A stretch of DNA of 52,170 bases from Alphaproteobacteria bacterium (GCA_017853315.1 JAFMJW010000005.1:1-52170), one strand, 5' to 3'; numbered from the stretch's first letter, positions 1 to 52,170 are shown. Notes: generated by a model not told the origin, from the letters alone. Numbers and translations are program-made.

Positions 1-1195
1 CGACGGCCGCGGCGGCGGCCACGGGCTCGGCCTCGACCGCGCCGTAGAGGGTCGTGCGCTGCCGCGGCACCCGGCCCATCGAGCGTACGAGTCGCTCGAT
101 CTCCTCGGCGGAGGTGTACTCGCCGGCGTCGGCCCCGGCCTCGCGGGAGATGCTCTCCTCCATCAGGGTGCCGCCGAAGTCGTCGACACCGGCCGCGAGG
201 CTCAGCGCGGCGAGCTCGTGGCCGAGCTTCACCCACGAGGTCTGCAGGTGGGGGATCGAGCCGCGGAAGAAGACCCGCGAGGCCGCGTACATGCGGAGGT
301 CGGGCGCCCCCGAGGGCGTCGGCTCGACCAGTCCGCGCTGGTAGAGCGCGGTCTTCTCGTGGATGAAGCGCAGCGGCACGAACTCCGTGAAGCCGCCGGT
401 GTCGTCCTGGATGCGGCGCAGCAGGGCGAGGTGGGCCGCGACGTGACGGTCGGTCTCGACGTGGCCGTACATGACCGTGGACGTCGTGGGCAGGCCGATC
501 CGGTGCGCGGTCGTCACGATCTCGATCCAGGTCGCCGTGTCGACCTTCTTGTGGGAAAGGATCTCGCGGACCTCGTCGTCGAGGATCTCGGCGGCCGTGC
601 CGGGGACGCTGCCGAGGCCGGCGTCGCGCAGCATGGCGAGGTAGTCGCGGTAGGTCATGCTGGTGCGGCGCGCGCCGTACATGATCTCCATGGGCGAGAA
701 GGCGTGCACGTGGATGCGCGGGAACGCGCCCTTGATCGCGACGAGCATGTCCCGGTAGGTGAACGCGCCCATCTGCGGGTTGATCCCGCCCTGCATGCAG
801 ACCTCGGTCGCACCGCGATCGACGGCTTCGGCGACCTTGGCGAGCACCTCTTCGGTGCCGTGGTTGTAGGCGTCCTTCTCCCAGCGCTGGCGCTTGAAGG
901 CGCAGAACTGGCAGTTCACGAAGCAGACGTTCGTGAAGTTCACGTTGCGGTTGACGACGTAGGTGACGACGTCGCCCACGTCGTCGGCCCGGATGCGGTC
1001 GGCCGTCGCGACCAGGGCGCGCAGGTCCTCGCCCTGCGTGCGCAGGAGCCCGAGCAGAGCCTCTTCGTCGATGCGATCGCCGGCGAGCGCGGCCTCGAGC
1101 GTGCGTGCGACCGGCGGGCTCGCGGTCGCGATCCGGCGCTCGATCGGCGTCCCGTCGGGCAGCAGCGCGCGCACCTCGTCGCCGGGCGGCGTCAC
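1..1195 (-). CDS. cofH: FO synthase subunit CofH (radical SAM), 3' end runs off the window
   Basis: Manual translation from GTG at 1195 (GTGA overlap with cofG stop): ...VTYVVNRNVNFTNVCFVNCQFCAF (CxxxCxxC), ATEVCMQGG, HVHAFSPMEI, PGTAAEILDD, TTSTVMYGHVE, GGFTEFVPL, QTSWVKLG, DDFGGTLMEESISR, QRTTLY. Absent from the ORF track because it has no stop inside the window. Confidence 0.92.
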   Translation of the reverse strand, partial: MTPPGDEVRALLPDGTPIERRIATASPPVARTLEAALAGDRIDEEALLGLLRTQGEDLRALVATADRIRADDVGDVVTYVVNRNVNFTNVCFVNCQFCAFKRQRWEKDAYNHGTEEVLAKVAEAVDRGATEVCMQGGINPQMGAFTYRDMLVAIKGAFPRIHVHAFSPMEIMYGARRTSMTYRDYLAMLRDAGLGSVPGTAAEILDDEVREILSHKKVDTATWIEIVTTAHRIGLPTTSTVMYGHVETDRHVAAHLALLRRIQDDTGGFTEFVPLRFIHEKTALYQRGLVEPTPSGAPDLRMYAASRVFFRGSIPHLQTSWVKLGHELAALSLAAGVDDFGGTLMEESISREAGADAGEYTSAEEIERLVRSMGRVPRQRTTLYGAVEAEPVAAAAAV

Positions 1196-2391
1196 GGCCG
1201 GGCCTCCGCGTCGGCGGCGGGGGAGAGACGGGCCTGCCAGGCGTCGATCGCCTCCCGCATCTCCGGGGCGACGAACTCCGCCCGGGACGCGTATTCCGGG
1301 TAGATCGGCAGGCGCTCGGCGAGGCGATGGCCGTGGGCGGCGCAGCGCTTGGCGAGCGCGCCCAGGTGCGGCCAGGGCGCTTCCGGGTTCACGTAGTCGG
1401 GGGTGAGCGGCGAGATCCCGCCCAGGTCGTTGATGCCGGCGTCGAGCAGGGCTTCGAGCGCCTCGGGATCCGAGAGGTTCGGCGGGGCCTGGACGTTCAT
1501 CGACGGCCCGAGCAGGAGGCGCGTGACGGCGATGGTGCGCTGGAGGTCGAGGGCGTCGGGCTCGCCGGCCGTCGCCATCGGGATCTCCGGCTTCGCCCGG
1601 AAGTTCTGCACGATCACTTCCTGCACATGGCCGAAGCGGTCGTGCAAGTCGCCGATCGCGAGGATCGTGTCGACGCGCTCCTCCGGGGTCTCGCCGATCC
1701 CGAGGAGCAGTCCGGTGGTGAACGGGATGTTCTGCTCGCCCGCGTCGCGCAGGACGCGGAGCCGGGCTTCGGGATCCTTGTCCGGTGCGTACCAGTGCAC
1801 CTGCCCGCGGGCGCGGAGCCGCGGGCTCGTCGACTCCAGCATGAGGCCGAGGCTCGCGTTCAGCGGTCGCAGCAGCGCGAGGTCCTCCGGCGTCATGAGG
1901 CCCGGGTTCGAGTGCGGCAGGAGCCCCTCGTCGAGGGCGACCCGGCTGCACCGCGCGACGTAGGCGATGGTCGAGGCGTGGCCCGCCTCCGCGAGCCAGC
2001 GGCGATATCCGGCGAAGGCGGCCTCGGGCTTGTCGCCGAGGCAGAGCAGGGCCTCGCAGCAGCCGAGCCCGCGCGCGCGCACGGACCAGGCGGCGACCTC
2101 CTCGAGCGTCATCGTCCAGGCGCCTTCCTCGCCCTCGTCGCGCCGGAAGGTGCAGTAGGCGCACCGGTCCCGGCAGAGGTTCGTCACCGGGAAGAACGCC
2201 TTGCGCGAATAGGTGACGACGCGTCCCTTGCCCATGTCGCGCAGGTCGCGGGCGCGGGTGAGCAGGTCGTCGACCTCGTCTCCCTGCGCCGACAGGGCCC
2301 GGATCGCCTCGTCGCGACTCGGGGGACGCCACGCATCGCGAGCCGAGGTTCCGATCGTGGTGCCGGCGACGTCCAGCGCTTGCGTCCTCAT
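1192..2391 (-). CDS. cofG: 7,8-didemethyl-8-hydroxy-5-deazariboflavin (FO) synthase subunit CofG (radical SAM)
   Basis: VVTYSRKAFFPVTNLCRDRCAYCTF, EALLCLGDKPE, GLLPHSNPG, SLGLMLES, FTTGLLLGIGET, HVQEVIVQNF, VQAPPNL, DLGGISPLTPDYVNPEAPWP, ERLPIYP. Confidence 0.93.
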   Translation of the reverse strand: MRTQALDVAGTTIGTSARDAWRPPSRDEAIRALSAQGDEVDDLLTRARDLRDMGKGRVVTYSRKAFFPVTNLCRDRCAYCTFRRDEGEEGAWTMTLEEVAAWSVRARGLGCCEALLCLGDKPEAAFAGYRRWLAEAGHASTIAYVARCSRVALDEGLLPHSNPGLMTPEDLALLRPLNASLGLMLESTSPRLRARGQVHWYAPDKDPEARLRVLRDAGEQNIPFTTGLLLGIGETPEERVDTILAIGDLHDRFGHVQEVIVQNFRAKPEIPMATAGEPDALDLQRTIAVTRLLLGPSMNVQAPPNLSDPEALEALLDAGINDLGGISPLTPDYVNPEAPWPHLGALAKRCAAHGHRLAERLPIYPEYASRAEFVAPEMREAIDAWQARLSPAADAEARP

Positions 2392-2454
2392 GGGGATTTC
2401 GTCGCGTCGGCGGCGGCTGCCGGTCGCCGTGCCGCGGCGCGCCCGCCCACTCGC

Positions 2455-2483
2455 GACCTAGAGGAGGGTCGGGGGGCAGTCAA
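2455..2483 (-). promoter_or_regulatory. Putative sigma70-type promoter for cofG-cofH
   Basis: Minus strand TTGACT-17nt-TAGGTC; the -35 overlaps the stop codon of the upstream hypothetical gene. Confidence 0.5.
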
Positions 2484-3190
2484 CCGACCGCGGGCGCGGT
2501 CGCCGGATCCAACGGATCGAGGGAGGCAGGGGCGCCGACGGCCCGGGCCGGTGCAGGGCGGTTCCTCGTCGGGGGGCCGAGGGCGAGGGCGAGCTGGACG
2601 GGCGGGGTCCGAAGCTCCCGCCCGGCGAGGGTACCGGACTCCACCGGATCGGGGGCGGTCCGATCTTCGAAGTCGTCCCGGCGCCGCGGCTCCGGACGCC
2701 CCGCGTCCGGGCCCGCTGCCGGGGCGGCGGGGGCGAGCCCGGCGAGGGGAAGCCTCGCCGCGAAGGCCTGCAGGTAGAGCGTCCACTCGGAGAGGTCGCG
2801 CGTCGCGCCGTCGGAACGCTCGAGCGCGAGGTCGACCAGCGAGCGCAGCTGCCCGGGGTCGAGTCGGGGACCCGCCGCCGCGTGTCCGGGCAGGATGCGC
2901 CACCCGAGCGGCCCGTCGGGCTGCTCGCGGGCTCCCCGCGCGAGCGCGCGAAGCGCGGGGTCGGCCTCGCATCGCACCGGGATCGTCGTGGTGGCGAGCG
3001 GCTCCGACGCCGGGAGGTCGGTCGTGGCCTCGCCGCAGGGGGCCCAGCGGCGCAGGCGGCAGGACGTGTGCCGCTCGGAGAATGCCCGCTCGTCGCGTTC
3101 GAGTTCGAGCGCCAGCTCCGAGTCGCGGCGCAGGACGGAGCCGAGGACGCGAAGCGTCTCGCCGCAGTCGGTGCACTCGAGGAACGTCAT
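2480..3190 (-). CDS. Hypothetical protein with N-terminal CxxC...HxxC (possible Zn site)
   Basis: ATG at 3190, 7 nt after the upstream stop; MTFLECTDCGE...FSERHTSC; 236 aa with a Pro/Ala-rich C-terminal part. Confidence 0.6.
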   Translation of the reverse strand: MTFLECTDCGETLRVLGSVLRRDSELALELERDERAFSERHTSCRLRRWAPCGEATTDLPASEPLATTTIPVRCEADPALRALARGAREQPDGPLGWRILPGHAAAGPRLDPGQLRSLVDLALERSDGATRDLSEWTLYLQAFAARLPLAGLAPAAPAAGPDAGRPEPRRRDDFEDRTAPDPVESGTLAGRELRTPPVQLALALGPPTRNRPAPARAVGAPASLDPLDPATAPAVG

Positions 3191-3197
3191 GCCCGGA

Positions 3198-4292
3198 TCA
3201 CCCCCCGAGCCCGGCGACACGACGGCGAGCGGTCGCCGCCTCTTCCTCCGGCCGGATCGGTTTCCGGTCGCTCCACCGCACGCGCACGACCGGGCCGTGG
3301 CCGCTCGGGCGCGGGCGCTCGATCCTCGCGCCGAGCGCGGAGGCGGCGCGCTCGAGCACGTCGCCTCCGCCCCACGGGCCCGCTTCCGCGTCGGCCGGCG
3401 ACCCGATCGCCGCATCCTCGGCGCCGCGGGCCTCGAGGTCGATCGCCCACTCGTCGTGACGAAGGGCGCTCGCCCGCACCCGGATCGCGGCCCCGGGGCG
3501 GCGTGCGAGGAGTTCGAACGCGAGCACGCCCATGAGCCGCCCGAGTGCGGCCGCGTCGGCCCGGGCGACGAGTCCCGGGGGAATCTCGACGTCGACGTGG
3601 CCGCCGGTGCGGATCGCCTCGTCGCGAACGGGCGCGAGCCACGACGCGATCCATGCCGCCACGTCGAGCGGCCCCGGTCTCGGTGCGAGGCGTCCGCCCT
3701 CGCTCTCGGCGAGGAAGAGCAGGCCTTCGAGGTAGGAGAGCAGGCGGGCCGAGCAGCGCCGGATCCGGTCGAGCGCCTCGCGGTGCGAGCCGTCGAGCCG
3801 CTCCCCGGCCTCTTCGTCGAGGATCTCGCTGTAGCCGACGATGGCGTGCAGCGGGGTGCGGAACTCGTGCGAGAGGTTCCCGAGCAGGTGCCCGCGGATC
3901 TCGCTCGCGCGGCGCCGGGCCGCGCGAGCAGCGAGCGCGCCCCGGACCGAGGCCAGGACCGACGGTCCGTGAAACGGCTTCGCGATGTAGTCGCGGGCGC
4001 CCAGCCGCAGGCAATCGACCGCGGTCTCGAGGGTGCCGTGTCCCGTGACCACGAGCGCCTCCACGTCGATTCCCCCGTCGCGGATCGCGCGGAGGGCCTC
4101 GGTCCCCGAGAGGTCGCGCGGCATCGTCAGGTCGAGCAGGACGACGTCGAACGCGTCCTCGCGGAGCAGCCGCAGCGCGTCGGTGGCGCGACCCGTCGTG
4201 GTCACCCGGTACTCGGGCTTGAGCAGCATCCGCAGCGACTCCCGGGGCCCGGGCTCGTCGTCGACGACGAGGATGCTGCTCGGCTCGCGCAT
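3198..4292 (-). CDS. Hybrid REC-HisKA protein with degenerate HATPase domain
   Basis: REC: ILVVDDE, VLLDLTMP, VVTGHG, YIAKPF; H-box NLSHEFRTPLHAIVGYSEIL; the C-terminal region lacks N, G1 and G2 boxes. Confidence 0.85.
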   Translation of the reverse strand: MREPSSILVVDDEPGPRESLRMLLKPEYRVTTTGRATDALRLLREDAFDVVLLDLTMPRDLSGTEALRAIRDGGIDVEALVVTGHGTLETAVDCLRLGARDYIAKPFHGPSVLASVRGALAARAARRRASEIRGHLLGNLSHEFRTPLHAIVGYSEILDEEAGERLDGSHREALDRIRRCSARLLSYLEGLLFLAESEGGRLAPRPGPLDVAAWIASWLAPVRDEAIRTGGHVDVEIPPGLVARADAAALGRLMGVLAFELLARRPGAAIRVRASALRHDEWAIDLEARGAEDAAIGSPADAEAGPWGGGDVLERAASALGARIERPRPSGHGPVVRVRWSDRKPIRPEEEAATARRRVAGLGG

Positions 4293-4306
4293 GCGCGCGT
4301 GTGCGA

Positions 4307-4322
4307 TGCACCCGGCGTGCCA
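4307..4322 (-). promoter_or_regulatory. Sigma54 (-24/-12) promoter
   Basis: Minus strand TGGCACGCCGGGTGCA matches TGGCAC-N5-(T)TGC(A/T), GG-N10-GC, and lies just upstream of the REC-HisKA ATG at 4292. Confidence 0.8.
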
Positions 4323-4414
4323 CGACGGCCTCGCGCGGCGTCGCGCGATCGACGCCCGTCGGCCGCGGTCTTCGCCGCATCGCGAAGCCGGGGTCGCTCT
4401 CGCGTTGCTGCACG

Positions 4415-4448
4415 ACGTTCGCGAATGAACGTACGTTTCCGTGCACGG
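4415..4448. promoter_or_regulatory. Candidate upstream activator sequence for the 4307-4322 sigma54 promoter
   Basis: ACGTTC-N6-GAACGT (4415-4432) and CCGTGCACGG (4439-4448) palindromes about 120-150 nt upstream of the predicted start site, in an AT-richer patch. Confidence 0.4.
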
Positions 4449-4511
4449 CGCGGACGCCAGCGCACCTGCGCGGTCCGCGCGTCCGGGCGAAGCGACGGGG
4501 GCGGGCGGGGA

Positions 4512-5930
4512 TCAGGACGGCCGGTCGGGGATGCCGAGCTTGTCCATGCGGTACTTCAGGATGCGTCTCGTCGTGCCGAGCCGCTCCGCGGTGCGCGTCT
4601 GGTTCCAGTCGCAGCGGGCGAGCGCCTCGCGGAGGATGGCCCGCTCGAAGTCGTCCACGGCCTCGGAGAGCGATCGCTCTCCGCGCAGCACCGCCTCGCC
4701 GCGATCGTCGTGTCGCGGCATGGCACTCGTCCGCATCGGCTCGGGGAGCTCCTCGGGGCGCACCGGCCCGCCCGTGCCGAGGATGAACAGCCGCTCGACC
4801 AGGTTCTCGAGCTCGCGGACGTTGCCCGGCCAGCGGTAGCGCTCGAGCACGGCCACCGCCTCGGGCGAGAACGGGCGCTCGACCACCCCGAGCTCGCCCG
4901 CCTTCTCGCGCGCGAAGTGGCGCAGGAGCAGCGGAATGTCCTCGCGGCGCGCGCGCAGCGGCGGGAGCGCGAGCGAGACGACCGCGAGGCGGTAGAAGAG
5001 GTCCCCGCGGAAGGCTCCCTCGGCGACCGCCTGCTCGAGGTCGCGGTTGGTCGCCGCGACGATCCGGACGTCGACCGAGACGGGCTTGGTGCCACCCACG
5101 CGCATGAGTTCGCCGGTCTCGATCACCCGCAGCATCTTCGCCTGGAGGGCCGGGTGCATCTCGCCGATCTCGTCGAGGAAGATCGTCGAGCCGTGGGCGA
5201 GCTCGAAGTGCCCCACCTTGCGGGCGTCCGCGCCGGTGAAAGCACCGCGCTCGTGGCCGAAGAGCTCGCTCTCGAGCAGGTTCTCGGGGATGGCGGCGCA
5301 GTTGATGGCGGTCATCGGGAGCGCCGATCGCGGGCTCTGGTGGTGGAGCGCGCGTGCGATGAGCTCCTTGCCGGTCCCGCTCTCGCCGGTCACGAGCACC
5401 GTGGTCCTCTGCGGGGCCACCATCGCGACGGTGCGGAAGATCGGCTGCATCGCGGCGCTGCGGCCCACGATGTTGCCGAGCTGGTAGCGCCGTCCGACCT
5501 CCGCCCGCAGCTCCTCGACCTCGCGCTGCAGGGCCGCGGTCCGGCTCGCGTTGTGGACGACGGCCCGCAGCTCGTCGAGGTCGAAGGGCTTCTGCACGTA
5601 GTCGAACGCGCCGAGCTTCATCGCGGTCACGGCGGTCTTGAGCGTGCGCGTCGCCGTGAGCATGACGACCGGCAGCTCCGGGTGCCGGCCGCGCAGCCGC
5701 TCGAGCACCGCGAGGCCGTCCATCCCCGGCATCAGGATGTCGAGGAGCACGACGTCGGGGCGCGCCTCGGCGGCGAGCGCGAGCGCGCGTTCGCCGTTCT
5801 CGGCCTGCACGACCTCGAAGCCGTCGCGCAGCACGAGGCGCAGCGACTCGCGCACGCCGAGCTCGTCGTCGACGACGAGCACGCGCGGGCGTCGCGGGCC
5901 GCCCTCTTCAGGCGTCGCGTCGGAGGCCAT
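4512..5930 (-). CDS. NtrC/AtoC-family sigma54-dependent response regulator (REC-AAA+-Fis HTH)
   Basis: REC (VVDDE, LLDILMP, MLTA, QKPF); GESGTGKE; ESELFGHERGAFTGA; FLDEIGE; DLFYRL; WPGNVREL; HTH WNQTRTAERLGTTRRILKYRM. Confidence 0.95.
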   Translation of the reverse strand: MASDATPEEGGPRRPRVLVVDDELGVRESLRLVLRDGFEVVQAENGERALALAAEARPDVVLLDILMPGMDGLAVLERLRGRHPELPVVMLTATRTLKTAVTAMKLGAFDYVQKPFDLDELRAVVHNASRTAALQREVEELRAEVGRRYQLGNIVGRSAAMQPIFRTVAMVAPQRTTVLVTGESGTGKELIARALHHQSPRSALPMTAINCAAIPENLLESELFGHERGAFTGADARKVGHFELAHGSTIFLDEIGEMHPALQAKMLRVIETGELMRVGGTKPVSVDVRIVAATNRDLEQAVAEGAFRGDLFYRLAVVSLALPPLRARREDIPLLLRHFAREKAGELGVVERPFSPEAVAVLERYRWPGNVRELENLVERLFILGTGGPVRPEELPEPMRTSAMPRHDDRGEAVLRGERSLSEAVDDFERAILREALARCDWNQTRTAERLGTTRRILKYRMDKLGIPDRPS

Positions 5931-7359
5931 CTCGTCCGGCGTGGCGTTGGCCGGCCCGCGCGGCGGGACGTGCCGCCTCGGCCCCGGGGAAGCGGATCTC
6001 GACGAGCCGCCGCCCGTCCTCCTCGCGCGAGACGAGCGAGGCGCCGCCGTGGGCGAGCGCGCCGCGGGCCAGCAGCAGGGGCAGCGGGAGGTCGTCGTCG
6101 AGCCCGGTCACGCCGCGCAGGTGGCTCGTCGCGCCGGCTTCCGGGAGCCGGAGGGAGAGCGCGTCGCCGTGGACCAGGACCGCGAGCGTCCCCTGCGGTT
6201 CGATCGTCTCGACGACGTGGCGGGCGACGGCGCCCAGCGCGGCCCGCAAACGTGGCTCGTCCGCGACCGCGACCAGCCGCGCGCCCGGCTCGACGTCGAG
6301 CGAGCAGTCGTTGCCGGCGCGGGCCGCCTGCGCCTCGGAGAGTGCGTCGCGCAGCACCGCAACGACCTCGATCGTGTCGGGATCCGGCGGCGCGAACCGG
6401 GAGAACGCGAGGATGTCCTCCAGCGTGTCGTCCATCCGGGTGATCGCTTCCTCGGTCAGGTCGCGGAAGCGCGCGAGGTCGGCGGGGTCGCTCGCGAGCT
6501 GGGCGACGCTCTGCACGAAGGTTCGCACGGTGACGAGCGGGTTCTTGATGCGATGGGCGAGTTCGACGGCGATCGCCTCGCTGCCCACGCCGGCGACCGC
6601 CCCGGTGCCGTCCGAAGCCCGCTCCCCCGCGGGATCGTCGCGGCGCGCTTCTCTCGCGAGGCGTGTCGCTTCACGCGCGCTCGCCGTCCCGGCGACCGGC
6701 GCCCAGCGAAGGTCGTCCGCGTCGACCAGCGGGCCCTCGACCTCGACCAGCGTGCGAGCGAGCACCCCGTCGAGCTCCGCCGCGTCACCCGGCCAGTCGT
6801 GGTCGAGCAGCGCATCGAGCGCCGCGGAAGAGAGGGCCGGGGCCTCGCGTCCGAGGTCCGCCGCGAGGGCGGCGACCCGGGCGCGCGCGATCTCGGCGAG
6901 GTCCGAGCCGGCGCGCGCGAGCGACGGCGTGCGCACCGTGATCGTGGTGACGAGCGCCCAGAGTTCCGGGCGAAGAGTCTCGCGCAGCGCGTCCACGTCC
7001 GCGAGGCTCGCCGAGACGAGGCGCGGTCCGTCGACGCCGCCGTCGAGCAGCCGCAGGAGCGCGGCCTGGGCGTCGTCGTCGAGACGATCGATGCCGTCCA
7101 CGGCGAGCGTGCAGCGCGGCGACGTCGCGGCGCGGATCAGGCCGGCCAGGAGTCCGTCCCTCGAGCCGAGGAGGTCGACCTGCACCAGGCGGTCGCGGCG
7201 ACTCGCCGTGTGGATCGAGGCCGCGATGCGGTCGAAGGCCGGGCCGCAGCAGTCGAGGCAGAGCACCGGAAGAGAGGAGGGCGCGACCCTCTCGAGGGTG
7301 CGGGCCGCTGCAGGCGGGAGGAGCCGCTGGGCCGGGAGGCTCTGGCGACGGGCGTTCAT
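5908..7359 (-). CDS. Fusion of a degenerate sigma54-activator AAA+ domain with HisKA and a degenerate HATPase
   Basis: ATG at 7359 (ATGA overlap). SSLPVL, TLAVDGIDRLDDDAQAALLRLL, PRLVSAS, LSSAALDALLDHDWPGDAAELDGVLAR (bEBP scaffold with no Walker A or GAFTGA), then ELAHRIKNPLVTVRTF...EEAITRMDDTLEDILAFSR (DHp). Confidence 0.8.
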   Translation of the reverse strand: MNARRQSLPAQRLLPPAAARTLERVAPSSLPVLCLDCCGPAFDRIAASIHTASRRDRLVQVDLLGSRDGLLAGLIRAATSPRCTLAVDGIDRLDDDAQAALLRLLDGGVDGPRLVSASLADVDALRETLRPELWALVTTITVRTPSLARAGSDLAEIARARVAALAADLGREAPALSSAALDALLDHDWPGDAAELDGVLARTLVEVEGPLVDADDLRWAPVAGTASAREATRLAREARRDDPAGERASDGTGAVAGVGSEAIAVELAHRIKNPLVTVRTFVQSVAQLASDPADLARFRDLTEEAITRMDDTLEDILAFSRFAPPDPDTIEVVAVLRDALSEAQAARAGNDCSLDVEPGARLVAVADEPRLRAALGAVARHVVETIEPQGTLAVLVHGDALSLRLPEAGATSHLRGVTGLDDDLPLPLLLARGALAHGGASLVSREEDGRRLVEIRFPGAEAARPAARAGQRHAGRDGLRRDA

Positions 7360-7724
7360 GGCCTGCTTCCGACGGAGCCCGAGTCCGGGGCCCGCGAGAC
7401 CGCGGGATCGTTGCGACGGGCGCGGACCGCGCCGAAGGCGGCGAGGACGATGCCGGTCGCGACCAGCAGGCGACCGCCGGTCGCGACCACGTGGTAGAAG
7501 TCCTGCCGGACGCGGGCGATCTCGACGTCGGCATCGACGGCGGCTTCGCGCGCGCGCGTCCGCGCCCGGTGGATCGGCGGTTGCGAGATCCCGGTCTCGG
7601 CGATGTCGCGCAGTCGCATCGTGCCGGTCGCCCAGTTGCCGAGCCCGAGCGCGATGAGCCCGAGGCCCGCGACCAGGAGGTGGTTGCGGTACCACGCGCT
7701 GCGCGGGGGCGAGGTCTCGGGCAC
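7356..7724 (-). CDS. Small two-TM membrane protein, hypothetical
   Basis: Hydrophobic segments [16 protein letters not shown] and [15 protein letters not shown] flank a ~50 aa loop; the stop overlaps the next ATG. Confidence 0.7.
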
Positions 7725-7851
7725 GACGGCATCTCACCCATTCCGGGCCCGGGTTGCAACCCGGGGTTGCCCCGGAGGACGTCACGCTTCGCGTCGCGGG
7801 CGGTCGCGTTGCACGCACGTCTGCGCGGACGGCAACCGGACGCGCGCGCGC

Positions 7852-7867
7852 TGGCCTCCTCCTTGCT
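7852..7867 (+). promoter_or_regulatory. Sigma54 (-24/-12) promoter
   Basis: TGGCCTCCTCCTTGCT: TGGC...TTGCT with exact GG-N10-GC spacing; palindrome GGGTTGCAACCC at 7751-7762 lies ~120 nt upstream of the predicted start. Confidence 0.7.
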
Positions 7868-7877
7868 CCGGCGAGGG

Positions 7878-7980
7878 ATCGAGGGGGGCGGCGGCGCGAC
7901 GCGTGGTGCGTCGCGTTGCCGCCCGGGGGAGCGGGCGGGCCGGCTGCGAAAGCGTGTCGGTCCGCCCGACTTCGTCTTCG
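7878..7980 (+). ncRNA. Candidate sigma54-dependent small RNA or structured leader with two long hairpins
   Basis: Starts at the predicted +1 of the sigma54 promoter. 17-bp stem 7886-7924 (2 G-U pairs); 16-bp stem 7932-7968 (3 G-U pairs, 1 bulge, GAAA tetraloop); followed by ACTTCGTCTTCG. Confidence 0.5.
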
Positions 7981-8089
7981 CGCCGGCCTTCCCGAGTCTC
8001 GTTATGCGTGCCCGGGCATCGATCCCGGCCTCGCCTCGCTGCTAAGTCGTCGCTTCGGAGCGTCGACGAGGGCGCGGAGGGGGGCGGAG

Positions 8090-9229
<1,140 letters not shown>

Positions 9230-9281
9230 ACCGACCTCTCGCGGCGGCGCCTCGCAGACGCGACCAGATCCCGTCGCGCGG

Positions 9282-9310
9282 TTGCGACGCAACGGGCCGC
9301 TCTGTATCGC
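9282..9310 (+). promoter_or_regulatory. Putative sigma70-type promoter giving a leaderless lipB mRNA
   Basis: TTGCGA-17nt-TATCGC, then 6 nt, then the GTG start; no SD; the -35 lies within a GTTGC-N3-GCAAC palindrome. Confidence 0.5.
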
Positions 9311-9316
9311 TCGCGC

Positions 9317-10057
9317 GTGCCGGGCCTCGGTTGGAGTTTCCTCGGGTGCGTCGACTACGGGGCCGCGAGGCGCCTGCAGGAACGACTCGCCGAGCAGCGC
9401 AGGGCGGGACGGATCGGCGACCTCCTGCTCCTGCTCGAGCACCCGCCGGTCGTGACGATCGGACGCAACGCGCGCGACCCGTTCGGCGAGGAGGACGCCG
9501 GTTCCTCGGCCGTGCCGCGCATCCGGGTCGACCGCGGAGGTGCCGCCACCTACCACGGCCCCGGACAGCTCGTCGTCTACCCGGTCGTCGAGCTGCGCTC
9601 GGCCGGCCGCGGGGTACGCCGCTTCGTCGACGACCTCGAAGAGACGCTCTGCGCCGTCGCGCGGGAGTTCGGGGTGGAGGCGTTTCGTCGCGCGGGCTTC
9701 CCGGGCGCCTGGGTCGAGGGCTCGCCCGCCCGCAAGCTCGGGTCGGTCGGCATCGGGGTGCGCCGCGGCGTGAGCCTGCACGGCGCCTCGCTCAACGTCT
9801 CCCGCGCGAGTGCGCGCGGCTTCGACGGCTTCGATCCGTGCGGGCTTCCGGGAGTCGTGGCGACGAGCCTCGAGGACGAGGCGCCGAACTGGGTGCCCGG
9901 GCTCGGGCGCGTCGCGGAGAGCTTCGTCGACGGCTGGGCGCGGATCACGGGCGACCCGCGGCCCGAGCGGGTGGCGATCGAGATCGGGAGTCCGGAGGCG
10001 GGACTCGCCGCGGCCCCGCACGCGGCCGGGGGGGACGAGGTGCCGTCGTGGACGTGA
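9317..10057 (+). CDS. lipB: Lipoyl(octanoyl) transferase LipB
   Basis: LLLLEHPPVVTIGR, DRGGAATYHGPGQLVVYP, RKLGSVGI, HGASLNV, FDPCGL. Confidence 0.93.
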   Translation: MPGLGWSFLGCVDYGAARRLQERLAEQRRAGRIGDLLLLLEHPPVVTIGRNARDPFGEEDAGSSAVPRIRVDRGGAATYHGPGQLVVYPVVELRSAGRGVRRFVDDLEETLCAVAREFGVEAFRRAGFPGAWVEGSPARKLGSVGIGVRRGVSLHGASLNVSRASARGFDGFDPCGLPGVVATSLEDEAPNWVPGLGRVAESFVDGWARITGDPRPERVAIEIGSPEAGLAAAPHAAGGDEVPSWT

Positions 10058-11025
10058 AGCCGCTGCTCGACCGATTCGCCGGTCACGACCGCCGTGCGCT
10101 CGCCCGGCTGATCACGCTCGTCGAGAGCCGTTCCCCGGAAGTGCCCGCGATCATGCGGGAGATCTACCCGCGAACCGGGCGCGCGACGGTGGTCGGCATC
10201 ACGGGCCCGCCGGGCGCGGGCAAGTCGACGCTCGTCGACCGCGTCATCGCGCACCTGCGAGCCGCGGGGCGCAAGGTGGGGGTCGTCGCGATCGACCCGT
10301 CGAGCCCGTTCTCGGGTGGAGCGGTGCTGGGCGACCGGGTGCGCATGCAGCAGCACTTCCTCGACGAGGGCGTGTTCATCCGCAGCCTCTCGACCCGCGG
10401 CCGCCACGGCGGGCTCGCCCGCGCGACCCGCGAGGTCGTCCACCTGCTCGACGCCTTCGGGCACGACGTGGTGCTGGTCGAGACGGTGGGCGTCGGACAG
10501 ACCGAGCTCGACATCATGAAGCTCGCCCAGACCACCTGCGTCGTGCTCGTCCCCGAGGCGGGTGACACGATCCAGGTGATGAAGGCCGGGCTGCTCGAAA
10601 TCGCCAACGTCTTCGTCGTGAACAAGGCCGACCGCGACGGCGCGCGCCGGCTGAAGAACGAGCTCGAGGTCATGCTGCAGCTGCGACCGGCGGCCGACTG
10701 GAACGTGCCGGTGCTGCTCACCGAGGCGACCGCGGACAAGGGCATCGAGGAGCTGTGGACGCGCATCGCCGAGCACGGCGTCGCGAGGCGGGCCGCGCGC
10801 GGCGACGAGGAGCAGGGGCGCGAGCGCTTCGAGGAATGGGGCGAGATCCTGCGCGACGAGGTCGCCGAACGCATCGACCGCTCGCTCGCGCAACCGGACC
10901 TCCTGCCGCTCGGCGAGCGGGTGCGCGCCGGCGCGGTCGATCCCTACACCGCGGCGCTCGACGTCCTCGGCGATGCGGAACTGCTCGCGAGGATGCTCGG
11001 GGACCGGAGGGCCGGCGGACGATGA
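10048..11025 (+). CDS. meaB: Methylmalonyl-CoA mutase-associated GTPase MeaB (ArgK family)
   Basis: RRALARLITLVE, GITGPPGAGKST, AIDPSSPFSGGAVLGDRVRM, ETVGVGQTE, GDTIQVMKAG, VNKAD. Confidence 0.93.
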   Translation: MDVKPLLDRFAGHDRRALARLITLVESRSPEVPAIMREIYPRTGRATVVGITGPPGAGKSTLVDRVIAHLRAAGRKVGVVAIDPSSPFSGGAVLGDRVRMQQHFLDEGVFIRSLSTRGRHGGLARATREVVHLLDAFGHDVVLVETVGVGQTELDIMKLAQTTCVVLVPEAGDTIQVMKAGLLEIANVFVVNKADRDGARRLKNELEVMLQLRPAADWNVPVLLTEATADKGIEELWTRIAEHGVARRAARGDEEQGRERFEEWGEILRDEVAERIDRSLAQPDLLPLGERVRAGAVDPYTAALDVLGDAELLARMLGDRRAGGR

Positions 11026-11783
11026 GGCCGTGGGGCGGCGGCCTGCCGACGAGCGCGGACGGCGGCCGGCTGCTCTGCATCGGCGACGTCCACGGGTGCG
11101 CCTCGGAGCTCGACGTGCTGCTTCGCCACGTCGACGCCGACGTCGGCGACCGGCTGGTCTTCCTCGGCGACTACGTCGACCGCGGGCCGCAGTCGCTCGA
11201 CTGCGTGCGGATCGTGCTCGAGATGAAGCGCGCGATGCCCCGGACCGTGCTGCTGCGCGGCAACCACGAGGAGATGTTCCTCGACTTCCTCGGCATGGGC
11301 GGGGCCCATGGGCGCGCGTTCCTCGGCAACGGCGGGATGCAGACGCTGCGCAGCTTCGGGCTCGACGGGCCGCTCGGCACGAATCCGCCCGCGGCGGAGG
11401 CGGCGGTGCGCGAGGAGCTCGAGTTCCTGCGCGACGAGCTCGTCCTCCAATTCGCCGAGGGCGGGGCAGTGTTCGTCCACGCCGGTCTCCGACCCGGCGT
11501 CCCGCTCGCCGAGCAGGTCGCGGACGACCTGTTGTGGATCCGCGAGGAGTTCCTGCTCGCCGACCCCGGGCTGCCGTGGCTCGTGGTCTTCGGCCACACC
11601 CCCTACCGCGACGGGCCGCTCTTCGATGCGCCGCGCAAGGTCGGGCTCGACACGGGGTGCGTCTACGGCGGCCACCTGAGCTGCCTCGACCTGACCGAAG
11701 GGCTCCTCCACCAGGTGCGCAAGGGCGACCGGCGCGCGAAGACGATCGACGTGACCCGCAGGCTCGAGGGCCTCGCGGCCTGA
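11022..11783 (+). CDS. Calcineurin-like metallophosphoesterase (PrpA/ApaH-like Ser/Thr phosphatase)
   Basis: IGDVHG, LGDYVDRGP, LRGNHE, FVHAG, LLWIRE, FGHTP, LDTGCVYGGHL; ATGA-coupled to meaB. Confidence 0.9.
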   Translation: MRPWGGGLPTSADGGRLLCIGDVHGCASELDVLLRHVDADVGDRLVFLGDYVDRGPQSLDCVRIVLEMKRAMPRTVLLRGNHEEMFLDFLGMGGAHGRAFLGNGGMQTLRSFGLDGPLGTNPPAAEAAVREELEFLRDELVLQFAEGGAVFVHAGLRPGVPLAEQVADDLLWIREEFLLADPGLPWLVVFGHTPYRDGPLFDAPRKVGLDTGCVYGGHLSCLDLTEGLLHQVRKGDRRAKTIDVTRRLEGLAA

Positions 11784-11870
11784 GGCCGCCCGGGGATGCG
11801 TCGTCGCGTGTCGCTCCGGGCATCGACAACGCGGGAGCCCGTTGCTACGGCCTCCCGTCGTTCCCGGATC

Positions 11871-11945
11871 GGCGGCGTAGCTCAGGTGGTAGAGCAGGGG
11901 TCTCATAATCCCCGCGTCGGAAGTTCGAGTCTTCCCGCCGCCACC
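11871..11945 (+). tRNA. tRNA with CAT anticodon, most likely elongator tRNA-Met; CCA not fully encoded
   Basis: GGCGGCG acceptor pairs with CGCCGCC; D arm GCTC/GAGC; anticodon loop CTCATAA; T arm GGAAG-TTCGAGT-CTTCC. G1-C72 pairing argues against initiator; G4/G5 argues against Ile2. Confidence 0.92.
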
Positions 11946-11975
11946 TCCTCACCCTCCGCGCGCGAGGCGCGCTTC

Positions 11976-13331
11976 ACGGCCCGCATCGAAGGGCGCGTTG
12001 CCCGCGCTCTTGCCCGCGCCTGCGGGGTCGGCCCGGGCGATCCCGTCGTGCTCGCGCTCTCCGGCGGTCCCGACTCGGCGACCCTCCTGGCGCTCCTGGT
12101 CGCGATCCGGGGCCGCGACTCCGGTTCGGCCCCCGTCGTCGCGGCGCACCTGAACCACCGGTTGCGGGGTGCGGCGAGCGACCGGGACGCCCTGTTCGCG
12201 GCCGCCACCGCGCGCGCATCCGGGGTCGCGTGCGTGGTGGGCGAGCCCGCGGACCCGATCGGCACGGCCGGGAACCTCGAGGCCGGGGCGCGAGAGGAGC
12301 GTTACACGTTCCTGTGCCGGGTCGCGCAGGCGGTCGGGGCCCGCACCTGCGTCGCGCACACCCGCGACGACCAGGCGGAGACCGTGCTGCTGAGGCTCGC
12401 GCGCGGTGCGGGCGCTCGCGGGCTCGCTGCCATGGCGGCCAGACGCGACGACGGCGTGGTGCGGCCGCTGCTCGACGTGTCGCGCGAAGACCTGCGGCGC
12501 TACGCGGGCCTGCGCGCGGTCGCGTCGGTCGTGGACGTGACGAACGAGGATGCTCGAAGGCTTCGCAGCCGGGTGCGGCACGAGGTGCTGCCGGGCCTCT
12601 CGCTCGCGCTCGGCGTCGACGCGACGGAGCGGCTCGCGCGTCTCGCAGACGAGTTGCGCGTCGAGTCGACGCTCGCGGAGATCGGCGTGGCTTCGCTTCT
12701 CGACGCGCTCGCCTCGCCGACGCGGCTTCCGGTGGCACTCCTCGCCTCGGACGATGCGTCGGGGCGCGTCGTGCACTCCTGGCTCGTGCGCGCGGGGCTC
12801 CGGCCGACCCGGGCGCAGGTGCAGGCGGTGGTGGCCGTCGCACGCTCCGGGCGTCCCGGGGGCCGGGTCGATCTCGCGGGCGGCGCCCGGGTCGAGCGGC
12901 GCTACGGGGAGGTCGTGGTGACGACATCGGCTCGGGCCGCGCGGCCCGACTGGGGCGCGGTCGAGTTGCCGGTCCCCGGTGGGGTGCGGGCCGGAGGCCG
13001 CTGGTGGATCGAGTCGCGGATCGAGCCGGAGGGTTTCGACCCGGCGGGCGGGGGCGACGACCCGTTTCGAGTCGTCCTGTCTTCCGGGGACGCCCGGCTG
13101 CCGCTCCGGGTCCGCCCGCCCCGCCCGGGGGACCGGATGCGGCTGTCCCGGGGCGGGCGCAAGCTCTCGGACCTGCTCGTCGACGCCAAGGTGCCCCGCT
13201 CGGCGAGGTCCGGACTCGCACTGGTCGTGGATGCCGAGGACGCCGTGCTCTGGGTCCCCGGTGTGCCGGGAGCCGTCCGGGGCGGCCGTCGCGCGCGCGG
13301 CGACCTCGGCCTCGTCGCGCGCCTCGACTGA
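11976..13331 (+). CDS. tilS: tRNA(Ile)-lysidine synthetase TilS (start uncertain; first canonical start after the tRNA is GTG 12048)
   Basis: [11 protein letters not shown]-loop, [54 protein letters not shown]-terminal RPGDR...[17 protein letters not shown]. Confidence 0.92.
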
Positions 13332-13461
13332 GCGCGGCGGGAGACGGCTCGGCCGCATCGCGTCGGGGCGAGACGGCAGTTCCGCAATTGCCGGTCTCGG
13401 GGGGCCGTGGTACTCGGAAGGGGTTCGTCGCCGACGGGTGCCTCCCTTGCAGAGATCAGGA

Positions 13462-15282
<1,821 letters not shown>

Positions 15283-15350
15283 CCGCGGGCCGCGCCCGGC
15301 TCCGGCTTCCCGGGTTGCGATCGGGGGGCCGTTCCTGCACCACGGAAAAC

Positions 15351-16097
15351 GTGGACGTCTTCGGGCAGGTTCGGATCGCCGACGTCGCCGACATCCTGAT
15401 CGTCGCCGTCCTGGTCTACGCGATCATCAACCTGATCCGGGGCACCCGCGCCGTCCAGATGCTGGTCGGCCTCGCCGTGCTGGGCGGGATGTACCTGCTC
15501 GCCCAGTCCTTCGAACTCTACACCCTCTCCTGGATCCTGCGGGCCTTCCTCGGCTCGTTCTTCCTGCTGGTCGTCGTCCTCTTCCAGGACGACATCCGCC
15601 GGGTGCTCACGCGGGTCGGTCGCGCCCGGCTCTTCGGCGGCGACCGCGGGGCGCAGGCGGTCGTGATCGACGAGATCGCCAAGGCGGCGACCGAGCTCGC
15701 GGGCAAGCGGATCGGTGCGCTGATCGTGCTCGAGCGCGACGTCGGACTTTCCCCCTTCCTCGAGAGCGGGATCCCGGTCGACGCAGAGGTCAGCTGGGAG
15801 CTGCTCTGCTCGATCTTCCAGCCGCAGTCGCCCATGCACGACGGGGCGGCCATCGTCCGCAACGGGCGGCTCGCCGCCGCGGGCTGCTTCCTGCCGCTCA
15901 CCCACGACCCGACGGTGAGTCGCGCCTTCGGCAGCCGGCACCGCGCCGCGATCGGCATCTCGGAGGAGAGCGACGCCGCGGTCGTGGTCGTCTCCGAGGA
16001 ACAGGGTCGCATCTCGCTCGTGCACGAGGGCGAGATTCTCCGCAACTGCGATGCCGAGACCCTGCGCACCGGTCTCGAGAGATTCTCCCTCGCGTGA
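15351..16097 (+). CDS. cdaA: Diadenylate cyclase CdaA
   Basis: Three N-terminal TMs, [41 protein letters not shown]. Confidence 0.93.
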
Positions 16098-17122
16098 CGC
16101 CGGCCGGGGACCCGAAGGGGACGGATGCACGGAGCGGCGCTCCGCCTCCGGCGGCCCGAACGTCGGCCGCCCGCCCGCGCTCGTCGCCGTGGACGAACCT
16201 CGGACTCTGGGTGCTCTCGCTCGCGACCGCGACCGGTCTCTGGTTCTTCGTCAACACCGGCGACGGCACCGAGGACCGCACGATGCGGGTCAAGCTCGAG
16301 GCGAGGAACCTGCCGGCGGAGCTGGTCGTGACCAACGCGCTCACCGAGCACGTGGAGCTGCGGGTGAGCGGGCCCTCGGTGATCGTGGCCGCCATCGATC
16401 CGCGCCGGCTGAAGGGCGTCGTCGACCTCTCGAACGCGCAACCCCCGCGTGTCCGCGAGGGGCTCGGCGAGGCGAACTTCAGCCTGCCGCGCAAGGTCCA
16501 GGTGAAGCGGATCGTGCCGTCGTGGGCGATCTTCGACGTCGACCGCCTGGTGACGCGGACGGTCGCGGTCCGGCTCGAGCGCCGCGGCGATCCGCGGCCG
16601 GGGCAGCGCATCGGCGGCGTCGAGATCGTGCCCGAGCGGGTGACGGTGACGGGGCCCGCCCAGGTCGTCGAGGCCATGAAGGATCTCCCGACCCGGCCGG
16701 TCGAGCTCGGCTCCCTCGACGAGAGCGCGCAGCTCGAGGTCGAGCTCGAGACGAGCGGCGGCGTCGTCCGGGCGCAGCCCGCGAAGGTCCTCGTCCGCTT
16801 CGACGTGGAGACCGTCCACGAGGAGCGTCGCATCCCGCGCGTGGCGGTCGGGGCCGACGACGCGGGCGCCTGGAGCGCCTCGCCGGGGTCCGTCGCGGTG
16901 GTCGTGCGCGGCCCCCGGGAGTCGCTCGATCGACTGGCGCTCGACGACGGATCCGTCTACGTGGACGTCGGCGGACGCGCCCCCGGGACGTCGTTCCGCG
17001 CGCGCCCGCGGGTTCGGCTGCCCGAGGACGTCGAACTCGTGCGGGTCGAGCCCGACGAGGTGTCGGTTCAGCCGGCGCGCCCGCGAGGGAACGCCGGGGC
17101 CCGGGTGGAGAGACGACCGTGA
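16094..17122 (+). CDS. cdaR: CdaR (YbbR-domain) cyclase regulator
   Basis: N-terminal TM ([16 protein letters not shown]), repeated 'V.V.GP' YbbR domains, position between cdaA and glmM. Confidence 0.85.
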
Positions 17123-18489
17123 GCGAAGGCGGCAGGAAGCGACGGCTGTTCGGCACCGACGGCGTGCGAGGCGTCGCGAACGAGGAGCCGATGACCTCGG
17201 AGACGGCGCTGCGGCTCGGCCGCGCGATCGCGCACGTCTTCCGCTCGAGCCCGAGGCGGCACAAGGTCCTGATCGGCAAGGACACCCGGGTGTCGGGCTA
17301 CATGCTCGAGACCGCGATGGCGTCGGGCGTGTGCTCGATGGGGGTGGACGTGCTCCTGGTCGGCCCGATGCCCACCCCCGGCATCGCGTTCCTCACCCGC
17401 AGCCTGCGAGCCGACGCGGGGGTCGTGATCTCGGCTTCCCACAACCCGTTCCAGGACAACGGGATCAAGTTCTTCGCCGCCAACGGCTTCAAGCTCCCCG
17501 ACGAGGTCGAGGCCGACATCGAGGACCTGGTCTTCGCCGACTCGATCGACCACCTCCGCCCGACCGCCTCGGAGGTCGGCAAGGCCTTCCGCATCGACGA
17601 CGCGCTCGGGCGCTACAACGTCTTCGCGAAGAACAGCTTTCCCCGGCACCTGGCGCTCGACGGCATGAAGGTCGTCGTCGACGCGGCGAACGGCGCCGGC
17701 TACCGCGTCGCGCCCGAGGTGATCGAAGAGCTCGGGGCGAGCGTGACGGCGCTCGCCTGCGAGCCCGACGGCGAGAACATCAACCGCGACTGCGGGGCGT
17801 TGCACCCGGGGCACCTGCAGGAACGGGTCCTGGCCACCGGGGCGCAGATCGGGATCGCTCTCGACGGCGACGCCGACCGCTGCCTGCTCGTCGACGAGCG
17901 CGGCGACCTGGTCGACGGCGACCAGATCCTCGCGATCGCGGCCCGCGAACTGGTGCGGGGCGAGGCGCTCGCCAAGCGGACGGTGGTCGCGACCGTCATG
18001 TCGAACCTCGGCCTCGAGATCGCGCTCCGGGAGCTCGGCTGCGAGCTGCTGCGCACGCCGGTCGGCGACCGCTACGTGGTCGAGACCATGGTCCGCCACG
18101 GGCTGAACCTCGGCGGCGAGCAGTCCGGCCACGTGCTCTTCCTCGACCACAACACGACCGGCGACGGGCTCGTGACGGCGCTCGCGATCCTCGCGATCAT
18201 GGCCGAGACCGGCCGCCCGCTCTCCGAGCTCGCCCGCGCGATGACGCGCTACCCGCAGGTCCTGGTGAACGTCCGGGTGCGCGAGCGACGCGACTTCGCG
18301 CGCGAGCCCGAGGTCGCGGGTGCGCTCGCCGACGTCGAGGCGGCCCTCGGCGGTCGCGGTCGCGTCCTGCTGCGGGCGTCGGGCACCGAGCCGCTCTACC
18401 GCGTCATGGTGGAGGGCGAGGACGAGGCCGAGGTGAAGCGCTTCGCGGAGGCGATCGCGGACACGATCCGCGCGGCCGACGGCTCGTGA
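17119..18489 (+). CDS. glmM: Phosphoglucosamine mutase GlmM
   Basis: [42 protein letters not shown]. Confidence 0.96.
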
Positions 18490-19238
18490 ACGCGGACCGC
18501 GTCGGCCGACGGGTGCTGCTCGGCGTGAACGTCGACCACGTGGCGACGCTCCGCCAGGCGCGGGGCACCAGCTTTCCCGACCCGGTCGAGGCCGCCCGTC
18601 TCGCGCTCGAGGCGGGGGCCGACGGGATCACCGTCCACCTGCGCGAGGACCGTCGGCACGTGCAGGAGCACGACGTCCGGCGCCTGCGCGCGACGGCGGG
18701 CTGCAAGCTGAACCTCGAGATGGCGGCGACCGACGAGATGGCGGCGTTCGCGCTCGACGTCCGTCCCGAGGACGTCTGCATCGTGCCGGAGCGGCGCGCG
18801 GAACTGACGACCGAGGGCGGGCTCGCGGTCGCGGGGAACGAGTCGACGCTCGCCCCGCTGGTCGGGCGTCTGGTCGACGCGGGCATCCGGGTGAGCCTGT
18901 TCGTCGACCCGGACCGCGGCCAGGTCGAGGCCTCGCGGGCGGTGGGGGCGCAGGTGGTGGAGCTGCACACCGGGCGGTGGTGCGACGCCTCGGGCGACGC
19001 CGCGGCCTCCGAGCTCCGGGCACTTCGCGAAGCCGCGGACGCGGCCGTGCGGCGAGGCCTCGTCGTGAACGCGGGACACGGTCTCACGACCGGGAACGTC
19101 GGCCCGATCGCGGCCCTGCCCGCGATGAACGAGCTCAACATCGGGCACTCGATCGTCGCGCGCGCGGTCTACGTCGGGATCGGCGAGGCGGTGCGGGAGA
19201 TGCGGCGGGCGATCGACCGGGCGCTCGCCGGAGAGTGA
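18486..19238 (+). CDS. pdxJ: Pyridoxine 5'-phosphate synthase PdxJ
   Basis: [54 protein letters not shown]. Confidence 0.96.
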
Positions 19239-19242
19239 GAGC

Positions 19243-20874
19243 GTGACGTCGCTCGACGAGGCCACGCCCGCGGGGCTTCCGGTCGTCACGACGGCGCAGG
19301 CGCGCGCGGCGGACCGACGCACGATCGAGCTCGGGACGCCCGGCCTGGAGCTCATGGAGCGGGCCGGCCGCGGGATCGCCGCGGAGATTCTCGGTCCGCT
19401 TCGCGCGCGTGCGGCGCGCGGCGTCGTCGTCGTGGCCGGCCGCGGCAACAACGGGGGCGACGGCTTCGTCGTGGCCCGGTTGCTTGCGGCGGCGGGATTT
19501 CGGGTCGAGGCGTGGCTTCTCGGGCCTCGCGAACGGGTGACCGGCGACGCGCGCGCGAATCTCGACCGCTGGCTCGCATCCGGGGGGCGCGTCGAGGAGC
19601 TCGGCGAGGCGCAGGGCCCGGCGGCGCTCGCGGCGCGGCTTCGCTCGGCAGGCGTCGTGGTCGACGCGGTCTTCGGGACCGGGCTGAACGCGGAGATCCG
19701 GGGGCCCGCGGCCCGCGTGATCGAGGCGATCGCGCTCGCCCGCCGGCCCTCCCGGGAGATGGCCGGGTCGGGGTCCTCGCCCGTCGTGCTGTCGGTCGAC
19801 CTCCCTTCCGGGCTCGACGGGGACACCGGCGAGCCGTGGGGAACCGCGGTATCGGCGGACGTCACCGTGACGCTCGGCGGGACCAAGCTCGGGCTCCTGC
19901 TCCCCGCCGCGCGCGCTCACGTCGGCCGCCTCGTCGAGGTCGACATCGGGCTCGCGCCGGAGGCGCTCGCAGCGATCGAGCCGCTCGCGCGTGCGGCCAC
20001 GCTCGAGATGGCGCGGGCGCTGCTGCCTGCGCGGCCGGTGTCGGGCCACAAGGGCTCGCACGGGCACGTCGTGGTCGTCGCCGGATCCGACGGCAAGGCC
20101 GGCGCGGCGGCGCTCGCGGGGCGGGCCGCGATCCGGGGCGGGTCGGGGCTCGTCACGATCGCGACGCCCGCGGCGGTGCGCGACCTGGTCGCAGGTCTCC
20201 TGCCGGAGGCGATGACCGAGGCGTGGCCGGCTGCGGGCGTCGACTTCGGGCCGCTGCTCGACGGCCGCGATGCCGTGGTGTGCGGGCCCGGGCTCGGGCG
20301 CGAGGCTGCCGCGGCCTCGGTCGCACGACGGCTCGCGAGCGCGGTCGCGCTCCCGCTCGTGCTCGACGCCGACGGGCTGAACGCGTTCGCGGGCGAGCCC
20401 GAGGCGCTGCGATCCGCGCCGGCTGCTCGCGTGCTCACGCCGCACCCCGGCGAGATGGCCCGACTCGCCGGCGTCTCGGTGGCCGACGTCCAGGCCGACC
20501 GGCTCGGCGCCGCGCGCGCGATGGCCGGCCGCTCGGGCGCCGTCGTCGTCCTGAAAGGGGCGGGAACCGTGGTGGCGCATCCCGACGGCCGAGCCTGCGT
20601 GAACACGACCGGCGGCGCGGTCCTCGGCACCGGGGGCACGGGCGACGTGCTCGCGGGGCTCGTCGGCGCGCTGCTCGCCCAGGGCGTCGAGGCCTTCTCC
20701 GCGGCGCGACTCGGGGTCTTTCTGCACGGGCTCGCCGGCGACCGGGTGGCCGGGCGGATCGGGGACGCGGGGCTTCTCGCCTCGGAGTTGGCCGACGAGA
20801 TTCCGCTCGCCCGGCGGGCGCTCCTCGCCCACTCGGGCGGCGAGCGGTGCGGGGCCCGGGAGGCGCTGTTATAG
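19243..20874 (+). CDS. nnr: Bifunctional NAD(P)H-hydrate epimerase/dehydratase Nnr
   Basis: LMERAG, GRGNNGGDG, VDAVFGTG, VDLPSG, HKGSHG, GPGLG, LDADGLN, LTPHPGEMARL, GGTGDVLAG. Confidence 0.94.
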   Translation: MTSLDEATPAGLPVVTTAQARAADRRTIELGTPGLELMERAGRGIAAEILGPLRARAARGVVVVAGRGNNGGDGFVVARLLAAAGFRVEAWLLGPRERVTGDARANLDRWLASGGRVEELGEAQGPAALAARLRSAGVVVDAVFGTGLNAEIRGPAARVIEAIALARRPSREMAGSGSSPVVLSVDLPSGLDGDTGEPWGTAVSADVTVTLGGTKLGLLLPAARAHVGRLVEVDIGLAPEALAAIEPLARAATLEMARALLPARPVSGHKGSHGHVVVVAGSDGKAGAAALAGRAAIRGGSGLVTIATPAAVRDLVAGLLPEAMTEAWPAAGVDFGPLLDGRDAVVCGPGLGREAAAASVARRLASAVALPLVLDADGLNAFAGEPEALRSAPAARVLTPHPGEMARLAGVSVADVQADRLGAARAMAGRSGAVVVLKGAGTVVAHPDGRACVNTTGGAVLGTGGTGDVLAGLVGALLAQGVEAFSAARLGVFLHGLAGDRVAGRIGDAGLLASELADEIPLARRALLAHSGGERCGAREALL

Positions 20875-20884
20875 CAGGGGAATC

Positions 20885-21409
20885 GTGAGATTCTGGAGCC
20901 ACGGCGAAGCCGACACGGAGGCCCTGGGCCGCCGCCTCGGCGAGCTCGCCTATCCCGGGATGGTGGTCTGCCTGAGCGGTCCGCTCGGGGCGGGCAAGAC
21001 CGCCTTCGTGCGGGGGCTCGCCTCCGGTCTCGGGATCGACGAGGCGCGGGTCCACAGCCCGAGCTTCGTCACCGCGATCGAGCACGAGGGGCGGCTCCGC
21101 CTCGCCCATCTCGACCTCTACCGCCACGAGGGCACGCTGCCGCCCGCGGACTGGCTCGCCGAGATGCTCGACGGCCCCGGCGTCGCCGCGGTCGAGTGGA
21201 GCGAGCGACTCGGCCCCGACGCCCCGGAGGACGCGCTCCGGGTGTCGATCGACTACGGCGCGTCCGGAGACGAGCGCCTCGTCACCGCGGAGGCCGGCGG
21301 CGAACGGTCGCGCCGTGCCCTCGACGCCTGGGCGCCCGGAGAGGACCGGCGCGAGGCGGGCCCGGTCGGCGAGACGGGCGCGGCGGCGGAGGACCGATGC
21401 GTCCGCTGA
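20885..21409 (+). CDS. tsaE: tRNA threonylcarbamoyladenosine biosynthesis ATPase TsaE
   Basis: LSGPLGAGKTAFVRG, VHSPSF, HLDLYR, VEWSE. Confidence 0.93.
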   Translation: MRFWSHGEADTEALGRRLGELAYPGMVVCLSGPLGAGKTAFVRGLASGLGIDEARVHSPSFVTAIEHEGRLRLAHLDLYRHEGTLPPADWLAEMLDGPGVAAVEWSERLGPDAPEDALRVSIDYGASGDERLVTAEAGGERSRRALDAWAPGEDRREAGPVGETGAAAEDRCVR

Positions 21410-22629
21410 CCGTGCAGAAGTACGGCGGGACGTCGGTCGGCTCGGTCGAGCGGATCGCGGCGGTGGCCGAGCGGGTCGCCGCGCGCGCGGCGAAGGAGCG
21501 CATGATCGTCGTCGTCTCGGCGATGGCGGGGGAGACCGACCGGCTGCTGAAGCTCGCCCGGGCGCTCTCGCCGGAGCCCGATCCGCGCGAGTGCGACGTC
21601 GTCGCGGCGAGCGGCGAGCAGGTGACCGCGGCGCTGCTCTCGATCGCGCTCGCGGAGCGCGGCGTGCCGGCGCAGTCGTTTCTCGGGCACCAGGTGCGCA
21701 TCTCGACCGACAGCGCGCACGGCAAGGCCCGGATCCAGTCGATCGACGGCGAGCGCATCTCGCGCGCGCTCGACGAGGGGCGGGTCGCGGTCGTCGCGGG
21801 CTTCCAGGGCGTCGACGAGCGGGGCAGCATCACGACGCTCGGGCGCGGCGGCTCCGACACGAGCGCGGTCGCGGTCGCGGCCGCGGTGAAGGCCGACTCC
21901 TGCGAGATCCTGACCGACGTCGACGGCGTCTACACGACCGACCCGCGCGTCTGCCCGCAGGCGCGCAAGCTCGAGCGGATCTCGCACGACGAGATGCTCG
22001 AGCTCGCGAGCCTCGGCTCGAAGGTCCTCCAGATCCGCTCGGTCGAGTTCGCCAAGCGCTACGGGGTCCGGGTGCACGTGCGCTCGAGCTTCAACGACAG
22101 CGAGGGCACCTGGGTGGTGCCCGAGGAGTCCACGATGGAGGACGTGCTCGTCACCGGGATCGCCCACGACAAGGACCAGGCCAAGATCACGATCAAGGGC
22201 GTGCCCGACCGCCCGGGGCTCGCGGCGCGCATCTTCGGGCCGATCGCGGCCGCCAACATCATCGTGGACGTGATCCTGCAGAACACCGGCGAGGACGGCA
22301 CGACCGACGTCACCTTCACCGTGCCGCGCGGCGAACTCGCGGCCGCGCTGCGGATCGTCGACGAGATCCGTCGCGACACCGGCGCGAAGGAAGTACTCTC
22401 CGACTCGACCATCGCCAAGGTCTCGATCGTCGGCCTCGGGATGCGCAGCCACGCCGGCGTCGCCGCCTCGATCTTCGAGGCGCTCGCGCGCGAGGGCATC
22501 AACATCCAGATGATTTCCACCTCCGAGATCAAGGTGTCGGTCGTGATCGACGAGAAGTACGTCGAGCTCGCCGTCCGCGCGCTGCACGCGGCGCTGGTCG
22601 AGCGCGGGGAAGGGGCGCACCCGTCGTGA
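21397..22629 (+). CDS. lysC: Aspartate kinase (alpha subunit)
   Basis: VQKYGGTSVG, VVSAM, TTLGRGGSDTSA, TDVDGVYTTDP, two ACT domains, ISTSEIKVS. Confidence 0.96.
   Translation: MRPLTVQKYGGTSVGSVERIAAVAERVAARAAKERMIVVVSAMAGETDRLLKLARALSPEPDPRECDVVAASGEQVTAALLSIALAERGVPAQSFLGHQVRISTDSAHGKARIQSIDGERISRALDEGRVAVVAGFQGVDERGSITTLGRGGSDTSAVAVAAAVKADSCEILTDVDGVYTTDPRVCPQARKLERISHDEMLELASLGSKVLQIRSVEFAKRYGVRVHVRSSFNDSEGTWVVPEESTMEDVLVTGIAHDKDQAKITIKGVPDRPGLAARIFGPIAAANIIVDVILQNTGEDGTTDVTFTVPRGELAAALRIVDEIRRDTGAKEVLSDSTIAKVSIVGLGMRSHAGVAASIFEALAREGINIQMISTSEIKVSVVIDEKYVELAVRALHAALVERGEGAHPS
22135..22629 (+). CDS. Nested in-frame aspartate kinase beta (regulatory) subunit
   Basis: GAGGAG SD lies 7 nt before an in-frame ATG (codon 247, MEDVLVTGI), as in alpha2beta2 aspartokinases. 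Confidence 0.65.
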   Translation: MEDVLVTGIAHDKDQAKITIKGVPDRPGLAARIFGPIAAANIIVDVILQNTGEDGTTDVTFTVPRGELAAALRIVDEIRRDTGAKEVLSDSTIAKVSIVGLGMRSHAGVAASIFEALAREGINIQMISTSEIKVSVVIDEKYVELAVRALHAALVERGEGAHPS

Positions 22630-24266
22630 GGCGCGTCCAGGTCTACGACACCACGCTGCGCGACGGCTGCCAGACCGAGGAGATCGCGCTCACCGTCGAC
22701 GCGAAGCTCGCGATCGCCGAGCGCCTCGACGCCTTCGGGGTCGACTACGTGGAGGGCGGCTGGCCCGGGTCCAACCCGCGCGACGCGGCCTTCTTCGCAC
22801 CCGCGATGAAGCTCGGGCTGCGCCACGCGAAGATCGTCGCCTTCGGCTCGACGCGCCGGGTGAACCGGGCTGCCGAAGAGGACGAGAACCTCGACCTGAT
22901 CCTGCGCGCCGGCACCCCGGCCGCCTGCATCGTGGCGAAGTCCTGGGACCTCCACGTCCGCGAGGAGCTCCGCATCTCGCGCGAGGCGAATCTCGACGTG
23001 ATCCGCGACTCCGTCGCCTTCCTGCGCGAGCGCCTCGACGAGGTGATCGTCGACGCCGAGCACTTCTTCGACGGCTGGGCGGCGAACCCGGAGTTCGCGC
23101 TCGACTGCGTGCGCGCGGCCGCCGAGGCCGGCGCGACCGCGGTCTGCCTGTGCGACACCCGCGGCGGCAGCATGCCGGCCGTGATCGAGGCCGGCGTACG
23201 GGCCGCGCTCGCGGCGATCGAGGTGCCGATCGGCATCCACTGCCACGACGACGGCGAGCTCGCGGTGGCGAACTCGATCGCCGCGGTCGAGGCCGGAGCC
23301 CTGCAGGTGCAGGGAACGATCAACGGCATCGGCGAGCGCTGCGGCAACGCGAACCTCGTCTCGGTGGTCGCGAACCTCCAGCTGAAGCTCGGCTACCACT
23401 GCGTCGAGCCCGAGCAGCTGCGCGGGCTGACCGAGCTGTCGCGCTTCGTCGACGAGGTCGCGAACCGCGAGCCGCAGAAGCAGCAGGCCTACGTCGGGCA
23501 GAGCGCGTTCGCGCACAAGGCCGGACTCCACGCCTCGGCGGTGCGCAAGCACGCGTCGACCTACGAGCACGTGGACCCGGGCCTCGTCGGCAACCACCAG
23601 CGGGTGCTGGTCTCCGACCAGGCGGGCCGGTCGAACCTGCTCCACAAGGCGAAGGAGTTCGGGATCCCGGCCGAGGTGATCGAGCCGAAGTTGAAGGGCC
23701 TGCTCGCGGAGCTGAAGCAGCTCGAACACCTCGGCTACCAGTTCGAGGGTGCCGACGCTTCCTTCGAGCTCCTGCTGCAGAAGGCGATCCAGGGGCAGAA
23801 GATCCGCCACTTCGAGCTCGCGGGCTTCCGCGTGATCGACGAGAAGCGCCACGAGGACGAGGCCCCGATCGCCGAGGCGACGATCATGGTGAAGGGGCCC
23901 GACGGTCGCGTGGAGCACACCGCCGCGCAGGGCAACGGCCCGGTGAACGCGCTCGACCTCGCGCTGCGCAAGGCGCTCGCGAAGTTCTACCCGGAGATCG
24001 GCGACGTCCGGCTGGTCGACTACAAGGTGCGCGTGCTCGACCAGGGGGTCGGGACGGAGTCGGTCGTGCGTGTCCTCATCGAGTCGGCGGACGCCGACGA
24101 CCACTGGACGACCGTCGGCGTGTCGAACAACGTGATCGAGGCGAGCTGGCAGGCCCTGGCGGACGCGATCGACTTCAAGCTCTACAAGGACCGGCGCGGA
24201 CGCGACGGCCGGGGGGCGGGCTCCCCGCCTGCGCCGGCCGAGCCGGTCGCAGCCGGCCGATCCTGA
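22626..24266 (+). CDS. cimA: Citramalate synthase CimA (LeuA family)
   Basis: YDTTLRDG, EGGWPGSNP, AFGSTRR, DAEHFFDG, IHCHDD, GERCGNANL, AFAHKAGLH, GYQFEGADASFEL, WTTVGVS. Confidence 0.92.
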   Translation: MRRVQVYDTTLRDGCQTEEIALTVDAKLAIAERLDAFGVDYVEGGWPGSNPRDAAFFAPAMKLGLRHAKIVAFGSTRRVNRAAEEDENLDLILRAGTPAACIVAKSWDLHVREELRISREANLDVIRDSVAFLRERLDEVIVDAEHFFDGWAANPEFALDCVRAAAEAGATAVCLCDTRGGSMPAVIEAGVRAALAAIEVPIGIHCHDDGELAVANSIAAVEAGALQVQGTINGIGERCGNANLVSVVANLQLKLGYHCVEPEQLRGLTELSRFVDEVANREPQKQQAYVGQSAFAHKAGLHASAVRKHASTYEHVDPGLVGNHQRVLVSDQAGRSNLLHKAKEFGIPAEVIEPKLKGLLAELKQLEHLGYQFEGADASFELLLQKAIQGQKIRHFELAGFRVIDEKRHEDEAPIAEATIMVKGPDGRVEHTAAQGNGPVNALDLALRKALAKFYPEIGDVRLVDYKVRVLDQGVGTESVVRVLIESADADDHWTTVGVSNNVIEASWQALADAIDFKLYKDRRGRDGRGAGSPPAPAEPVAAGRS

Positions 24267-24282
24267 TCGGCGCGGCGTCGGG

Positions 24283-25476
24283 ATGAACCTCGACCAGCAT
24301 GCCGGCGGCCGAGTGCGGCCGGAGGTGGCCGAGGAGGTCGCGCGCCTGCTGCGGGAGGGTGCGGCGACTCTCGCGAACCCCTCGAGCGCGCATGCGGACG
24401 GCCGCCGGGCGCGCGCGCTGGTCGAGGCGGCGCGGGAGGAGGTCGCGGCGCTCGTCGGTGCGCGGGTCTCCGAAGTCGTGTTCACCTCGGGTGCGACGGA
24501 GTCGAACGCGACCGTCGTGCGCGGCGCCGGGCGGGCCGGGGCGCACCTCGTGTCCACGGCGATCGAGCACGTCTCGGTGCTGCGCGCGCTCGACGCGGCC
24601 GGGGCCGACGGGGCCACGGTCTCGCTCGTCGGCACCGACGCCGAGGGCCGGGTCGATCCCGCTCGCTTCGCGGCGGAGGTACGCGAGGAGACCGCGCTCG
24701 CGAGCGTCGGCTGGGCCAACGGCGAGATCGGCACCCTGCAGCCGGTCGCGGAGATCGCGGCACTGGTGCGTGCGGTCGCGCCGGGAGCGATCGTCCACTC
24801 CGACGCGGTGCAGGCAGTCGCGACCCGCGCGATCGACTTCGGGGCGAGCGGCCTCGATGCGCTGTCGATCGCGGGGCACAAGCTCGGGGCGCTGCCCGGG
24901 ACCGGGGCGCTCGTCCTGCGCGCCGGGCTCGACCTTCCCGCGCTGCTGCACGGCGGTCCGCACGAGCGCGGTCGCCGCGCCGGAACCGAGAACGTCTTCG
25001 GGATCGCGTCGTTCGGGCTCGCGGCTCGCCTCGCGCGCGGCGAGCGCGAGGCCTTTCGCCGGCGCGCCGCCGGACTCGTCGAGCGGCTCTGGGCCGGGAT
25101 CGCGACGAGCTGCGCGCCGGTCGTTCGGCTGGGCGCGCGGGAGTCGGTGCCGACCGTGCTCGCCGTGGCGTTTGCCGGACTCCGGGGCGATGCGCTGGTC
25201 GCCGCCCTCGACCTCGCCGGAGTCGCGGCCTCGACCGGGGCGGCGTGCGCGGCGGGCGGCTCCGAGCCGTCGCACGTCCAGCGCGCCATCGGACTGCCGC
25301 CCGATCTCGCGAGCGGTGCGCTGCGGCTCAGTTTCGGGTGGTCGATGGACGAGGCTTCGGTCGACCGCGCCGTCGGGGCCGTCGCGGACGCGGTGGCGCT
25401 CGCTCGTCGCGCGGTCGCGGCGGGCCGGGGTGTCGCGAGATCCGACGGGCGGGTGGGACCGAGCCGTGCGGCCTGA
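24283..25476 (+). CDS. Cysteine desulfurase (IscS/NifS family)
   Basis: [41 protein letters not shown] (PLP Lys), RAGTENV, STGAAC (catalytic Cys); adjacent to mnmA. Confidence 0.9.
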
Positions 25477-25483
25477 GGCGGCC

Positions 25484-26614
25484 GTGGAGACGACGGCGGG
25501 GGAGGCCGCCGCACGGGCCGGCTTCGTCGCGCCGGCGCACCTCCCGCCGGGGACGCGGGTCGTCGCAGCGATGTCGGGCGGCGTCGACAGCGCGGTCGCG
25601 GCGGCACTCCTGTGCGGCGCGGGCTACGAGGTCGTGGGCGTCTCGATGCGGCTCGGCGCGTCCGCGTGGCGCGCCGAGGGCCACGCGGGATGCTGCTCGC
25701 TCGACGACTTCGAGGACGCGCGGCGTTGCGCCGAGCGACTCGGCATCCCGCACTACGTGGTCGACTTCCGGGAGGCGTTCGCCGCGAGCGTGGTCGAGCC
25801 GTTCGCGCGCGAGTACCTCGCGGGACGGACGCCCAACCCCTGCGCGGCGTGCAACCGCGACGTGAAGTTCCGGGCGCTCTGGGACTGGGCGCGCGCGATC
25901 GGTGCCGAGGCCGTGGCGACCGGGCACTACGCGATCGTCGGGGGCGGGCCCGACCACGGCTTCGAGCTCCGCGCGGGGGCCGACCGGGCGAAGGACCAGA
26001 GCTACTTCCTGTTCATGCTGGGACAGGCCGAGCTTGCCCGCACGCTGTTCCCGGTGGGGGGACTCGAGAAGCACCGGGTGCGCGAGATCGCGCACGCGCT
26101 CGGGCTCCCGGTGTCCGCGAAGCCCGAGAGCCAGGACATCTGCTTCGTCGCGGGCCGGCGCTACGACGAGGTCGTGCTGGAGATCGCCGGTCGCGAGTCG
26201 CTGCGGCCCGGGCGCATCGTCGACGAGAGCGGCGTCGAGCTCGGGCGCCACGACGGCATCCATCGCTTCACCGTCGGCCAGCGCCGGGGGCTCGGCGGCG
26301 GGTCGGCGGAGCCACGCTACGTGGCGTCGATCGACGCGGAGAGCGGCGACGTGGTCGCGGCGCCACGCGCGGCGCTGGCGCGCGATGGCTTGCGGGTCGA
26401 AGACGTGCGCTGGGTGGCCGGGCCGTGGCACGGGGCCGCGCGCGTGCGCCTTCGACACCGACACGAGCCGGTCGCCTGCACCGTCGAGCCCCACGGCGGG
26501 GCCGCGCGCGTCCGCTTCGGGTCGCCCACCGCCGGTGCCACCCCGGGGCAGGCTGCCGTGTTCTACGACGGAGACCGGGTACTCGGCGGCGGCTGGATCG
26601 AGGCGGCCTCGTGA
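25484..26614 (+). CDS. mnmA: tRNA 2-thiouridylase MnmA
   Basis: [65 protein letters not shown]. Alternative start GTG 25466. Confidence 0.95.
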
Positions 26615-27378
26615 CGCGGGTCGACCTCGAGGAGGAGGAATCCGCGGCGGAGGCCCGGCTCGAGGAGCGGCTCGGCTACGCCTTTCGCGACCGAGAGCTG
26701 CTCCGGACGGCTCTCACGCACCGCTCGCACACCGCCGGCCCCGGGGCGCAGAACGAGACGCTCGAGTTTCTCGGCGACGCCGTCCTGGGGCTCGTCGTGA
26801 CGGAGCTTCTCGTGCGGGCCTGGCCTCGCGTCGGCGAGGGGCGTCTCACCCGTCGGCGCGCCTCGCTCGTGAGTGCCATCTCGCTCGCGCAGAGGGCGGC
26901 GGCGCTCGGGCTCGGCGAGTTCCTGCTGCTCGGCCGCGGGGAGGAGAAGACGCGCGGCCGCGAGAAGCCCTCGATCCTCGCGGGCGCCCTCGAGGCGGTG
27001 CTCGGCTCGATCTTCTTCGAGGGAGGGTTCGAGGCCGCCCGCGGCGTGGTCGAGCGGCTCTTCCGCGAGGAAGTGATCGGGGTCGAGCCACCGGCCTACG
27101 GCGGCGGCGAGTTCAAGACGCAGCTCCAGGAAATCGTCCAGCGCGATCTCCACGCGGCCCCGGAGTACTCGATCTCGAGCACGAGCGGCCCCGACCACGC
27201 GCGCGAGTTCCACGTCGAGGTCTCGGTCGCGGGGCGCGTTCTCGGGCGAGGCAGCGGCTCGAGCAAGAAGATCGCGGAGTCGGGGGCGGCGCGGGAGGCC
27301 GTCGAGCTCCTGCGGGCCGAGGCCGGCGAGGCCGCATCGGCGCCGCGTGCCCTCTCCGCGGCGAGGACGCGAGCATGA
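26611..27378 (+). CDS. rnc: Ribonuclease III
   Basis: [25 protein letters not shown]; dsRBD FKTQLQE...GPDHAREF...GSSKK. Confidence 0.95.
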
Positions 27379-28322
27379 ACGAGTCCCGCGAGCTCGATTC
27401 GGGGGGAATCGCGGACGGCGGCGGTGCGCCCGCGGCCGCCGGCCACCGCGCGGGCTTCGTCGCGCTCGCCGGGCTGCCGAACGCCGGCAAGTCCTCGCTG
27501 CTGAACGCGGTGCTCGGACGCAAGCTCTCGATCGCGACGCCGAAGCCTCAGACGACCCGCAACCGCATCCTCGCGATCGAGAGTCGACCCGGCGTGCAGT
27601 TCCTGTTCGTCGACACCCCGGGGCTCCACCGGGGGCGGAACCTGCTCGGCGAGCGGATGGCGCAGGCGGCGGGCGACGCGATCGCGGACGCGGACGTCGT
27701 CGCCTGGGTGCTCGATGCCTCCCACGCCGAGCCCGAGGCGGAGGCCGCTCTCGCCGCGCGCCTCGCCGAGTCCGGGAGACCCGTCGTCGTCGCTCTCAAC
27801 AAGATCGACCGGGTCGACCGTGCGACGCTTCTCGCCCGTGCACAGCGGGTCGCCGACCTGCTGCCGGGACGCCACGCGGTTCCGGTCAGCGCGCGCACCG
27901 GGGAGAACCTGCCCGAGCTGCTCGAGACGCTCCGGGCCGCGCTGCCCGAGTCGCCGCCGCTCTACCCGGAGGACGCGGTCACCGACCGTCCGGAGCGCTT
28001 CTTCGTCGCCGAGCTGGTCCGCGAGCAGGTGCTGCTGGCGACGCACGAGGAGGTGCCCTACGGAAGTGCGGTGGTGATCGACTCGTTCGAGGAGCGCGAG
28101 GGCCGGAACCTGATCGCGATCGAGGCGACGATCCTGGTCGCTCGCGACTCCCACCGCGGCATCGTGATCGGCCGCGGCGGGCAGCGGCTGAAGGAGATCG
28201 GCCGAAGCGCCCGCCTCGAGATCGAGCGTTTCCTCGACACGCGGGTGTGGCTCGGACTCCGGGTCAAGGTCGACCCCGACTGGTTCGCCTCGGGTGGGAA
28301 GCTCGCGGAGATGGGGCTGTGA
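27375..28322 (+). CDS. era: GTPase Era
   Basis: GFVALAGLPNAGKSS, KPQTTR, DTPG, NKID, EVPY, KH domain GIVIGRGG. Confidence 0.96.
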   Translation: MNESRELDSGGIADGGGAPAAAGHRAGFVALAGLPNAGKSSLLNAVLGRKLSIATPKPQTTRNRILAIESRPGVQFLFVDTPGLHRGRNLLGERMAQAAGDAIADADVVAWVLDASHAEPEAEAALAARLAESGRPVVVALNKIDRVDRATLLARAQRVADLLPGRHAVPVSARTGENLPELLETLRAALPESPPLYPEDAVTDRPERFFVAELVREQVLLATHEEVPYGSAVVIDSFEEREGRNLIAIEATILVARDSHRGIVIGRGGQRLKEIGRSARLEIERFLDTRVWLGLRVKVDPDWFASGGKLAEMGL

Positions 28323-30214
28323 AGAAGCGATCCGGAAGGTCCCGCGGGAGCCGCCGCCCCCGGGTGCGGCCGACGTCGCGCCCGATCGTCGTCGCGATCG
28401 CGGGGCGCCCGAACGCCGGCAAGTCGACGTTGTTCAACCGGCTGTTCGGCCGCAGGCTCGCGATCGTGGACGACACCCCGGGCGTCACGCGGGACGCGAA
28501 TCGCGCGTTGCTGGTCCACGAGGGCCGCAACTGGGAGATGGTCGACACCGGCGGCATCGAGGAGATGGCTCTCGGCTCCGGCCTCGCGGAGCGGGTGCAG
28601 GAGAAGAGCCTCGAGACGCTGCGTGCCGCCGACGCGATCGTGCACCTCGTGGACGGACAGGCCGGGCTCTCCGCCCCGGATCGCGCGGTCGCCGAGCGCA
28701 TCCGCTCGCTCGGAGTCCCGACGCTGCTCGTGGTGAACAAGATCGACCGCCCCGAGCACGCCGTGCGCGCGCTCGAGTTCACCGCGCTCGGCGAGGGCGA
28801 CCCGGTCGTCCTCTCGTCGGCGCACGGGCTCGGGGTGAACGACCTCTGGGAGGGTCTCGAAGCTCTGCTCGATCGCGCCGGGAGACTCCCGCCCGCGGCC
28901 GAGGAGCCCGAGGAGGAGGAGCCGGCGGACGACGAGGCGGAGGAGGGCGACGGCCGCGCCGCGGCCGCGCACGCAGAGGACGAGGAGGACGATGCGGACG
29001 TCGAGGAAGACCACGACGAGGAGGACGGGGAAGAGCCCGACCTCCCCGACGACCGCCCCGCCCGCATCGCGCTCGTCGGCCGGCCGAACGTCGGCAAGTC
29101 GTCGCTCCTGAACCGCCTCGCCGGCTTCGAGCGCAGCATCGTCGACTCGACGCCGGGGACGACCCGCGACCCGATCGACGTCGTCCTCGAGCGCGGCGGA
29201 CGGAGCTACGTCGTGGTGGACACGGCGGGCCTCCGCCGGCCGAGCCGCATCCAGGAGACGATCGAGGGTTACGCGGCCTCGGCGTCGGTACGCGCGATCG
29301 AGCGCGCCGAGGTCGCCGTGCTCGTGCTCGATGCGACCGTCGGCGTGACCGACCAGGACCTGCGCGTGGCGGACCTCGTCTGGCGGCGCGGCCGGGGATT
29401 CGTCGTCGCGGTGAACAAGATCGACCTCGCGCCGACGCTCGCCGCGGAGCAGTGCCACGAGACGATCCTGCGGCGCCTGCCGCAGTGGCCGCCGGTCCCT
29501 CTCGTGCGCCTGAGTGCGCTCGCGGGGACCGGGCTCGGGACGCTGTTCGCGGCGATCGACACGGTCGTCACGGCCTACCGACGGCGGTTCCCGACGCCGC
29601 GCCTGAACGACCTCCTGCATCGCGCGGTGGAGTCGCACGCGCCGCCGCTCGCCGGGGGGCGCGCGTCCAAGTTGATGTACGCAGCCCAGGTCCGGCGCGG
29701 ACCGCACGAGGTCGCGCTCTTCGTCAGCCGTCCCGACGGCTTCACGACCGAGTACCTCCGCTACTTGCGGCACCGCGTCCGGGAGGAATTCGGGCTCGCG
29801 GGCGTGCCGGTGAAACTCGACGTGCGCGCGCGTCCGAGGCCGGTGCGCGAGCGTCCGCCGGGAGCCGAGGCGAGCGGGGCACCCGCGAAGGACGCGGCAC
29901 CTCGTCGGCGAAGGCCCCGCAAGGGGAGCCCCGCTCGTCCGGCGCGCGCCGGGGTGCGCGGCACGACCCCCCGGCCGGCCGCCACCAAGGAGAGAACGAC
30001 GGCGAAGCCGCGCGGGCCGGTGAAGGGAAGACCGACCGGGGCCGGGCCGGGGCGCGGGCGTCCGAAACCGGGAGCCGCCGGTGGGCGCAAGCCACCGCGC
30101 GGCAAGGCGGGTGGGCCCGCGCGCGGCAAGGGCGGCAAGGGTGCGAAGGGCGGGAAGGGCGGCAAGCCCGGAGGCCGTCGCGGCGGTGTGGCCCGGCGCG
30201 GCGGCAAGCGATAA
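28319..30214 (+). CDS. der: Ribosome biogenesis GTPase Der (EngA) with long acidic linker and basic C-terminal tail
   Basis: Two G domains (GRPNAGKST...DTGG...NKID; GRPNVGKSS...DTAG...NKID), KH-like domain YLRYL...FGLAGVP, then a ~125 aa K/R/G/P-rich tail. Confidence 0.95.
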   Translation: MKKRSGRSRGSRRPRVRPTSRPIVVAIAGRPNAGKSTLFNRLFGRRLAIVDDTPGVTRDANRALLVHEGRNWEMVDTGGIEEMALGSGLAERVQEKSLETLRAADAIVHLVDGQAGLSAPDRAVAERIRSLGVPTLLVVNKIDRPEHAVRALEFTALGEGDPVVLSSAHGLGVNDLWEGLEALLDRAGRLPPAAEEPEEEEPADDEAEEGDGRAAAAHAEDEEDDADVEEDHDEEDGEEPDLPDDRPARIALVGRPNVGKSSLLNRLAGFERSIVDSTPGTTRDPIDVVLERGGRSYVVVDTAGLRRPSRIQETIEGYAASASVRAIERAEVAVLVLDATVGVTDQDLRVADLVWRRGRGFVVAVNKIDLAPTLAAEQCHETILRRLPQWPPVPLVRLSALAGTGLGTLFAAIDTVVTAYRRRFPTPRLNDLLHRAVESHAPPLAGGRASKLMYAAQVRRGPHEVALFVSRPDGFTTEYLRYLRHRVREEFGLAGVPVKLDVRARPRPVRERPPGAEASGAPAKDAAPRRRRPRKGSPARPARAGVRGTTPRPAATKERTTAKPRGPVKGRPTGAGPGRGRPKPGAAGGRKPPRGKAGGPARGKGGKGAKGGKGGKPGGRRGGVARRGGKR

Positions 30215-30225
30215 GGACGCCCGCC

Positions 30226-30804
30226 ATGGCTCTCCTCGACCGCAACCACAGCGTCGTCGTCGTGATCGACGTCCAGGAGAAATACCTCCCGCACCTCCAC
30301 GAGGCCGAGCGCGTCGTGGAGGGCTGTCGCCGCCTGATCGAGGGGGCGAAACTCGTCGGCGTCCCGCTGCTGCCGACCGAGCAGTACCCGAAGGGGCTCG
30401 GGCCCACCGCGACGACGCTCCACGACGCGCTGCCATCGGGTTGCGTCCCGATCGAGAAGTCGACGCTCTCCTGCCTCGGGTGTGCCGACTTCGCGCGTGC
30501 GCTCGAGGCGAGCGGACGGCGGCAGGTGGTCGTCGCCGGCATCGAGGCGCACGCCTGCGTGAGCCAGACCGTCCACGAGTTGCTCGCCACGGGCTACGAG
30601 GTCCACCTGGTCGTCGACGCCGTGTCCGCTCGCTTCCCGCGCGACTACCGGGTCGCGCTGCGGCGGCTGGAGGCGGCCGGCGCGATCCCGACCACGGTCG
30701 AAGCCGTGCTGCTCGAGTGGGTCCGGTCGGCGGACTCGCCCGACTTCCAGGGCGTCCGTCGGATCATCCGCGACCCGTTGCCGGGTACCCCTTCGGGCGA
30801 CTGA
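30226..30804 (+). CDS. Isochorismatase-family (YcaC/ISOC2-like) hydrolase
   Basis: VIDVQEK, TEQYPKGLGPT, IEKSTLSC, AGIEAHACVSQT, VDAVSAR. Confidence 0.9.
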   Translation: MALLDRNHSVVVVIDVQEKYLPHLHEAERVVEGCRRLIEGAKLVGVPLLPTEQYPKGLGPTATTLHDALPSGCVPIEKSTLSCLGCADFARALEASGRRQVVVAGIEAHACVSQTVHELLATGYEVHLVVDAVSARFPRDYRVALRRLEAAGAIPTTVEAVLLEWVRSADSPDFQGVRRIIRDPLPGTPSGD

Positions 30805-30818
30805 GCAGGAGAATTCCC

Positions 30819-32942
30819 ATGCAGAGCCGCTGGTCCGACGACGAGGCCCGTTCGTTCGTCGAGCGCTGGGCCGACGCGGGCGAACCGCTCGCGCTGCGCG
30901 TCTACACCTCGCGCCTGGTCGGGGCGGAGCCCGACCTGGTCATGCACGGCGGCGGCAACACCTCCGTGAAGATCGTCCGGCCGGACGTGCTCGGCGAGCC
31001 GGTCGAGGCGATCTGCGTGAAGGGCAGCGGATGGGATCTCGACTCGATCGAGCCGCGGGGCCTTCCCGCGATGCGGCTCGACGGGCTCCGTCGCCTGCGC
31101 GCGCTCGGCTCGCTCTCCGACGAGGAGATGGTGAACCAGCAGCGGACCCACCTCTTCGACTCGACCTCGCCGAATCCCTCCGTGGAGACCCTGCTGCACG
31201 CCTTCCTGCCCCACCGGTTCATCGATCACACCCACGCCGACGCGATCCTCGCGCTCACGAACCAGCCCGACGGCGAGCGGCTCGTGCGCGAGGTGCTGGG
31301 CGACGACGTGGTGATCGTGCCCTACGTGATGCCGGGGTTCGCGCTCGCGAAGCTCGCGGCCGAGGCCTTCGAGCGCCGGCCCGACGCCCGCGGCATGGTG
31401 CTGATGAAGCACGGGCTCTTCTCCTTCGGTGACGATGCGCGCACGAGCTACGAGCGCACGATCGCCATGGTGGACGCAGCCGAGCGCTTTCTTGCCGCGA
31501 AGACGGCGGGACGTCTGCCGAAGCCGCTCGCGGCGAGCGAGGCGGAGTCCGGACTCGCCGCGGCGCGCCGCGACGCCGCGCGAATCGCGCCCGTACTCCG
31601 TGGGCTCCTGGCCCGCCCGAGCGGCGATCCCGACCGCCCCTGGCGGCGGGTCATCCTCGAGCACCGCGCGACGCCCGAGGCGCTCGCGCTGCTCGGGGCG
31701 CCGGAGTGCGAAGCGCTGTCGCGGCGCGGGCCGCTCACGCCCGACCACGTGATCCGGACCAAGGCCGAGCCGCTGTTCGTGCGACTCGACGCGAAGGCGC
31801 CCGAGGCGGTGCTGCGCGAGACGCTGTCGGCGGCGATCGAGGACTTCCGCCGGCGCTACGACGCCTACTTCGAGAAGCAGGTCGCGGCGAAGGGGGTCTC
31901 GCGCACGAAGCTCGACCCCGACCCGCGGGTGATCCTCGTCCCCGGCATCGGGATCTTCGCCGCCGGGAAGAGCCGCAAGGACGCGGCGATCGCAGCCGAC
32001 CTCTCCGAGCACACGCTGCGGGTGAAGGCCCAGGCCGACGCGCTGGGCCGCTACGAGCCGCTCGCCGACGGCGACCTGTTCGACATGGAGTACTGGAGCC
32101 TCGAGCAGGCGAAGCTCGGCAAGGAGGCGGAGAAGCCGCTCGCGCGCCAGGTGGCGCTCGTCACCGGGGCGGCCGGGGCGATCGGCGTCGGCATCTGCCT
32201 CGAGCTCGCCCGGGCGGGTGCGCACGTCGTCCTGGCCGACGTCGACGAGAAGGGGCTCGAGGCGGCACGCGCGAAGGTCGCGGCGGCAGGCGGCGGAGCG
32301 GCGGTGGCCGCCGTCCGGATGGACGTGACCGACGAGCGTTCGGTCGCGGCGGCCTTCGCCGAGGCGTGCCGCACCTTCGGCGGGGTGGACGTGGTCGTGC
32401 CGAACGCCGGCATCGCCTACGTCGCCTCGCTGGCGGAGAGCGAGGCCGACCGCTTCCGGCGGGTGATCGACGTGAACCTCTCCGGCTACTTCCTGACGAT
32501 GCGCGGCGCGATCCCGGTCCTGCGCGCGCAGGGGACGGCCGGCAACGTGGTCGTGAACGCGTCGAAGAACGTGTTCGGCCCCGGGGCCGACTTCGGCGCC
32601 TACAGCGCCTCCAAGGCGGGCGGGCACCAGCTCGGCAAGGTCGCCGCGATCGAGCTCGCGCCGCTCGGCATCCGGGTGAACATGATCAACGCCGACGCGG
32701 TGTTCGCCGAGGGCGACACCCCCTCAGGTCTCTGGAGGGAGATCGGCGACGACCGGGCGCGGTCCAAGGGCATCGAGCCGGGCAGGCTCGAAGACCACTA
32801 CCGCGAGCGGAACCTGCTGCGGGCCCGGATCACCGGCGCCCACGTGGGCCGGGCGGTGGTCTTCTTCGCGTCGAACGAGACGCCGACGACGGGCGCCACG
32901 CTGCCGGTCGACGGCGGGGTCGCGGCGGCCTTCCCGCGCTGA
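30819..32942 (+). CDS. Bifunctional class II aldolase / short-chain dehydrogenase (RhaEW-like)
   Basis: HGGGNTSVK, VKGSGWDL, PSVETLLH, HTHAD, TPDHVIRTK, EYWSLEQAKL; SDR VTGAAGAIG, NAG, YSASK. Confidence 0.9.
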   Translation: MQSRWSDDEARSFVERWADAGEPLALRVYTSRLVGAEPDLVMHGGGNTSVKIVRPDVLGEPVEAICVKGSGWDLDSIEPRGLPAMRLDGLRRLRALGSLSDEEMVNQQRTHLFDSTSPNPSVETLLHAFLPHRFIDHTHADAILALTNQPDGERLVREVLGDDVVIVPYVMPGFALAKLAAEAFERRPDARGMVLMKHGLFSFGDDARTSYERTIAMVDAAERFLAAKTAGRLPKPLAASEAESGLAAARRDAARIAPVLRGLLARPSGDPDRPWRRVILEHRATPEALALLGAPECEALSRRGPLTPDHVIRTKAEPLFVRLDAKAPEAVLRETLSAAIEDFRRRYDAYFEKQVAAKGVSRTKLDPDPRVILVPGIGIFAAGKSRKDAAIAADLSEHTLRVKAQADALGRYEPLADGDLFDMEYWSLEQAKLGKEAEKPLARQVALVTGAAGAIGVGICLELARAGAHVVLADVDEKGLEAARAKVAAAGGGAAVAAVRMDVTDERSVAAAFAEACRTFGGVDVVVPNAGIAYVASLAESEADRFRRVIDVNLSGYFLTMRGAIPVLRAQGTAGNVVVNASKNVFGPGADFGAYSASKAGGHQLGKVAAIELAPLGIRVNMINADAVFAEGDTPSGLWREIGDDRARSKGIEPGRLEDHYRERNLLRARITGAHVGRAVVFFASNETPTTGATLPVDGGVAAAFPR

Positions 32943-33082
32943 GGCCTCGGTTCCGCGAAAGGCCCTGATTTCCGGGCCCTTGGGCGGAGCGGGGGCGAGA
33001 AATCCGCCTTGAGCGGGCGCCGCGCTTCGTATTGAATCGCCCACGGGAGACGGCCCTTTCGCGGGTCGTCGCCCGGAGTCCG

Positions 33083-35143
33083 GTGACCATCGTGGTGACA
33101 CGCCCGTCGCTTCCGCGGAGGCTCACGCTTCTCGTGACGGCCCTCGTCCTGGGCCTCCCGGGGGTGGTGCGAGCCCAGGCCGGGCACCCGCTCTACGCGT
33201 GTGCGAACCGCCTGGCCGGCGACCTCCGGGACTTCTCCGGCGGCCTCGTCGACGCGGTGGCGACCTGCGCGACCACGCGGCTGCGCACGGCCGGCGTCGG
33301 GAACTGCGCGAACGACGCGGCCGTGCTGGCCAAGATCGACGGCTTCGCCGCGACCTTCGCCGACGACCTGACCCGCTGTTCCGCGGCTGAGGTCCGGGCC
33401 CTGTGCTCCTTCGAGGCGAGGGATCTCGCGCACCTCGTGCCCGCGGTGACCGGGGCCGAGGTCGCGCAGAGCGTGCGGCGGCGGCTGCTCTCGCTGGTCC
33501 TCGACTTCTTCGAGACCCCCCAGCCGGGATGTGCCCGCCCCGCTGTCAAGGTCTCGACCGGCGCGGCGGAGTGCGCCGACAAGATCCGCACGGTGCTGGT
33601 CGACCAGTCCGACGCGCTCGCGGGCGAGTACTTCTCCTGCGAGCTGAAGAACCTCGGCAGCAGCATCGCGTGCGTCGACCCCGACGCCGGCGACCCGAAC
33701 TCGAGCGACCTCGAGAGCGGCATCGCGGGCGTGCTCTCCGACGTGTCGGCGATCTCGAACCGCTGCGACGACGCGAAGGTCGTGGCGATCGGTTGCCCGC
33801 TCGGCGAGAACACGATCGCCGGGCTCGTGGCCGCGTTCCAGGCGCGGCTGGGCGAGTTCGTCGCGAAGCTCAACCTCGAGACGTTCCACGCCTCCTGCCG
33901 CACCGACCCCGACGGGACCGAGCCGCCGCTCGTGCCGGCGGACGCGACGCTCGAGCCGAGTCTCAAGAAGGTGAAGGTCTCCTGCGGACAGGTGCTCGAC
34001 GCGAAGTTCTTCGGCGGCGACAAGGGCCTGTCCTTCGACACCGACCTCGACTGCAGCCCCGCGAACTCGGCGACAGACGGCATCGTGGTCGCCGCGTCGG
34101 GTGTCCGGATCAACGGTCGGGGCAAGGCCTGGAGCATCACCGGCCCGGGGAGTCGCAGGTACCGGACGGGCGCGGGCATCCGGATCGCCCCGGGCGTCTC
34201 CAACGTGAAGGTGCTGGGATTCCGCAAGATCCAGTACTTCGGCGCCGGTGTCGCGGCCGACGCCCCGGCCAACCGCGGGTTGCGCGTCGCGAACTCGGTC
34301 CTGTTCCGGAACGTCGATGCGGGCGTGCGGTCGGCCGGCCGTCGAACGGCGATCGTCGAGTCGGTCGCGGACCGAAACGGCATCGGCTTCGACCTCTCCG
34401 GCGACGGCACGATCGTCTCCCGGTCGGAGGCGCGCCGCTCCGAGCCGCAGGGCACGGTCGTCGGTGTGCCGACGTCGCCCGGCGTCGGCATCCGCCTCGG
34501 CGGGACGGATCGCAACCTGAGCGGGGCGTCGGTCCGGGTCTACAACACGAGCCTGGTGACCGAGAACGCGATCGGTGTCCAGATGCTCGGCGACAAGGGC
34601 TCCCTCGAGGGGATCTCCGTGCACTCGAACCTGGGCGACGGCGTGCAGGTCGGCGGCACGGGCAACGTGGTCCGCGACGTCTCGGTGAAACTGAACGGCG
34701 GCCATGGCGTGTCGGTGACCGGCGTGGGCAGCGTCCTCGACGGGGTCGGCAGCGACGAGAACGCCTTCTCCGGCTTCGACGTCTCCGGCCCGGGCACGAC
34801 GATCGTGCAGTGCGGTGCGGGCTCGCCCGGCGACAAGGGGAACGGGCTCGACGGCTTCCACGTGAGCGGGGCCGGGGCGATCCTCGACACGAACCGCGCG
34901 GAGGCCAACGTGCTCACGGGCTTCGCGATCCTCGCGCCTACGGCGCTCTTCGTAGGCAACAAGTCGCAGGGAAACCTGATCGGCTACATCTTCCAGGGGG
35001 GCGGGAGCACGCTCGCCTCGAACTCCGCCGAGTTCAACCTCGGCGACGAGTTCCGGATCGCGCCGAACAACGTCGACGGCAAGAGCAACAAGGCGAACGG
35101 GTCGGGCTTCGCCTTCGGCGCAGCCGGACTCACGATCCACTGA
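33083..35143 (+). CDS. Secreted protein with duplicated Cys-rich helical domain and C-terminal right-handed beta-helix
   Basis: Signal peptide (RRLTLLVTALVLGLPGVVRA); 14 Cys in the N-terminal half; C-terminal repeats N-x-G-x-G-(F/I/V)-x-V of NosD/pectin-lyase type. Start uncertain (33083-33095). Confidence 0.8.
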   Translation: MTIVVTRPSLPRRLTLLVTALVLGLPGVVRAQAGHPLYACANRLAGDLRDFSGGLVDAVATCATTRLRTAGVGNCANDAAVLAKIDGFAATFADDLTRCSAAEVRALCSFEARDLAHLVPAVTGAEVAQSVRRRLLSLVLDFFETPQPGCARPAVKVSTGAAECADKIRTVLVDQSDALAGEYFSCELKNLGSSIACVDPDAGDPNSSDLESGIAGVLSDVSAISNRCDDAKVVAIGCPLGENTIAGLVAAFQARLGEFVAKLNLETFHASCRTDPDGTEPPLVPADATLEPSLKKVKVSCGQVLDAKFFGGDKGLSFDTDLDCSPANSATDGIVVAASGVRINGRGKAWSITGPGSRRYRTGAGIRIAPGVSNVKVLGFRKIQYFGAGVAADAPANRGLRVANSVLFRNVDAGVRSAGRRTAIVESVADRNGIGFDLSGDGTIVSRSEARRSEPQGTVVGVPTSPGVGIRLGGTDRNLSGASVRVYNTSLVTENAIGVQMLGDKGSLEGISVHSNLGDGVQVGGTGNVVRDVSVKLNGGHGVSVTGVGSVLDGVGSDENAFSGFDVSGPGTTIVQCGAGSPGDKGNGLDGFHVSGAGAILDTNRAEANVLTGFAILAPTALFVGNKSQGNLIGYIFQGGGSTLASNSAEFNLGDEFRIAPNNVDGKSNKANGSGFAFGAAGLTIH

Positions 35144-35188
35144 ACCCGCTCTCCGGCGAGAGGGGGAAGGGGGTGGCGGGGTCGACCC

Positions 35189-35377
35189 TCAGCGCGCGAC
35201 GGGCGGTGCGGCGTCGACCTTGCGGACCGCCGACTCCCGGATCACGCGGCGGACGCCTGCCCCGGACTCGATCACGACGTTCGGAGGACGGATCTCGACG
35301 ATCGTGAAAGGGCCGGGCTCGGTCATGCCGACGACCAGGTCGCCCACCATGAGTCCGTCGTCGTCGCCGATCGCCAT
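35189..35377 (-). CDS. Small hypothetical protein (62 aa, SH3/KOW-like beta pattern)
   Basis: GAGGGGG SD before ATG 35377; MAIGDDDGLMVGDLVVGMTEPGPFTIVEIRPPNVVIESGAGVRRVIRESAVRKVD. Confidence 0.7.
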   Translation of the reverse strand: MAIGDDDGLMVGDLVVGMTEPGPFTIVEIRPPNVVIESGAGVRRVIRESAVRKVDAAPPVAR

Positions 35378-35452
35378 GCATCCCCCTCGCGGCGGGCGGA
35401 GTGGACCGCCCGCGCTGTCGTTCAGGTAAGCGAGCCACGAGGGGTCGGCAAG

Positions 35453-35541
35453 CGGAGGGGGTGGGATTCGAACCCACGAGAGCCCGCGAAGGCCCTGCCG
35501 GTTTTCAAGACCGGTGCCATCAACCACTCGGCCACCCCTCC
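35453..35541 (-). tRNA. tRNA-Ser(TGA)
   Basis: GGAGGGGTGGCCGAGTGG...CCGGTCTTGAAAACCGG, long variable arm, GTGGGTTCGAATCCCAC CCCCTCCG; no encoded CCA. Confidence 0.96.
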
Positions 35542-35659
35542 AGCCGACGGACCCGCCGCGGAGCGGGCGCCCTTCGGATACCAGCCTCGGGTCGACGAAG
35601 CACGAAGCGGTCGCGGGTGGCGCGGACCGGAGGCGGCCGCGGGCTCGGGAGGTGGGGAG

Positions 35660-35748
35660 CGGAGAGAGAGGGATTCGAACCCTCGATACGGTGTTACCCG
35701 TATACACGCTTAGCAGGCGTGCGCCTTCGACCACTCGGCCATCTCTCC
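35660..35748 (-). tRNA. tRNA-Ser(GCT)
   Basis: GGAGAGATGGCCGAGTGG...CACGCCTGCTAAGCGTG, long variable arm, GAGGGTTCGAATCCCTC TCTCTCCG; no encoded CCA. Confidence 0.96.
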
Positions 35749-35878
35749 AGATGGGTGAGGAGGTACTCCGCGGCCCGCCGTGCTTCAAGCGGCCCGGCGC
35801 CGCCGGGCGCGCGCGACCGACGCTCCGCCGGGCTGGACACGCCCGGGTGCGACGGGTACGAGCGGGGAGCCATCCGAT

Positions 35879-35952
<74 letters not shown>

Positions 35953-35959
35953 CTCGAGG

Positions 35960-35987
35960 AACCCCCCGGGAAACCGGGGGGTTTTTT
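35960..35987 (+). terminator. Intrinsic terminator after tRNA-Arg
   Basis: AACCCCCCGG-GAAA-CCGGGGGGTT followed by TTTT. Confidence 0.85.
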
Positions 35988-36050
35988 CGTCCGGGGGGAA
36001 GACCCGTCGGAGGCTTGCGCGACTCGACGGCGTCGGCGAAGGTCCGCGCC

Positions 36051-36377
36051 ATGCCCGCACCCGAGCGCTTCGAGAACGTCACCGCCGTCGCCAAGGCCAA
36101 CGTCTACTTCGACGGCCGCGTCGTGAGCCACACGATCCACCTCCCCGGCGGCGAGAGGAAGACCCTGGGGCTCATCTACCCCGGCAGGTTCCATTTCGGG
36201 ACCGAGGCCGCCGAGCGCATGGAGATCGTCGCCGGCGCCTGCCGGGTGAAGGTCGACGGGTCCGGCCGGGTCGACGAGTACGGGGCGGGACAGACCTTCG
36301 AGGTGCCCGCGAATTCCGGCTTCGACATCGAGGTCGCCTCGGGCCTCTGCGAGTACGTCTGCTCGTTCCTGCCCTGA
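36051..36377 (+). CDS. ppnP: Pyrimidine/purine nucleoside phosphorylase PpnP (DUF1255)
   Basis: [47 protein letters not shown]. Confidence 0.92.
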
Positions 36378-36447
36378 CCGGGGCCTGCTTCCCCGGGGGC
36401 CGGGCGGCCCGTGCGAGCGGTCGCGCGGATCGCTAGGAGAGCCGGCC

Positions 36448-37593
36448 ATGATCGACTTCGAGCTCACCGACGAACAGCGCGCCCTGATCGACACCGCCCG
36501 CAAGTTCACCCGCGACCGCATCATCCCGGTCGCCGCGGAGTGCGATCGCGACGAGAAGTTCCCCGACGACGTCTTCAAGGCGGCCTGGGAGAACGGGCTC
36601 GCGAACCCGACGCTTCCCGCCGAGTACGGCGGGCTCGGGCTCGGCGACGTGGACGGCACCCTCATCAACGAGGAACTCGCCTACGGCTGCACCGGGATCG
36701 CGACCAGCATCATGGCGAACACGCTCGGCATGACGCCGATCAAGCTCGCCGGCAACGACGCCCAGAAGAAGAAGTACCTGGGCTGGCTCGCTTCCGAGCC
36801 CGTCATGGTGAGCTACGCGACGAGCGAGCCCGCCGCCGGCAGCGACGTCGCCGGCCTGCAGTGCCGCGCGAAGCGCATGCCCGACGGCTCGTGGGTGCTG
36901 AACGGCACCAAGGCCTGGATCACGAACGGAGGCCTCGCGAGCTTCTACGTCATCTTCGCGACCGAGAATCCCGACGCCCGGCACAAGGGCATCGGTGCCT
37001 TCATCCTGCGCCGCGACAATCCGGGGCTGAAGACCGGCAAGCGCGAGGACAAGCTCGGCCAGCGCGCGAGCGACACGCGCCAGGTCATGCTCGAGGACGC
37101 CGTCGTGCCGGCCGAGGACGTGCTCGCCGAGCCCGGGGTCGGCTTCAAACTCGCGATGGAGACCTTCAACCAGACCCGCCCCGACATCGGCGCGCTCGCG
37201 ACCGGCCTCATGCGCCGCTGCCTCGACGAGTCGGTGGCCTACGCGAAGGAGCGCATGGCGTTCGGCCGCCCGATCGCCGAGCAGCAGCTCGTCCAGCAGA
37301 TGCTCGCCGAGATGGCGATCCGCATCGAGGCGACCGGGCTACTCGTCCGCAAGGCGGCGTGGAACCTCGAGAAGGGCATCCGCAACCCGATCGTGTCGGC
37401 CTACGCGAAGGCCTACGGCGCCGACGCCGCGATGCAGAGCGCACTCGACGCCGTGCAGATCTTCGGCGGCAACGGCTACGTGAAGGAGTACCCGGTCGAG
37501 AAGTTGATGCGGGATGCGAAGCTCCTGCAGATCTACGAGGGCACGGCCCAGATCCAGCGAGTCGTGATCGCCCGCCACCTGGTCGGGGGCTGA
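36448..37593 (+). CDS. Acyl-CoA dehydrogenase (MCAD-like)
   Basis: AGGAG SD; SEPAAGSDV, LNGTKAWITNG, KLGQRASDT, FGRPI, QIFGGNGY, RDAKLLQIYEGT. Confidence 0.95.
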   Translation: MIDFELTDEQRALIDTARKFTRDRIIPVAAECDRDEKFPDDVFKAAWENGLANPTLPAEYGGLGLGDVDGTLINEELAYGCTGIATSIMANTLGMTPIKLAGNDAQKKKYLGWLASEPVMVSYATSEPAAGSDVAGLQCRAKRMPDGSWVLNGTKAWITNGGLASFYVIFATENPDARHKGIGAFILRRDNPGLKTGKREDKLGQRASDTRQVMLEDAVVPAEDVLAEPGVGFKLAMETFNQTRPDIGALATGLMRRCLDESVAYAKERMAFGRPIAEQQLVQQMLAEMAIRIEATGLLVRKAAWNLEKGIRNPIVSAYAKAYGADAAMQSALDAVQIFGGNGYVKEYPVEKLMRDAKLLQIYEGTAQIQRVVIARHLVGG

Positions 37594-37735
37594 GGCCGGC
37601 TTCGTTCCCCGGGGGGCCTCGCCGGGGCCCCGGACCTGCCCCTCGGGAGGGGCAGGGGGCTCGCCAACGGGGGGTCTGCCGGCATAGAAGGCTCGTCAGG
37701 CCAGCGACCCGGCGTGCGCGGGCCGATCTCCCCCG

Positions 37736-38092
37736 ATGCCGACTCCTCCCGTCGAAGACGCTCCCGTCGCCTGGCTCGACCCGTGCCGGGACGGGGTGCG
37801 CCTTCGCGTCCGGGCGGTTCCCGGGGCTCGGCGCGACGCAGTCCTCGGGCCTCGTGGGGAGGCCCTGCGGGTGGCGGTGTCCGCGCCCGCCGACCGCGGC
37901 CGTGCGAACGAGGCACTGCTCGAGATGCTCGCCGACGGGCTCGCCGTCGGTCGCAGGGACGTGGAACTCTTGTCCGGACGATCGGGACGCGACAAGGTGC
38001 TGGTGGTGAAGGGCCTCGACGAAGACTCGGTCCGCTCGCGGATCGCGGCGATGGTGGAATCGTCGGCGGGCCGCCGGGGGGCGTCCCGGTGA
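37736..38092 (+). CDS. DUF167 (YggU) family protein
   Basis: LRVRAVPGARRDAV, LRVAVSAPADRGRANEAL, VELLSGRSGRDK. Confidence 0.88.
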   Translation: MPTPPVEDAPVAWLDPCRDGVRLRVRAVPGARRDAVLGPRGEALRVAVSAPADRGRANEALLEMLADGLAVGRRDVELLSGRSGRDKVLVVKGLDEDSVRSRIAAMVESSAGRRGASR

Positions 38093-41000
38093 TCGCGACG
38101 CGGGAACGCGCCTGCTCGGCCTGCGGCGGCACGACGGAAGCGGCGGCCCAGTTCTGCCGGCACTGCGGCGTCGCGATCGAGCGCGTGCACCCCACCGGGC
38201 GGAACCGTCCGATCGCCCCCGAGGCCGACCTCGAGGGCCGGGGCGACTCGGCGCAGACGACGCCGGTCGACGCGGCGGGAAACGATCCGCCGCAAGGCGA
38301 GCTCAAGCAGGTCACGGTCATGTTCGCCGACGTCCAGGGCTCGGTCGCGCTCTCCGAGCAGGTCGATCCCGAGGACTGGCACGGCATCATCTCGCGATTC
38401 TTCTCGCTGCTCGCGGGTGCCGCGCGACGCTACGGGGGAGTCGTCAGCCGTTTCACCGGCGACGGCATCATGGCTCTCTTCGGCGCCCCGGTCGCGCAGG
38501 AGGACCATGCGCAGCGCGCCTGTCACGCCGCGATTCACGCGCGCGAGGTGCTCTCCGAGTATGCAGGCGAGCTGCGGCGGGCGCGCGGCCTCTCGTTCTC
38601 GGTGCGCATCGGGCTGCACTCCGGGCCGGTCGTCGCGACCTGGCTCGGCGACGGCGGTTCGAGCGGTTTCACGGCGCTCGGGCACACCGTGAGCCTCGCC
38701 GAACGCATGGAGCGACTCGCCGAGCCGGGCCGGATCTACGTCACCGAGGACACGGCCGGGCTGGTCGGCGGGTTCTTCGACCTGGTGGACCTCGGTCGCT
38801 TCGACATGCAGGGCGAGAGCCGCCCGATCCGCGTCTTCGAGGTCGCCGGGCGCGGCCAGCAGCGCAGCCGACTCGACTTCGCACGCGTTCGGGGGTTCTC
38901 GCGCTTCGTCGGGAGGGAGGCCGAGGTCGGCCGGCTCGAGGGTGCGCTCGAGAAGGTCCTGCGAGGCGAGGGGCAGACCGTCGAGATCGTCGGCCCCGCG
39001 GGGGTCGGCAAGAGCCGGCTGTGCGCCGAGTTCGTCGCCGAGGCCCGCCGGCGCGGCATCCCGGCCGTCGAGGTCCACGGCTTCGCCCACCTCGCCTCGA
39101 TGCCCTACCTGACCCTCATCGAGGACCTTCGTCACCTCCTCCAGATCGAGCCGCAGGATTCGGACGAGGTCGCGCGAGAGAAGATCTCGGAGCAGATTCT
39201 CGCCGTCGACCCGACGCTCGTCGAGCGCCTGCCGCTCGTCTTCGGCATGCTCGGTGTCGCCGGCCCCGGCGAGGGCGGACCGTCGCTCGATCCCGGATCG
39301 CAGGCCCACGTGCTCGGCGAGTGCGTCGAACGAGCGGCGGTCGCCGGCTCGGCCCGGGGCCCGGTCATCGTGCTCGTCGAGGACGCGCAGTGGCTCGACC
39401 CCGCCTCGTCCGCCTTGCTGGAGTCGCTTCTCTGGACGACGCCCTCGACGCGCATCCTCGTGCTGCTCACCTTCCGCCCGGGCCATCGCGCGCCTCACCC
39501 GCCCACGAGCCGGGTCGAGCGCATCGAACTCGCGCCGCTCGGAGAGCGGGGTTCCTCGGAACTGCTCCACCACCTCCTCGGGGAGCACCCCTCGGTCGCC
39601 CCGCTCTTCGCCCGCATCCTGGAGAGGACGCAGGGCAATCCCTTCTTCACCGAGGAAATCGTGTGGTCGCTCGCCGACGCGGGCGTCCTCGACGGCGAGC
39701 GGGGGCGGTTCCGGCTGACGAGGCCGGTCGCGGGCGTGCCGCTGCCGGCGACCCTGCAGGCGACGCTCGGCTCGCGCATCGACCAGCTGCCGGGCGAGCA
39801 CAAGCGCGTGCTGCAGTTCGCTTCGGTCGTCGGCCTCGAGTTCGACCTGGCTCTCCTGCGTCGCGTCCTCGTCGGCGAACAGCCGCGGCTCGCGACGACG
39901 ATGACGGCCCTCGCGCGCGCCGGCTTCGTCGACCGCTCCGACGTGGACGACCAGGACCGCTTCCGCTTCTCGCATCCGCTCATGCACGAGGAGGTGTACT
40001 TCTCGCAGCTCGGCGAGACGCGCATGCGCTCGCACGCATCGGTCGCGCAGGCGCTCGCGGAGATCGACGCGAGCCAGATCGACGCGCGCGCGGGACTGCT
40101 CGCCCACCACTGGGAGAACGCGGGCGAGGCCCTGCAGGCGGCGCGCTGGATGGCGCGCTCGGCGAAGTGGGTGTCGTCGCGCAAGCTCGCGGAGGCGCTG
40201 CGTTCGTGGCGGAAGGTCGCCGACCTGGTGGACGGACTGCCGCGCCTCGATGCGATGGAACTCGCGGTGGAGGCGCGGATCGCCATGCTCGAGTGCGGCG
40301 CCCGCACCGGCCTCTCCGAGGAGGACTCCGGCGCGATCTTCGCCGAGGGGGAATTGCTGGCCCGGCGCCTGGACGACCGTCACAGGCTCGCGCGGCTCTT
40401 CGGCGCCCGCTGCCAGGTGCTGGCGTTCGCCGGCGACGCGCCGGGCGCGCTCGAACTCGGCCGTCACGCGCTCGAGCTCGTCGAGCACAGCGGCGACCGC
40501 GACGTGATTCGCGACCGCCGCGCGGAGGTGCTCTTCGGGCTTTTCGCGGCCGGGCAGTTCCGGGAGGTCATCGCGCTCGCGGAGGCGACGCTCTCGCCGT
40601 GGCCGGGCGATCCGGCGGTGGGCCGCCTCGGCGACGATCCGCGGGACACCTGGATCCTGTGCTTCCACGCGATGGCCGCGATCGACATGGGCCGCATCGA
40701 GGAGGCCCGCCGCGAACTCGAGATCGTGATCGAGAACTCGCAGAGGATCGGTGCTCTCGAAGTGCTCTGCATCGCCTGGGGCTTCAGTCCGGTCGTCGCG
40801 CAGATCTCCGGGGAGGGGGCGGATCTCGCGCTCGCGCGCGCCCGTCGGGCGGTGCACCTCGCGGAGAGGCTCGAGAGCCCGCTCTCCTCCTACTTCTCGA
40901 GTTGGGGGCTCGGCCTCGCGCACCTGATCTCGGAGGACTGGCCGGAGGCGGAGCGGCTGCTGCGGGCGAGCCTCGAGGGAACCCGGGGGTCCGGCGTGGG

Positions 41001-41424
41001 CCTGCTCGGCGAGGCGGGCATGCTCGCGAACCTGGCCGAGGCGGTTGCCGGCCGGGGGGACCTCCACGGTGCGCTCGAGCTGACCCGCGAGGCGATCACC
41101 ATCGGCCGACAGCGCGGGGCGAAGCTCTTCGAGTGCCTGGCACTCCTCATCTTCGCGCGATGCCGGCTGCTGGTCGGCGACGAGGCGGGGGGCGCCGAGG
41201 TGGCGGAGGCGGTCGCGGCTGCCGACGCGCTCATCGAGACGGAGGGCTTCGCGTCGATGAAGCCGCTGGTGCACGTGCTGCGGGCGTTCTCGGTCCGCGG
41301 AGACCAGGCCGTCGAGCGGGGCATCGACGAGCTCCGGACGGCGCGCCGTCTCTTCGTCGAGATGGGCGCTACGGGGAGCGCGGAGCGGATCGCGGCCCTC
41401 CTCCCGACGGGGGTCGCGGCGTGA
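38089..41424 (+). CDS. Zn-ribbon / class III adenylate-guanylate cyclase / STAND ATPase / TPR-like protein
   Basis: CSACG...FCRHCG; VTVMFADVQGS, RFTGDGIMALFG, RIGLHSG, ALGHTVSLAERME; FVGREAE, GPAGVGKSRL, VEDAQWLD, TQGNPFF, FSHPL; helical C-terminus. Confidence 0.9.
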   Translation: MIATRERACSACGGTTEAAAQFCRHCGVAIERVHPTGRNRPIAPEADLEGRGDSAQTTPVDAAGNDPPQGELKQVTVMFADVQGSVALSEQVDPEDWHGIISRFFSLLAGAARRYGGVVSRFTGDGIMALFGAPVAQEDHAQRACHAAIHAREVLSEYAGELRRARGLSFSVRIGLHSGPVVATWLGDGGSSGFTALGHTVSLAERMERLAEPGRIYVTEDTAGLVGGFFDLVDLGRFDMQGESRPIRVFEVAGRGQQRSRLDFARVRGFSRFVGREAEVGRLEGALEKVLRGEGQTVEIVGPAGVGKSRLCAEFVAEARRRGIPAVEVHGFAHLASMPYLTLIEDLRHLLQIEPQDSDEVAREKISEQILAVDPTLVERLPLVFGMLGVAGPGEGGPSLDPGSQAHVLGECVERAAVAGSARGPVIVLVEDAQWLDPASSALLESLLWTTPSTRILVLLTFRPGHRAPHPPTSRVERIELAPLGERGSSELLHHLLGEHPSVAPLFARILERTQGNPFFTEEIVWSLADAGVLDGERGRFRLTRPVAGVPLPATLQATLGSRIDQLPGEHKRVLQFASVVGLEFDLALLRRVLVGEQPRLATTMTALARAGFVDRSDVDDQDRFRFSHPLMHEEVYFSQLGETRMRSHASVAQALAEIDASQIDARAGLLAHHWENAGEALQAARWMARSAKWVSSRKLAEALRSWRKVADLVDGLPRLDAMELAVEARIAMLECGARTGLSEEDSGAIFAEGELLARRLDDRHRLARLFGARCQVLAFAGDAPGALELGRHALELVEHSGDRDVIRDRRAEVLFGLFAAGQFREVIALAEATLSPWPGDPAVGRLGDDPRDTWILCFHAMAAIDMGRIEEARRELEIVIENSQRIGALEVLCIAWGFSPVVAQISGEGADLALARARRAVHLAERLESPLSSYFSSWGLGLAHLISEDWPEAERLLRASLEGTRGSGVGLLGEAGMLANLAEAVAGRGDLHGALELTREAITIGRQRGAKLFECLALLIFARCRLLVGDEAGGAEVAEAVAAADALIETEGFASMKPLVHVLRAFSVRGDQAVERGIDELRTARRLFVEMGATGSAERIAALLPTGVAA

Positions 41425-43064
41425 CGCCGCAGGAGAGGGCGGACAGGCTCGACGACGAGCGACGCCTTCGCCGGCTCTACGAGCTCGGCATCGCGTTCTC
41501 CTCCCGCACCGACGTGGCCGCGGTGGTGGAGGTGGTGGTCGACGAGCTTCGCGAGGAGCTGGATTCGGAGGGCGCGGCGGTCCTGCTGGTCGACCCGAAG
41601 CAGGGCGACCTCTACTTCCCGTGGGTGGCACAGCAGAATCCGGAGGTTGCACGCCGACTGCGCGACGTGCGGGTTCCGCTGGGCCGGGGGATCGCGGGTG
41701 CCGTGCTCCGGAGCGGGCGAGCGATGCGGGTCGACGACGTCGAGTCGCAGCCCGACTTCTACCGCAGCGTCGACTACGAGACGACGTTCCGCACGCGCTG
41801 CATGCTCGCGGCGCCGCTGCTCACGCCGTCGGGCCCGATCGGCGTGGTCGAAGTCGTGAACCGTCGCGATCGCCCGTTCGACGACGAGGACCTCCGGTTC
41901 CTCGAGGCCCTGTCGCTCAGCATCGCGGTCGCGATCGACAATGCGCGCCTGTACGCGCGGCTGCGCGAGGCGGAGTCGAAGCTGCGCGACGAGGTCGGGG
42001 TGCTGCGCCGGGACCTCGCCACGCGGACCCGCTTCGAGGGCATGGTCGGCCTGAGCGCTCCGATGGAGGAGGTCTTTCGCCTCATGGCGAGCGCCGCCTC
42101 GGCGCCTGTCGCCGTCCTGGTCGAGGGCGAGACCGGCACCGGCAAGGAGCTCGTCGCGCGGGGCATCCACCGCTCGAGTGCACGCGCGCAGGGGCCCTTC
42201 GTCGCGGTCAACTGCGCGGCGCTTCCGGAGACGCTGCTCGAGAGCGAGCTTTTCGGCCACCGGCGTGGCGCGTTCACCGGCGCCGACCGGGATCGCCGGG
42301 GTCTCTTCGAGGCGGCGAGCGGCGGGAGCATCCTCCTCGACGAGATCGGGGAGATGCCGCTCGCCATGCAGGCGAAGCTGCTGCGCGTCCTCCAGGAGTC
42401 CGAGGTCATCCCGCTCGGCGACACGAAGCCGCGGCGGGTCGACGTGCGCGTGATCTCCGCGACGAATCGGGACCTGCGACGCGAGATCGCCGAGCGGCGC
42501 TTCCGCGAGGATCTCTTCTACCGGCTCTCGACCTTCCCGATCCGGCTCCCGGCGCTGCGGCAACGGCGCGAGGACATTGCACTGCTCGCCGACCACTTCC
42601 TCGCCCTCGCGGCGGAGCGGCACCACAAGCGGATCGACGCGATCGAGCCCTCGGCTCTCGACGCACTGGCCCGGCACGACTGGCCGGGCAACGCCCGGGA
42701 GCTGCAGAACGAGATCGAGCGCGCGGTCGCGCTCGCGAGCTCGGGCGACCGGATCGGGCTCGCGCACCTCTCGCTGCGCCTGGGCGCGCCGGTCGCCGCG
42801 AGTCGGTCGTCGTCGCCGGGCGCGCAGGCGGTGCCCGACCTCCCGGGGGAGCGGGCTCCCGAGACGATGGACCTGCGCGAGGCTCGCGAAGCCTTCGAGG
42901 CCGAGTTCATCGCGCGCATGCTCGAGCGCCACGGCGGCAACGTGTCGCGGACCGCGCGTGCCCTCGGGCTCTCGCGCGCGATGCTGCACAAGAAGATCCG
43001 CAGCATGGAACTGCGCGCGATCAGCGGCGCAGGCGGATCCAGGCCGAGAGCAGCCGCCTCGTGA
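41421..43064 (+). CDS. GAF-domain sigma54 enhancer-binding protein (GAF-AAA+-HTH)
   Basis: GAF (GRGIAGAV...FYRSVDYETTFRTRCMLAAPL...VVNRRDRPFDDED); GETGTGKE; GAFTGA; LDEIGE; WPGNAREL; GGNVSRTARALGLSR. Confidence 0.93.
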   Translation: MTPQERADRLDDERRLRRLYELGIAFSSRTDVAAVVEVVVDELREELDSEGAAVLLVDPKQGDLYFPWVAQQNPEVARRLRDVRVPLGRGIAGAVLRSGRAMRVDDVESQPDFYRSVDYETTFRTRCMLAAPLLTPSGPIGVVEVVNRRDRPFDDEDLRFLEALSLSIAVAIDNARLYARLREAESKLRDEVGVLRRDLATRTRFEGMVGLSAPMEEVFRLMASAASAPVAVLVEGETGTGKELVARGIHRSSARAQGPFVAVNCAALPETLLESELFGHRRGAFTGADRDRRGLFEAASGGSILLDEIGEMPLAMQAKLLRVLQESEVIPLGDTKPRRVDVRVISATNRDLRREIAERRFREDLFYRLSTFPIRLPALRQRREDIALLADHFLALAAERHHKRIDAIEPSALDALARHDWPGNARELQNEIERAVALASSGDRIGLAHLSLRLGAPVAASRSSSPGAQAVPDLPGERAPETMDLREAREAFEAEFIARMLERHGGNVSRTARALGLSRAMLHKKIRSMELRAISGAGGSRPRAAAS

Positions 43065-44529
43065 CGGGTGTCAGGCGGGTGCGCTGCCATGCGTCGCCGG
43101 CCTTGCGGATCGCGTCGGACAGGGTCGGGTAGGGCAGGATCACCGACGAGAGGCGCCCGAGGCCGATCCCGCTCTCCATCGCCACGACGACGCCGGCGAG
43201 GATCTCTCCCGCGTGGCTCCCGACGGCGGTCGCGCCCAGGATCCGGTCGCTGCCGCGGCGGAGGTGGATTCGCAGGAATCCCTCCGCGGCCTCGTCGAGG
43301 ACGGCCCGGTCGACCGAGTTCATCGGCACCTCGACGGTGTCGAGGGCGACGCCCGTGGTGGCGGCCCGCGCGGGGTCGATCCCGACGCGCGCCACCTCGG
43401 GGTCGGTGAACGTGCAGTGGGGCACGACCAGGTCGCGGTAGCGGCGACGCCCGGCGAAGAGCGCGTTGCGGAGCACGAGGCGGGAGGAAGCGTCGGCGGC
43501 ATGGGTGAACAGGTCGGGCAGGCACACGTCGCCCGAGGCCCAGACCCTCGGGTTCGTGGTCCGCAGGCGTTCGTCCACGACCAGTCCGGCGGGGGCGACC
43601 TCGATCCCGGCGCGGTCGAGCTCGAGGCGCTCGAGGTTCGGGGTCCGGCCGGTCGCGACGAGGATGGCGTCGCAGGCGGTGGAGCCTTCCTCTCCGGGCG
43701 CGCTCCAGTGGACGACCCGGTCGCCGCTCGCCCGATCGACGTCGACGCGGACGGGCACGCAGCCCGTGCGGAGCCGCACACCGTCCTGCGCGAGGGCGGC
43801 GGCGACGATGCGCGACGCGTCGGGCTCCTCGCGGGGGAGCACCGCCGCGGCACGCCCGAGCAGCGTGACCTCGCTCCCGAGGCGAGCGAAGGCCTGCCCG
43901 AGCTCGCAGCCGATCGGGCCGGCCCCGATCACGACCAGCCTCGCGGGCAGGCGTTCGAGGTCGAAGACGGTGTCGCTGGTCGCGGGACGGGCGTCGGCGA
44001 GTCCCGGGACCGAGGGGAGAGCGGGTCGTGCGCCCGTCGCGACGATCGCGCGCCGGAATCGCAACGTGGCCCCGGCCACGTCGATCGCGTCGCGGGAGAC
44101 GAAGCGGCCTTCGCCGAAGAAGACGTCCACGCCGAGCGAACGGAAGCGCTCGGCCGAGTCGTGGACGGCAAGTCCCGCTCGGAGCCTGCGCATTCTTTCC
44201 ATGACCGCGGCGAAGTCGGGCTCGACCGCGCCGACGCGGACGCCCAGGGCGGCCGCACGGCGCGCGTCCGCCGCGGCGCGCGCGGAGCGCAGCACCGCCT
44301 TCGACGGCACGCAGCCGGTGACGAGGCAGTCGCCGCCCATGCGGTCGCGCTCGACGAGCGCCACGCGCGCGCCGAGGCCGGCGGCGCCGGCGGCGGCGAC
44401 GAGTCCCGCCGTGCCGGCGCCGAGCACGACGAGGTCGTAGCAATCGGCCGGAGCGGGGTTCTGCCACGCCACGGGCCGTACCCGCTCGTCGAGGAGGACG
44501 TCGGCACCCTGGCGGTCGGAGGTCTTCAC
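43021..44529 (-). CDS. FAD-dependent pyridine nucleotide-disulfide oxidoreductase (MerA/Lpd-like)
   Basis: GAGTAG, GGDCLVTGCVPSK redox disulfide, GAGPIGCE, ATGRTPN, FTDPEVARVG, PYPT; no C-terminal Cys pair. Confidence 0.88.
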   Translation of the reverse strand: MKTSDRQGADVLLDERVRPVAWQNPAPADCYDLVVLGAGTAGLVAAAGAAGLGARVALVERDRMGGDCLVTGCVPSKAVLRSARAAADARRAAALGVRVGAVEPDFAAVMERMRRLRAGLAVHDSAERFRSLGVDVFFGEGRFVSRDAIDVAGATLRFRRAIVATGARPALPSVPGLADARPATSDTVFDLERLPARLVVIGAGPIGCELGQAFARLGSEVTLLGRAAAVLPREEPDASRIVAAALAQDGVRLRTGCVPVRVDVDRASGDRVVHWSAPGEEGSTACDAILVATGRTPNLERLELDRAGIEVAPAGLVVDERLRTTNPRVWASGDVCLPDLFTHAADASSRLVLRNALFAGRRRYRDLVVPHCTFTDPEVARVGIDPARAATTGVALDTVEVPMNSVDRAVLDEAAEGFLRIHLRRGSDRILGATAVGSHAGEILAGVVVAMESGIGLGRLSSVILPYPTLSDAIRKAGDAWQRTRLTPVTRRLLSAWIRLRR

Positions 44530-44749
44530 GCTGGTCGTCGTGCCCCTTCCGTAGCCTGCCTTCCGATGCTTGAAAACGGGGGGGGCTTTCTGCAACCTCA
44601 AGGCTTCCGGGCACCGTCGTTTCGAGTCCGTGGGCCCTGCGGTCCAGGGCGGGGACTCGGTACCGGCAGGCGGCGCGACCCGGCCTCGGGAACGCGTCGG
44701 AAGGCACGAAGGATTCCGGGGCGACCCGGCAGACCGTCTCGGGGGACAC

Positions 44750-45898
44750 ATGGGCAACCCACTGGTCGAGGTCGGGCAGTTCGGGCAGAGCATCTGGTAC
44801 GACAACATCCGGCGAGGGATCATCACCTCGGGCGAGTTGCAGTCGATGATCGACCAGGACGGGCTGCTCGGGATCACTTCGAACCCGGCCATCTTCGAGA
44901 AGGCGATCAACGACAGCCACGACTACGACCAGGCGATCCGGGCCGCGGTCGCGACGGGCTCCCCGAGCGCGGTCGACGTCTACGAAGGCCTCGCGATGGA
45001 CGACATCCGCTGGGCCGCCGACCTGATGCACCCGGTCTGGGAGAAGACCGCCGGCCGCGACGGTTGGGTGAGCTTCGAGGTCCTGCCCCAGCTCGCCAAC
45101 GACACCGACGGGACCGTGAAGTACGCCCGCCGCGCGCACGCGGCGATCGGGCGCGACAACGTCCTGATCAAGGTGCCCGCGACGCCGGCCGGCATGCCCG
45201 CCATCGCGACGCTGGTCGGCGAGGGCATCAGCGTCAACGTGACGCTCCTGTTCGCGGTGTCGGCCTACCAGCACTGCGCCGAGGCCTACATGGAGGGGCT
45301 CGAGCGCTCGGCGGCCCGCGGGGCCGACCTGTCGCGGATCGCGAGCGTCGCGAGCTTCTTCGTGAGCCGCATCGACTCGATGGTGGACGCCGAGCTCGAC
45401 GCGCTCGCCGCCAAGGAAGGCGACGCGGCGCGCAAGGCCCGGATCGAGGGGCTGCGCGGCAAGATCGCGATCGCGAACGCGAAGCTCGCCTACGAGCGCT
45501 ACCTCGAGATCGTCGCGGCGCCGCGCTGGAAGGCGCTCGCGGCGAAGGGCGCGCGCACCCAGCGGGTGCTCTGGGCGAGCACGAGCACGAAGAACCCGAA
45601 GTACCCGAAGACGCTCTACGTCGACTCGCTGATCGCGCGAGACACCGTGAACACGATCCCCGAGGAGACCTTCGTCGAGTACCGCCGCAGCGGCAAGCCG
45701 CACGCCGCGCTCGAAGAGGCCTGGGCGGCGCAGCTCGCCGAGGCGAAGGCGCAGGTCGCGGAACTCGAGGGCTTCGGCATCTCGCTCTCGTCCGTGACCG
45801 GCCGGCTGCTCGAAGAGGGCGTGGCGAAGTTCGTCCAGCCGATGGACAAGCTGCTCGCGGCGATCGAGAAGAAGCGCGCGTCGCTGAAGGCGGCCTGA
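44750..45898 (+). CDS. tal: Transaldolase
   Basis: GQSIWYDNI, GITSNPAIF, VSFEV, LIKVPAT, VNVTLLF, SVASFFVSRID, LWASTSTKNP. Confidence 0.95.
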   Translation: MGNPLVEVGQFGQSIWYDNIRRGIITSGELQSMIDQDGLLGITSNPAIFEKAINDSHDYDQAIRAAVATGSPSAVDVYEGLAMDDIRWAADLMHPVWEKTAGRDGWVSFEVLPQLANDTDGTVKYARRAHAAIGRDNVLIKVPATPAGMPAIATLVGEGISVNVTLLFAVSAYQHCAEAYMEGLERSAARGADLSRIASVASFFVSRIDSMVDAELDALAAKEGDAARKARIEGLRGKIAIANAKLAYERYLEIVAAPRWKALAAKGARTQRVLWASTSTKNPKYPKTLYVDSLIARDTVNTIPEETFVEYRRSGKPHAALEEAWAAQLAEAKAQVAELEGFGISLSSVTGRLLEEGVAKFVQPMDKLLAAIEKKRASLKAA

Positions 45899-45954
45899 GA
45901 AGGAGAGCGGGGGGCACGGCCCCTCGCGCGGGAAACACCGGAGAGGGGGCGGGC

Positions 45955-48021
45955 ATGGCCGCGGCAGGGCAGCAGGAAATCGACAAGAAGTGCATCGACA
46001 CGATCCGCACGCTCGCGATGGACGCGGTGCAGGCGGCGAACTCGGGCCATCCCGGCACGCCGATGGCGCTCGCCCCGGTCGCCTACGAGCTCTGGCAGAA
46101 CCACCTTCGCTACGACCCGTCGGATCCCCTCTGGCCGGGACGCGATCGCTTCGTCCTGTCCAACGGCCACGCCTCGATGCTGCTCTACGGACTCATCTTC
46201 CTCTCGGGCATCGAGGCGGTGGGCAAGGACGGCCGCAAGCTCGGCAAGCCGAGCCTGACGGTCGAGGACATCAAGCAGTTCCGCCAGTTCCACAGCCTCA
46301 CCCCGGGTCATCCCGAGCACGGCCACACGACCGGAGTCGAGACCACGACCGGCCCGCTCGGCCAGGGACTCGCCACGTCGGTCGGCATGGCGATGGCGCA
46401 GGCCTGGCTGTCGTCGCGCTACGACCGCCCGGGCGCCGAGCTCTTCGACTACGACGTCTTCGCGATCTGCGGCGACGGCTGCATGATGGAGGGCATCTCG
46501 AACGAGGCGGCCTCGCTCGCCGCCCACCATGCCCTCTCGAATCTCTGCTGGATCTACGACGACAACCACATCACGATCGAGGGCAGCACGAGCCTCGCCT
46601 TCACCGAGAGCGTGCCCCGGCGCTTCGAGGGGCTCGGCTGGAACGTGCTGCACGTCGCCGACGCGAACGACACCGCGGCGGTGGGTGCCGCGATCGAGGC
46701 GTTCCGCGCGTGCAAGGACCGGCCGACCCTGATCGTCGTGCGCAGCCACATCGCGTGGGGTGCTCCGCACAAGCAGGATACCGCGGCCGCGCACGGAGAG
46801 CCGCTCGGCGAGGAGGAGATCAAGCTCGCCAAGCGCGCGTACGGCTGGCCGGAGGACGCGAAGTTCCTCGTTCCCGACGGGGTGCAGCAGCACTTCCAGG
46901 CGGTCATGGGCGCCCGCGGCCTTGCTGCCCGCGAGGCCTGGCAGGGAAGGTTCGCCCGCTTCCGCGAGCAGCAGCCGGCGCTCGCGGCCGAGATCGAGAC
47001 GATGGAGGCGGGCCGACTCCCTGCGGACTGGGACCGCGACCTGGTCGCCTTCCCGGCCGACGCGAAGGGCCTCGCCACGCGCGAGTCCTCCGGCAAGGTG
47101 CTGAACGCGGTGGCGAAGCACGTGCCGTGGCTGATCGGCGGCGCCGCGGACCTCGCGCCGTCGACCAAGACGCTGCTCACCTTCGACGGCGCAGGCTCCT
47201 TCCAGCCCGGCACCCACGGCGGGCGCAACTTCCACTTCGGCATCCGCGAGCACGCGATGTCGGCGATCCTGAACGGGCTCGCGCTCTCGAACCTGCGGCC
47301 CTACGGCTCGGGCTTCCTGATCTTCTCCGACTACGCGCGCGGCGCGATGCGGCTCTCGGCGCTCATGGAGCTGCCGGTGATCTTCGTCTTCACGCACGAC
47401 TCGATCGGGGTCGGCGAGGACGGCCCGACGCACCAGCCGATCGAGCAGATGGCGGGGCTGCGCGCCGTCCCCGGGATGACGGTGATGCGGCCGTGCGACG
47501 CGAACGAGGTCGTCGAGGCCTGGCGCTTCGCCCTGCAGCACCGCGACGGACCGCTGTGCCTCGTCCTGAGCCGGCAGGCGATGCCGACGCTCGACCGCAC
47601 GAAGGTCGCGCCGGCCTCGGGCCTGCAGCGCGGCGGCTACGTGCTGGCGGACGCACCGGGAGGCCCGGAGGTCATCCTCGTCGGCACCGGCAGCGAGGTG
47701 TCGCTGTGCCTCGCGGCCCACGACGCGCTCGTGGCGAAGGGCGTGCGCTCGCGCGTCGTGAGCCTGCCGTCGTGGGAAGTCTTCGCGAAGCAGGACGCCG
47801 CCTACCGGGACTCGGTTCTGCCGCCGGCGGTGCGGGCGAGGGTCGGCGTCGAGATGGCGTCGACCTTCGGCTGGGAGCGCTGGGTCGGCCTCGACGGCGC
47901 GATCGTCGGCATGCACCGGTTCGGCGAGTCGGCGCCGGCGATGAAGGTCCTCGCCGAGTTCGGGTTCACGACCGACGCGGTCGTGGCCGCGGCGCTCGCG
48001 CAGGTGGGCCGCAAGGCGTGA
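45955..48021 (+). CDS. tkt: Transketolase
   Basis: NSGHPG, DRFVLSNGH, TPGHPE, TGPLGQG, GDGCMMEG, FGIREHAM, THDSIGVGEDGPTHQP. Confidence 0.97.
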   Translation: MAAAGQQEIDKKCIDTIRTLAMDAVQAANSGHPGTPMALAPVAYELWQNHLRYDPSDPLWPGRDRFVLSNGHASMLLYGLIFLSGIEAVGKDGRKLGKPSLTVEDIKQFRQFHSLTPGHPEHGHTTGVETTTGPLGQGLATSVGMAMAQAWLSSRYDRPGAELFDYDVFAICGDGCMMEGISNEAASLAAHHALSNLCWIYDDNHITIEGSTSLAFTESVPRRFEGLGWNVLHVADANDTAAVGAAIEAFRACKDRPTLIVVRSHIAWGAPHKQDTAAAHGEPLGEEEIKLAKRAYGWPEDAKFLVPDGVQQHFQAVMGARGLAAREAWQGRFARFREQQPALAAEIETMEAGRLPADWDRDLVAFPADAKGLATRESSGKVLNAVAKHVPWLIGGAADLAPSTKTLLTFDGAGSFQPGTHGGRNFHFGIREHAMSAILNGLALSNLRPYGSGFLIFSDYARGAMRLSALMELPVIFVFTHDSIGVGEDGPTHQPIEQMAGLRAVPGMTVMRPCDANEVVEAWRFALQHRDGPLCLVLSRQAMPTLDRTKVAPASGLQRGGYVLADAPGGPEVILVGTGSEVSLCLAAHDALVAKGVRSRVVSLPSWEVFAKQDAAYRDSVLPPAVRARVGVEMASTFGWERWVGLDGAIVGMHRFGESAPAMKVLAEFGFTTDAVVAAALAQVGRKA

Positions 48022-48057
48022 TCGAGCGGCCGACGGGGCCGGCGGGCGGGACGGCCT

Positions 48058-48759
48058 GTGTCCGCGCCTGAGGCTTCGCTCGACGGGATCGCGCGCCGCG
48101 CGCTCGACTGGGTGCGCGACGGCGACGTGCTCGGACTCGGTACGGGTCGGGCCGCGACCGCCTTCGTGCGCATGCTGGGCGATCGCGTTCGGGAAGGACT
48201 CTCGGTGCGGGGCGTGCCGACCTCCGAGTCGACCGCCGCGCTCGCGCGCGAGCTGGGCATCCCGCTGCTCGACCTCGGGTCCGCGGGCGAGATCGCCACG
48301 ACCTTCGACGGTGCCGACGAGGTCGACCCCCGGCTCGACCTGATCAAGGGCTACGGCGGTGCGCTGGTCCGCGAGAAGATCGTCGCGTCCTCCTCGCGGC
48401 GGCGGGTCATGCTGGTGGGCTCGGAGAAGATGGTCGAGGCGTTGGGTGCGCACGGGAAGCTCCCGGTGGAGGTCGTCCCGTTCGCCCTCCCGTTGTGCCG
48501 CCGCCGCATCGAGCAGATGGGCTTCGGCGCCCCGCTCCGGGGAGGGGACGCAAGCCCCTGGCGGACCGACAACGGCAACTGGATCATCGACGTCGCGCTC
48601 TCGCGGATCGAGGACCCGGGCGAACTCGACCGGCGGCTTCGGGAGATTCCCGGGGTGGTCGGCACGGGCATCTTCGCCGGGATGGCCGACGTCGTGCTCG
48701 TGCAGCGCGGCCACGAGGTGCAGGTTCTCGAGCGTCCCGGGGGATCGGCGGCGACCTGA
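48058..48759 (+). CDS. rpiA: Ribose-5-phosphate isomerase A
   Basis: LGLGTG, DGADEVD, LIKGYGGALVREKIV, LPVEV, TDNGN, IPGVV. Confidence 0.95.
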   Translation: MSAPEASLDGIARRALDWVRDGDVLGLGTGRAATAFVRMLGDRVREGLSVRGVPTSESTAALARELGIPLLDLGSAGEIATTFDGADEVDPRLDLIKGYGGALVREKIVASSSRRRVMLVGSEKMVEALGAHGKLPVEVVPFALPLCRRRIEQMGFGAPLRGGDASPWRTDNGNWIIDVALSRIEDPGELDRRLREIPGVVGTGIFAGMADVVLVQRGHEVQVLERPGGSAAT

Positions 48760-48793
48760 GCGGCAGCGGCTGCGCTGCCAGAGAGACGGACGG

Positions 48794-50338
48794 ATGGCGG
48801 AGCCAGGGGAGACACTGCTGGGCGGGCAGGAGGGCGGGCCCGTCGCGGCTCCCTGCACGCTGGTCATCTTCGGCGCCGCCGGCGACCTCGCGCGCCGCAA
48901 GCTCGTGCCGGCACTCTACAACCTCTCGCTCGACGGGGTCCTCCCGCCGAGCTTCGCCGTGGTCGGGTTCGCGCGCCGCGAGATGGGCGACGAGGAGTTC
49001 CGGGCCGCGGGCCGGGAGGGCGTCGACCGCTTCTCTCGACGGGTCGCGGACGCCGAGCGCTGGGCCGGCTTCGAGCGCAGCCTGTTCTACGTGACGGGCT
49101 CCTTCGGCGACCCCGCGGCCTACCAAGCCCTGCGCAAGCGGATCGAGGAGATCGAGCCCGGCTTCGGGATCCCGGGCAACCGCATCTTCTATCTCTCCGT
49201 CCCGCCGGGCGAGATCGTGACCTGCGTGCAGCACCTCCAGGCGGCGGGTCTGCTGAAGCGCGACGCCCCGGGCGAGCCGTTCTCCCGGGTCATCGTCGAG
49301 AAGCCGATCGGCCACGACCTCGCGAGCGCTCGCGAGATCGACGGGGCGGTCGCGGCCGTCTGCGGCGAGCGGCAGATCTTCCGCATCGACCACTACCTCG
49401 GCAAGGAGACGGTCCAGAGCCTGCTCGTCATGCGCTTTGCGAACTCGATCTTCGAGCCGCTCTGGAACCAGAAGTACATCGACCACGTGCAGATCACGGT
49501 GGCCGAGGAGGAGGGCGTCGGCACGCGCGCCAACTACTACGAAGGCGCCGGCGCGCTGCGGGACATGGTGCAGAACCACATCCTGCAGGTGCTGTGCCTG
49601 GTCGCGATGGAGCCGCCCTTCGAGATGACGGCCGACGTGGTGCGCGACCAGAAGGTCGCCGTGCTGAAGTGCCTGCGGGCGATCCCGCGCGGCGAGGACC
49701 TCGAGCGCCACGTCGTCCGGGCGCAGTACGCGGCCGGCTTTCAGCACGGCGTGGAGGTTCCCGGCTACCGGCGCGAGGACCGGGTGAAGGCCGACTCGAC
49801 GACCGAGACCTACGTCGCGCTGAAGGCCTTCGTCGACAACTGGCGCTGGGCGGGCGTGCCGTTCTACCTGCGCACCGGCAAGCGGCTGCCCAAGCGCGCG
49901 AGCGAGATCGCGGTGCAGTTCAAGGACGTGCCGCAGATGCTCTTCAACGCGTCCGGCACGCCGATCGAGCCCAACGTGCTCGCGATCCGCATCCAGCCCG
50001 ACGAGGGGCTCTCGCTACGGATCGCGACCAAGCTGCCGGGCCCGCGCGTGCGCATCTACCCGGTGAAAATGGACTTCCGCTACGGCTCGACCTTCGGCGA
50101 CCAGTCGCCGGAAGCCTACGAGCGCCTGCTCCTCGACGTGATGGCGGGCGACGCGACGCTCTTCATGCGCCGCGACGCCGTCGAGGCCTCGTGGTCGTGG
50201 GTGAACGAAATCCTCGAGGCCTGGCAGGCGCGGGGCAGCCGCTACCTCCCGGAATACCCGGCGGGGAGCTGGGGCCCGGTCGAGGCGGACCGGCTCATCG
50301 AGGCGGACGGTCGCGGGCGGGCGTGGCGGACGCTGTGA
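48794..50338 (+). CDS. zwf: Glucose-6-phosphate 1-dehydrogenase
   Basis: IFGAAGDLARRKL, IVEKP, FRIDHYLGKE, RDMVQNH, WAGVPFYLRTGK, AYERLL. Confidence 0.97.
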   Translation: MAEPGETLLGGQEGGPVAAPCTLVIFGAAGDLARRKLVPALYNLSLDGVLPPSFAVVGFARREMGDEEFRAAGREGVDRFSRRVADAERWAGFERSLFYVTGSFGDPAAYQALRKRIEEIEPGFGIPGNRIFYLSVPPGEIVTCVQHLQAAGLLKRDAPGEPFSRVIVEKPIGHDLASAREIDGAVAAVCGERQIFRIDHYLGKETVQSLLVMRFANSIFEPLWNQKYIDHVQITVAEEEGVGTRANYYEGAGALRDMVQNHILQVLCLVAMEPPFEMTADVVRDQKVAVLKCLRAIPRGEDLERHVVRAQYAAGFQHGVEVPGYRREDRVKADSTTETYVALKAFVDNWRWAGVPFYLRTGKRLPKRASEIAVQFKDVPQMLFNASGTPIEPNVLAIRIQPDEGLSLRIATKLPGPRVRIYPVKMDFRYGSTFGDQSPEAYERLLLDVMAGDATLFMRRDAVEASWSWVNEILEAWQARGSRYLPEYPAGSWGPVEADRLIEADGRGRAWRTL

Positions 50339-51468
50339 GCCCCGAGGCCGGGATGCCGGCCGGGAGCGGGACGGGACCGGGGACGGCCTCGGAGGAGTGG
50401 ACCGAGCAACGCCCGGTCGACCTCGGCGCGATCGAGCGGGAACTCGAGGCGCAGCTCGACGTCCTCGGCCGGGCGGGGCAGGGCGTCGTCCCGACCCGGG
50501 CACGGATGTCGAACCTGGTCGTGTTCGCGAGCGGCGAGGCGGCCGACGGCCGCCTGCACGAGAGTCTCGCCGAGATCTCGGAGCGGCATCCGTCGCGGAT
50601 CCTCCTCCTGGTCCGGGACGACGACCTCGGCGCCGAGCCGAAGGCGTGGGTCTCCGCGCTTTGCCGCGCGGGCGACGGCGGCCGGAAGATCTGCTCCGAG
50701 CAGGTCTCGATCCGGGCCGGCGGCGAGGGAGTGCGGCTCCTGCCCTCGATCGTGCGACCGCTGCTCGTCGGGGACCTGCCGACCGCGCTCTGGTGGGCCG
50801 TTCCGACGCCGCCGCCGCTCGCGGGAGAGGTCTTCGCCGAGCTCGCCGCGATGGCGCGACGCATCCTGTGGGACAGCCGGGACTGGGCCGACGAGGCGGT
50901 CGGCCTGCGATCGGTGGGGCGATGGGCGGAAGCCGTCGACCCGCGCATCGGGCTGGCCGACCTCGCCTGGGTGCGGCTCGCGCCGTGGCGACTCGCGGTC
51001 GCTCGCGCACTCGGTGCGGAAGCGGCCGCGACGACGTCGGTGCGCGTCGTCCACGGTCCGCACGCGTTGCCGAAGGCGCTGCTGCTCGTGGGATGGCTCG
51101 CGGCGCGGCTCGGGTGGAGACGTCGCGACGGCGGCGCGATCACCCCATCGTCGGCCCGTTGGACCCTGGACGGGCCCTCGGGAAGAGACGTCCGGGTCGA
51201 GGTGCTCCGGGCCACGGACGGCCCGCCGCTTCTCCTCGAGGCCGGCTTCGAGGTCGCAGGGAGCGTTTCTCGAGTGGTCTCCGTGCGAAGCGAGCCCGAT
51301 GGTCGCCTCCGCATCGATCCGCCGCTTCCCGGTGCGGAGGTGCTCCCGTCGCCGAGTGGGGGACCCGGCGACCTGGTGGCCCGCGAGCTTCCCGACCTCG
51401 ACGGCGACCCGCAGTTCCGGGCCGCGCTCGCCGTGGCGCGCTCGCTCTCGGAGGACGTCGTCGGCTGA
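50335..51468 (+). CDS. opcA: G6PDH assembly protein OpcA
   Basis: GTGA-coupled to zwf; RARMSNLVV, HPSRILL, SALC...ICSEQV, PLLVGDLPTALWW, DLAWVRLAPWR. Confidence 0.88.
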   Translation: MSPEAGMPAGSGTGPGTASEEWTEQRPVDLGAIERELEAQLDVLGRAGQGVVPTRARMSNLVVFASGEAADGRLHESLAEISERHPSRILLLVRDDDLGAEPKAWVSALCRAGDGGRKICSEQVSIRAGGEGVRLLPSIVRPLLVGDLPTALWWAVPTPPPLAGEVFAELAAMARRILWDSRDWADEAVGLRSVGRWAEAVDPRIGLADLAWVRLAPWRLAVARALGAEAAATTSVRVVHGPHALPKALLLVGWLAARLGWRRRDGGAITPSSARWTLDGPSGRDVRVEVLRATDGPPLLLEAGFEVAGSVSRVVSVRSEPDGRLRIDPPLPGAEVLPSPSGGPGDLVARELPDLDGDPQFRAALAVARSLSEDVVG

Positions 51469-51489
51469 CTCGCCGGCGATCGTCACGAC

Positions 51490-52014
51490 ATGGCGGCGGG
51501 AGGCGAGCGCGGGCGCGACCCGGGTCCGACCGATCCGGACCAGGGGATCTGGCGCGGCCGTCGCGTCGCCCGTCGCCACGTCTCGCCCGACGGGCTCGTC
51601 GTGCTCGTCGGGCGCAGCGCGGAGGACAACGACATCCTGTCGCTGAAGCTCGCGGCTCCGCGCGACTTCTGGCTCCACGTCGCCTCGGGGCCGGGATCGC
51701 ACGTGGTCGTGCGGAACCCCGACGGGCTTCGACGCCTGCCGCGTGACACGGCCCGCTTCGCGGCGGGCCTCGCCGCCGCGCATTCGAGTGCCCGGGACGG
51801 GGGGCGCGTCGCCGTGCACCTGGCGTTCGCCGCCGAGGTGAGCAAGCCCCGGGGCCTGCCGCCGGGGAAAGTCCAGATCGGACGGTGGGAGAGCGTGACG
51901 GCGAGCCCTCTGCACCTGCCCGCCGAGGGCGAGGCCACGGGGGCCGGGACACCTGGGCCTGGTGGGACCAGGGTGCCGTCGAGAGGGACCCGGGACGCCC
52001 GCAGGCGTCCCTGA
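51490..52014 (+). CDS. Stand-alone NFACT RNA-binding (DUF814) domain protein
   Basis: VLVGRSAEDNDILS, DFWLHVASGPGSHVVVR, AAGLAAAHS, VSKPRGLPPGKV match the NFACT-R/RqcH C-terminal pattern. Confidence 0.85.
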   Translation: MAAGGERGRDPGPTDPDQGIWRGRRVARRHVSPDGLVVLVGRSAEDNDILSLKLAAPRDFWLHVASGPGSHVVVRNPDGLRRLPRDTARFAAGLAAAHSSARDGGRVAVHLAFAAEVSKPRGLPPGKVQIGRWESVTASPLHLPAEGEATGAGTPGPGGTRVPSRGTRDARRRP

Positions 52015-52083
52015 CCCAGCCTCGGGCAGGGGCTCGGCCGGTCCCCCTAGGGGGCCGAGTGCGCGACCGCGGCGCGAATTTCC

Positions 52084-52112
52084 TTGACTTTGGAATTCGT
52101 GAGGCCGATAAC
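52084..52112 (+). promoter_or_regulatory. Putative sigma70-type promoter for a gene beyond the window
   Basis: TTGACT-17nt-GATAAC in an AT-rich patch. Confidence 0.55.
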
Positions 52113-52170
52113 CCGAGGCTCGCCCCGATCGGGTTCCACCCTACGGGCGGCGTTTCTCGACAACCATCGA

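What the first reader, a model, noticed from the sequence alone, without database searches (positions are those of the whole stretch)
7852..7980. Candidate sigma54-dependent ~100-nt small RNA
Seen: TGGCCTCCTCCTTGCT predicts +1 near 7878. Immediately after come a 17-bp hairpin (7886-7924) and a 16-bp hairpin with a GAAA tetraloop (7932-7968), then a pyrimidine-rich tail. Five stem pairs are G-U wobbles, which work only on the plus-strand RNA, suggesting selection on RNA structure rather than a DNA palindrome. The bEBP ATG is ~210 nt away and has its own extended -10-like element (TGC TAAGTC, 8040-8048). Inference: an independent sRNA analogous to myxobacterial Pxr, or an attenuator controlling the bEBP.
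Basis: partly seen in the sequence, partly recalled or inferred. Interest (0 to 1): 0.75.

Follow-up and report, generated by a model that had tools for sequence, protein, structure and literature searches.

The report
Conserved sigma-54-driven two-hairpin RNA
An uncultured high-GC bacterium (probably class Binatia) and most of its family keep a short, tightly folded RNA behind a sigma-54 promoter, directly in front of a sigma-54 activator gene; it is a new example of a known kind of regulatory RNA, and its target is unknown.

Summary
TGGC-N7-TTGC lies at 7852-7866. It is followed by a 17-bp hairpin (7886-7924) and a 22-bp hairpin (7925-7976, GAAA loop) that fold far better than shuffles (z -5.4).

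Comparative data make it a real RNA element:
- Promoter and hairpins recur once per genome in 15 of 20 genomes of the family and on 2 metagenome contigs.
- They always lie between a divergent membrane-protein/kinase/NtrC operon and the orthologous activator (bEBP) gene.
- 28 of 44 pairs show double compensatory changes in 15 sequences.
- G-U pairs outnumber A-C pairs 77 to 5, so selection acts on the plus-strand RNA.
- No Rfam family matches.

Hairpin 2 is followed by a short U run in 13 of 17 sequences. The bEBP gene keeps its own TGnTA promoter-like motif in 17 of 17.

My best reading is a free ~95-100-nt sigma-54/bEBP-dependent sRNA (0.5). A structured leader or attenuator of an autoregulated bEBP transcript is not excluded (0.33). 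No transcript data were available.

It is a new member of a known kind (glmY-glrKR, pxr-nla19 layout). Earlier notes of this scan describe similar sigma-54/short-RNA units on other, unrelated DNA.

The parts
7356..7724 (-). Divergent small membrane-protein gene (122 aa, no Pfam family). It is the first gene of a TM-protein / kinase-like / NtrC-type regulator operon.
   Evidence: Frame plot and translation; no Pfam hit. The orthologue lies divergently in 15 of 15 related loci that have upstream DNA, with the kinase-like gene next to it.
7748..7836 (.). Enhancer-like (UAS) region. It holds the perfect 18-bp palindrome CCCGGGTTGCAACCCGGG (7748-7765) and further GTTGC/GCAAC copies at 7766-7770, 7808-7812 and 7832-7836, that is 40-130 nt upstream of +1.
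   Evidence: Read. GCAAC/GTTGC occurs at 14.3 per kb in the -170..-30 regions of 15 loci against 2.0 per kb in the rest of the loci, and 13 of 15 loci have at least one copy. Binding by a bEBP is inferred, not shown.
7852..7867 (+). Sigma-54 -24/-12 promoter TGGCCTCCTCCTTGCT (GG 7853-7854, GC 7865-7866).
   Evidence: TGG[C/T]-N7-[C/T/G]TTGC sits at the same place in 16 of 16 related loci with upstream DNA. rpoN is in the genome.
7878..7980 (+). Predicted ~95-100-nt RNA: a 5' single-stranded AUCGAGGG, hairpin 1, hairpin 2 and a short U-enriched tail. The 5' end is inferred from promoter geometry and the 3' end from the end of conservation and the U run. Neither end has been observed.
   Evidence: CGAGGGGG follows the TTGCN pentamer by 11-14 nt in the loci read.
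7886..7924 (+). Hairpin 1: 17 bp, loop GUGGU (AUGGG or AUGGU in relatives).
   Evidence: In this helix 13 of 18 model pairs show changes on both sides across 15 sequences, and 92% of cells are paired.
7925..7976 (+). Hairpin 2: 22 bp with one bulge and a GAAA tetraloop (core 7932-7968). It looks like an intrinsic terminator with a short, interrupted U run starting at 7971.
   Evidence: In this helix 13 of 22 model pairs show changes on both sides, and 94% of cells are paired. Tail score is -3.36, which only 2.5% of background positions reach.
8002..8048 (+). Conserved promoter-like block for the bEBP gene: TTATGC (8002-8007), then 32 nt, then the extended -10-like TGCTAAGTC (8040-8048).
   Evidence: Exactly one TG.TA lies within 330 nt after hairpin 2 in 16 of 17 sequences, and G013 has a second one. 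Background is 0.58 per kb. A T[T/A]TG block sits at a fixed 35 nt upstream. In 554 crude gene starts of this genome, TG.TA at -60..0 occurs 29 times on the same strand and 3 times on the opposite strand. Promoter function is inferred.
8090..9229 (+). bEBP gene (379 aa): sigma-54 interaction AAA+ domain, lid and Fis-type HTH, with no receiver domain. RBS GGAGGGG at 8077-8083.
   Evidence: Orthologues of 54-75% identity lie downstream of the RNA in related loci.

Best explanation
The gap between the divergent operon and the bEBP gene holds a separate, enhancer-dependent transcription unit.

Proposed mechanism, step by step:
1. A bEBP binds the GCAAC/TGAAAC-rich region 40-130 nt upstream. It is either the one encoded just downstream or the NtrC-type regulator of the divergent operon.
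2. It opens the sigma-54 promoter at 7852-7866, and transcription starts near 7878.
3. The transcript folds at once into two long GC-rich hairpins.
4. The second hairpin, followed by a short U run, stops most polymerases. This releases a ~95-100-nt RNA whose only exposed parts are a G-rich 5' end (CGAGGG), the two loops and a GGGGGA linker.
5. The bEBP gene is transcribed mainly from its own TGnTA promoter about 50 nt before its ATG.

The released RNA then acts in trans, by pairing with C-rich sites or by binding a protein. This ties the output of this two-bEBP signalling module to post-transcriptional control.

Shown here: the promoter motif, the structure, its conservation and covariation, strand specificity, single copy, fixed synteny, and a conserved second promoter-like motif.

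Inferred: the start site, termination at hairpin 2, which bEBP activates, and any trans function.
For: Structure:
- It is stable beyond shuffles: z -5.37.
- In 15 sequences, 92.2% of cells are paired against 36-44% when partners are slid.
- 28 of 44 pairs have double changes, and 0 of 500 shuffles reach any measure.
- A structure-blind MAFFT alignment of 16 sequences still gives both hairpin cores, with 13 of 18 pairs compensatory.
- G-U cells number 77 and A-C cells 5, so the structure is paired 93.0% on the plus strand and 80.4% on the minus strand.

Promoter:
- It is conserved in 16 of 16 loci with upstream DNA. The spacing to CGAGGGGG is 11-14 nt after the TTGCN pentamer in the loci read.
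- rpoN is present.

Distribution:
- It is present in 15 of 20 genomes of the family. There is one match per genome among the candidates scored.

Independence from the bEBP gene:
- TG.TA is conserved in 17 of 17 sequences between the RNA and the bEBP start.
- The spacer from the model's 3' end (about 9-20 nt after hairpin 2) to the TG.TA varies from 24 to 191 nt with little conservation.
- Two genomes of genus g3 keep the bEBP orthologue and the membrane-protein gene but have no sigma-54 promoter or hairpins. The bEBP gene therefore does not need them.

Termination:
- A UU(U)C run begins at the end of the GC-rich core in 13 of 17 sequences. Their tail scores of -3.3 to -4.3 are reached by at most 2.8% of background positions.
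- The simple scan calls a terminator-like site here, 1 found against 0.2 expected.

Precedent:
- glmY lies upstream of glrK-yfhG-glrR, which has an independent promoter, and GlrR activates glmY from sigma-54 (PMC4152352, passages of section 13).
Against: - No transcript data: no RNA run was listed, so neither end of the RNA nor its existence is observed.
- The U run is short (2-4 U). In the minimum-energy fold it pairs with upstream A/G bases, and after the full stem no U tract remains.
- Three of 17 sequences have poor tails (G008, G013 and the L035/G009 locus).
- The A-U pairs at the stem base covary to G-C in some genera. That fits a structural role for these U's better than a U tract.
- The RNA is almost fully double-stranded, with no obvious long seed.
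- Neither Hfq nor CsrA was found in this 95%-complete genome.
- The RNA always lies upstream of the same gene and in the same orientation. A leader would do the same.
- The 32-nt distance between the TTG block and the TAnnnn hexamer is not that of a sigma-70 promoter, so the TGnTA motif may not be a promoter.
Confidence: 0.5

Rival explanations
1. Structured 5' leader or attenuator of an autoregulated bEBP mRNA. Under this reading the sigma-54 promoter is the inducible, positive-feedback promoter of the bEBP gene and the TGnTA element is its basal promoter. The two hairpins are the 5' part of the long transcript. They stabilise it against 5'-end-dependent decay, or hairpin 2 acts as a leaky terminator that damps the feedback loop.
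For: - The element always lies upstream of the orthologous bEBP gene and in the same orientation, in 16 of 16 loci that extend downstream.
- The U run is weak and partly base-paired.
- A constitutive proximal promoter paired with an inducible distal one is a common layout for autoregulated regulators. This is established knowledge of the glnALG type, recalled.
- Earlier scan note e1-4431834 reached this reading for a similar unit in another phylum (unchecked).
Against: - Conservation stops right after hairpin 2, and the spacer varies from 24 to 191 nt (measured from the model's 3' end to the TG.TA).
- By inspection of the folds I saw no conserved alternative (antiterminator) pairing and no leader peptide.
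- Genus g3 keeps the bEBP gene without the element.
- Selection for about 40 base pairs across 7 genera is more than 5'-end protection would need.
Confidence: 0.33
2. Cis-acting RNA that modifies the transcribing polymerase. This would be put-like processive antitermination, or a pause or loading signal. The two adjacent hairpins, made right after the promoter, would act on the RNA polymerase that made them.
For: Two long hairpins are separated by 0-3 nt and start within about 10 nt of +1. This geometry is conserved in all 17 sequences. Phage HK022 put RNA has such a two-stem layout (recalled, not checked in any call).
Against: There is no sequence or structure match to any Rfam family. No strong terminator that would need overriding was seen downstream before the bEBP gene. 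Nothing in the data asks for this mechanism.
Confidence: 0.05
3. DNA-level element. The inverted repeats would be protein-binding palindromes or cruciforms (operators for the bEBPs) and not an RNA.
For: The minus strand also folds well, z -4.73. The region lies between two regulated promoters.
Against: G-U cells outnumber A-C cells 77 to 5 at paired positions. Stem sequences change freely while pairing is kept (28 of 44 pairs), which is the opposite of a sequence-specific operator. The repeats lie downstream of, not upstream of, the sigma-54 promoter.
Confidence: 0.04
4. Small protein-coding gene. The SD-like GAGGGGG at the 5' end, with an AUG or GUG in the loop of hairpin 1, would start a short ORF.
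For: An AUG or GUG is present in or beside loop 1 in all sequences, 13-20 nt after GAGGGGG.
Against: - Single-base indels in the 3' arm of hairpin 1, and gaps in hairpin 2 that are not multiples of three, shift the frame between genera (alignments).
- In the window the frame stays open to 11025, so it is a GC-rich artefact.
- In the L035/G009 locus the AUG position is replaced.
- Changes are compensatory in stems, not synonymous.
Confidence: 0.02

Closest known systems
glmY - glrK/yfhG/glrR locus of Enterobacteriaceae (GlmY sRNA, sigma-54 + GlrR)
   Same: An sRNA gene with a sigma-54 promoter and upstream activator sites lies directly upstream of the genes for its own two-component bEBP system, in the same orientation, and those genes have an independent promoter. 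sRNA and bEBP co-occur (PMC4152352, passages of section 13 and the Fig. 4 legend).
   Different: There is no sequence or structure homology: the Rfam scan found nothing. GlmY is a protein decoy (RapZ) with three stem-loops. Here there are two long hairpins, no overlapping sigma-70 promoter was seen, a second bEBP is encoded divergently, and the function is unknown.
Pxr sRNA next to nla19 in myxobacteria
   Same: A ~100-nt multi-stem-loop sRNA is apparently transcribed from a sigma-54 promoter and encoded beside a sigma-54-dependent response-regulator gene. Its synteny is conserved across genera (PMC5568312, passages of Background and Results).
   Different: pxr lies downstream of nla19 and has three stem-loops. 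The present RNA lies upstream of its bEBP gene and has two. No homology was detected. The lineage differs: the closest named relatives are titled Candidatus Binatia.
Qrr1-luxO of Vibrio and CrcZ-cbrB / NrsZ-ntrC of Pseudomonas
   Same: These are sigma-54/bEBP-dependent sRNAs encoded next to the gene of their activator. I know this from memory; the papers PMC4878744 and PMC8871633 were seen only in the search listing.
   Different: Those sRNAs are Hfq- or Crc-linked and have defined single-stranded motifs. Here no Hfq or CsrA was found and the RNA is nearly all duplex.
Rho-independent terminators and terminator-gated leaders
   Same: Hairpin 2 is a long GC-rich stem followed by a short U run. 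The covariance models cross-hit two canonical terminators, in G009 and in G129 after a tRNA.
   Different: The U run has only 2-4 U and is paired in the minimum-energy fold. The hairpin has no gene upstream to terminate, because the flanking genes are divergent.

Membership tests
Enhancer-dependent sigma-54 (RpoN) promoter | GG and GC doublets 10 nt apart (TGGCAC-N5-TTGC type) | tested here: met
   TGGC-N7-TTGC at 7852-7866. The same geometry is found in 16 of 16 related loci with upstream DNA.
Enhancer-dependent sigma-54 (RpoN) promoter | The organism encodes sigma-54 and bEBPs | tested here: met
   Sigma54_DBD at G000:C35, 216 bits. Two bEBP genes flank the site.
Enhancer-dependent sigma-54 (RpoN) promoter | Upstream activator sites about 80-150 nt away | tested here: inconclusive
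   An 18-bp palindrome and GCAAC/TGAAAC repeats are enriched 7- to 15-fold upstream. Part of the enrichment may be intergenic composition, and binding was not tested.
Enhancer-dependent sigma-54 (RpoN) promoter | rpoN- and bEBP-dependent transcript starting about 12 nt after the GC | not testable with these tools
   No RNA run was listed.
Free-standing bacterial sRNA gene | Own promoter, intergenic, conserved structure | tested here: met
Free-standing bacterial sRNA gene | Own terminator giving a discrete 3' end | tested here: inconclusive
   A short U run follows the hairpin-2 core in 13 of 17 sequences. It is paired in the full fold, and 3 of 17 have a poor tail.
Free-standing bacterial sRNA gene | Downstream gene has an independent promoter | tested here: inconclusive
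   TGnTA is conserved in 17 of 17, and TG.TA is enriched on the same strand before gene starts, 29 against 3. The spacing to the upstream TTG block is atypical, and no start site is known.
Pxr, GlmY/Z, Qrr, CrcZ or any other Rfam 15 family | Match to the family covariance model at its gathering score | tested here: not met
   cmscan of 7000-9000 at E up to 10 gave one overlapping hit, a plant miRNA model at 19 bits against a gathering score of 90. No bacterial sRNA family matched. I did not check which of these families the library holds.
Transcription attenuator or riboswitch | Conserved alternative (antiterminator) pairing, a leader peptide, or a ligand pocket of conserved unpaired bases | tested here: not met
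   The stems are nearly continuous duplex. Only about 6 bp of possible pairing between the 3' arm of hairpin 1 and the 5' arm of hairpin 2 was seen by eye in the window. No frame-conserved ORF exists. This was inspection, not a formal test.

The most novel reading that the evidence does not exclude
The RNA is not a base-pairing sRNA. It is a duplex-rich protein ligand or a polymerase-modifying RNA and forms part of a three-component switch with the two flanking bEBPs. For example, it could bind and hold in check the downstream bEBP, which has lost its receiver domain in four genera. Or, put-like, it could make the sigma-54 polymerase that made it read on into the bEBP gene. Either would be a new way of coupling an RNA to enhancer-dependent transcription.
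Probability: 0.1. Interest if true: 0.75.

Novelty: new member of a known kind. Interest (0 to 1): 0.45.

Why it matters
Sigma-54-dependent small RNAs encoded beside their activator genes (GlmY, Qrr, CrcZ, Pxr) are key nodes in envelope, quorum-sensing, carbon and developmental control. All known cases come from cultured Proteobacteria and myxobacteria. This element would extend that design to an uncultured lineage whose closest named relatives are titled Candidatus Binatia.

No paper in the library combines Binatota with sRNA, or Binatia with sigma-54. No Rfam family matches.

The element is a well-supported candidate RNA family of 17 sequences from 7 genera with strong covariation. It offers a clean case for testing how leaky GC-rich terminators behave in very high-GC bacteria. 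It also marks the regulatory core of a conserved module with two bEBPs whose signal and regulon are unknown.

Tried and rejected
- Rfam scan of 7000-9000 at E up to 10: only chance hits.
- RNA sequencing runs: no RNA holder was listed.
- Own-genome DNA search: no second copy, only two short GC-rich chance matches.
- DNA search in 60 relatives: only the two same-genus genomes matched over the element. The other hits of 20-80 nt are low-complexity GC matches.
- Covariance-model false positives, rejected after reading them:
  - G009:C37 (L201) is a canonical terminator with a GAAA loop and UUUUUCGUU.
  - G129:C4 is a tRNA 3' end plus terminator.
  - L038, L091 and the second L115 hit have E above 0.01 and were not followed.
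- CsrA and Hfq as partners: no Pfam match in the genome, which is 95% complete.
- Small ORF from the loop-1 AUG/GUG: rejected because the frame is not conserved.
- N-terminal extension of the bEBP through the hairpins: rejected. There is no coding signal at 7720-7960, and in 6 orthologues the bEBP frame opens only downstream of hairpin 2.
- A second sigma-54 promoter on the minus strand at 7748-7775: rejected by eye because the spacing is off by 2.
- A canonical sigma-70 -35/-10 pair anywhere in 7300-8500: 0 found.
- Tail score after the full minimum-energy stem: no U tract. I therefore rescored from the end of the GC-rich core against a matched background.
- Target prediction by complementarity to neighbouring 5' UTRs: looked at by eye only and dropped as uninformative in 73% GC sequence.
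- Earlier scan notes near this place: none.

Full report
**What is there**

The window is contig C191 of a 3.98-Mb, 398-contig assembly with 73% GC. The finding lies in a 365-nt gap (7725-8089) between two divergent genes.

On the minus strand is a 122-aa membrane-protein gene (7356-7724) with no Pfam family. It is followed by three more genes:
- a kinase-like gene with a degenerate sigma-54-interaction domain fused to HisKA (5908-7353);
- an NtrC-type response regulator (4512-5930);
- a REC-HisKA protein.

On the plus strand is a 379-aa bEBP (8090-9229) with an AAA+ sigma-54 interaction domain, a lid and a Fis-type HTH, but no receiver domain. It is followed by lipB and meaB.

**Check of the observation**

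The features are at the stated coordinates.
- TGGC (7852-7855) and TTGC (7863-7866) have the canonical N7 spacing.
- The plus strand 7878-7990 folds to -81.2 kcal/mol against -63.5 +/- 3.3 for shuffles (z -5.37, 0 of 200).
- The fold has a 17-bp hairpin (7886-7924) and a hairpin whose 16-bp core (7932-7968, GAAA loop) extends to 22 bp (7925-7976).
- The minus strand also folds well (z -4.73).
- The promoter word is not over-represented in the genome: 45 copies against 16-78 for other spacers. I expect only about 0.002 by chance on this strand of this gap.
- rpoN is present.
- No Rfam family matches.

**Relatives**

A DNA search of 60 relatives matched the element only in the two genomes of the same genus. 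In both, the match begins exactly at the promoter.

I built three covariance models in turn, from 3, 6 and 15 sequences.
- In the family, which here is also the order (20 genomes including this one), the second model found one hit in each of 14 genomes.
- One of these, G009:C37, is a canonical terminator and was discarded.
- The third model added G008.
- G009 does carry the promoter and both hairpins in front of its bEBP orthologue, with a diverged hairpin 1 that the models catch only in part.

The total is therefore 15 of 20 genomes, from 7 of 8 genera. The element was not found in G004, G011 and G015 (genus g3), in G007 (88% complete) or in G019 (90% complete, 950 contigs).

Among 132 genomes of 18 other families of the class, the only hit was a tRNA end plus terminator. 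These are samples scored with filters, so I write "not found in those searched".

A protein-anchored scan of public contigs added two metagenome contigs (L114, cut at its 5' end, and L115). It also added a contig titled Candidatus Binatia bacterium (L035), which reads like the G009 locus and is counted once. The closest named relatives of the bEBP are all titled Binatia or Binatus. That is my only basis for the taxonomic guess.

**Synteny**

- In 16 of 16 loci with upstream DNA, a TGG[C/T]-N7-[C/T/G]TTGC motif sits just upstream, with the invariant CGAGGGGG 11-14 nt after the TTGCN pentamer in the loci read.
- The bEBP orthologue (54-75% identity, against at most about 52% for paralogues) lies downstream. 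In G005 the locus ends before the AAA+ part, but a receiver-type N-terminus is visible.
- The membrane-protein gene lies divergently in 15 of 15 loci that reach that far, with the kinase-like gene behind it.

**Is it an RNA?**

On the model-fitted alignment of 15 sequences:
- 92.2% of 626 cells are standard pairs, against 36-44% when the 3' partners are slid by 1-3 columns;
- 28 of 44 pairs have changes on both sides;
- 0 of 500 column shuffles reach any of the five measures.

That alignment leans towards the model. So I also aligned 16 sequences with MAFFT alone and let RNAalifold predict a structure. Both hairpin cores came back, with 13 of 18 pairs compensatory.

At the paired positions of hairpins 1 and 2 there are 77 G-U cells and 5 A-C cells. 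The structure is 93.0% paired on the plus strand and would be 80.4% paired on the minus strand.

A coding reading fails. Indels shift the frame between genera, and in this window the frame from the loop GUG stays open to 11025.

**Free sRNA or leader?**

Four observations lean to a separate unit.
1. Between the RNA and the bEBP start, 16 of 17 sequences have exactly one TG.TA and G013 has a second one. The background is 0.58 per kb, or about 0.19 per 330 nt. The motif has a T[T/A]TG block at a fixed 35 nt upstream. In 554 crudely called gene starts of this genome, TG.TA at -60..0 occurs 29 times on the same strand and 3 times on the opposite strand, as expected of a -10 element.
2. Sequence conservation ends right after hairpin 2. 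The spacer from the model's 3' end (about 9-20 nt after hairpin 2) to the TG.TA varies from 24 to 191 nt.
3. Two genomes of genus g3 keep the bEBP orthologue, the membrane-protein gene and GCAAC repeats in a ~200-nt gap, but have no sigma-54 promoter and no hairpins.
4. A UU(U)C run begins at the end of the GC-rich core of hairpin 2 in 13 of 17 sequences. Their tail scores of -3.3 to -4.3 are reached by at most 2.8% of matched background positions. The simple scan also calls a terminator-like site here.

Several observations count against it.
- The U run is short.
- In the minimum-energy fold the U's pair with upstream A/G bases, and nothing U-rich follows the full stem.
- Three sequences have poor tails.
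- Those base pairs covary.
- The 32-nt distance between the TTG block and the TAnnnn hexamer is not that of a sigma-70 promoter.
- A leader would show the same fixed position and orientation.

Canonical U-rich terminators exist but are rare in this genome. Of 4923 hairpins of at least 10 bp, 35 have 5 or more T in the next 10 nt, against 91 of 20000 random positions. A weak tail is therefore not unusual here.

I put the free sRNA at 0.5 and the leader or attenuator at 0.33. No RNA run was listed, so this cannot be settled now.

**Activation**

The -170..-30 regions of 15 loci are enriched for three motifs.

| Motif | Upstream regions | Rest of the loci |
|---|---|---|
| GCAAC/GTTGC | 14.3 per kb | 2.0 per kb |
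| GAAAC | 6.7 per kb | 0.43 per kb |
| TGAAAC | 8 copies | 0 copies |

In the window there is a perfect 18-bp palindrome, CCCGGGTTGCAACCCGGG, at 7748-7765. These are plausible enhancer sites for one of the two flanking bEBPs. Part of the enrichment may reflect intergenic composition.

**What the RNA does**

This is unknown. Its exposed parts are G-rich: a 5' CGAGGG, loop (A/G)UGG(G/U), and the linker GGGGGA. No Hfq or CsrA gene was found. I saw no conserved alternative pairing that would make a classical attenuator (inspection only).

**Comparison with known systems**

The closest in layout is glmY, which lies upstream of glrK-yfhG-glrR. There the sRNA has a GlrR-dependent sigma-54 promoter and the two-component genes downstream have an independent promoter (PMC4152352, passages read).

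Pxr lies beside nla19 and appears to be transcribed from a sigma-54 promoter (PMC5568312, passages read).

Qrr1/luxO and CrcZ/cbrB are recalled; their papers were seen only in a search listing.

None is homologous to this RNA.

Earlier notes of this scan describe sigma-54-promoter/short-RNA units in other phyla. They are unchecked and on unrelated DNA.

**Verdict**

This is a real, conserved, sigma-54-linked structured RNA. It is a new RNA family but a new member of a known kind. No paper in the library combines Binatota with sRNA, or Binatia with sigma-54.

Noticed in passing
window 8090-9229; L027, L115, L114, L195-L204, L210-L212: The orthologous bEBP carries an N-terminal receiver domain in genera g2, g4, g5 and g7 and on both metagenome contigs. 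It lacks one (about 350-380 aa) in g1 (this window), g3, G013 (g6) and the G009/L035 locus. The sensory domain has therefore been lost, possibly more than once, which leaves an activator that may be constitutively active.
   Followed up: partly
window 5908-7353 (-): A kinase-like protein has an N-terminal degenerate sigma-54-interaction AAA+ domain (Sigma54_activ_2 at 23.5 bits, below the cut-off, plus AAA_lid_14) fused to HisKA. This is an unusual architecture, and it is conserved next to the membrane-protein gene in 15 loci.
   Followed up: partly
window 8002-8048 and the aligned block in 16 related loci: A T[T/A]TG block sits at a fixed 35 nt upstream of the TG of TGnTA, so 32 nt separate the TTGnnn and TAnnnn hexamers. 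This is far more than the 17 nt of a sigma-70 promoter. A GTGCAG(C) block lies between them. It may be an operator or a promoter of another type.
   Followed up: partly
window 7748-7765: A perfect 18-bp palindrome, CCCGGGTTGCAACCCGGG, lies about 120 nt upstream of the predicted start. Related GCAAC repeats recur both upstream of the sigma-54 promoter and, in genera with long spacers, between the RNA and the bEBP promoter block.
   Followed up: partly
L034 (CAMBZJ010000025.1): This public contig is titled as a Klebsiella pneumoniae MAG. Yet it carries the high-GC element (hit GC 0.77) and a bEBP 74% identical to the window's, so the title looks like a mislabel.
   Followed up: no
whole genome G000: Canonical U-rich intrinsic terminators are rare. 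Of 4923 hairpins of at least 10 bp, 35 have 5 or more T in the following 10 nt, against 91 of 20000 random positions.
   Followed up: partly
window 7603-11025 (+) and other long ORFs: Very long spurious open frames overlap real genes on both strands, as expected at 73% GC. Mechanical ORF lists are unreliable here, so I called genes from third-position GC.
   Followed up: yes
window 9317-11025 (+): lipB (octanoyltransferase) and a MeaB-type GTPase follow the bEBP gene on the same strand with small gaps. I did not check whether they belong to its operon or regulon.
   Followed up: no
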